This document shows, in pieces, positions 1-38,752 of a stretch of DNA of 38,752 nucleotides. The notes beneath the pieces were generated by a model. The model saw nothing but the letters and a program-made list of their open reading frames with translations. It made no database searches and was not told where the DNA came from. The translations under genes were made by a program, and so were the position numbers. Within the stretch, counting starts at the first letter, position 1, and each line of letters begins with the position of its first letter. The stretch is from Octopus sinensis. Taxonomy: Eukaryota. The stretch lies in the NCBI RefSeq assembly GCF_006345805.1, contig NW_021835757.1, positions 1-38,752 of the forward strand. Reading direction: 5' to 3'.

Positions 1-548
1 GAGAGCAGTTCATGCCATCAAAGTGACACTGGGGTAAAATATACGAAGTCCAGTATACCCATCATGACTACCCGTCTGATAAGAGTACACCAGGTACATG
101 CATCACAACCATATTTGCGCGACATGGTGATCTCATGTCAAGGTAAACAGTGCATGACCTTGTAGGTGGGGCCCAGTTAGAATTTTCTTCTGGTCGAGTA
201 GCCCATCCCACTCAAAAGGTCCTTGAATAAGGATTGTTTAAGGATGTTGAACGAACCACTCATGTTTCCAAAGGTGAATTATCCAAACCTCTACGAATTC
301 CTTTCAACACATGGCTATGATACTCCACCACTACTTCTGCTTGTGATCAGAGATACACATATCGTCAGCCACTAAGGGACATGCTCAACTGGTTTAGGTC
401 AAACAACTGACAAGCAAATCTGTGGTATTGAGCAGAATATTTGCTGTAGCCTCTCTTTTATACAAAGACAAAACAATGTACATGATAACACTTCCAATCA
501 GTTAAGATCAGCAGCCATGAGAGCCATTGCCTGGTACTGCATCAGGAC

Positions 549-550
<2 letters not shown>
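1..550. mobile_element. ~550-nt non-coding interspersed element embedded in (TTA)n, copy 1
   Basis: Highly similar to 2048-2600, 3744-4183 and 4282-4745; no conserved ORF; followed by (TTA)n. Confidence 0.85.
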
Positions 551-623
<73 letters not shown>

Positions 624-644
624 CATCATTATTATTATTATTTA

Positions 645-856
645 AGGTGGCGAACTGACAGAATCGTTAGCACGCCGGGTGAAATGCTTAGCGGTATTTC
701 GTCTGCCGCTACGTTCAAATTCCGCCCAGATCGACTTTGCCTTTCTTCCTTTCGGGATCGATAAATCGATAAAATAAGTACCAGTGAAACACTGGGTCGA
801 TGTTATCGACTCGTCTCCTCCACCAAAATTGCTTCTCTTGTGGCAAAATTTGAAAC

Positions 857-860
<4 letters not shown>
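645..860 (+). mobile_element. tRNA-derived SINE with Meta-domain-like centre (family A)
   Basis: Head ggcga(g)ctggcagaatcgttagcacgccgg, B-box-like gttcaaattcc, centre gactttgcctttc.tcctttcggg.tcgataa...aagtaccag. More than 15 related copies in the window. Confidence 0.8.
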
Positions 861-925
<65 letters not shown>

Positions 926-927
926 CA

Positions 928-1057
928 TAGAGGTCGCACAGTATACAATATCGTGAAGCTGTTGATTGAAGATATTGTGTCTACCGGGGATTCGTACTGT
1001 TTGTCAAGTCACAACAAAGACCTCAGACAGACAGTACTTTACGCAATATGCGTGCAG
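928..1057. repeat. ~130-nt short interspersed repeat in (TTA)n (second copy at about 2669-2782)
   Basis: gtcgcacagtatacaatatcgtg...cgcaatatgcgtgcag occurs twice, both times within (TTA)n. Confidence 0.7.
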
Positions 1058-1135
1058 TTATTATTATTATTATTATTATTATTTTTAATATTATCATTAT
1101 TATTATCATCATCATCATCATCATCATCATTATTA

Positions 1136-1167
<32 letters not shown>

Positions 1168-1720
1168 TACTTTTTTTTTCTTCTTTCAAATTTGCTTCCA
1201 TTTCTTGCCGAGTGTCTTCCCGACTCCTAGGGCAAAGAAACTCATAGTACATTGTAGGCCATTAAACCAAACTCAGTAGTTCGTTCATTTTTTTTTTTTT
1301 TTTTTTAAAGTTAAATTAAAATACATGAGCAGCAACAGTTCTCACATCGACAATGCTCTTCTCAATACGTGTGATGTACCAGTTAAGACAATCTTTTGCA
1401 CTTCTTGCAGGGATGGTAAGCCAGGGATCATTCTCATATAATTTTCGGTTCCCTTCTTGATCATTCCTAGTGCTCCTACGATCACTGGTATTGTAACCGC
1501 CTTGAGATGCCACATTTTCCTCAATTTCAATGAGTAGGTCTTTATATTTTCTGAGCTTGTCAAACTCTTTCGCTGAGATATTATGATCACAGGGGATGCT
1601 CATGTCGATCAATAAGCAAACTTTATTGTTTTGGTCTTTCACAACAATATCTGGTTTATTGGCCTTGATGGTTCGGTCTGTATGTACTGGAAAGTCCCAC
1701 AGAATGGTTACATTTTCTCC
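1168..1720 (-). mobile_element. 3' fragment of an RLE-type (R4/Dong-like) non-LTR retrotransposon
   Basis: Frameshifted REL endonuclease: ...KDQNNKVCLLIDMSIPCDHNISAKEFDKLRKYKDL / MWHLKAVTIPVIVGALGMIKK...GTSHVLRRALSM, then a 3' UTR and (TAA)n. Confidence 0.8.
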
Positions 1721-1751
<31 letters not shown>

Positions 1752-1836
1752 AATTATTATTATGTAACCTTTCGTCCTGTTTTGTCCCTTTATGTTTTCT
1801 AATCATGTGTGTCAGCCCTTGTGGCCAATAAAAAAA

Positions 1837-1917
<81 letters not shown>

Positions 1918-1921
<4 letters not shown>

Positions 1922-2022
1922 TAGTTTTATTTTTATATTGTGCTTTCACTTCACTACTGAGCACAGCTCTGTGTGCCTTGGGTATGTGCTGTGGTTTATT
2001 GAGAGTGTTTTGCGTAGGATTT
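1918..2022 (-). mobile_element. Extreme 3' end of a second R4/Dong-like family
   Basis: gctctgtgtgccttgggta tail shared with 3466-3560 and 30268-30350; embedded in (TTA)n. Confidence 0.7.
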
Positions 2023-2047
2023 TATTATTATTATTATTATTATTATT

Positions 2048-2600
2048 GAGTGAGAGAGCAGTTCATGCCATCAAAGTGACACTGGGGTAAAATATACGAA
2101 GCCCAATATACCCATAATGACTACCCGTCTGATAAAGGTACACCAGGCACATGCATCACAACCATATGTGCGCGACATGGTGATCTTATATCAAGATAAA
2201 CAGCACATGACCTTGCAGGTGGGGCCCAGTTAGAATTTTCTTCAGGTTGAGTAGCCCATCCCGCTCAAACGGTCCCTGAATAAGGTTGTTTAAGGATGTT
2301 GAAAGAACCACCCATGTTTCCAGAGGTGAACTATTCAAACCCCAAAGAATCCCTCTCAACACATGGCTTGATGCTCCCCCACTACTTCTGCTCGTGATCA
2401 GAGATGCACATATCGTCAGCCACTAAAGGACATGCTCAACTGGTTAAGGTCAAACAACTGACAAGCAAATCTGTGGTATTGAGCAGAATATTTGCTGTAG
2501 CCCATCTTTTATACCAAGACAAAAAAATGTACATGATAACACTTCAATCAGTTAAGATCAGAAGCCATGAGAGCCACTGCCTGGTACTGCATCAGGGCAT
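2048..2600. mobile_element. ~550-nt (TTA)n-embedded element, full copy
   Basis: gagtgagagagcagttcatgcc...gcatcagggcat, flanked on both sides by (TTA)n. Confidence 0.9.
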
Positions 2601-2799
2601 TTATTATTAGATTATTATTATTATTATTATTATTATTATGATGATGATGATGATGATTATTATTATTTAAGACGTCGCACAGTATACAATATCGTGCGGT
2701 TGTTGATTGAAGATATTCGTACTGTTTGTCATGTCACAACAAAGACCTCAGACAGACAGTACTTCACGCAATATGCGTGCAGTTATTATTATCATTACT

Positions 2800-3415
2800 A
2801 GGGCGGCGAGCTGGCAGAATCGTTAGCACGCCGGGCGAAATGCTGAGCGGTTCAAATTCTACCGAGGTTGATTTTGCCTTTCATACTTTCGGAGTCGATG
2901 AATTAAGTACCAGTTACGCACTTGGGTCGATGTAATCGACTCATCGGATCTTTTCGGTTTGAACGGTAGTTTTTAACATAATTTCTAGGTAACTAAAAAA
3001 TTTTAAACTTCGTATACCGGTAGAATGTGTTTATAAAACATCTTTTTCTCTTGGCTTTATTGAGAAAATTCTATAGTTTGTAAGATAATTGTCGTTGTTT
3101 TTCTTCAATTTCTGCAATTTCAACCAATCACTGACGTCTATTGAGGTAAAAAAAAATATTCTGTGCCGTATGAATATGTCCCTCGTTTAAGAAACAGATT
3201 GGGTTTATTTACATTTGTGAAGAAGAAAAGATACCTTCCCCCCACCCCTAACCCTAACCCTAAAACAGATTGAAATGCAATAGATCGATACTAGGATCAT
3301 AATTATGGGTGACAATTTCATATGACACCGCTAGAAAAAACTGCCGTTCAAACCGAAAAGATCCGACTCATCCCCTCCTCCAATAAACTCCTGCCCTTGT
3401 GGAAAAATTTGAAAC

Positions 3416-3418
<3 letters not shown>
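2800..3418 (+). mobile_element. SINE family A interrupted by a MITE
   Basis: SINE 5' part at 2800-2945; its 3' tail resumes at 3365. Confidence 0.75.
2946..3364. mobile_element. MITE with ~29-bp TIRs and 8-bp TSD (Merlin- or MULE-like)
   Basis: TIR GGATCTTTTCGGTTTGAACGG(T/C)AGTTTTT at both ends; TSD gactcatc at 2938-2945 and 3365-3372; internal cctaaccctaacccta. Confidence 0.88.
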
Positions 3419-3465
<47 letters not shown>

Positions 3466-3470
<5 letters not shown>

Positions 3471-3743
3471 TATCTTGTTTTTATCATTTACTTTCTCTGC
3501 ACTACCGGGCGCAGCTCTGTGTGCCTTGGGTATGTGTTCTGGTTTGTAGTGGTGCTCTTACTTTTACAGTATTGAAAGTGTTTTACGTAGGATGTGTGCG
3601 GTGCCTAGTAGTGTTATTTTCTGTATGATATATATACTTGTAAGTCCTGGTGTTTTTGTTATGTATTTGTCAGAATGTTTTTTTTTATCGTACCTAATGA
3701 GCCTACTATGATAGGAATTATTTCTGTTTTTAAGCCCCACATT
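3466..3743 (-). mobile_element. R4/Dong-like LINE 3' fragment
   Basis: KHSDKYITKTPGLTSIYIIQKITLLGTAHILRKTLSIL C-terminus followed by a 3' UTR and (TAA)n. Confidence 0.8.
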
Positions 3744-4183
3744 CAACCATATGTGCGAGACAGGGTGATCTCATATCAAGAGAAACAGCGCATAACCTTG
3801 CAGGTGGCGCCCAGTTAGAATTTTCTTCAGATCGAGTAGCCCATCCCGCTGAAAAGGTCCCTGAATAAGGGTTGTTTAAGGATGTTGAACGAAACACCCA
3901 TGTTTCCAAAGGCGAATTATTTAAACCCCAAAGAATTCCTCTCAACACATGGCTATGATGCTCACCCACTACTTCCGCTCGTGATCAGAGATGCACATAT
4001 TGTCAGCCACTAAGGGACATGCTCAACTGGTTATGGTTAAACAATTGACAAGCAAAACTGACAAGCAGAATATTTACTGTAGCTCATCTTTTATACCAGG
4101 ACAAAACAATGTACATGATAACACTGCCAATCAGTTAAGATCAGAAGCCATGAGAGTCACTATCTGGTACTGCATCAGGGCAT
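3744..4183. mobile_element. ~550-nt element, partial copy fused to a LINE 3' fragment
   Basis: Matches the family from caaccatatgtgcg to gcatcagggcat; directly joined to 3466-3743. Confidence 0.85.
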
Positions 4184-4204
4184 TTATTATTATTATTATT
4201 ATTA

Positions 4205-4281
<77 letters not shown>

Positions 4282-4745
4282 GAGTGAGAGAGCAGTTCAT
4301 GCCATCAAAGTGACACTGGGGTAAAATATACGAAGCCCAGTATACCCATCATGACTACCCGTCTGATAAGGGTACACTAGGCACATGCATCACAACCATA
4401 TGTGCGCAACAGGGTGATCTCATATCAAGATAAACAGCACATGACCATACAGGTGGGGCCCAGTTAGAAATTTCTTCAGGTTGAGTAGCCCATCCCGCTC
4501 AAAAGGTCCCTGAATAAGGGTTGTTTAAGGATGTTGAAAGAACCACCCATGTTTCCAGAGGTGAATTATTCAAACCCCAAGAATCCCTCTCAACACATGG
4601 CTATGATGCACCCCCACTACTTCTGCTCGTGGTCAGAGATGCACATATCGTCAGCCACTAAGGGACATGCTCAACTGGTTAAGGTCAAACAACTGACAAG
4701 CAAATCTGTGGTATTGGGCAGAATATTTGCTGTAGCCCATCTTTT
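4282..4745. mobile_element. ~550-nt element, partial copy fused to the GC-rich segment
   Basis: Matches the family up to gcccatctttt, then switches abruptly to unrelated GC-rich sequence. Confidence 0.85.
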
Positions 4746-6176
4746 CGGAGCCCGTCAATCCTCTGAAGCCCCTCTTCGCCATTGGGCTTCAGCCTCGCCA
4801 TGCATGATGGCTCATTTTTGTGCTGCACATCGGTGGTTAGGTGAGGAATGACGCCCTGGTACTACCTTGTCGCGGTAAGAGAGCTTGAGCCCCTCGAGCG
4901 GCGGGGGGCGCTCGATGCTTGTCCCTCCCGTAAGAGGGTGACCAAATGTACCGAAGCGCATGCTGGGTCTTAGGCATACGCGGGATCGAGATGCTGAGTG
5001 GGTCATCTCGAAGTAGCAAAAACCCCACCCCGCGGGTTGACCGGCCGGGGCTTCCTGCGGCCTGCGAACCGGCCACCTGGCGCCAGAGGCGAGTGAAGGT
5101 CCGTTGCCGAGATCCGTTAACGCGTTGAACGTCGGTAGGCCGTCTCAAGCTGCCCCAGTTGGCTTCGAATAGGGGGCGGTCGTCCGGAATCCGCTGAGGC
5201 GTCGAACCGGCAAGCGGCCCAGTTACCTGGCGGCCCCGGTGGCACCGTCCCACCTTAATACACCGGGCGTTGAGGCAAGTGCGTGTAAGGGCGAAGTGTA
5301 TTCGGGTTCACGTAAGCTCGGAGCGTGGCTACCTGGACGCGTGGCCTGTCCACAAAAGTCGGAGGTCCCGCAATTGTCCGTAGGTAGAACCTCACCATAC
5401 CCATAGTGGACGGGTGTTAATGTGAGGGTACGTGTTCTGCGATGCGCAGTAACCTCTGCAATAGACAGCCACCTCTTCACCACACCAATAATAGCCGCAC
5501 TTTGGGATGGTCAGATGGGTCCGGCAAGCGCGCACCCTCCGGCGCATGGTGGCACCGTCCACTTAAAACACCGAGCGTTCGGGTAAGGTTATGATCCGCG
5601 CATCGAGGGGACAAGCAGCCAGTCCCGGCGGATGGATTCACCCCCTGGTCGCGTGGCTTTGTCCACGAAAGTCGGGGCCCTGCATGATTCCTTGCTGGTC
5701 CGCTCGGGGACATGTAGAAAATCGGCGGTGGCGCTGCCCACCTAAATAACCGGAGCATCCCGGGAGGGGCAATCCTATTCCTAGGGTGAGTGGCACCGAC
5801 CACTATAACACACCGGCGTCGTGAGCCAGATGACCCCCGCCGCGGTGGACACGCTCTCAGTTCACTTAGGTGGGGAAGCTCTACTCCTCGGCGGGTGGCT
5901 GCCGTCTCCACCTTAATACACCGGCACCCCGGGTTCCCTCTCGTCTATGAATTCGGTTGCTGGGCGGGGGACTAGGTCCCGGGGAGGTGACTGCGGTCAC
6001 CGAACGTAGACGCCCTGGTGCGCGGCCATAAAAAAAATATCTCAAGGTCCCCCGCTGGGGTCTCTGCGGCGCTTGAGTGGGGTCTGCCTCGTAAGCGGCC
6101 TGCACACGGGAGTGGCCGGCGTCGAGAGAGCTTCCGACTTCGACCGACCCCTCTTGTGAGCCCCGCCTCCTGCCCC
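4746..6176. other. GC-rich, highly structured non-coding segment with repeated GTGGC-loop-CCAC motifs
   Basis: Sharp compositional contrast with the flanks, many local inverted repeats and seven related motifs; no credible protein in the six-frame track. Confidence 0.6.
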
Positions 6177-6211
6177 TTATTATCATTATTATTATTATTA
6201 TTATATTATTA

Positions 6212-6253
<42 letters not shown>

Positions 6254-6254
6254 T

Positions 6255-6686
6255 GAGAAGCTGGCGAGCTAGCAGAATCGTTAGCGCGCCGGGTGAAATG
6301 CTTAGCGATATTTCGCCCGTCGCTACGTTCTGAGTTCAAATTCCGCTGAGGTCGACTTTGCCTTTCATTCTTTTGGGGTCGATAAATCGCCCCCACCCCC
6401 GCCAAAAAAAAATGAAACAGGCCTTATGCCTACAGCAGAAAGGATTATTATTATTATAATTGAGAAGGTGGCGAGCTGGTAGAATCGTTATCACTCCGAA
6501 CAAATGCACACCGCCATTTTGTTTGTCTTTACATTCTGAATTGAGTTCAAATTCCACACAGGTAGACTTTACCTTTCATCTTTTCGTGATCGATAAAATA
6601 AGTACCAGTTGAGTGCTGTATGTCGATGAAATTCACAAGCTTCCTTCCCCAAAATTTCAGGCCTCGTGCTTACTGTTGAAAGGATC
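6255..6686 (+). mobile_element. Two adjacent SINE family A copies
   Basis: Heads at about 6258 and 6465, each with the family centre and tail. Confidence 0.75.
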
Positions 6687-6688
6687 AA

Positions 6689-8930
6689 TGTAGAAGGAAA
6701 GGCAAAAATAAGGACGCTCTTACCTCTAGTTGAAATCGGAACAGAATATCCAGCTTCGGTTCACAAGGATCAGCAGAACTCGTTGGTCGTACTTACACGT
6801 GTACACTACCGCAATCTCTGACCAGAAACTACTCTACCTCTGAGATTCCTTCCATTCGACTGCTCCCCTCAAAATCCTAACAAAGAAAGACGCTATTCAA
6901 ACGCCCTGCTTCTTGACATGATATCACTGCTCCTCGCTTTCAGGCCCGACGTTTCCCTTATCTCCTCCACCTACCCTCCAAAATAAAGATCACTGCGCTT
7001 CTATCCCATTTCAAAGTTGTCCATCTACCTGGCAGGGTGGCGTACCCTTTGTGATCTTCGCACGGTCATGGAGCTGGCCTCACCCTCTCCTTCGTCATCA
7101 GAGGAGCTAACAATCATACGAACATCCAAGATATGACGCGGCGTTCCACCCACTGTTATATTATTCCAAGCGTTAGCAGTCACCCTTCCTTTCTATCACT
7201 GAGTTGTGCACCGTGCATTAGGCGGCTTCACCCACACTTTGTCTCTGATCTGAACAGTTGCAAACCCTTCCACTTCTGACATCGACACACTTGGGTGTTT
7301 CCATTCGTACTGGAATATGGCTCTTGGCGGGATCGACTTTTCAGCTTGTCTGACCCTGGACATGTTGTATAAAAAAAACCTCAACGGGGGAGATTGGCCT
7401 CATCTCAGCCATGGCTTTGACTGTGCGATGGTGATGTCCCCATTTCCATAATGGAGGCGCGTGGCTTAGTGATTAGGGTGTTGGACTCATGATCGTATGA
7501 TTGTTGTTCCTGGACCGGGCGACGCGTTATGTTCTTGAGCAAAACACTTCATTTCACGTTGCTCCAATCCACTCAACTGGCAAAAATGGATAATCCTGCG
7601 GCGGACCGGCGGACCGGCGGACCATCCAGGGGGAGAATTTATACGCCATGGAAACCGTAAAGCCGGCCATTATGTGTCGGCATGACTCGAGAAGATACGT
7701 TTACCTTTATTTCCACTGGTCCAGTATGCGGTTCTGAAGAGTCATCTGATGTTCCACCTCTTGATCAGCTTCTTCAGCTACTTCGAACGAAACACCATGC
7801 TGTGGTTCATCAACAGCTCATCCACTGGCTCCCTTTCCACGAATACTGTATTCAGTGCCTCTGCAATTTCGGCACAGTCTCCGTCCTGATTTCCCTCCAT
7901 ATCGCTATTCGCCTTGGCCCACAGTCAACCATTGAAAGGTACAGTCTTCCCCGATATACGTTACGTTCATCGCTAGCCTCTTCTAGTCTTCCTCCACGCG
8001 AATCTTTCCTGTTTCGTGCACACCCGACGCGGGGTCGAATGACTGGCACCTTTTTCAACTTAGAGCTAGCTTCCGAACACTCTCCCTGGTCACATCAAGG
8101 CAACTTTCGTGACCCAAGATAGAGTCCTACCAACTCCCATGGGAGGCATATTATACAGCCTCCTCAGTTTTGGGTCCTCCAGCCGATACGCTGCAGCCAC
8201 ACCACTCAATAGATCATTGGTCACTTCTAGCCAGTGATTTTTACCTTATCTTTTTCTGAGGGCACAAAAACTACTTGCAACTTCAGATCAAACTCAGCAG
8301 CTAGCTCTCTCGGGATTCCCAGGCACCGCTTTATCATTTCCGTGGCCTCTTCCATGCAGATCCTCTTCTGGTTGGTAATCACCGATGCCATCCATCCCCG
8401 TACTCCAAATCTCGACAGCATGCAGTCTTCATCTCAGCGCTGGGTTCAAACCCTTTAACAGCGTCCAGTTCAGCTACATTGATGTGGTTGTCGTCATCTT
8501 TCCTCCTAAGCCACGCTGTGTCTTCCACCTCAACACCTCCCATTTCCAGAATGACTCCTATTGCTATGCTACTCGCGTCACACCACACGATCCCTTTTTC
8601 TGTTTCAGGCATATACCAACTGCCTTTCATCGGATCCTTCGCTCTCGCTCTCTTCAAAGCATCTTGCATCATTGTAACAGTCTTCTCTCTCACTTTATCA
8701 CCCCAGTTCATTCGTTCAACTCACTTCTTGATGTAGCTACATGCCGTTCGGAGCCACCCAGCAACAGGATAGGGTCCCACCAGCTACCCACACATCGAGA
8801 ACAACTCTCATCTATTCATATCCTTACACAGGTCTGGGATTTGATTTCCTCTCCGAAACACGAACCTATCTGCTTTATCTTTTCGAACCTGTGTCCCAAC
8901 ACCGTTCCTCCTTCTATAACCTCCGATGAC
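6689..8930 (-). mobile_element. Degenerate Ty3/Gypsy-like LTR retrotransposon (RNase H, integrase, PPT, 3' LTR)
   Basis: WCDASSIAIGVILE...HINVAELDAV (RNase H); YLSMVDCGP and FRTAYWTSGN (integrase); QIRDKVWVKPPNARCTTQ; RRSQRVRHPAR end of pol; purine tract at about 6961-6980; LTR about 6689-6960 ending TACA. Confidence 0.75.
7453..7712 (+). mobile_element. tRNA-derived CORE-type SINE inserted in the Gypsy integrase
   Basis: Head ggaggcgcgtggcttagtg (A-box), CORE-like ttcttgagcaaaacacttcatttc, tttacctttatt tail; interrupts the integrase frame. Confidence 0.65.
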
Positions 8931-8934
8931 TTTG

Positions 8935-9310
8935 CAGGTGTTTTTTTTTTCATCATTCGAAAGGAAGTTATTGCAACGGGAGTTGTTTCTGTTTCCAGTC
9001 TTGATACACTGGTTATCTTTATTTCAATATCTTTACATTTGGATAATCTCCCTATTTCTTTTAGTATTACATTATTGCCTGTTGGAAGTGACTAGGAGAT
9101 ATTTCTTTTACTGGTGGTCCTCGATATTGACAATATCCAAACTATTCTCCTAAACTGTCGTGTCTGTGTGAATTATATCCCAGTTTATAGCCACTTTTTC
9201 ATTTACTGCGACATTTTAAATTTATGCATATGCTAATACAATCGTCTTTTTTCTCTGTCAGTATTTCACAATGCTAGGTAATTCCAGTTTATGAGAGATC
9301 TAGAAACAAT
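8935..9310 (-). mobile_element. Old degenerate R4/Dong-like REL fragment
   Basis: Minus frame KEIGRLSKCKDIEIKITSVSRLETETTPVAITSFRMMKK aligns by eye with the KE.EKL.KYKDL.IE...W.LK..TIPV..GALGMIKK motif of the other copies. Confidence 0.55.
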
Positions 9311-10329
9311 GTTTTGTTTTGGGGTTTTTTTTCATAACTTATACATATTCTGTTCTGAATATGAAAAGTAAGTATTCTACATATTCTGCAAATGTATTTT
9401 TTTAATTCTACTTCATTATGTTTTTGACAGTTTCTGCTGAAGAAAGCTTTCTTTTTATACTGCACTCAAAAATTATGTTGTCTAAGTTTTAAGCCAAGCA
9501 TTTCTCACTTAATGTTGTCTTATTTTTGTTTTGTTTTTTATACTTTATCCATTTCTTTTTTGCTCAATTTTGTCGGGTATTAACCATATAGGTGGTTTTC
9601 GTACCACCGATTGAGAGTAACATTCTGCAGTCCCAGTTCCAACTTTAGTTTTAGTTTTTTAACAACTTCTGTCGTTGTTCACCATTTTCTTCACAATTAT
9701 CTGATAAGTCAGCCTCAATTTTATATTTGTCGGCTTCTTTGAAAACGAAATACATCTTTAATAATTTGTAGCTATTTATATTAGTTTCCTATGATTTGAA
9801 CAAACTATTTTTCTAATCCGACAATAGTTATTTTGCAATAATTTTCTATTGCAGAAGAGCCTCTGTCTTTTTCCCTGGTAAATATATTCTCTTCGTGTCA
9901 GTTTTAATGGATGTGTATTCTAAATGCAGTCAAAATGTTACTTGTTTTCCTATCTACTCTATATTTTATTCACTTAATGTCGTATATAATAACGATAAAT
10001 GATTACTGGAAAATCTTTAAGATTGACTTTTATTACCATATTCTTTGCATTTATCTGTTTCAAGTATCCTTACGTTTTTTCATATACGTATGTTTTACTC
10101 TGTCTAGTTCACTTAATTCCCCTGAATTTATAAATCTGTGTCTAAATCTAATTTTCTTATCTCTATTCTTTTGTCATCATATTAGTACTATTTAATAATT
10201 TTCCTTATTTTGTTAAGATTATTTCTATAGATATTCTACAGAATTTATAGCCAGCACTGATTTTTGGTACAGCGTTTCGTATCGAGATGTTGCATGTAAA
10301 CAGACAATGTGATCGAAGATAAAAGTTGG

Positions 10330-10520
10330 TAATGAGTGAATATGCCATATTTCGTGGGTTCTTGCCCCTTCATTGACACTCATCTAACCCCCAATTGCCT
10401 CCGAATGCATTGCTTATATAGCCACCTCATACAACGGTGTTAAGTTATTGGATATACCAATTTACATATTATACGCATTCCTACAAATCTTTGATGTTTA
10501 CATACCAGCCCCAGCAATGC
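10330..10520 (-). mobile_element. Penelope-like terminal remnant with a decayed hammerhead motif
   Basis: Minus strand: CTATATAAG then ATGAGTG-TCAATGA-AGGGG..ACCC-ACGAAA-TATGGCATA-TT-CACTCAT; hammerhead layout with a mutated core. Confidence 0.4.
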
Positions 10521-10527
10521 GTCTAAT

Positions 10528-10845
10528 ATGAGGGTGAGTCAAAATGGAATGCCATTTTGTTTAGGACAGGTATAATTACCAACACAGGAACATGTATCAT
10601 ACATCAAACTGAAACTGGTCCTCTGTGGATCATATCCCTACTTCTCAACATAGTCACCGTTTCTCTCAATAGCAATGTTCCACCTTCGAATGAGAGCATG
10701 TATCCCTAACCCGTAAAATTCTGTTGACTGTTCTTTGAGCCACTTCTTCACTACAGTTTTCACTTCCTTATCACTGGACTATCATCGTCACTGGACTATC
10801 ATCTCTTCGGCCCCATGAAAGAGGGTTTGGGAAGCAAACATTATC
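10528..10845 (-). mobile_element. mariner transposon 3' remnant
   Basis: Minus GIHALIRRWNIAIERNGDYVEK* with a TIR-like tgagggtgagtcaaa end; DYHLFGPMKEGL lies on the opposite strand. Confidence 0.75.
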
Positions 10846-11301
10846 ATTTATCTTCTGCGATAGTGTGTGTAAGAAATTTATGAGCAGGCAGGTCACGTGG
10901 GCATTTCTTGGATTTGTTTACCTTGAAGATTAGATGCCCTCACCCCTCCTCTAATGTGCCTTTCCGGTGTAGTTTCTGATTCTTCCAATTACAGACCTGC
11001 TGTTGTGTTTCATCGTGTCCTTATTAAATAGTTCAACCAGAAGTGAGGGATTTTATTGTATCGCGCTACCTTCCAATTACACTGTGTAAAAAAATGTTAT
11101 TTGTTTTGTTTTCTTACTTTTTTTGTCTTTGATCAGCAAGTGGTATTTCCTGTTTGCTTTTATCTGGAAGTCAAAGGAAATGACTACTATTCCCTTCACA
11201 CTTAGCTTTTGTGACCTGGGTATCAACGTTTCGAAACTGACCTATTTACCGTTACATTTCAGACAGATTCAGCGCTGAGTTGCTGAAGTAGAAATATCAT
11301 T

Positions 11302-11473
11302 ATAGCAAATATTCTGCTCTATACCATAAATTTGTTTTGTCAGTTGCTTGATCTTAACCCCTTGAGCATGTCCCTTAGTGGCTGGCGATATGTGCATCTT
11401 TAATCATGAACAGGAGTAGTAGGGGGAGCATTATAACCATGTGTTGAGAGATATTCTTTGGGAGTTTGAATAA
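11302..11473. mobile_element. Diverged, inverted internal fragment of the ~550-nt element
   Basis: gagcatgtcccttagtggctg...ccatgtgttgagag is the reverse complement of the family core. Confidence 0.75.
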
Positions 11474-11727
11474 ATGTAATAAAAGCAAAGTCTGAAGGAA
11501 ATATTATTCCAGGAAGAAGCAAATTAGAAATAACAGATGCTACCCAAAGACAAAAATTGTGTTACACAGTGTTATTCTTTTTGTGTTGTTTTGTTTTTGT
11601 TATTTGCTTTGATTTTCTGTTTACAAGCATTTGGGCTTTGTTGTGAGATGTTACGGCCTCTTACAACTGCTCAAGTGCTACGCTTCTAGTTCTGAACATT
11701 CTCGTCTAAGGTGATCCTTCATTACTC

Positions 11728-11784
<57 letters not shown>

Positions 11785-12015
11785 AGAATTTTATGTCTCT
11801 TGCTGTTGGTGTTGCATTAATTTCTATTTTATTTCTTATTCGGTTCGTGATAAATTCGTTTTCGATCGGAGACAAACTCTTCCTTTTGTTCAAAGAACGT
11901 TTGTCACCTTTTCATAATGGTGGGTTCTCCGTGTTTTAGTCAAGATCTATTATCAGACGTTCTTTTGATTTCGAGTATTCCGTCTTTTTTTATATTATTA
12001 TATTTCTGAAGTATT

Positions 12016-12020
12016 TCTCT

Positions 12021-12058
<38 letters not shown>

Positions 12059-12478
12059 CCTACATCTATTTATTTCTCTCTGTGTCTCTTTTTTTCTATC
12101 TTTATCTCTCTCCCTCTCTCTCTCCACCAATCCCTCTCTATTTCTTCTCACCCTTTCTCTTCTTTCCTTCTCCCCTTCTCTCTCTCTCTTTCTTTCTTCT
12201 CTCCCTGTCTTTCTGTCTTTTCCGCTCTCTCTCTCTTTCTCTCCCTCTTTTTCTCATTCTCTCTATTCCTCTCTCTCTCCCTTTTTCTACCCTTCTCTCT
12301 ATCCCCTCTCCCTCTTTCTCCCTCCTCCTCTCCTCCTCCTCTCTATCCCTCTCTATCCCGCCTTCTCCCTCTCTTCCTATCTCCTCTTCTATAGCTCCTT
12401 TTCTCCCTCTTTCCCGCTCTTTCCCTCTATCACCTTCTTCCTCTCTTCCTCTCTCCCCCTCTCTTTCTTCCTCTCTCT
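12016..12478. repeat. (CT)n / polypyrimidine low-complexity tract
   Basis: Direct inspection. Confidence 0.9.
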
Positions 12479-12589
12479 AACTGTGCACTTACGTCTTTGA
12501 GTTCAGTTAGGTTTACTGAAATTCTTATATTTTTGTCTGTGTGTCTGTTTTCACGTTGTTTGCTTGGTTTTCAATATTCCTGTGTGTTT

Positions 12590-13165
12590 AAGGCGGCAAG
12601 CTAGCAGAATCGTAAACCGCGCCGGACAAAATGCTTAGTCGCATTTCGTCCGTCTTTACCACCTATGTTCAAATTCCATCGAGCTCAACTTCGCCTTCCA
12701 TCCTTTCGAAGTCGATAAAGTACCAGTTGAGCATTGCTGTCCTTGTACTAAAATTTGAACCCAATATTCTTTTCTACTACAGCCAGAAGGCCCGAAAATT
12801 TGGAGAAGAGGGCCAGTCGATTAGATCGACCCCAGTACGCAACTGGTACTTAATTTTTCTACCCAGAAGGGATGAAACGCAAAGTCGACCTCGGCGGAAT
12901 TTGAACTCAGAACGTAAAGACAGACAGAATACCTATTTCTTTACTACCCACAAGGGGCTAAACACAGAGGGAACAAACAAGGACAGACAGACGGATTAAG
13001 TCGATTATATCGACCCCAGTGCGTAACTAGTACTTAATTTATCGACCCCGAAAGGATGAAAGGCAAAGTCGACCTCGGCGGAATTTGAACTCAGAACGTA
13101 ACGGCAGACGAAATACGGCTACGCATTTCGCCCGGGGTGCTAACGTTTCTGCCAGCTCGCCGCCT
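12590..13165. mobile_element. SINE family A cluster: + copy at 12590-12770 and - strand dimer at 12770-13165
   Basis: Family motifs on both strands. Confidence 0.75.
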
Positions 13166-13271
13166 TTGAAACCAATATTCATGTATGTGTTGACCCGAGT
13201 GATCATCGACTTTCCTTCGAAAGTATTCGCTGCACGAATTATTTCATTGAACCAGCTGCTATCTGTTGTAA

Positions 13272-13342
13272 CCAGATTTAAATCTGCCTTGTCCAGATTT
13301 AAATCTGCTTTGTCCAGATAAAAATCTGCCTTGTCCAGATTA
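13272..13342. repeat. 21-bp tandem repeat (about 3.5 units) with internal palindrome cagatttaaatctg
   Basis: ccagatttaaatctgccttgt repeated. Confidence 0.85.
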
Positions 13343-13760
13343 GCTCGTTTTACTATCGTTGCTATTTTATCGTTAATCTCTACCCTTGCGAGGTATTTTC
13401 ATTGAGCTACAATAGAATCTTTTGTTAATTTTTTATTTATTAACTTCTTTCACCTTTAGATTTATTGTGCTCGACTTCCTATCTTTAAAATGTTTTGTTC
13501 TTGAAACTTGTTCATGTTCCTCTTTATACATATTTCTCAATGCTTTCTTTTGCTTCGGTTTTTATTTACCAGTATACTGTCGATGTTTCTGGCGTTTGAT
13601 TTTTAATGTGTGTTTTATTATTCCCTTTATTTACCACGTGTGAGGTCTATTCTCGTAACTTACATTCTCGATATATTTATTTTCGCCGTTTGCTCTATGT
13701 TTTAAATTTCGTGTTTCTTATGTAATCTTTCTTTTAAATGTTAGAATATATATATATATA

Positions 13761-13960
13761 CTTTATTTAAAGCAGCAGAAAATTCAACAAAACCTGTTAC
13801 TCTGAGTTTCCCGTTGCCGTTCATCGGACAACGGCAACGGAAAACTCAGAGTAACAGGTTTTGTTGAATTTTTATGCTGCTTTAAATAAAGCATATTACT
13901 CTACCACTGGTATTTGAGTACTCCTTTTTCCACCTTGTTTCACATTTATGTGTTTACTCC

Positions 13961-13962
<2 letters not shown>
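13761..13962. mobile_element. Penelope-like short insertion in (TA)n with 61-bp inverted arms and a hammerhead-like motif
   Basis: Arms 13761-13821 and 13830-13891; minus TGT-CCGATGA-ACGGCAACGG-GAAACTCAGAGTA-ACA. Confidence 0.6.
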
Positions 13963-13996
<34 letters not shown>

Positions 13997-14729
13997 AAAT
14001 ACTTCATAAGCTCTCTGTTGGTGCACCAAGCTAACAATATTAGTTAGATTAGTAAAGAACTCCGAGTAATCGTGTGGTAGGTTTCCAAGTTATGGTTCAT
14101 CATAATTCTATTTTGTAAATCCGTGGATGGGCACCAGATAAACTGGTTTTTACAGAGTGATATATAAGAAACAAATTTAAAATAATGATCATTACATATA
14201 ATTCCTCTATAAGAACAAATCTGGCTTACATCTGTTTCCAGTAATCATTATAGGTACATTACTGATAGGTTTACTCATTTGATCAGTGGATCATTTGAGG
14301 TGAATTGAACAACCTAAGAAAATTAATGCTACTTTCGTCAGAGACATTTCTGGAAATATACATGTATGTATGTATGTATGTATGTATGTATGTATGTATG
14401 TATGTATGTATGTATGTTGTATGTATGTATGTATGTATGTATGTATGTATGTATGTATGTATGTATGTATGTATGTATGTATGAATGTATGTATGTGCTA
14501 AACCTCGCTAAGATAAATATTTCAATTACCTGAAGATTGACTGTAACCATAACTCGAATTATTACAAATTGTACAGTCATGAAACGATCGTAGTGTTTTA
14601 CTCTTTATCTTTTATTAAACTTTTAATACTTTTAATATATATTTAAAATAATATATATTAATTAATTTTATGTATTGGCTTATGTTTTTCATTGTTTGAT
14701 TTGCCTAATAGTGGTTTTATCTCTAATTT

Positions 14730-14796
<67 letters not shown>

Positions 14797-14801
<5 letters not shown>

Positions 14802-15004
14802 ATCACTAGCCACTACACACATTTTTTTCTCCTTGTTTCTTTCTGTGGAAGAGCGTAGGCTCGAAACGTTAAGACTTTTTCAATTCCCGACCGTTATACT
14901 AATACATCTGTTTGTTTTCTACACCACCTGTCTTCGTCTTTTGTTATTTTGTTTTTGTAAAATATCCTTATATATATATGTATGTATGTATGTATATGCA
15001 TATG

Positions 15005-15078
<74 letters not shown>

Positions 15079-15371
15079 GTATAGTATATAGTATATATAT
15101 ATATATATATATTATATGATAGAGCAATAGCCACTACACACATTTTCTCTCCTTGTTTCTTTCTGTGGAAGAGCGTAGGCTCGAAACGTTAAAGACTTTT
15201 TCAATCCCGACCGTGATACTAATACATCTGTTTGTTTTCTACACCACCTGTTTCGTCTTTTGTTATTGTTTTTTGTAAAAATACCTATATATATATGTAT
15301 GTATGTATGTATATGCATATGTCTGTTATATATATATATATATATATTAATATATATATTATATATATATA

Positions 15372-15405
<34 letters not shown>
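14797..15405 (+). mobile_element. Tandem pair of ~170-nt (TA)n-embedded elements carrying minimal hammerhead-like motifs
   Basis: Units at about 14797-14968 and 15117-15287, each with ctgtggaagagcgtaggctcgaaacgtta; third copy at 26735-27085. Confidence 0.65.
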
Positions 15406-15410
<5 letters not shown>

Positions 15411-15989
15411 TACTTGACCCTAAATAAAAAATAAGCCTTGAGTTTGATTTGTTCGACTAAACCCTTCAAAACGGTCCCTCAGCGTTGCAGCAATCCAATG
15501 ACTACAACAAATAATAGAAAAAATATATATATTTCCTTTTTTTAATAATAAAATTTTTAAATGGCATCAAGTGGCGAAAAACAGAGAGTAGTAAGGGAAA
15601 ATGGGAGAATGGGGAGTAAAGAAGAGAAAACACTCCTCTTCATTATGCGAAATGTAAAAGCTCTCGAGTAGGACTCAAAGTCTGTTAAGAAAATATTAAC
15701 AACAGCTAAGTAAACACTTGGTATCATCGTCAAGTCTGACCATGGCAACAACAGTAACACCTCTGCTGTCACCGACATCGATGGCGGTAGCATTGAAATT
15801 AGTGCAAACGTAATAAGAGACAACAGCCGGATCGGCTGCTAGCGACAGCGCCCACCACCACTACCACCGCCGCCGCCATTACTATTCTACAACCGAAAAG
15901 CGTCTCGTTTTTTTTAACCCCATTATTTCAACAGTCGGGACTTCTACAAACTACAAGGCAATATCGTTCCTGAAAAAAAAAAATATTAA

Positions 15990-16620
15990 GATGATGAGCC
16001 GACAGAATCGTTAACACGCCGGGCAGAATGCTTAGCGACATTTTGCTTATCTTTACATTCTGAGTTCGAATTCCGCCGAGGTCGACTTTGCCTCTCATCT
16101 TTTCGGGGTCGATTAAATAAGTACCAGTTACGCACTGGGGTCGATATAATCGACTTAATCCATTTGTCTGTCCTTGTTTGTCCTCTCTGTGCTTATCCCC
16201 TTGTGGGTAGTAAAGAAATAGGTATTTCAGCTGCCGCTACGTTCTGAGTTGAAATTCCGCCGAGATTGACTTTGCCTTTTATTTTTTCAGGGTCAATAAA
16301 ATAAGTGTCAGTTGAGCACTGGAGTCGATGTAATCGATTTATCCTCTCCCCCGGAATTGCTAGCCTTGTGCCCCAATTTGAAATCAATATTGTTCCTCAA
16401 TATTGTTCCTCAAAGTAAGACGATTAGCTAGCGGAATAGTTAGCACGTCGACCAAAATGCTTAGCGGCATTGCGTCCGTTTTTACGTTTTGAGTTCAAAT
16501 ATAGCCGAGGTCGACTTCGACTTTTATCTTTCCGAGGTCGATAAAATAATACCAGTCGAGTACATGGGTTGATGTAATCGACTTAACCGCCCCGTTCCTT
16601 GAAATTGCTGGCCTTGTGCC
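15990..16620 (+). mobile_element. SINE family A dimer plus a further copy
   Basis: Family motifs; dimer junction aaagaaata|ggtatttc at about 16220. Confidence 0.75.
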
Positions 16621-17451
16621 GTTCTTCAAAGTAACACAGTTGAGATTGGAGCATTCACTTGCAAAAATAATTGAAAAGATTATTCTTTACCAATGTGTGA
16701 ACAGAAAAACTCTGTTCCAGTGCGAGAGGGATTATCAAAAAATTGTGGATTCTATGTCATATCACAAAGGAAAAGCAATATGAACATTTTCAGTGAAAAC
16801 TGAGAAACAAACACGCTCTTCCGAGGAGTATTTGTTTATTTCCGATGCTCTCTGTGTGACGGCGAGTAATTAGCGAGGCATTCAGCAGTGTAAAAACGTT
16901 AATTTCGATGACGTCAGTTGTCTCCCCTACGAGCGAATCTCAAACGTCTCACACATAAGTGTCTCTGTTAGTATCCTTCATTAAAATCTAATTCCTTTAT
17001 ATGGTTTCCATACATAGGAACTGAAACCAGTAAGTGATATTTTACGTGGTCTCCTGACTAACTAGAAATGGTAGACGAATAATCCTACTTAAATATTAAA
17101 ATAATGTAGTCAAAACTACGCAATAAGGAAAAGACGAGACGTTCATGGCTGGAACACTCTTGATCATAGATCTGCTCAGACAGAGCTAATATTGGGTTAA
17201 ATAACAATATCAACATCCTAATATAAAATCTAAATACGAAAATCTATATTTAAACTGTATAAAAACAACACAGAACCGTAAGTCTAATAAAATATCTGAC
17301 ATAGGTTGTAAATGATTTTTGTTGTTAATAAGATTGTAATATTTCAGACTTTAAACCATAACTTCAGACATAAAAAATAACGTTCAATATTTACAGTTTA
17401 CTCAACGTTATGGTACAAAGAGAAGGGGAATTGACGAAGTTGTTAGAATGT

Positions 17452-18303
17452 CGGCGAACTGGCAGAAACTTTAGCACGCCGGGCGAAATGCGTAGCCGTA
17501 CTTCGTCTGCCGTTACGTTCTGAGTTCAAATTCCACCAAGGTCGACTTCGCCTATCATCCTTTCGGGGTCGATAAATTAAGTACCAGTTACGCACTGGGG
17601 TCGATATAATCGACTTAATCCGTCTGTCTGTCCTTGTTTGTCCCCTCTATGTTTAGCCCCTTGTGGGTAGTAAAGAAATAAGAAACGTTAGCACGCCGGA
17701 CGAAATGCTTAGTGGTATTTCGTCTGTCGTTACGTTCTGAGTTCAAATTCCGCCGAGGACGACTTTGCCTTTCATCTTTTCGGGGTCAATAAATTAAGTA
17801 CCAGTTACGCACTGGGGTCGATATAATCGACTTGATCCGTTTGTCTGTCCTTGTTTGTCCTCTCTGTGTTTAGACCCTTGTGGGTAGTAAAGAAATAGGT
17901 ATTTCGTCTGCCGTTACGTTCTGAGTTCAAATTCTGCCGAGGTCGACTTTGCCTTTCATCCTTTCGGGGTCGATTAAATAAGTACCAGTTACGCACTGGG
18001 GTCGATATAATTGACTTAATCCGTTTGTCTGTCCTTGTTTGTCCGCTCTATGTTTAGCCCCTTCTGGGCAATAAAGAAATAAGAAACGTTAGCACGCCGG
18101 ACGAAATGCTTAGCGATATTTCGTCTGTCGTTACGTTGTGAGTTCAAATTCCGCCGAGGTCGACTTGGCCTTTCATCCTTTCGGGATCGATTAAATAAGT
18201 ACCAGATACGCATTGGGGTCGATACAATCGACTTAATCCGTTTGTCTGTCCTTGTTTGTCCTCTCTGTGTTTAGCCCCTTGTGGGTAGTAAAGAAATAGG
18301 TAT
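17452..18303 (+). mobile_element. Head-to-tail tetramer of SINE family A
   Basis: Four units (about 17452-17681, 17682-17898, 17899-18081, 18082-18303), each ending ...aaagaaata. Confidence 0.85.
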
Positions 18304-19139
18304 TTATTTCCGCATTTTGAATAAAAATAAAATCCCGTCTTAGTTTCAGGAGACGGGGGTAATGCTGAAAAACAAGTTGTGTAAAAAGATTTGTGGGATC
18401 TCATACATTTTGTGCCTATGCATTTCTGGACTTTATTTTTTTACCCCTCATTTTCACCATTTTCCTGGAAACTTTCTTTGTGTGTGAGCCCGCCAAAATG
18501 GATGAGCTCGCACACATGCATACTGACACACGTCACAAGATGAAATTATGATGTGTGTCAGTATTTACGTGTGCAAGCCTATCAATTTCTTTACATATTA
18601 AATTCCGATAAAATCGTAATCTACATCATCTGAAAAATATTTATAGAAAATTCGTTACAAAATGGCCATTTTGCTAGAAGTTAAGAGGAAACAAACTCGA
18701 CTCATGTGAATTTTTCAAAGCTTCTCTCTCCATCTTCGGAGAAAACTATTTATAACAAATTCCGATATAATCAGATTCTGGTCCATCTGAAGCATATTTG
18801 TAAAAGAATGTCATTAATAAATATCCATTTTTCTGGATTTTATGAGGAAACAAAGTTGGTGAAGCACGTTTGTATAGATATGTTCAACGTGTCTTCCCTC
18901 ATATCTATATTTTACAGAGATTTTTAACAAAAGCATTCCACTACTATTCTTTCGTATTGTGGTAGATCTGACCTTTCCATTATTGAAACTTCTAAGGTGC
19001 TTAAATTCAAGATTGCTCTTTCTGCGAATTGTATTGTTTTTATGTTTTGTCCACAACATTATTCTCTATGGGAAGATGGCATTCCAATCTCATTTCCAGA
19101 CATCTCATATAGCGTATGTATGGGTGGAAGGATGCATGT

Positions 19140-20045
19140 GTGAATGGATGGATGGATGGTTGCTTGGATTGATGGATGGATGGATGGCTGACTGGTTGGA
19201 TGGATGGATGGATGGATGGATGATGGATGGATAGCTGAATGGTTGGATGGATGACTGATGGATGGATAGATGGATGGATTGATGGATGTATGTATGGATG
19301 GATGGATGGATGGATGGCTGATGGATGGATGGATGGCTGACTGGTTGGATGGATGACTGATGGCTGATTGGCTGGCTGACTGGATGGATGGATGATGGAT
19401 GGATAGCTGAATGGTTGGATGGATGACTGATGGATGGATGGATTCATGGATGGATGGATGGATGGATGGATGACTGGTTGGATGGATGGCTGATGGCTGA
19501 CTGGCTGGATGGGTGGATGGCTGATGGATGGATGATGGATGGATGATGGATGGATAGCTGAATGGTTGGATGGATGACTGATGGATGGATGGATAGATGG
19601 ATGGCTGACTGGTTGGTTGGATGGATGGGTAGATGGATGGATGGATGATGGATGGATAACTGAATGGTTGGATGGATGACTGATGGATGGATGGATGGAT
19701 TGATGGATGGATGGATGGATGGATGGCTGATGGATGGATGGCTGACTGGTTGGATGGATGGCTGATGGCTGACTGGCTGGACGGATGATGGATGGCTAGC
19801 TGGATGGATAGCTGAACGGTTGGATGGATGGCTGATGGATGGATGGATTGATGGATGGATGGATGGATGGATGGTTGGATGGTTGGATGGATGGATGGAT
19901 GGATGGATGGATGGATGGATGGATAGATGGATGGATGGATGGATGGCTGACTTGTTGGGTGGATGGTTGATGGCTGACTAGCTGGATGGCTAGATGGAAG
20001 GATGTCTGTATGGCTGGATGGCTGGATGGATAGACGGATGTATGG
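19140..20045. repeat. Compound (GGAT)n satellite with higher-order repeats
   Basis: Direct inspection; recurring gatagctgaatggttggatggatgactgatgg block. Confidence 0.9.
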
Positions 20046-20332
20046 ATGTGCCGAAACGTAGAAATATTCGGGTTGGTGTCCGAGGTTGCAGTAAACCCAC
20101 CGGGAATGTGGAACCCCTGGTCTTTGTGAAGACACCTCTCTAGGAAAAGGCTAGCTCGTATATTAAACCCGCTGCTCTACAGAGCCAAATATCTCACATT
20201 TTGCTTATTGCCAGTGAGAGTCGTTGTGTTGCTGAGCAAATCGCACTCGACTTAGAACACTTGCACGAACATTGTTGACACATCTGTTGGCGATGGTCAG
20301 ACTCGTCAAACGAGTAGGCAGCCATCACTTTT

Positions 20333-20487
20333 GTATGTATGTATGTATGTATGTATGTATGTACGTATGTATGTATGTATGTATGTATGCATGCATGTAT
20401 GTATGTATGCATGCATGCATGTATGTATATGTATGCATGCATGTATGTATGTATGTATGCATGCATGCATGTATGTATATATGTATG

Positions 20488-20519
<32 letters not shown>

Positions 20520-20634
20520 TGCATGCATGCATGCATGTATGTATATATGTATGTATGTATATGTATGTATGTATGTATGGATGGATGGATGGATGTATTA
20601 TGTATGCATGCATGCATGTATGTATATATGTATG

Positions 20635-20668
<34 letters not shown>

Positions 20669-20785
20669 TGTATGTATGTATGTGTGTGTGTGTGTATGTA
20701 TGTATGATGTATGTATGCATGCATGCATGTATGTATGTATGTATGTATGTATGTATGTATGTATGTATGTATGTATGTATGTATG
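20333..20785. repeat. (TATG)n/(CATG)n microsatellite
   Basis: Direct inspection. Confidence 0.95.
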
Positions 20786-20862
20786 AAAGGTGAATACCTA
20801 CGTGCTTCCATACACACATAAATATCAACATAAATTTTTGCGAAAAATGTAATTGATATTTT

Positions 20863-21098
20863 TATGTGTATCCCCTCTTTTACGGTACGTCGCCATCCAC
20901 GGTTGCCGGCAACTGCCTCCCAACCACTAATATTGATGTTGCAGGCCTTCATGTCCCTTTTGCAAACATCCTTGTAACGTAAGTAGTCTAGTCCGGCTTT
21001 TACATTTCATGTATTAGAACATGAATTGTAAAAGCCGGACTAGACTACTTTATGCGCAACTCCATTGTCTCCCGAGACAAAAAGGATGCCAACAACAA
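20863..21098. mobile_element. RTE-like LINE 3' insertion with internal inversion, flanked by a long direct duplication
   Basis: Minus RYKDVCKRDMKACNINISGWEAVAGNRGWRRTVKEG; plus-strand tail ccattgtctcccgagac...gatgccaacaacaa; ~80-bp direct repeats either side. Confidence 0.65.
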
Positions 21099-21457
21099 TG
21101 TATGTATGTATGTATTATGAAAGGTGAATACCTACGTGCTTCCATACACAAATAAATATCAACATAAATTTTTGCGAAAAATGTAATTGGTATTTCCGTA
21201 CACATTCTAACGGCCAGCTTTAAAATTAGCGTTGTTTAGTCATAAAACTACATCGGTTTACGATCTTCGACATAAAAATCTACGTTTCAATAAGAAAATC
21301 TATGTTCTTCAAAACCTGTAAATTTTAATAGCTAGTATAAAACACATAAACACAAAAAACAAACATACTGAAACACATTCGTTTACATATATGGAGAAAC
21401 ACAGAACACACATACACACACACACACACACGCACACACACTTATAAATATATATAA

Positions 21458-21498
<41 letters not shown>

Positions 21499-21744
21499 AC
21501 ATATAACGTTCAGACTTCCCGATGAGTACAATTGAGTAACATCAATTGCAAGAAACCTTTGGTTATGAGGAAATATTATGGTTTACCAAAATACGATCAC
21601 GTGCGTGTGTGTGTGTATGTGTGTTTGTTTGTATGTGTGTGTGTGCACGTGCGTGCGTGCGCTCGTGCGTGTATGTGTGTGCGTGCGCGTGTGAATGTGT
21701 GTGTGTGTGTGTGTACCGTATATGCCTGCATTACTGGTATATAA

Positions 21745-21955
21745 ACCGAGGGCAATGTGTAAGCAGGGTGGACGAAATGCTTAGCTGTATTTCGTCCATT
21801 GCTAGGTTCTGAGTTCAAATTCCGCCGAGGTCGATTTTGCCTTTCATCCTTTCGGGGTCGATAAATAAAGTACCGGTGAAATATTAAGGTCGATGTAATT
21901 GACTAGTCACTCCCCCAAAATTTCAGGCCTTGTGCTTATAGTAGAAGGTTTATTA

Positions 21956-22017
<62 letters not shown>

Positions 22018-22232
22018 TAGACAGCAAGCTGGCAGAATCAGTACTGCATTGGATAAAATGCTTTGCATCTCTTCTGGCTTTATGTTCTGAATTCAAATGC
22101 TGCCAAGGTCGGCCTTGCGTTTCATCATTTCGGGATCGATAAAATAAGTAGCAGTTGAGCACTGGTGTCGATGTAATTGACTTCCCCCTCTCCCCCAAAT
22201 TACTGACGTTGTGCCAAAATTTAAAACCAATA
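21745..22232 (+). mobile_element. Two SINE family A copies separated by (TTA)n
   Basis: Family motifs. Confidence 0.7.
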
Positions 22233-22278
22233 TTATCGGGTGAAAAAATTTGGATTCTCTTCGAAATATTCAATTAAT

Positions 22279-22542
22279 TATGGAGATGTACTTGCATAGC
22301 AAGTGATTTGATCTGAGATCGTGTGCTGAATCGAAAACAATTGCAGCGTGGAAGGTGTTTGTAAGCCATTTAAGAAACACACAAAAGCCGTTAGATTCAC
22401 TTCAACATTTAAGTTAAACTTGTCAAAATATTTTCGTCGCGGTCTTAAAACGACGAAAATACTTTGACAAATTAAATTTAAATGTCTAACGACTTTTGTA
22501 TGTTTCTTAAATGGCTTACAAACACCTTCCACGCTGCAATTG
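22279..22542. mobile_element. Foldback-type insertion with a 12-bp TSD (possibly a Penelope-like inverted end)
   Basis: Inverted arms spanning 22337-22543; tattcaattaat at 22267-22278 and 22543-22554. Confidence 0.65.
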
Positions 22543-22632
22543 TATTCAATTAATATTCCAAGTAAATGTTTTGCATAATATTTGCCCGGTAGCCGTGCTT
22601 TACAGTGAAGAACTAATTAATACAATCCTTGT

Positions 22633-23030
22633 AGGCGCAGGAATGGCTGTGTGGTAAGTAGCTTGCTTACGAACTTCATGGTTCCGAGTTCAGTCCCACT
22701 GCGTGGTACCTTGGGCAAGTGTCTTCTATAGCGTCAGGACACCAAAGCCTTGTGAGTGGATTTGGTAGACGGAAACTGAAAGAAGCCCGTCGTATATATG
22801 TTTATGTGTGTGTGTGTGTGTGAGCGCGCGCGCGCGCGTCCAACATCGTTTGACAACCGATGCTGGTGTGTTTACGTCCCCGTCACTTAGCAGTTTGGCA
22901 AAAGAATCCGATAGAATAAGTACTAGGCTTACAAAGAATAAGTCCTGGAGTCGATTTCCTTGACTAAAGGCGGTGCTCCAGCATAGCCGCAGTCAAATGA
23001 TTGACACAAATAAAAGGGAGTAAAAGAAAA
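22633..23030 (+). mobile_element. tRNA-derived CORE-type SINE (family B)
   Basis: aggcgcagga.tggctgtgtggtaag head, B-box gagttcagtcc, CORE-like accttgggcaagtgtc, internal (TG)n, tail gcagtcaaatga.tga.acaa.taaaag. Confidence 0.8.
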
Positions 23031-23180
23031 AAAAGAGTGTTCAAGATATAATACAGCTTAAATATTTCATAATCTGTGATTCTGATAGTCACGTACGTCA
23101 CGCGAGAAGGCGTTTTCTTTATATTTTCTCTCTTATTTATCTTTTTTTTTTGTTTTTGTTTGTTTCAGTCAAAACCCAAG

Positions 23181-23343
23181 ATGACTACAAATGTTGAAGA
23201 AGCGAAAATCCCTAAAGACACTGACGCCATGTCACGAGGCAGTTGGGACAGTAAAATTGAATTCATCCTCGCCTGTATTGGCTATTCCGTTGGATTAGGC
23301 AATGTGTGGCGTTTCCCGTACTTAGTTTTCAAGAACGGAGGTG
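23181..23343 (+). CDS. SLC6 (neurotransmitter:sodium symporter) amino-acid transporter, glycine/proline-transporter-like, coding exon 1
   Basis: Acceptor tttcag ends at 23168 and ATG is at 23181. Translates [54 protein letters not shown], the SLC6 TM1 signature with G rather than the monoamine-transporter D. Donor G|gtaag, phase 1. Confidence 0.95.
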
Positions 23344-23602
23344 GTAAGTAAAAGGTGGTAGTAATTTGCATAATTAAAATATATAACAAATTATGCAAAT
23401 TATTATACAACTGACCAAAACTTTTTGCAACTACATATGTAAATTAAAGCAAATCATAATCGCTGATGATGTTCAATAATACCGAAACATGACTGCAACC
23501 CTCACTGCGATTGCTAATAGAAGACATCCATATTTTTTATTTATGAAATGAATTATTTCACTGAAATTATCTCTCCTTTCCTTTAAGAATCTAAAACATT
23601 AC

Positions 23603-23763
23603 AGGCGCAGGATTGGCTGTGTGGTAAGTAGCTTGCTAACCAACCTCATGGTTCCGGGTTCAGTCCTACAGCGTGGCATCATGGACGAGTGTCTTCTACT
23701 ATAGCCTCGGGCCAACCAAAGCTTTGTGAGTGGATTTGATAGATGGAAACTGAAAGAAGCCCA

Positions 23764-23803
<40 letters not shown>

Positions 23804-24010
23804 GTGTTTGTCCTTCCACTATCGCTTGACAACCGATGCTGGTGTGTTCATGTCCCCGTGACTTAGCGGTTCGGCAACAGAGAACCGATAGAATAAGTAC
23901 TAGGCTTACAAAGAATATGTCCTGGGGTCGATTTGCTCGATTAAAGGCGGTTCTCCAGCATGGCCACAGTCAAATGACTGAAACAAGTAACAGAATAAAT
24001 GAATAAAAAG
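23603..24010 (+). mobile_element. SINE family B, second copy (intron after coding exon 1)
   Basis: High similarity to 22633-23030; a decayed 3' half also lies at about 24830-25040. Confidence 0.8.
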
Positions 24011-24097
24011 ATTTTTTCTTACCCCGTTTTAAAAAAGTTACTTCAGAATTTTCCTGTACATTATTAAGTATATTGCTTGTCACGTGATTTAGGCAAA

Positions 24098-24104
24098 TAG
24101 ATAG

Positions 24105-24135
<31 letters not shown>

Positions 24136-24146
24136 GATAGATAGAT

Positions 24147-24184
<38 letters not shown>

Positions 24185-24185
24185 C

Positions 24186-24265
<80 letters not shown>

Positions 24266-24277
24266 GATGGATGGATG

Positions 24278-24336
<59 letters not shown>

Positions 24337-24337
24337 T

Positions 24338-24421
<84 letters not shown>
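24098..24421. repeat. (GATA)n microsatellite
   Basis: Direct inspection. Confidence 0.95.
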
Positions 24422-24422
<1 letters not shown>

Positions 24423-25041
24423 TTATTGTCACCAGTGATGTTCTCTGGGGGATTGCATTGTTGGGATTAATTGGACTTGTTAATGCCAGAGTTGTCTCTC
24501 CTCTTTTGCTCCTCTATTGTTTATGGATGAGAGTGGTTGAGAGCTAGTACGAGTGTGCATGTGTACCATCCCACTTGGATATAAGAAGGCGTAGTGTGTC
24601 AACCCTTATGTGTTCTATTTTCTAATATTGATAATTGGCGTCATAGAGATATGTAATCAGCACCACTCATTGTATGTTTTGCTAAACGCTGAGATTGTAT
24701 TTTAATATGATAACATAATTTTTGAACAAGCAATTGTGTAATCTTAGCAATTAGTTTAACAAAACATGGGTATGTTTAATAAAGTTTACAATACTACGTA
24801 CGTTTTCCGTTAAATGCATAAGTGTGTGCATTTGTGCTTGTCGCCCACCAGCACTGGATAACCCGTGTTAGTTCTGTATGCCCCCTATAACTTAGCGATG
24901 CGGCAAAAGATTCTGATGGAATAAGTACCAGAGCTGACAATAAATACTAGAATCAGTTTGTTCGACTAAACCCTTCATGGCGGTGTCCCAGTATAGCAGC
25001 AGTACAAAGCATGAAATAAGTAAAAGATAAAAAATAAAAGA

Positions 25042-25107
<66 letters not shown>

Positions 25108-25232
25108 ACGCACACACACATACATACGCATGAATACGTAGAGACAGATAAGGATACACACACACACCACACACACATATATATATACATACTATATCCC
25201 ATACATATATACATACGTATGGGTATATATAT

Positions 25233-25377
<145 letters not shown>

Positions 25378-25654
25378 TATGCATATATATAATTATTGGA
25401 GGGAATATTATCCCTAACAGGGAAAAAACGTATATATTTGGTATATATTTAGTAGAATAACAAATATATACCAAATATATACGTTTTTATTATTATTTTG
25501 CAATTTACTTAATCATCGGTATTTTATTGTTATTTTAATTTTAATATTTCTATTATATGTAATTTTCTAGATATTGTAATTTATTTGTTTATTTTGAATT
25601 GATAAAAGGTGTTTTTTTTCTAATTTATATATATATATATATGTATGTATATAA

Positions 25655-25689
<35 letters not shown>

Positions 25690-25692
<3 letters not shown>

Positions 25693-26515
25693 TAAGAAAA
25701 ATGGGGCAGTCAGAATTTGGGATAATTCTTTATTTTTTTGCACTTTCATCCGTTCATGGGGACTTTTCAAAATAAATTTTATAGAAAGCTTCTAGGCTTT
25801 TATACAAATGGAGAGGGAGAGAGGTGAAAGAGAAAACAGGGAGGAAGGAAGAGAGGGAGGACAGGAGGAGAGGAGGGTTGAGAGGGAGAAGGAGAGACAG
25901 GGAGGACAGAAGAGAAAGCAGAAAAAAGCACTTATACGTTTGGGGATTGTCTGTGATGAACAGGTGTTTGGTGGCATTTCAAGATGTCAGTTTTGTTTCT
26001 CCCCAAACATGAATATTTCCTTTCTGCTATCTTTCCTGTCCTCTTTGTATCCCTCCCTCTCCTCCTCTCCTCCCTCCCTTCCTCCCTGTTTTCTCTTTTA
26101 ATTATCTTCCTCTCCATTTGTATAAAGAGCTGTTCTTCACTCCTGCTCCAGAGAGTCGGCTGCGGGGTCACTCCGAAAAGCTCTATCTGCGACGATTTCA
26201 TCTCAATCGAAGGAGAGGGGCTTTCTCCGTCCGGGTTGCGGATCCGTGGAATAAGATGCCGACGACTGCTCGGTTCAAAATCTCTCTTGACCAGAAATGG
26301 CCTGAACTCTTTGCATGAACACCCTCCCTGTACACAACTCCATGTCCCCCTACATGGCCTTGCTTTTTGCTTTTTGAGCCAAAAAATGAACTTAACTTAA
26401 CTTAAAAGCCCAAAAACTTCCTATAAAATTTATTTTAAAAACTCCTCCTAAATGAATGAAAGCGCTAAAAATAAAGAATTATCCAGAATTCTGACTGCCT
26501 CTTTTCTCTTAATAC
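25690..26515. mobile_element. Old foldback/MITE with ~250-bp inverted arms, right arm interrupted by a CR1 fragment
   Basis: 25690-25800 is inverse to 26404-26515, and 25800-25946 is inverse to 26000-26125. Confidence 0.7.
26126..26403 (+). mobile_element. CR1-type LINE 3' end
   Basis: LFFTPAPESRLRGHSEKLYLRRFHLNRRRGAFSVRVADPWNKMP (RGH..KL...RR..FS.RV...WN.LP motif) and an (AACTT)n tail. Confidence 0.8.
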
Positions 26516-26734
26516 AAAATATCTGTACATCACTTCAAACATTCTATACACACATACATACACACATACATACATGCATACATACATACATACATACATA
26601 CATACATACATACATACATACATACATACACACACACACATACACACATACATACATACATACATACATACATACATACATACATACATACATACATACA
26701 TACATACATGCATACATACATACATACGCCATGA

Positions 26735-27085
26735 TAGATGGTTAGCTACTACACACATTTTTTTCTCTCCTTGTTTCTCTCGTTTTTTTCTGTGTATCTT
26801 TCTGTAGAAGAGCGTAGGCTCGAAACGTAAAAGACTTTTTCTATTCCTGAGCGCTATACTAATATTCCGCCGAGGTCGACTTTGCCTTTCATCCTTTCGG
26901 GGTCGATAAATAAAGTACCAGCTTCCCACTGGGGTCGATGTAATCGACTTAATCCGTTTGTCTGTCCATGTTTGTCCTCTCTATGTTTAGCCCCTTGTGG
27001 GCAGTATAGAAATATACACTAATACATCTGTTTGTTTGTACACCACATGCCTTCGCCTTTTGTTTATCTTCGTAAACTTTCCCTT
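26735..27085 (+). mobile_element. Third copy of the hammerhead-like short element, interrupted by a SINE A fragment (about 26865-27012)
   Basis: ctgtagaagagcgtaggctcgaaacgtaaaagac; the element resumes at ctaatacatctgtttg. Confidence 0.65.
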
Positions 27086-27198
27086 TACATACATATAAAT
27101 GTAAAATGAGGTTGAAAATTGGATATTAATTTGATTAACATCAATTTAAAAACCAGTGGTCTAGCATATTAAAATCTGACGGTTCAGAAATGTTCCTT

Positions 27199-27246
<48 letters not shown>

Positions 27247-27279
27247 CCATTATATTTTGCTTTCTTTTCTTTTTTGCAG

Positions 27280-27411
27280 GTGCATTCCTTATACCATACT
27301 GGATTATGCAGCTGGTTGTAGGAATGCCATTATTTTTTCTGGAGCTTTCCTTTGGTCAGTTTGCAAGTCTTGGACCAATAACCATTTGGCGAGTGATCCC
27401 TTTGTTAAAAG
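27280..27411 (+). CDS. SLC6 transporter coding exon 2
   Basis: ttttgcag| [45 protein letters not shown]|gtac. 132 nt, phase 1-1, in frame with exon 1. Confidence 0.95.
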
Positions 27412-27719
27412 GTACAATTGTACGTCGTTGATAAACTCAACTCTAAGTATATCATCGTATACTGTTTTGGTGCTGGAATAATTTTTACTCGGGATGGGAC
27501 AATTTTTTTTTCATTTCATCATTCACGAAATACATTCTAGTATATAATATTTCTGTCGAAGTATTGATATGTGTGTCCTTGCATCTATGTCCTTTTGGTT
27601 TTATTTTTAACATTTCTCCCAAATGGAGAAAGAACCGTTAGTTTTTAACCCCAGAATTACTGAAATGTAGGAACATCAGCCAACATCGCAAGGTATTTTA
27701 TCCGACCGGAATGAAACAA

Positions 27720-28085
27720 TTGGGCACAGCTATTTGGATTAGCTCATTTGGCATGGGTTCCTTTTGTGTTGATCTAAGCCACAAGTTCTTAGACCTACCT
27801 CTCCTTCTATATCCATCCGGATTCCACTGTAAAGCACTTTTCGCTACATTTGGTGTGTCTTTTCTAATTGTGCTACCAATCCACTTCCATTTTTTCTTAA
27901 ATATTTGCTCCTTAATCGAAACTTGATTTGTTCTTTGCTATAGCTCCATATTGCTTATGTGTTCGGGCCATCTAATTTTAAGTATACTACGCAAGCATCT
28001 CTTGATGAATGATTGTATTTGCTTATTTGACTTCACTGTTGTTCGCCATGTCTCAGCCCCATACAATAACACTGCTTGGAGAAAC
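27720..28085 (-). mobile_element. RTE-clade LINE fragment
   Basis: AVLLYGAETW...IKRCLRSILKIRWPEHISN, KWKWIG, LQWNPDG.RRRGR. Confidence 0.85.
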
Positions 28086-28324
28086 ATTAAAATGATTGAT
28101 GTCAAATAAGTCAACGCCAAATAGGCGGCGTCAAAATGGCTGTGCTAAAACCTCTCTTATCCATAGCCGACAGCTCTAACGTTTCAGCGAGTTCATTACC
28201 TTGCATTACTGATTATTTTCACCAATCCACTGCCCTGCCCTGCAACGCTAACAGTATCGATCATGATAATTTACAAACAATCCAATCTTTTTTTCAATGT
28301 TTATATTAGTATTTTTATTTATTA

Positions 28325-28709
28325 CTAGCAGTATCGCCCGGCGTTGCTCGGGTTTGTAAGGGAAATAACTATAAAGCATTTTTAGAGAGTTATAGCCAAA
28401 AAATAGCAAAAAAATGTATTAAAAATGGAAAAAAATGATGGTAAATTTTTTTTAAATCGTTGACTCATCATAGGCATTTTTAGAGCGTTACTTCCCTTAG
28501 CGAAAAAATGCATTAAAATGGAAAAAAATTATGGTAAATTATTTTTAAATCGTAGACTCATCGTAGACGCGCGCTAATACCCAGAAGGGCTCGATAGAAT
28601 CACAACTATAAGATACCCGGTTTGGTTAAACTGCACCGCAAAATGTGGGAGTAGTTCGGAATCTAAATCGTAGGAGACAGACACACAACCTTACTTTTAT
28701 ATATAAAGA
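28325..28709 (-). mobile_element. Non-autonomous Helitron
   Basis: Minus strand starts A|TCTTTATATATAAAAG and ends CCCGAGCAACGCCGGG-N-CTAG|T: 5' TC, subterminal hairpin, 3' CTAG, inserted at AT. Confidence 0.8.
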
Positions 28710-28784
28710 TATAAAGATTTTATATATTTATAATCTATATACTTATTTCATATATTTATTGTTTCCATTTTGTTTGGTGTGCTG

Positions 28785-28985
28785 TCACAATCGTTAGAAC
28801 ACCGGACAAAATGCTTAGCGGCATTTTGTCCATACGTTCTAAATTCAAATCCAACTAAGGTTGACTTTGCTTTTCATCCTTTCGGGGTCGATTAAATAAG
28901 TGCCGGTTAAGTACCGGGATCGATTAATCGATTACCCTTCTCCCTCAAAATTACAGGCCTTGTGCCTATAACAAAAAGAATATAT
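28785..28985 (+). mobile_element. SINE family A ending just before the exon 3 acceptor
   Basis: Family motifs. Confidence 0.7.
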
Positions 28986-29015
28986 TCAATTAATTTTTTT
29001 TTTTTTTCCTTTCAG

Positions 29016-29177
29016 GTTTGGGTTATGCAATGGTCCTCTGCTCATTCTTTATAACCATCTACTATAATGTCATTATCACCTACTGTTTCACATATCTTTT
29101 TGCTTCCATGACCAGCACGCTCCCATACGCTAGCTGTAACAAAGAATATAGTTCACCGGAGTGTTTTGACGGAATCA
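29016..29177 (+). CDS. SLC6 transporter coding exon 3 (TM3 and start of EL2)
   Basis: ctttcag| GLGYAMVLCSFFITIYYNVIITYCFTYLFASMTSTLPYASCNKEYSSPECFDGI; includes the YYN motif and the EL2 cysteine pair. Donor A|gttaag keeps frame with the next exon. Confidence 0.9.
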
Positions 29178-29767
29178 GTTAAGTAACAAAATATATCTGC
29201 TTTCTTCATGCATTTTACTTCTCTTTTATTTACGTTTACGTCTGTTTTACTCTGAACCAATTAACAGACTCTCAAACCCCGCAGGAGAAATTTAGCTTGG
29301 TTACGAAGTTTCCAAAAAGTTCATTTACTCCCTTAATGCTTATCTAATGTTTCTCACGCACAAAGGTACCCTTAATACCAATCCCTTGTAGAATCAGAGT
29401 GACACAGTGCTATACAGCTAGAAGTTTCACTTACAGGAGAAATCCATCTGGTGGGCTTCCACGCAGTTTCCATTTGCCAAGTTTGATTTTCAAGATTTGG
29501 TTCACCCGAGACGTCACAGAGTAGGCTTGATTTTAAGAACTCGAGATTAAGAAACGATATCCAGTTACTTTTCAGCTTTTTAGGATCGATAAAATAAGTT
29601 CAGCACAGGGGGTGATATAATCGACTTGCCCTTCTCCCAAATTTCAGGCCTTGAACCAAATGTAGAAAGAATTATTAATCTTTTTAAATGAACCCTCAAT
29701 GGTTAATAAAGGAAAGATTATTATTATTATTATTATTATTATTTTATTATTATTATTATAATTATTA

Positions 29768-29799
<32 letters not shown>

Positions 29800-29995
29800 G
29801 GGTGGCGAGCTGGCAGAATCGTTAGCACGCCCAGCGAAATGCTTAGCAGTATTTCGTCTACCGCTACATTTTGAGTTCAAATTCCACCGGAGTCGACTTT
29901 ACCTTTCGTTAAGTACCAGTGAAACACCGGGGTCGATGTAATCAACTAGTCCCCTTCCCCCAATTTCAGGCTTTGTGCTTATAGTAGAAAAGGTT
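29800..29995 (+). mobile_element. SINE family A (internally deleted)
   Basis: Family head and tail. Confidence 0.7.
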
Positions 29996-30180
29996 ACTAT
30001 TATTATGTTTTTTCCTTCTTTCTTCAAATTTTCTTCCGTTTCTCGCCGAGTGTTTTCCATACACCTAGGGCAGAGAAGGGCATTGTATGCATTTCCAGAT
30101 TACACGCGCAAAAATTCAAAGATAAAATATGTATTTAAAAATTAATAACTAAATAAATTCATGGATGGATGTTATCATTA

Positions 30181-30267
<87 letters not shown>

Positions 30268-30271
<4 letters not shown>

Positions 30272-30639
30272 TAGTCTTCTTTTTATCATGTGCTTTCATT
30301 GCACTACCGAGTACAGCTCTGTGTGCCTTGGGTACGTGCTGTGGTTTGTTGTCTTATTTCCATGGCGTGCGGTGCCTAGTAGTGCTATTTTCTGTGTTAT
30401 ACATACTCGTTAGTCCTGGTCTTTTTGTTATGTATTTGTCTGAATATTGTTTTATCATACCTAATGCGCCAACGATGATAGACTCCACTTTCGAGTTACC
30501 TCTATCTCTAGGTTTTTGTATTTTGAAAGTTTCTCTGTTTCTTTTAGAAACATTATCATTTGTTGGTATTGATACATCGATTACAAAGCAACTTTTTTCT
30601 TGGTGATCTCTGACAACTATATTCGGCCTATTGGCTTTA

Positions 30640-30718
<79 letters not shown>

Positions 30719-31064
30719 GGTATATCCCAGAGTATGGTTGCTTTCTCATTTTCTGTGATCTTTTCTGGCGTATACTTATACTATCTTTTTTCTGTTGTTA
30801 TTCCATAGTGTTAGCATAGCTTCCAGTGTATGTAGGTCCCAACTTTGTCGTGTCTGTGAATATATTCCTTCTTAGCCAGGACTGGGCAGTCAGAGACAAT
30901 GATTTATTAGCTTAAGTAAGGAAGACCAAAGTGGTATTAACGTACACGAAGTAGTCTTCGCTGGGAGTTATGGTTTTGTTCAGTATGATATCGGTTTCCG
31001 TTGAATTCATATTTTCGCCGCTGTTTAGTAACGTTTCATTACCTGTGAATGATAATAAAAAAGA

Positions 31065-31119
<55 letters not shown>

Positions 31120-32045
31120 TAATAATATTGGATTTACCAAAGAAATACAAGTAACTGCAGTTACTTGTATTTCTTTTCATTACATGTTTTTGGTAATTTC
31201 TGGTGGGGAGGCTTTTTTCTTGTGCTGCAGTTAAAATCTTTCAGTCTCTGCTTTGAGTCCTGACCTTCTCAGCCATTGCTGGGATTTTGCTTTGTCTATT
31301 TCTTTTCTGTTTAGTGTAACCCAGTATTTGCCATGAAAGGACTTTTCTTGCTATCGTTTTATCATGATCCCTTGCTGTTCCAGTTTTGGTTTGGCTTTCA
31401 GTTGTTTTACAGCTTTTGTTGTTTCTTCTTTTTCATCATATTTTCTTCATATGATTTCTTTTTGTATTTGTTAGCTTCCTTCAAAACTGAATCCAGTTTT
31501 TTTTTGTTTTGTTCGTGTTTTGTGGCTATTTGTATTTGTTTTCCTTGCTTCTGAAGTAGGTATTTCTGTAGACCTGTGGTGGTTGGGTGATTATTTTGTA
31601 ATAGTTTTTAGCTGTATAAGGCCTCTGTTACCTTCTATAGGTTGAATATAACATTTCTATGTCAGATTTTGCGTGATGCATCCTAAATCCAGCCATTATT
31701 TTTCTTGTTTCCTGTCTGTTTTTGATTAGTTCACTTACAGTCCAGTTAAGAATATTGTACCTGTAACTTATAACTGGGATAGCTAGAGTGTTGATACCTC
31801 TTATTTTGTTTCTCGTACTGAGATCTGTTTTCAGTATTAATCTGATTCGTCTATAGTATTCTTTCATTTGTGTGTGTTGTATCGTGTCTAGTTCATTGAT
31901 TCCTAAGTATGCCTGGCTTTGGTCCAATTCTCTTATTTCTGTACCTAGTGTGATGTTGTTACTCTTAACTAGTTTTCTTCTTTTCTAATTTGCTTTGGCA
32001 CATTTTTCTAAGCCGAATTTCATGTTTATTTCTTTGGTAAATCCA
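30268..32045 (-). mobile_element. 5'-truncated R4/Dong-like LINE (RT end, CCHC, REL), interrupted at 30907-31176 by an inverted host-exon copy
   Basis: FTKEINMKFGLEKCAK; YLGINE...EYYRRIRLILKTDLSTRNKIRGINTLAIPVISY; GLKAETE..AAQEKSLPTRNY; IVSDCPVLAKKEYIHRHDKV; ANRPNIVVRDHQEKSCFVIDVSIP; (TAA)n at both ends. Confidence 0.85.
30907..31147 (-). repeat. Inverted duplicate of SLC6 exon 4 with flanking splice sites
   Basis: Reverse complement of 32027-32414 apart from a shorter microsatellite, a 3-nt deletion and three exon/donor-side substitutions. Confidence 0.95.
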
Positions 32046-32060
32046 TTATTATTATTATTA

Positions 32061-32132
<72 letters not shown>

Positions 32133-32208
32133 CTACTACTACTACTACCTACTACTATTACTATTATTACTATTACTATTACCATCATCATCATCATCAT
32201 CATCATCA

Positions 32209-32252
<44 letters not shown>

Positions 32253-32275
32253 TCTTTTTTTATTATCATTCACAG

Positions 32276-32375
32276 GTAATGAAACGTTACTAAACAGCGG
32301 CGAAAATATGAATTCATCAACAGAAACCGATATCATACTGAACAAAACCATAACTCCCAGTGAAGACTACTTCGT
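32276..32375 (+). CDS. SLC6 transporter coding exon 4 (glycosylated EL2)
   Basis: ttcacag| SNETLLNSGENMNSSTETDIILNKTITPSEDYF(V) |gtatgt. 100 nt, phase 1-2. TPSEDYF matches the SLC6 SP.EE(F/Y) motif; three N-X-S/T sequons. Confidence 0.88.
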
Positions 32376-33685
32376 GTATGTTAATACCACTTTGGTCTTC
32401 CTTACTTAAGCTAAATGCCTCCCTCAGATAATCAGTAGTGAACTGAGTCATTGAAGTGTCAAACTGATCTTAGATAAGGCGAAATTTGGTAGAAGTATCA
32501 CTATATTCGGGTATTTTGGGTATGCTGTTATTTTGAAAATACCGCACGATGTGACGACCGTGCTGTGCATGGTTACGGATTGCCCTTTGGCAAGGTATAA
32601 CACCCGTTCAGTCACCCTGCCAAGGATACAGCGAAGTCATTGGACTGCCGCATGACGGATTGTGAAGAGGTGGCAGTAGAGCTCAACTGAGCCAATCGTG
32701 CTTCTTACATTGATTCTGTGTGGAGGAATCCTAGAAGATCAACAGTCAGAATCGCCAAGATCTTATCAAGAGAGTAATTGCAATACATCTATAGGGGTGG
32801 CGTCCATGGTTGTACAACCATCTAATGAAAGATTCGCTATGACTCAAGCTACCACTTCAAGTGCATAGTAATGGAACTGGATAACGAGTCATGGGAATCC
32901 GTGAACTGCGAAAATAAATCACTGTATAATTGGTGGGTGCTATGTTAGGTTTCATCATGAGTTTGAATTTCAGCATCTTGTGAATCCATCTACAGCAGAA
33001 ACAGAATAGACAGTACAGAGCAGGGATATTTGGAACTATGTTGGACAATAATATACTGGACAGTGTGGTGGGTACAGAGATAAAGTGGACTGTAGAGGTC
33101 TGAAACACACTTGGTAATAGTGGACGGAGGCAGAGAAGGTAGTGGAAATGAGAAAAAGAATTGACAATGTAAACAAGACTAAGCAAGCTAAAGGAGGAGA
33201 AAATAATGGAAAACAGAGCCAGTGGGAAAATGGAGGACAGAAACATAGTGGTCAGCGGGGTATAGCGGCCTATAGTACAGTAGAGCAAAGAACTGGTTAG
33301 ATAGTGAGACAAGGATGGATAAGAACAGGTTGGATTATAGAAGAAACAGAATGGACAATGAGAGACAACAATAGACTGGATAGAGAACTGAGACAGGCGA
33401 GATATTGGGAAACAAAAACAAGCTGGACCGATGAGCATAGGCCTAAGGAGGGCAATGGAAGACAAGAGAGGGAAGAGTAGTGAAGAGGAGTGGAGCAACA
33501 AGCAAATTTGGTGATAGAAGACAGGAACAGAGCGGAGCGTGGTGAGCAGGACTACAGAAAACAGAGGAGGACAGAAGTAGATTGGATGAGGGACTGAAAC
33601 AGACAAATAGATTGACGAGCAAAGTAAATTCAAATTGCTCAGGCTGTCGAACAACAGTCTGAGAATTCAAATATACGTACTTATA

Positions 33686-33729
<44 letters not shown>

Positions 33730-33843
33730 TATATACGTCACTAAAGTGAACAAGGACACTAATCAGCATCAAATCAACATACGATTTCAACGGAAAATCT
33801 TATAAGCTGACAAGACGAGACGAGTTTAACCCTAGGCGCGGTG

Positions 33844-33909
33844 AGGGCCACTGATGTGCGTTAAGATGAGTTAAGCATCAGAATACGAAATCATCGGTGA
33901 TCTGGCTCT
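33844..33909 (+). ncRNA. Degenerate type I hammerhead-like motif in a (TA)n-flanked element (about 33736-34190)
   Basis: AGGGCCA-CTGATGT...AC-GAAA-TCATCGGTGA-TC-TGGCTCT: 7-bp stem I and palindromic stem III. Confidence 0.45.
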
Positions 33910-34203
33910 ATCTGCTATCATTGTCAAGTGTCTTGACTCTGCGTGCTTTATCTTCGATACTTTGGCAACAGTCCGGATACTTATTGATCATACCTTGTAT
34001 ACACACTAAAATGCAGTATTTATTCCCAGAAACGGAGAACAGGAAAAACACACAAACTGAAGCTCATCCCATGTCAGTTATGTTATCAACCAAAAAATCA
34101 ACACAATTTCGACCCCTTATCGATAATATTGTTCAATTAGGTGGCGTCAACGGCAAGCATGAAGAGCAGAAAGGGCCGAGTACAGAAAGTATATATAATA
34201 TAT

Positions 34204-34291
<88 letters not shown>

Positions 34292-34323
34292 GGCGAGGAC
34301 AGAAAGTATATATATATATATAT

Positions 34324-34363
<40 letters not shown>

Positions 34364-34364
34364 T

Positions 34365-35510
34365 TAGTGCAAGTTTTGAAGAATGTAGTTCGATTTTAAC
34401 AGTTATTTTTTCAAACTTATAATGTAAGTAGAAAGGAGCATATTCGGCACATTTTGCTTTATGAGTTCAATAAAGGCAACAACACAACGGAAAATGTGAG
34501 GAGTATTAATGCAATATATATGGGAATCGGACAATAAGCGGAAGCCAGTGTCAACGGTGGTTCCAGAAATTCCTAGCCTACAAAACTAGCCTCAATCTGG
34601 AAGATTTGCAGAGCTCGACGAGGACGTCCTGCAAACCCTGGTGGAACAAAATCTCATCGTAACTGTTGAGGAACTAGCAGAGGAGCTTGGATTTGGTCAT
34701 TCAACCATTCATCGAAACCTGCATGCCATCGGAAAAGTCAGCAAATTGGGTCAATAGGTTCCTCACAAACTTTCTTAGTCTAATCGCACGCAGAGAATGA
34801 ATACGTGCTGTTCTTTGCTGTTACTTCTCAGGAATAAACCGTTTTTGGACCGAATAGTGACTAGTGACAAGAAATGGGTTCTCTATAAAAAGGTCAAGCG
34901 CCGAAGATAGTAGATAGAAAAAGGAAAAACATCGGCACCTCTGGCTAAAGAAAGTCTTCACCCACGTAAGGTTTTGTTATCTGTTTGGTGGGATATGAAA
35001 GGTTTAGTTCACTTTGAACATTCAAACCCAAACCAAACGGTAACAAGAGATCTACTGCGAGCAGCTTGAACGGCTTAAGTAAGCGATAGAAGAAAAACGA
35101 CCATCTTTACTTTCAAAATGAAAGGTGTTCTTCCATCAGGATAATGTTCGACCACATACAGCGAGGATGACATTCGAAAGGCTGGAGCAGTTTGAATGGA
35201 AAACGATGCCCTACCCACCATATTCGCCGGACACTGCCCCATCTGATTGTCATATTTATTCTGAAGTCTTCAAAATCATTTGGACGAGGAAAATATGAAT
35301 TCTGTAAACGAAGCCAGAACAGCATTGGAGGAGTATTTTTCATCGCGGACAAGTGAATTTTGGAAGAGGGGCCTTGCAAGTCTACCAGATATATGGAAGA
35401 ACATTGTAGATACTGAAGGAGAGTATATTCTAGATTTTAAAATACTTTGTTCATCTTAATTTTGAAAATAAAAGAAGTTTAAAAAATCCGCATTAAGGGA
35501 TGACTCAATT
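34365..35510 (+). mobile_element. Degenerate mariner (DD34D-type) transposon
   Basis: EHIRHILLYEFNKG, (W)VPHKL, RIVTSDKKWVLY, WWDMKGLVHFE, FHQDNVRPH, PPYSPDTAPSD; multiple stops and frameshifts. Confidence 0.9.
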
Positions 35511-35533
35511 GTATATACATATATATATATATA

Positions 35534-36380
35534 CAGGGTGCGATGGGTAAATTGGCGTGCATATTGTTTCTTTTTGATTTTGTCGACTACACAGTATGGT
35601 AGGGTCAGTTGGGCACCGTCTTGGAAAAGAACAGCACCATGACGCAATTCACTCTGCCAGAAATTTGGAATCAACATGCTGTACTGCTTGGCATTTGCGC
35701 TGGAAGCTCCAATATGAATAGAAGGTGAACAAAGAACAACCGTTGGCTTGCCATGTCCCCAAAACATATACTGAAAATGATAAAATTCAAACATTCACTC
35801 AATATCATGGTGTTTGGAGTGATCACTAGTGATGGCGACGTTATGCCTCCATTCATCTTCCCTCACGGCTCCACACTCAACATAGAGGTCTACATCAAGT
35901 GCCTGAAGGAGGTAGTGCTGCCCTGGGTCAAGAGGGTGTCTGCTGGAAGACCCTATGTCTGGCAACAGGGTTTTGCACGATGCCACACAAGCAGCAGAAC
36001 CCAGTCACAGCAGTGAGATAATTTCTGCAACCACATCTGCCGCCTAACTCCCCAGATTGCAACCCCCTTGATTATTATGTGCGATGCGCAGTTGAGCGAA
36101 AGACCAACGTAAACCCCTTGTAACAACAAAGATGAACTGAAGGCAAGGATTATGGCAGCATTCACCAACTTAAACAAGGGGACCGTCCAGAAGAGATGCA
36201 GAAGATTCCGAAGTTGTCTGGAGGCCGTGGTTGAAGCCAATGGCAATTTTTTGAATAAATTTACTCTTTAGTATTTCAAGATATTTTCACATAACTTAGG
36301 TAAATATATCTGTTAAAATGAAATGTCAGTGTTATTTTCATTTTTGCATAACTTAGACGACGATATATTCACTGTACCCA
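35534..36380 (+). mobile_element. Internally deleted Tc1/mariner (maT/DD37D-like) transposon
   Basis: TA|CAGGGTG end; IMVFGVITSDGDVMPPFIF...VVLPW...PYVWQQ...PPNSPDCNPLDYYV. Confidence 0.8.
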
Positions 36381-36404
36381 GAATATATTATATACATATA
36401 TATA

Positions 36405-36523
<119 letters not shown>

Positions 36524-36889
36524 TTGAAACAGTTGAAACATTCCTGTCACAACCTGGGACGTTGAAGACTGCTTAATGAGTCCCTTAATGTTTGATATTC
36601 AATATTTTATCTATTCAATAAGACAATCAATACTTCATTTCATTTTACTATATATAGTATTTATACTATATATTCTATATTCTACATTAATATTATAAAG
36701 AATATAAATAAACATAAAAAAACATATATTATTCTTTGAATAATATATATACCTCTAATACACAATCATACAAACCCCTAGTATATATGTTAATATATAT
36801 ATATATATATATATATACTATATATATATATAATATATATCTTAATATATATATATATATTATATATATATAATCGTATTATATAGAAG

Positions 36890-36940
36890 AGCTTCTACAG
36901 GACTAGAACTGTTTCATTCAAGAGAAATCATCAGGAAGCT
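36890..36940 (-). ncRNA. Type I hammerhead ribozyme candidate inside a (TA)n-embedded inverted-repeat element (about 36880-37045)
   Basis: Minus AGCUUC-CUGAUGA-UUUCUCUUGAAU-GAAACAG-UUCUAGUC-CUGUA-GAAGCU: intact core, stems I-III, GUA cleavage triplet. Confidence 0.65.
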
Positions 36941-37179
36941 AGTCCTGTAGAAGCTCCTTCTATATAATAAATTAATTTACTCTGCTATGTATTGAGTACC
37001 TTATTTACTACTGTGGTTAACCCCGAATCAACCCGGGACCTACATATATATCTATATATATATGGCCTGCTCGCTTAACCAGCGGGGTGGCGTCATTTGA
37101 AGGCTAAAACAATGCGAAGCGCATTGTGACCAGCGATGTGAAACAACATCTGATAGCCTGGTCGGTCACGGTGATCACG

Positions 37180-37231
<52 letters not shown>

Positions 37232-37418
37232 ATCTATATATATATATATAATATATATATATAATATATACATACACAAATGTGTACGCATGCATGTATG
37301 TAATATGTATATGTATATGTATGTATGTATCTATGTATGTACGTACGTATTCCATGGCTATCTGTCTGTATATCTGTATTTTTCCTGCTTTTCTGATCTC
37401 TGATTATATGTCTTTCAG

Positions 37419-37551
37419 CCATAACGTCCTCAAACAGAGCAGCGGTATTGACGTCCCGGGTAACTTTCAGTGGAAGCTAACAGTAAATCTAATTTTAGCC
37501 TGGTTCGTTGTGTTTGTCGTTCTCGTCAGAGGCATCAAGACCTTAGGCAAG
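37419..37551 (+). CDS. SLC6 transporter coding exon 5 (TM4); gene continues past the window end
   Basis: tttcag|C HNVLKQSSGIDVPGNFQWKLTVNLILAWFVVFVVLVRGIKTLGK |gtattt. Phase 2-0, consistent with exon 4. Confidence 0.92.
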
Positions 37552-37789
37552 GTATTTCATTTCTCATTCATCTCACATGTATAACGTGTGTGTTCAACAC
37601 AGTGCGCCCATGATTGTATCACCGTTCTACATTATGGGACGGGGAAGAGTAAGATGAAGAGATTTCGTTGCTATTTCTAGTAGTACTAATGGCCATGTAA
37701 ACGTCCCTCATCAATTTGCTGTTTATTAACTAATTAACGTGCTCGTGCCGTCAGAAATGACGGCATGAAAATTATACGGAAAATGAAAT

Positions 37790-38105
37790 TTTCTTCTTCT
37801 TCTTCTTCTTTTCTTTCTTCTTCTTCTTCTTCTTCTTCTTCTTCTTCTTCTTCTTTTCTTCTTCTCTTCTTCTTCTTCTTCTTATTCTCTTTTTTCGTAT
37901 TCTTCTTCTTCTTCTCTTTTCTCTTCTTCTTCTTCTTCTTCTCTTCTTCTTCTTCTTTTCTTCTTCTTCTTCTTTCCTCTTCTTCTTCTTCTTCTTCTTC
38001 TCTTCTTATTCTCTTTCTTCTTCGTCTTCAATTTCATCACCTCTAGTCTCTCTCCTCTCTCTCTCTTTCTCTCTCTCTCCCTCTCCCTCTCTTTCTCTCT
38101 CTCTC
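37790..38105. repeat. (TCT)n and (CT)n tracts
   Basis: Direct inspection. Confidence 0.9.
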
Positions 38106-38526
38106 AGACCTTCTCTCTTCTTTACTGCCTGCTCTTCCGTTTCACCTTGGCACCTTTGCGATGTTCTCTCCTTTTCAATTTCTCTCCTTTGTGCTGTTTG
38201 CTCTTCCGTTAAATCTTGGCGCCTTTGCGATGCTCTCATTCTTAGACCTTCTCTCCTCTCTGCTGCTTTGCTTTTCTGTTTCATCTTACCGCTTTTGTGC
38301 TGCTCTCTGTCTTTGGATATCTCTGTTTTGTGCAAAGAGGTTCTCCTTTTCATTTTGACGTCTTCGAACCTATCGTCTTACATCTTGTGCACTTCTCTCT
38401 TGTCTCATTTCTTGTGAACGATTTGATAATATATTTTTTAATCCTCTATTTTTTAAAAATCTTCTTGCGTCCAGTTGTGTTTTGTATTTTGTTTTTCGCT
38501 CTATCCATGCTTGCTTTAAGATTTGA

Positions 38527-38752
38527 CTAGCAGTATCGCCCGGCGTTGCTCGGGTTTGTAAGGGAAATAACTATATAAGCATTTTTAGAGATTTATAGCC
38601 AAAAAATAGCAAAAAAATGCATTACAGATGGAAAAAAAATTATGGTAAATTTTTTTTTAAATCGTTGACTCATCGTAGACATTTTTAGAGAGTTACTTCC
38701 CTTATATAATAGCGAAAAAAATGCATTAAAATGGAAAAAATGATGGTAATTT
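38527..38752 (-). mobile_element. Non-autonomous Helitron, second copy (cut by the window end)
   Basis: ctagcagtatcgcccggcgttgctcgggtttgtaagggaaataac identical to 28325 onward. Confidence 0.8.

Follow-up and report, generated by a model that had tools for sequence, protein, structure and literature searches.

What is a GC-rich, apparently non-coding block of about 1.4 kb doing in an AT-rich part of an octopus genome, and how did it come to lie there? The window analysed (the whole stretch of 38,752 nt at the start of Octopus sinensis contig NW_021835757.1) is AT-rich animal DNA, rich in microsatellites and pieces of retroelements, and the block occupies positions 4746..6176. An earlier note made from the sequence alone had described it as abruptly GC-rich and without a credible ORF, and both observations were borne out. 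The GC content of the block is 0.617 (61.7%) against 0.381 for the whole window, and no Pfam family was found in any of its six read-through frames or in the five longest ORFs that overlap it. Its left edge, 4745/4746, falls within a 553-nt element that is associated with TAA repeats, and its right edge directly abuts a (TTA)n microsatellite at 6177..6252. The block had been thought to replace the terminal ~105 nt of this element, which is correct as to the edge lying inside it, although the missing part is 90 nt. The retained CpGs had been taken as a sign of recent arrival; however, the CpG o/e of the block (0.94) is below that of short SINE-type repeats in the same window (1.36–1.54), the window as a whole having 0.81, and this argument was dropped.

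Several other features of the window were seen. An exon of a sodium:neurotransmitter symporter (PF00209, E 2e-16) at 23073–23351 on the plus strand represents the host gene of the stretch, and a tandem array of a CpG-rich SINE-type repeat with periods of 184, 217 and 401 lies at 17464–18305. A short telomere-like (CCCTAA)n run is present at 3246 within an unclassified repeat. On the minus strand, the region 6700–9100 is a decayed retroelement-like coding region with a match to DUF7047 (E 6e-16), followed by RNase H-/integrase-like words recognised by eye.

We examined whether the block is as densely structured and packed with hairpins as had been supposed. The five hairpins named in the earlier note are all exact reverse complements at the expected places, but stem counts and folding energy of the block as a whole are at the level of dinucleotide shuffles on both strands. 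Averaged over 33 windows, each 100 nt long, the MFE z-score was −0.21 on the plus strand and −0.01 on the minus strand, with no window and one window, respectively, below −2. Perfect stems of 5, 6, 7 and 8 bp numbered 35, 7, 4 and 2, compared with shuffle means of 31.3, 8.3, 2.1 and 0.6, and these counts were reached by 82, 207, 42 and 36 of 300 shuffles. A predicted 8-bp helix at 4812..4851 on the plus strand has an inner pair, 4819:4844, that changes from U-A to C-G on both sides in contigs of three sequencing runs; this two-sided change is a single event, and one of the 16 candidate pairs had an 8-bp helix.

Another kind of signal was found in a repeated motif. Seven copies of an H-type pseudoknot motif lie between 5238 and 5924, all on the plus strand, which fixes the functional strand that had earlier been regarded as unassignable. 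Each copy has a GTGG/CCAC stem, a loop of 5–9 nt beginning with C, an A-rich linker and CGG. The pattern GTGG-N5-9-CCAC-N4-12-CG[GA] occurs seven times in the block and nowhere outside it on either strand, whereas shuffles gave a mean of 0.11 and a maximum of 3 in 1000, with the limit that the motif was picked post hoc from the sequence. When the sequence of stem 1 was left free, the descriptor found six places on the plus strand and none on the minus strand (shuffle mean 0.18; none of 500 shuffles reached six).

The units are of several kinds. Motif 1 (5238..5266) is of type A, with a 5-bp stem 1, a C-A loop, a 3-bp stem 2 and a 9-nt A-rich loop; motif 3 (5548..5574) and motif 5 (5727..5753) are of the same type, and motif 3, in which one of the three stem-2 pairs is mismatched, fails the strict descriptor. 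Motif 2 (5341..5362) is of type B, with a 4-bp stem 1, a stem 2 containing one G-U pair and a 6-nt loop, as is motif 4 (5652..5676), which has G-U pairs in stem 2. Motif 6 (5789..5816) has the layout of the knot of ScYLV, and in motif 7 (5893..5924) a longer loop is matched by a 5-bp stem 2. The knots lie 62–208 nt apart and three units open with GGCAA and a hairpin. A direct-repeat search of the block gave five-copy and three-copy families, and a module of about 170 nt with two knots is present twice: local alignment pairs 5205..5375, which consists of GGCAAG, a hairpin, a type A knot, a spacer and a type B knot (direct-repeat families D2, D3, D5 and D14), with 5515..5690 on the same plus strand. 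A profile built from all the units recovers six of the seven and reveals no additional one in the window. By eye, a possible eighth, divergent knot was seen at 5985–6010 on the plus strand, with a 5-bp stem containing an A-U change and a 4-nt linker; it was missed by both descriptor and profile.

Since the seven copies are partly descended by duplication, they are not independent, and their number could in principle be explained without any RNA structure: the repeats may be promoter monomers acting at the DNA level, or a tandem duplication in a GC-rich UTR, with a pseudoknot likeness arising by chance. The clear internal duplication, the folding z-scores near zero and the invariant core of stem 1, whose four pairs are uninformative for structure, would all fit such an explanation. 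It is the way in which the copies differ that speaks for structure in the array, as far as a comparison of sequences can tell. Stem 2 is paired in 20 of 21 cells on the plus strand and in 17 of 21 on the minus strand. The outer pair of stem 1 covaries, being kept in six of seven units with four pair types (permutation P 0.019), and C/U changes opposite G are tolerated on the plus strand only. Loop length ranges from 5 to 9 nt with pairing kept, and stem 2 grows with the loop, reaching 5 bp where the loop has 9 nt. The stem pairs were counted by script, as MAFFT, when used to align the cores, misplaced the register of stem 1. Nested folding programs gave stem 1 as a hairpin in some units only, and the CCGG/GGTG words permit rival pairings. 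Among variants seen in related contigs from sequencing runs, 1 of 38 shown places lay within knots when 5.0 were expected (P 0.03), in a biased sample of 40 shown rows of 261. Summed depth was also higher in knot bins (7 vs 21 bins; P 0.001, 0.001 and 0.06), a difference that contig breaks might account for and that we do not treat as proof.

The closest likeness to a known structure was to luteoviral RNA. An Rfam search, which the earlier note had suggested, gave no family at the gathering threshold anywhere in the window, no rRNA among them, while the best structured matches below gathering were the luteoviral RF_site3 and RF_site1 (E 0.27–2.4). Up to E 10 there were four weak matches, including one microsatellite artefact, and the luteoviral scores were 23.1 and 19.7 (gathering 50) and 19.4 (gathering 40). 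The unit at 5789 is identical to 15 of the 18 named positions of the ScYLV knot without gaps, the numbering being taken from PMC12621654; elsewhere in the window the highest count, on either strand, is 13, which again is not what a likeness by chance would lead one to expect. The bases of the C-G-C triple (C8, G12 and C28 in ScYLV) are present in all seven units, the loop C and its G-C partner pair are invariant in 7/7, and the two neighbouring positions, unpaired in ScYLV, vary. At the sequence level, six of the seven units have the elements of an H-type knot, i.e. a stem 1 of 4–6 bp, a 3-bp stem 2, a short loop 1 and an A-rich loop 2. Taken with the pattern of differences, it is very likely that the array is under selection at the RNA level, and an accidental likeness in DNA-level repeats seems improbable. 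The predicted fold of each motif, on the plus strand, is a pseudoknot of the polerovirus type.

The P1–P2 frameshift knots of poleroviruses (ScYLV, BWYV and PLRV; Rfam RF01079 and RF01074) share with the units a stem 1 of 4–6 bp, a 3-bp stem 2, a loop-1 C placed for the C-G-C triple and one unpaired base between the stems, and their A-rich loop 2 ending in AC is matched by the type A units. They differ in that the block has seven knots in tandem, in an animal genomic repeat with no ORF and no slippery site. No slippery heptamer was found at the right distance upstream of any knot; the only A-run, 6030–6038, is downstream of all of them. With no slippery site before the knots and no overlapping coding signal in the block, a role as frameshift signal seems unlikely.

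Small knots in series within a long UTR are characteristic of the upstream pseudoknot domain of tobamoviruses. The 5' UTR of FMDV resembles the block in having several small knots in series, in variable number, within a long UTR (PMC9203018), but this is a likeness by description and not by sequence comparison, and the block showed no sign of a poly(C), an IRES or a tRNA-like end. According to the same source, the tandem UTR knots of FMDV aid replication and are required for infectious particles. In flavivirid xrRNAs of subclass 1b (Tamana bat virus type), modules are duplicated as in the block, and the 5' end consists of GGCAA and a hairpin (Table S1 of PMC7527734), as in three of the units. 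In that class, according to the same paper, the 5' end pairs with the bases that follow P3, and L3 has the 3-3-3 form; the Pk1 pairing was looked for as a G-C pair, present in over 97% of members. The block was not assigned to this class: neither Pk1 nor a P1 complement was seen beyond the third stem, the bases there being UUA or AUA and forming no G-C pair with the upstream GG (by eye); the loops are 5–9 nt rather than 3-3-3, with 1–3 bases before stem 2; and units with an upstream hairpin have extra bases between hairpin and stem. The coremin xrRNA (xrRNA-C and its Watson-Crick variant, as described in PMC10321173) likewise combines a short hairpin, a spacer of about 10 nt, a small knot and possibly a downstream hairpin. 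It was rejected as a model (C and WCC forms), since a YGAD/YGNNAD loop or a loop-1 G was seen by eye in none of the seven units, the loop-1 base being C. That text also reports that the BWYV knot fails to stop Xrn1, which counts against simple nuclease blocking by knots of this type.

We also looked for self-cleaving RNAs. HDV-like, hammerhead, twister and pistol ribozymes gave no Rfam match up to E 10, an HDV descriptor run on the block gave one weak match on the plus strand and none on the minus strand, with no convincing HDV-like ribozyme, and the CTGANGA core does not occur in the block. The likenesses to pistol, twister and HDV were thus without support from Rfam or from the HDV descriptor and core search.

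How the block was inserted is suggested by its surroundings. The stretch 4282..4745 comprises 464 nt of the 553-nt TAA-associated element, is on the minus strand, is 96% identical to a full copy at 2048–2600 and is without 90 nt of the inferred 5' end. Beyond it lies a (TTA)n/(TAA)n microsatellite (4184..4281), which is the target of Dong/R4-type elements and would, given a minus sense, form the 3' side of the insertion. Fragments of LINEs with a single ORF for reverse transcriptase plus endonuclease are found at 1316–1720, 3570–3742, 8933–9100 and 30402–32041, all on the minus strand; they are 37–76% identical to proteins of 900–1230 aa with PF00078, and three of the four adjoin (TAA)n. One of them matches the C-terminal part of reverse transcriptase proteins of 900–1230 aa (27 matches). 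We read these fragments as R4/Dong type, from the domain order and the TAA target. Given that every one of them lies on the minus strand, insertions targeted to TAA should here have the minus sense, and the same sense is assigned to the 553-nt element because of this orientation and because its well-folding end is on the minus strand. The inferred 3' end of the element (4283–4422, minus strand) folds better than shuffles (z −2.6 and −4.1) and is a candidate recognition signal for the LINE enzyme. A Dong element has been reported from Octopus bimaculoides (PMC9115989).

The whole composite, 4282–6176, is flanked by (TTA)n arrays on both sides, as for an insertion mobilised by a Dong/R4-type element, and the array at 6177..6252 would mark the 5' truncation junction. 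A second chimera, likewise between TAA arrays, lies at 3468–4185 (minus strand). In it about 440 nt from the 553-nt element are fused to the final 275 nt of a LINE of Dong/R4 type, which suggests that template switching is frequent here. PMC12203849 describes R2-type enzymes as making template jumps without homology. The TAA target and the chimeric insertions of the window agree with the R4/Dong and R2 LINEs, R2 having both template jumping and a pseudoknot in its 5' RNA (PMC12203849). In contrast to an ordinary R4/Dong insertion, the block, with its knots on the plus strand, is antisense to the 553-nt element and to the presumed sense of the Dong LINE, so that an antisense template or an inversion is required, and its assignment to a LINE is tentative. 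A template jump by a Dong/R4-type reverse transcriptase best explains this orientation, and capture of the block by a Dong-type enzyme is probable. The earlier note had proposed a structured RNA mobilised by R4/Dong machinery. That proposal is sustained in outline by a non-coding RNA with selected structure, by the minus-strand LINE fragments beside (TAA)n and by the second chimera, but the evidence then offered for it (hairpins and CpG) is at chance level, the signal being the pseudoknot repeat.

To see whether the block has relatives, its words were looked for in sequencing runs. They were present in 20 of 21 listed runs from 12 studies and four organism codes, with shares above 0.2 in four runs. 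Shares were 0.10–0.19 in 16 of the 21 runs, of which only X9 was examined, and the other 15 are not taken as evidence. No RNA run with words of the block was among the 21 listed. Contigs were compared for four of the 21 runs (X1, X2, X3 and X9), organism D being left out. Relatives about 87–100% identical were found in DNA-type runs of three organisms; in X1, X2 and X3 there are several variants per run, from identical down to about 87%, with many indels of 1–2 nt and with other orders of the modules. Joints in the relatives from these three runs include skips 4955>5184, 5277>5320, 5610>5717 and 5741>6064, found in two or three of the runs. They also include a step back of 41 nt (5349>5309) and, once, a joint to the opposite strand (5628/5907); these joints likely represent a diverged family member with fewer modules, together with an inverted copy. 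In X9, whose status as an RNA run is a guess, three long contigs cover most of the block at roughly 93–97% identity, with no cover in the bin 5221–5271, and most of the shown variants of this haplotype are common to contigs of DNA-type runs. X9 gives a weak hint of a transcribed genomic copy. The left junction, 4745/4746, was seen in one X1 contig only, with 28 letters on the short side where the tool minimum is 31, and this contig may derive from the source of the window itself.

The block is not a unit with natural ends. One contig from X9 runs on past 6170 for 255 nt of different sequence, and one from X3 carries 58 nt of different sequence ahead of 4747; since contigs extend past both ends, the block should be a fragment of something at least 1.7 kb long. 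The clean end at (TTA)n that had been noted earlier is therefore real as an edge but is not the end of the family, and the idea of a discrete 1.4-kb module or large non-autonomous element does not agree with relatives that pass both ends and have other module orders. Summed depth over the block is about four orders below that of the 553-nt element and is not a copy number. A depth this low is what one would expect of the far, seldom copied end of a LINE and argues against rDNA, and the family appears to be low in copy. The high GC and CpG and the internal repeats might still suggest an rDNA spacer fragment, as the earlier note had considered, or a contaminant. However, high-depth near-identical contigs at 80% likeness were absent from all four runs examined, which instead contain many diverged variants; no Rfam rRNA match was found in the window; and no match to plasmids or phages was obtained. 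The knot array was looked for in prokaryote genomes and in metagenomes, where all 10 and all 12 loci, respectively, were single chance matches. An origin in rDNA or contamination is therefore very improbable.

If the block is a fragment, the nature of its parent has to be considered. We favour, with somewhat less than even confidence, a long UTR of a low-copy host retroelement, pasted in reverse by the Dong/R4-type reverse transcriptase. A LINE UTR had been mentioned earlier as a mundane alternative; as a guess for the parent it now leads, but its content is unusual. It counts against this reading that no ORF of the parent was seen. In R2, the 5' RNA contains a pseudoknot tied to translation and integration (PMC12203849), and a stable 5' fold has been proposed to protect the RNA (PMC11331408). 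Also against a LINE parent, the coding fragments of the LINEs in the window have 34–40% GC and a CpG of 0.28–0.50, unlike the block with 62% and 0.94.

This composition, unlike that of the host LINE, is one of several features that would suit a parent of viral or satellite origin, with the block being part of its UTR. To date, this layout of knot is known from viruses, and a long UTR with knots in tandem is a design that viruses use (PMC9203018). The modules are duplicated and vary in order, and the orientation would be explained by the fact that viruses produce both strands. The block has no viral ORF or Pfam family, though, and its UpA o/e is 0.93. Searches of viral_contigs, a collection weak for animal RNA viruses, revealed no array: the strict pattern gave no locus and all 55 loci of the loose pattern were single. 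A profile run on 77 loci retrieved from the viral, metagenome and prokaryote collections gave no locus with more than one match, and three descriptor matches within 700 nt were found in none of 67 loci. The haplotype in X9, a small run, shares most of its shown variants with contigs of DNA-type runs, which is easier to reconcile with a genomic source than with a fast-evolving virus. We regard a viral or satellite parent as rather unlikely.

A further possibility is that the block was retrocopied from a long non-coding RNA of the host, encoded by a small gene family, with the knots as its functional modules. This would be consistent with variants common across organisms, with the single long haplotype that spans most of the block in X9 (RNA status guessed) and with the one two-sided change in a helix. 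Yet no Rfam family, B box or telomerase template word was found, a tRNA search was equally negative, and several rearranged variants resemble mobile copies more than a conserved gene. Such a host RNA is a quite unlikely parent. No motif was found in four of the eight supplement files of PMC9115989 (octopus transcriptome; 4.1 million characters), a small part of that source, the remainder of which may contain the family. None of the papers listed by literature searches describes this element, and it may already stand in Repbase/Dfam as an unclassified repeat.

Assuming a retroelement parent, the insertion may have taken place as follows. The enzyme would nick (TAA)n and copy 464 nt from the 3' end of the RNA of the 553-nt element, and would then either jump to the parent RNA or prime on it from a second nick. 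The template would be an antisense transcript of the parent after a jump, or sense RNA if copying began at a second nick. Copying would stop at 6176 and the end would again be joined to TAA repeats, giving, in the minus sense, TAA repeats, the reversed block, the 3' 464 nt of the element and TAA repeats. An independent insertion followed by a deletion is an alternative to a single event. The copy in the window would be a passenger cut at both ends. As to function, each knot, with its short G-C stem, triple-forming C and A-rich loop in the minor groove, would be a compact unit that is hard to unwind. Placed in series outside an ORF, the knots would not serve as frameshift signals, but may act as roadblocks or protein handles that gate the passage of ribosomes, or may protect or package the RNA of the element.

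A bolder possibility, which we consider doubtful, is that the block comes from an undescribed octopus RNA replicon (a virus, satellite or retroelement lineage) whose array of polerovirus-type knots, several with a conserved 5' GGCAA-hairpin extension, would constitute a new class of ribosome- or nuclease-blocking RNA, archived repeatedly in germ-line DNA of several species by Dong reverse transcriptase. Luteoviral knots serve as a model for frameshift elements and are known singly, inside the ORFs of plant viruses. Seven such knots in the non-coding RNA of an animal genomic repeat would, if the prediction is true, mean that the same fold is used for something else, and would provide natural variants with which the role of the knot could be tested in the absence of a slippery site. 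Should the parent be a LINE, the finding would add a structured UTR module to the restriction-enzyme-type retroelements, which are used as gene insertion tools; if it is viral, the block would preserve, within a genome, the non-coding portion of an unknown cephalopod virus, a kind of record invisible to protein-based searches for viral inserts.

Follow-up and report, generated by a model that had tools for sequence, protein, structure and literature searches.

The window, a 38,752-nt stretch of Octopus sinensis DNA (contig NW_021835757.1), contains a single GC-rich island (~4750-6177) in otherwise AT-rich animal DNA with many SINEs and microsatellites. The island is almost certainly a copy of a non-autonomous, SIDE-like passenger of R2, the retrotransposon specific for 28S, and it carries seven motifs that are predicted, with high confidence, to be compact H-type pseudoknots. 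Based on sequence comparisons, the motifs are likely to be multiplied, hinge-less copies of the protein-binding pseudoknot found at the R2 3′ terminus.

The assignment to an R2 passenger follows from the absence of an ORF, the target remnants at both ends, and the presence of an R2 ribozyme core and an R2 3′ end. A DNA search of the animal's own 2.72-Gb genome gave at least 46 family matches with 67-97% identity, most of them fragments, and the 16 matches to a tight form of the motif pattern all fell within family loci (reversed control, none). Full elements are ~1.66-1.79 kb long and form subfamilies that are 62-87% identical to one another. A complete member of ~1.66 kb (L017, 1095-2752) has a TAAGG remnant at its 5′ end and a 27-nt downstream target half at its 3′ end. 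R2 coding capacity is absent: the longest sense ATG ORF encodes 60 aa in the window piece and 92 aa in L017, and the best tblastn match of the passenger to R2 protein had an E value of 0.68. The copy in the window and the parts of it that flank the array are as follows.

4747..6176, + strand: ORF-less R2 passenger, dispersed copy, 5′-complete and 3′-truncated (46 genome matches; start shared with a 1,785-nt contig of a probable RNA run; no R2 coding remnant)
4747..4748, + strand: GG left over from the upstream half of the R2 target in 28S, marking the 5′ junction (from the contig of run X3, L057 and L059)
4749..4857, + strand: leader peculiar to the subfamily, predicted to form the J1/2 loop of the ribozyme (among copies, column identity is 0.30)
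4858..4952, + strand: predicted HDV-like R2 ribozyme (core common to autonomous R2s; from sequence and fold only)
5925..6176, + strand: conserved hairpin domains followed by the truncation point (homologues L002, L017, L038, L065 and L066)

In the homologues a further ~280 nt lie past the truncation point and hold an eighth internal pseudoknot as well as the terminal pseudoknot-hinge-stem of R2; L002 runs ~260 nt beyond it, with two further motifs. The window copy ends in (TTA)n without the terminal module, and it is therefore a dead off-target cDNA, a 3′-truncated fragment outside the rDNA. In the assembly, none of the 11 long upstream halves of 28S leads into a member of the family; the source copy probably lies in the rDNA and is probably missing from the assembly. 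On its 5′ side the window copy adjoins a truncated 560-nt ATT-tailed repeat, of which the window holds four copies (two partial, 89-96% identity) at 1-550, 2047-2600, 3744-4180 and 4281-4746. A SINE is present in ~14 copies across the window.

At the 5′ junction, ACTCTCTTAA immediately precedes position 4747 in the contig of run X3, and TCTCTTAAGG is found at the 5′ end of the related subfamilies L057 and L059. The predicted ribozyme comprises P2 (4858-63/4947-52), P3 (4864-66/4874-76) closed by L3 (4867-73), P1′ (4877-85, with its partner in the upstream 28S), P4 (to 4939) and J4/2 (4940-46). This core is common to the passenger copies, the autonomous R2s L111, L112 and L115, and L165; P3 changes in pairs (ACC/GGT to GCC/GGC) and P2 pairs also change. 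P1′ is able to pair with the last 13 nt of the upstream 28S, placing the predicted cut at -13, and dispersed passenger copies carry only about 13 nt of 28S. Both a cut at -13, for some R2s, and long J1/2 loops are described in the accessible text on R2 ribozymes (PMC3774820). An Rfam search of the whole window gave no match, ribozyme and motifs included. Self-cleavage is predicted upstream of the motifs, in the ribozyme at 4858-4952, rather than within them.

The R2 SIDEs of Drosophila willistoni are described as ORF-less elements with a 5′ HDV-like ribozyme, an R2 3′ end and R2-site junctions (accessible parts of PMC3414825). The octopus passenger resembles them in all of these features and in having a centre unrelated to R2, and is about three times as long (1.66-1.79 kb against 529 bp, with a 197-bp centre). 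Unlike the SIDEs as described there, it has a conserved, structured centre with about eight extra pseudoknots, an A-clade helper, many dispersed fragments outside the rDNA, and several subfamilies of the divergence given above. Neither an octopus R2 passenger nor a pseudoknot array in an R2 passenger was found in the literature searched; the family may exist as an unnamed repeat.

Autonomous R2s of the same genome share the ends of the passenger. In L050 and L053 the common last 85-110 nt run into LSU rRNA at the R2 target, and an R2 reading frame lies upstream in L050. L111, a full-length element flanked by the two target halves, contains a frame of 1,311 aa, the product of which has three zinc fingers, Myb, RT and endonuclease, and its best solved relatives are the A-clade R2s 9nl2, 9dou and 9nl3. 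The passenger and this three-zinc-finger R2 have the ribozyme core and the last 85-110 nt in common; in a comparison of the family with 16 R2 loci, similarity did not extend beyond the 3′ terminus and ~30 nt of the ribozyme. The last 85 nt of L002, a region missing from the window copy, are 75-85% identical to the R2 3′ ends of L061, L063, L064, L111-L114 and L119. L112 opens with the same letters as R2-1_OVu, an autonomous R2 of Octopus vulgaris (as given in the accessible text of PMC13188248). The R2-1_OVu lineage, which matches the passenger in ribozyme core and 3′ end and differs from it in being protein-coding with a single terminal knot (L111, L112 and L113), is the probable helper.

Another ORF-less R2 passenger, 1.8 kb long and unrelated to the first, is intact in long 28S flanks (L165, 1691-3503; G000, C10, ~22948690-22950502). 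It has a ribozyme of its own, a single terminal pseudoknot and a stretch of ~120 nt that is duplicated internally, and related 3′ ends occur in L157, L160, L161 and L164.

The original prediction had compared the array with the stacked pseudoknots of viral UTRs. Genome-dispersed fragments with random ends and inversions would suit an endogenous viral UTR, but this origin, which is exceedingly improbable, was rejected because the 28S R2 junctions at both ends contradict it, as do the R2 ribozyme and the R2 3′ end; a scan of viral contigs with the motif pattern gave no match. The analogy gives way to an array in a non-coding R2 passenger, with the R2 3′-terminal pseudoknot as its nearest counterpart. 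A scan of metagenomes gave 37 matches, all single copies and all two variants of one sequence, and hence no array. Rfam searches of seven loci returned nothing but LSU rRNA above threshold.

In the whole window the motif pattern occurs seven times on the forward strand and not at all on the reverse strand. Of 2,000 dinucleotide shuffles of 4900-6180, 1,862 contained no motif and none contained more than three, so the seven motifs at their predicted positions are upheld. Stems 1 and 2 (S1 and S2) and the loops (L1 and L3) of the predicted pseudoknots are given below, with the fraction of homologue cells that are paired.

5238..5266, + strand: pseudoknot 1, type A (S1 5 bp, L1 2 nt, S2 CCG/CGG, A-rich L3); S1 52/55, S2 21/33
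5334..5362, + strand: pseudoknot 2, type B, two registers; earlier register S1 52/65, S2 36/38; alternative S1 69/77, S2 50/52
5548..5574, + strand: pseudoknot 3, type A, paralogue of pseudoknot 1; S1 43/45, S2 23/27
5646..5675, + strand: pseudoknot 4, type B, paralogue of pseudoknot 2; earlier register S1 51/65, S2 30/39; alternative S1 65/78, S2 49/52
5727..5753, + strand: pseudoknot 5, type A, S2 CTG/CRG; S1 46/50, S2 30/30; middle pair T-A 6, T-G 4
5789..5816, + strand: pseudoknot 6, type A, in register with the ScYLV frameshift pseudoknot; S1 47/50, S2 29/30
5894..5924, + strand: pseudoknot 7, type A; S1 39/40, S2 22/24

The five type A motifs consist of a 5-bp S1, a 2-nt L1, a 3-bp S2, 1-3 extruded bases and an A-rich loop of 8-9 nt. 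In homologues taken by alignment, without motif selection, the share of paired cells is 92-97% for S1 and 64, 85, 100, 97 and 92% for S2 (pseudoknots 1, 3, 5, 6 and 7, respectively); deleted or misaligned rows were skipped (L004 and L017 for pseudoknot 3, L099 for pseudoknot 1 and L008 for pseudoknot 4). The coupled changes of the outer pair and the pairing of the loop with downstream sequence are present as claimed, and covariation in homologues backs the H-type geometry. In a set of 33 instances selected by regular expression, which leaves out decayed, type B and terminal copies, the middle pair of S2 is CG in 19, UA in six and UG in six. The S2 covariation score of 0.210, a value inflated by kinship and by the selection of instances, was above all 500 shuffles; pair-type counts did not exceed shuffles. 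Counting against folding, the S1 helix has a probability of 0-0.19 in a nested-only (pseudoknot-free) ensemble; MFE folding of the whole element was uninformative. For the two type B variants, located at 5340 and 5652 in the original prediction, the GTGG/CCAC stem is possible, and so is a 6-bp stem starting 6 nt upstream; an 8-bp closing stem, with 86-90% of its cells paired, leaves the earlier register free.

Mean column identity among homologues (18 of 21 aligned rows) is 0.77 in the motifs and 0.64 in the spacers, a gap reached by four of 686 mask shifts. The motifs are thus better conserved than the sequence between them, which together with the covariation supports a repeated functional RNA module. 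The spacers had been called dissimilar, which holds among the seven paralogous motifs but not among homologous genome copies, where they are conserved; one of them (5574-5651) has a column identity of 0.78, on par with the motifs. Alignment-based folding of nine stretches gives consensus hairpins in every one, with 1-6 doubly changed pairs each, so that the RNA appears structured throughout, with a stem after each knot. The segments 5238-5372 and 5548-5684 are an internal duplication (knot-spacer-knot) with 66% identity (E 1e-9), showing from sequence that the extra knots were gained at least partly in this way. A possible larger pseudoknot was seen in spacer 2 (5405-5510), with conserved GTGGACGGGTG upstream, conserved ACCAATTATAGCCGCACCC downstream and a variable insert between them.

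The ends of dispersed fragments bear on folding as well. Of 32 fragment 5′ ends, 15 lie at the 3′ edge of a knot (25% expected, p=0.0055), or 10 with a stricter window (p=0.011), and among close copies the figure is seven of 15 (p=0.054); the windows are post hoc, among 12 tests. Since alignment bias would favour the 5′ edges of the knots, the pile-up is read as modest support for knot formation and for stalling of reverse transcriptases at the knots. At the 5′ edges, where an Xrn1 block would leave ends, there were three of 32 (19% expected), an indirect test that lends no support to the exonuclease blocking once proposed. Internal priming at the knots was considered and rejected, for lack of a clear enrichment: fragment 3′ ends lay 5-60 nt past knots in 23 of 36 cases (50% expected, p=0.06) and in nine of 18 close copies.

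The nearest relative of the motifs is found at the R2 3′ end. Among 30 loci with the downstream target half (from 31 matches), 23 carry GTGGG-ACCR-CCCAC with an A-rich loop and then GG behind it, 20-35 nt upstream of the junction, and 22 of these 23 have a GAA hinge. The outer pair of this terminal stem covaries, being T-A in seven, A-T in six, C-G in two, T-G in two and unpaired in two of 19 distinct sequences. Of the seven loci that lack the motif, four are stray fragments of 28S, and the others comprise an empty site, the head of a passenger and a partial motif. When a covariance model derived solely from the internal motifs was run on 82 kb containing 14 R2-site loci, its eight best matches were terminal knots and a ninth terminal knot came at E=3; the model missed the terminal knot in five of the 14, including L111, L112 and L061, the lineage with the passenger's 3′ end. 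Intermediates exist: some internal copies in L002 carry the GA or AA loop typical of terminal knots, and CCG occurs in the terminal knot of L150. The two kinds differ in stem 2 (3-bp CCG/CGG in internal copies, CC/GG in terminal ones), and a GAAAG/GAAAAG-like hinge after stem 2 is present in none of the eight internal copies. In the loci examined, elements of this passenger family have about eight internal knots and a terminal one (~9), and L111-L113 and L165 have one each.

In avian and turtle A-clade R2s, the protein binds the pseudoknot-hinge-stem through ZnF3-2 and NTE-1, and stem 1 of the bound finch knot is GGUGG/CCACC (accessible text of PMC12180492 and PMC12222951). The octopus knots resemble these 3′UTRs in stem 1, the short loop, the 8-9-nt A/U-rich crossing loop and the stem that follows; the terminal octopus copy further shares with them the GAA(A)G hinge and its placement ahead of the 28S junction. 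Comparative evidence gives the octopus knots an H-type fold with a stem 1 of 5-7 bp and an A-rich crossing loop. In stem 2 the internal octopus copies pair CCG with CGG, while in the avian knot a loop GG pairs with downstream CC. The hinge carries sequence-specific contacts in the avian structures (PMC12180492), and the known A-clade R2s, as far as these sources describe them, have one knot per element in place of an array. Among the functions first suggested for the motifs, protein binding survives best in the light of these sequence comparisons.

A second likeness is to the P1-P2 frameshift pseudoknots of poleroviruses and enamoviruses, such as those of TuYV/BWYV and ScYLV (accessible parts of PMC3719023, PMC7618472 and bioRxiv 10.1101/2024.12.07.627321). 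Like the internal octopus knots, these have a 5-bp stem 1, a 2-nt loop starting with C, a CCG:CGG stem 2, one extruded base and an A-rich loop, and by analogy both probably form the same minor-groove triplex. Pseudoknot 6 (5789) matches ScYLV in register at 13 of the 16 residues named in the text of the ScYLV paper, and the equivalent of C8 is C in 28 of 33 copies. These matches, with the helices of 5 bp plus CCG:CGG (PMC3719023), would suit knots that hold the passenger on ribosomes near new R2 protein. This role is nevertheless very improbable, as the octopus knots, unlike the viral ones, are repeated and lie outside any ORF, none of the seven has a slippery heptamer within 22 nt upstream, and convergence in sequence would be expected of a minimal stable triplex fold. 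The translation enhancement originally suggested, or frameshifting, is unlikely, given a longest sense ATG ORF of 60 aa and no slippery site. The likeness is read as convergence on a minimal fold, with no common descent.

The family appears to be expressed. The element is covered at ~93% identity in all four probable RNA runs, from four studies (X9, X10, X14 and X19; the RNA label is guessed). Single contigs of 1,785, 1,688 and 1,639 nt span it in three of them and three shorter pieces cover it in the fourth; the contigs reach 283-316 nt past 6170. X9, X10 and X14 carry the same differences and the X10 contig starts exactly at 4747, which fits one transcribed master copy.

By analogy with the terminal knot, the function of the array is, with a roughly even chance, the multivalent capture of R2 protein in trans. 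Capture is proposed because an untranslated RNA must compete with coding RNA and because the second nick needs a second R2 subunit, lower protein giving fewer precise 5′ junctions (accessible text of PMC13486585). From known R2 biology, the source copy would be co-transcribed with 28S and then released by the ribozyme, and the terminal pseudoknot-hinge-stem would bind borrowed R2 protein and start target-primed reverse transcription. Upstream of this terminal module stand about eight pseudoknot-shaped motifs, each followed by a conserved stem. These would add sites for the ZnF3-2/NTE surface and raise avidity relative to coding R2 RNA, and with no hinge and no primer-pairing tail they would not permit internal starts that drop the terminal module. 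Each knot unfolded by the enzyme would release protein, a possible source of the second subunit that the second nick requires. The full scheme, in which about eight decoy knots load several R2 proteins, outcompete coding R2 and hand over the second subunit, is put forward tentatively.

Two other explanations stay real rivals to protein capture, given the missing hinge, the single knot of L165 and the conserved spacers; L165, intact in 28S with one knot, also implies that an array is not required. The knots and hairpins might bind no R2 protein and instead compact and stabilise a 1.7-kb RNA that is neither capped nor translated, shielding it from nucleases and surveillance until an R2 protein reaches its 3′ end. 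Conservation and structure extend over the entire RNA, the hinge is absent from internal knots, a full-length single-variant contig is present in probable RNA runs, and a stable 5′ ribozyme fold is reported to guard R2 templates from 5′ decay (accessible text of PMC12203849). Such protection is rather unlikely, however, as the 5′ edges of the knots show no excess of fragment 5′ ends and the likeness of the repeats to the R2 terminal knot is left unexplained. Alternatively, template jumps onto R2 3′ ends, reported for R2 in vivo (accessible parts of PMC3414825), and duplications may have added knot-plus-stem modules that hinge loss made harmless. The internal duplication, the stem after each knot, as at the R2 3′ end, and other passengers without an array agree with growth of this kind, yet stems are kept by compensatory changes across the diverged subfamilies, and the internal copies share a stem 2 unlike the terminal one, which suggests common selection. 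Neutral growth is accordingly judged unlikely.

Outside Alu/L1, how non-coding passengers win retrotransposon protein in trans is poorly known, and repeats of a knot that A-clade R2 protein grips would make competition for the protein approachable by removing single knots. A-clade R2 proteins are in use for transgene insertion with the template RNA supplied separately, and the precision of insertion is limited by how much protein is available for the second nick; design rules for such templates may be found in a 1.7-kb trans template that nature has maintained across diverged subfamilies. With covariation as part of the evidence, the comparison adds a mollusc to the birds and turtles in which the pseudoknot-hinge-stem is known, and it suggests a fold common to R2 passenger knots and polerovirus frameshift knots.

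Several other R2-site features of the genome were observed. Insertions at L136, L140, L152 and L153-L155 have no R2 protein match within 1.5 kb upstream, which suggests several more passenger families. L115 has four R2-type ribozyme heads within 9.5 kb (contig C9332), adjoined by a second R2 lineage with an RT of ~60% identity. A hairpin internal to the ORF of L111 was dropped as a candidate, not being conserved at the homologous place. The 28S of L131-L134 (C8750, C10266, C12603 and C12762) has diverged from the host type and probably belongs to another organism in the assembly. On the chromosome-scale contig C1, L061 is a scrambled rDNA block with two 5′-truncated R2 copies in tandem. The head of one subfamily of the pseudoknot-bearing passenger (L144/L095; G000, C6, ~40858850) opens with a duplicate of the downstream 28S half, an arrangement known from some R2 5′ junctions.

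Follow-up and report, generated by a model that had tools for sequence, protein, structure and literature searches.

Editing-complementary sequences are described in a 2024 review as intronic complements of a coding sequence in the same pre-mRNA, for example at the glutamate receptor R/G site, which pair with it briefly and imperfectly and give selective editing; recoding sites use short, interrupted pairing, perfect duplexes of more than ~50 bp are edited promiscuously at 40-50% of their adenosines, and the structures presumed to mediate cephalopod editing are said to be unknown (PMC11019741). Squid ADARs edit perfect duplexes (PMC10278661) and double-stranded RNA over a pyrimidine tract leads to exon exclusion and decay in RELL2 (PMC9105294). 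Skipping is also expected near inverted Alu pairs, whose intronic repeat arms lie in both flanking introns and loop the exon out (PMC13019944). At the level of DNA, inversions templated by a fold-back have been described in which the opposite end shows 0-5 nt of microhomology (PMC11724301). Dong elements sit in (TAA)n (PMC3812793), and Dong-R4 is reported as abundant and recently active in Octopus vulgaris (PMC3812793, PMC13282606).

No natural intronic inverted copy of an exon together with both of its splice sites was found in the literature searched, a weak negative since most subscription papers fell outside its scope. Here we describe such a copy in an octopus transporter gene.

An inverted copy of exon 4 in a transporter gene

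The window analysed is a whole contig of 38,752 nt (G000:C12228). A five-exon plus-strand model with AG/GT ends (coding exons 23181-23343, 27280-27411, 29016-29177, 32276-32375 and 37419-37551) is identical at 230/230 residues to the annotated protein P0005, in which PF00209 is found at E 7e-77, identifying it as an SLC6 (SNF family) transporter. Its source name is glycine transporter 2-like protein of Octopus sinensis, the substrate being name-based; it is 93% identical to P0002, source-named glycine transporter 2 of Octopus bimaculoides, and there is 70% identity to an Argonauta protein. Exon 4, of 100 nt, encodes EL2, and the three sequons NET, NSS and NKT claimed for it in the original prediction are present on translation and are kept in the Octopus bimaculoides and Argonauta proteins. 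In contigs that are likely RNA the match to exon 4 stops precisely at 32276 and 32375, where letters of exon 3 and exon 5 take over, and the last 30 letters of exon 3 are the loose ends before exon 4 in runs X5 and X6. At window position 37420, the first full codon of exon 5, the letter in X6 (organism A) gives Asn, like O. bimaculoides, while X5 (organism B) has the window's letter (His).

The window ends before the next exon. The 3' exons of the gene lie at G000:C18:14249802-14277571 (83-89% identity for 5/6 matches), 3 kb past a 100-N gap, and an exon for residues ~222-260 was not found in the 70 kb of C18 searched. The assembly has likely divided a transporter gene that is itself intact. 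The gap, within G000:C18:14249802-14280726, is where this contig likely belongs. Homologue searches returned 4 and 2 proteins, none of them informative on the inverted copy. Elsewhere in the assembly, clustered SNF-family matches that are long and compact with a few stops inside occur on C1794, C7757, C8223, C10274, C12468, C12598, C8460 and C8901, unlike the chromosomal long-intron genes; they may represent a compact expansion, or genes with tiny introns from another organism that was assembled along with this one, and the matches on C1794, C10837 and C11091 score identically.

Self-BLAST, a repeat search and alignment all give 30907-31147 as the reverse complement of 32027-32414, the best HSP having 216 columns at 94.9% (E 2e-92). 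The copy lies in the same intron as exon 4, 1.2 kb upstream of it, and contains the entire exon and both splice sites: it holds 39 nt of donor-side intron, exon 4, the acceptor and pyrimidine tract, ~62 nt of microsatellite and 19 nt of the 5' end of a LINE. The anatomy originally predicted, namely a copy over the acceptor, the 100-nt exon and ~39 nt of donor-side intron with an ~880-nt spacer, is therefore as measured, the spacer being 879 nt (31148-32026) and the distance between the unique ~160-nt cores 1,193 nt. By alignment, each unique core is ~156-159 nt, followed by microsatellite and then by the 19 nt common to both arms. The core differences also match those predicted: a 3-nt in-frame loss of one Ser in the copy, three substitutions (exon/copy A/G at 32322, T/C at 32361 and T/C at 32379) and a microsatellite of ~62 nt in the copy against ~207 nt at the source (32046-32252, a compound (ATT/AGT/ACT/ATC)n tract); a T-run 1 nt shorter can be added to these. 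In a DNA search of its own genome, the core query 32262-32420 gave 2 matches, both in this contig. A second gene on the minus strand was rejected as an explanation, since the copy is one exon inside a LINE, without any other exon-4 match. The inverted copy is most likely a real, and unusual, piece of anatomy.

Inverted pairs as such are not rare in this genome. In 40 arbitrary 10-kb stretches (400 kb), searched for inverted pairs of at least 100 nt and at least 90% identity within 3 kb, 10 pairs were found, so that long duplex-forming pairs must be regarded as common; they also occur in the 3' introns of the transporter gene. Nine of the 10 were multi-copy repeats and one pair fell outside that test: five of the 10 had arms matching 13 or more other sampled stretches and four more were multi-copy genome-wide. 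No arm of unique coding sequence was seen in this sample, and inverted copies of unique sequence are thus not common. An estimate of 150-310 exon-covering inversions per genome was withdrawn, as it had counted low-copy-looking arms and 4/4 of those checked were multi-copy. One sampled pair, at L055:6961-8482, has a partner 95% identical against 89% for the next genomic copy and is likely a second local inverted duplication. The window itself holds another inverted pair (12815-13150 with 17681-18016, 91%) and direct duplications of 82-96% identity (1-618, 2054-2667 and 3744-4745; 17464-18305; 14731-15412; 28324-28540 with 38526-38752).

A templated insert within an old LINE

The copy interrupts a minus-strand LINE that extends from 32046 to about 30173 and is old, 5'-truncated and frameshifted. 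Its 5' part (31155-32046, the end of the reverse transcriptase region) forms the duplex spacer and its 3' part (30173-30908) ends in a (TAA)n tract, both matching other genomic copies; 19 of the 24 LINE loci fetched match both sides of the insert. No Pfam domain was recognised in the window's own LINE fragments, whereas the sister copy L019 gave RVT_1 at E 1.2e-7 (32 bits against a cut-off of 29.6), its zf-RVT score of 25.9 being under the cut-off of 27.5. A (TAA)n run was present at 22/24 LINE loci compared to 38/200 random pieces, and the microsatellite at 32046-32252 is the LINE's target site. By its reverse transcriptase and (TAA)n insertion the host element is a Dong/R4-like LINE, a putative clade name that goes by the target site and by sequence motifs. 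Two short copies, L013 and L014, share a nearly identical 5' junction, and L013 carries a tandem repeat of about 770 nt of LINE.

Where 11/11 aligned LINE copies have 24 nt, the window has an insert of 246 nt (30909-31154). There is a 2-nt microhomology at its 30907-30908 end, and the other end forms a perfect fold-back palindrome without a loop (31139-31176, 19-bp arms), at whose middle is a 6-nt palindrome that the LINE itself already had; one arm contains a 9-nt microhomology to 32030-32038. Hairpin arms of at least 12 bp were found at only 2/400 random positions, and in 6 background pairs the longest fold-back arm was 11 bp, so that nothing comparable was seen there. The template lies 0.9-1.3 kb from the insert. 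Since the 5' junction of the LINE itself is part of the insert, and since the hairpin repeats a 3-nt LINE deletion private to the window's copy, the insert must have been made after the LINE had inserted. Furthermore, the copy diverges from the exon by 3/156, or 1.9% (95% CI 0.4-5.5%), against a LINE-to-LINE mismatch of at least 10.3% between the window's LINE and 20 matching stretches of other copies. An origin during retrotransposition was rejected on these grounds, the LINE 5' junction being inside the insert and the divergence far below that of the LINE.

From these sequence features it is likely that the insert was made by template switching during DNA repair inside the old LINE. A broken end at 31155 would have folded back on the short palindrome and copied about 17 nt of itself. 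Microhomology would then have taken it ~870 nt away to 32030, from where copying ran across the microsatellite and exon 4 as far as 32414 before the end rejoined the LINE at 30908. Related template-switch events go under the names FoSTeS/MMBIR. It was originally suggested that the sequence was newly born. This holds in a relative sense only: at each of the three substitutions the copy has CpG where the exon has TpG/CpA, and it is therefore likely the copy that preserves the older state. All three are silent or intronic, and as 19/159 sites could create a CpG by transition, the chance of this pattern under random transitions in the copy is about 0.002. CpG decay on the exon side is thus the likely reading, with the copy retaining an older state or an older allele.

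Predicted pairing, splicing and editing of exon 4

In an MFE fold of 30880-32440, 154/159 exon-side bases are predicted to pair with the copy in a core duplex of -263 kcal/mol that would cover the pyrimidine tract, acceptor, exon and donor, flawed over ~155 bp by one bulge, one A:C mismatch and two G-U pairs. The near-perfect ~160-bp duplex first proposed, with two G-U pairs and one A:C mismatch at a Thr codon, is thus reproduced as a predicted duplex of 154 bp. The mismatch, previously singled out as an editing site of note, is the wobble base of Thr168; its editing would be silent (T168T) and it was discarded as a recoding site. Elsewhere 32/42 exon-4 adenosines would be non-silent if edited. 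The suggestion of an editing-complementary sequence fares less well, as the pairing is near-perfect over ~155 bp rather than short and interrupted. Since a near-perfect duplex would be promiscuously edited, including at the acceptor AG, it is more likely, on this analysis, that the duplex, if formed, would damage the message than tune it.

RNA was considered in the form of assembled contigs: 4/24 runs were compared over 32248-32700, the exon side, with exons 3 and 5 outside this stretch. X5 and X6, from unspecified tissues of animals that may or may not carry the copy, are RNA by a guess. In X5 (organism B) one 1,060-nt contig runs through exons 3, 4 and 5, and in X6 (organism A) a 713-nt contig runs through exons 3 and 4 and forks there, one path leading to exon 5 and the other, kept at depth 4.1, into intron 4 without splicing. 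Neither of these likely-RNA runs has any other letter in the 100 nt of exon 4, and neither has a contig break at the exon 3/4 join. Therefore, the majority of the mRNA has exon 4 unedited. Recoding by editing, which had been put forward, has no counterpart here at the level of contigs, which drop rare variants, so that minority editing, hyper-edited molecules and decayed skip products would be invisible.

A splicing switch had also been proposed, and this part was only partly upheld: exon 4 is spliced in the contigs of X5 and X6, but the existence of one annotated isoform is explained by skipping. P0001, of 153 aa, ends one residue after exon 3, and this ending is given by only two downstream AG positions, 35140 and 35166, both beyond exon 4; the joining of exon 3 to 35140 (or 35166) gives P0001 exactly. 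It is therefore likely that P0001 skips exon 4 and, judging by sequence, that some skipping occurs, P0001 being known from the protein alone and annotated on a contig cut off past exon 5, a truncation that may lead to unusual terminal exons in gene models. Both AG positions lie in a decayed sense-strand mariner in intron 4 (34400-35472, plus strand, HTH_48 and Transposase_1 matches) with an AATAAA at 35467, 327 nt beyond the candidate cryptic acceptor at 35140; a candidate cryptic terminal exon at 35140-35472 accounts for P0001. As was predicted for a 100-nt exon, joining exon 3 to exon 5 shifts the frame; a stop would follow 62 nt into exon 5, and the product would likely be degraded.

DNA runs differ from the RNA contigs in carrying letters of the copy. 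In X2 (organism B) the copy-type letters are at 32314/32322 only (the copy's deletion and G), together with the exon's two Ts, and in X4 (organism A) they are at 32361/32379 only (two Cs), together with the exon's insertion and A, and with a change of its own at 32410. X2 is not counted as independent as it may be the source of the window. Exactly these two blocks are expected as bubbles, on the basis of shared 31-mers, when exon and copy collapse in assembly. The pattern suggests such a collapse in both DNA assemblies and, indirectly, the presence of the copy in other animals. This is also a caution for editing calls: reads from the copy or collapsed contigs mimic editing, because one A-to-G change and two T-to-C changes separate the copy from the exon, as in X2, a DNA run that shows A>G at 32322. 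At 32440 the window has G where 3/3 covering runs have C, a consensus error or a rare allele.

Alternative readings and comparison with known systems

Taken together, these results probably, though by no means certainly, describe a repair-made copy of exon 4 that is a tolerated passenger with at most a minor effect or leak. Because the RNA assemblies hold exon 4 spliced and unedited, the copy is likely a tolerated accident. In most transcripts splice factors would reach exon 4 first, before pairing with the copy at a distance of 1.2 kb is possible; the minority of transcripts that do pair would be hyper-edited or skipped and then lost to nonsense-mediated decay (exon 3-5), or alternatively the skipped minority would end in the cryptic terminal exon in the mariner as the 153-aa isoform. 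It is unlikely, but consistent with the predicted 154-bp duplex over acceptor, exon and donor, that the copy is instead a cis antisense regulator which pairs with exon 4 in certain tissues, likely neural ones, or at low temperature, and either blocks both splice sites or recruits ADAR, lowering the full-length transporter or recoding the EL2 sequons. P0001, with its AATAAA, could then be the one skip product that would escape decay, the unspliced exon 4/intron 4 contig in X6 would fit, the squid and RELL2 reports offer precedents for both outcomes, and the many non-silent adenosines offer targets. Against such regulation are the unchanged letters and unbroken 3/4 joins in 2/2 likely-RNA runs, the silence of the A:C site, the damage to be expected from promiscuous and acceptor AG editing (our extension of the review) and the truncated contig behind the P0001 annotation.

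The remaining readings concern the copy itself. The insert could be real but private or polymorphic, the four differences being alleles at the exon-4 locus or the result of gene conversion, in which case the X5 and X6 animals need not carry it and would say nothing on its RNA effect. We consider this improbable. In its favour, the X2 and X4 contigs that hold copy-type letters go on into normal intron 4; in each run a single contig passes 32414 at even depth, no branch or loose end being there among those listed on the exon side, and X4 has its own change at 32410. Alleles or gene conversion at the exon could give such a picture. However, the copy-type letters fall in exactly the 31-mer bubble blocks under both organism labels, and are absent from 2/2 mRNA contigs and, at 32379, from the unspliced X6 contig. 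Assemblers prune branches into repeats, and this one seems to do so, because the X2 contig runs unbroken through a repeat matched by over 100 other contigs. Least probable, and in our opinion very doubtful, is an artefact of library preparation or assembly, in which a chimeric read that folds back on itself became part of a small unplaced contig and was then polished using the other allele. The contig is indeed an unplaced one of 38.7 kb, the assembly breaks the gene in two, the G that the window has at 32440 stands alone, and no read or contig spanning the copy junctions was seen in the runs, which were compared on the exon side only. Yet an artefact would hardly give an insertion whose entry and exit bear three clean switch signatures and at which 24 nt are lost, and a chimera would copy the same molecule, where here there are four differences and another microsatellite length. 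The differences are CpG-patterned and silent.

The locus amounts to an experiment set up by nature: a coding exon lies under a near-perfect exon-intron duplex, and the exons next to it, and probably relatives that lack the copy, can serve as controls. It offers a ready and cheap way to ask whether dsRNA directs editing of a coding exon in octopus. Editing or skipping, if present, would show a one-step origin of such an element; absence would show that co-transcriptional splicing outpaces near-perfect antisense at a distance of 1.2 kb, even where ADAR is abundant. The further idea, that an antisense strand against a whole exon arose in one step and makes transcripts end up truncated or degraded, or recodes the EL2 glycosylation sites by tissue or temperature, we hold to be rather unlikely. 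If true, a regulatory element would have been born in one step, giving a sequence-defined dsRNA substrate for coleoid coding-sequence editing.

How, then, does the locus compare with the systems described at the outset? It resembles the Dong/R4 LINEs in having a reverse transcriptase-bearing LINE in (TAA)n, with the difference that here the element, itself old, truncated and frameshifted, is only the host of the insert. There is a likeness to fold-back templated inverted insertions: a fold-back at the break, a local template, inversion and microhomology at the capturing end all have their equivalents here in the hairpin at one end, the near template, the 9 + 2 nt of microhomology and the 24-nt loss. 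It differs in having three switches and 246 nt, in being germline and in an animal intron, and in having a coding exon in the template. With the inverted Alu pairs it shares a long intramolecular duplex near an exon from which skipping is expected. In TBXT an inverted Alu pair is reportedly linked to exon skipping. Here, in place of repeat arms in both flanking introns, one arm is the exon itself, and so exon 4 would be masked, as by an antisense oligonucleotide, rather than looped out. Like an editing-complementary sequence the copy is an intronic complement of coding sequence in the same pre-mRNA, but unlike the known ones it is near-perfect over ~155 bp, includes both splice sites and lies upstream, with no editing in the RNA contigs at the majority level. 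On paper, then, it is like an antisense mask or an editing-complementary sequence, but its pairing is not of the selective kind and it has no majority effect in the RNA contigs.
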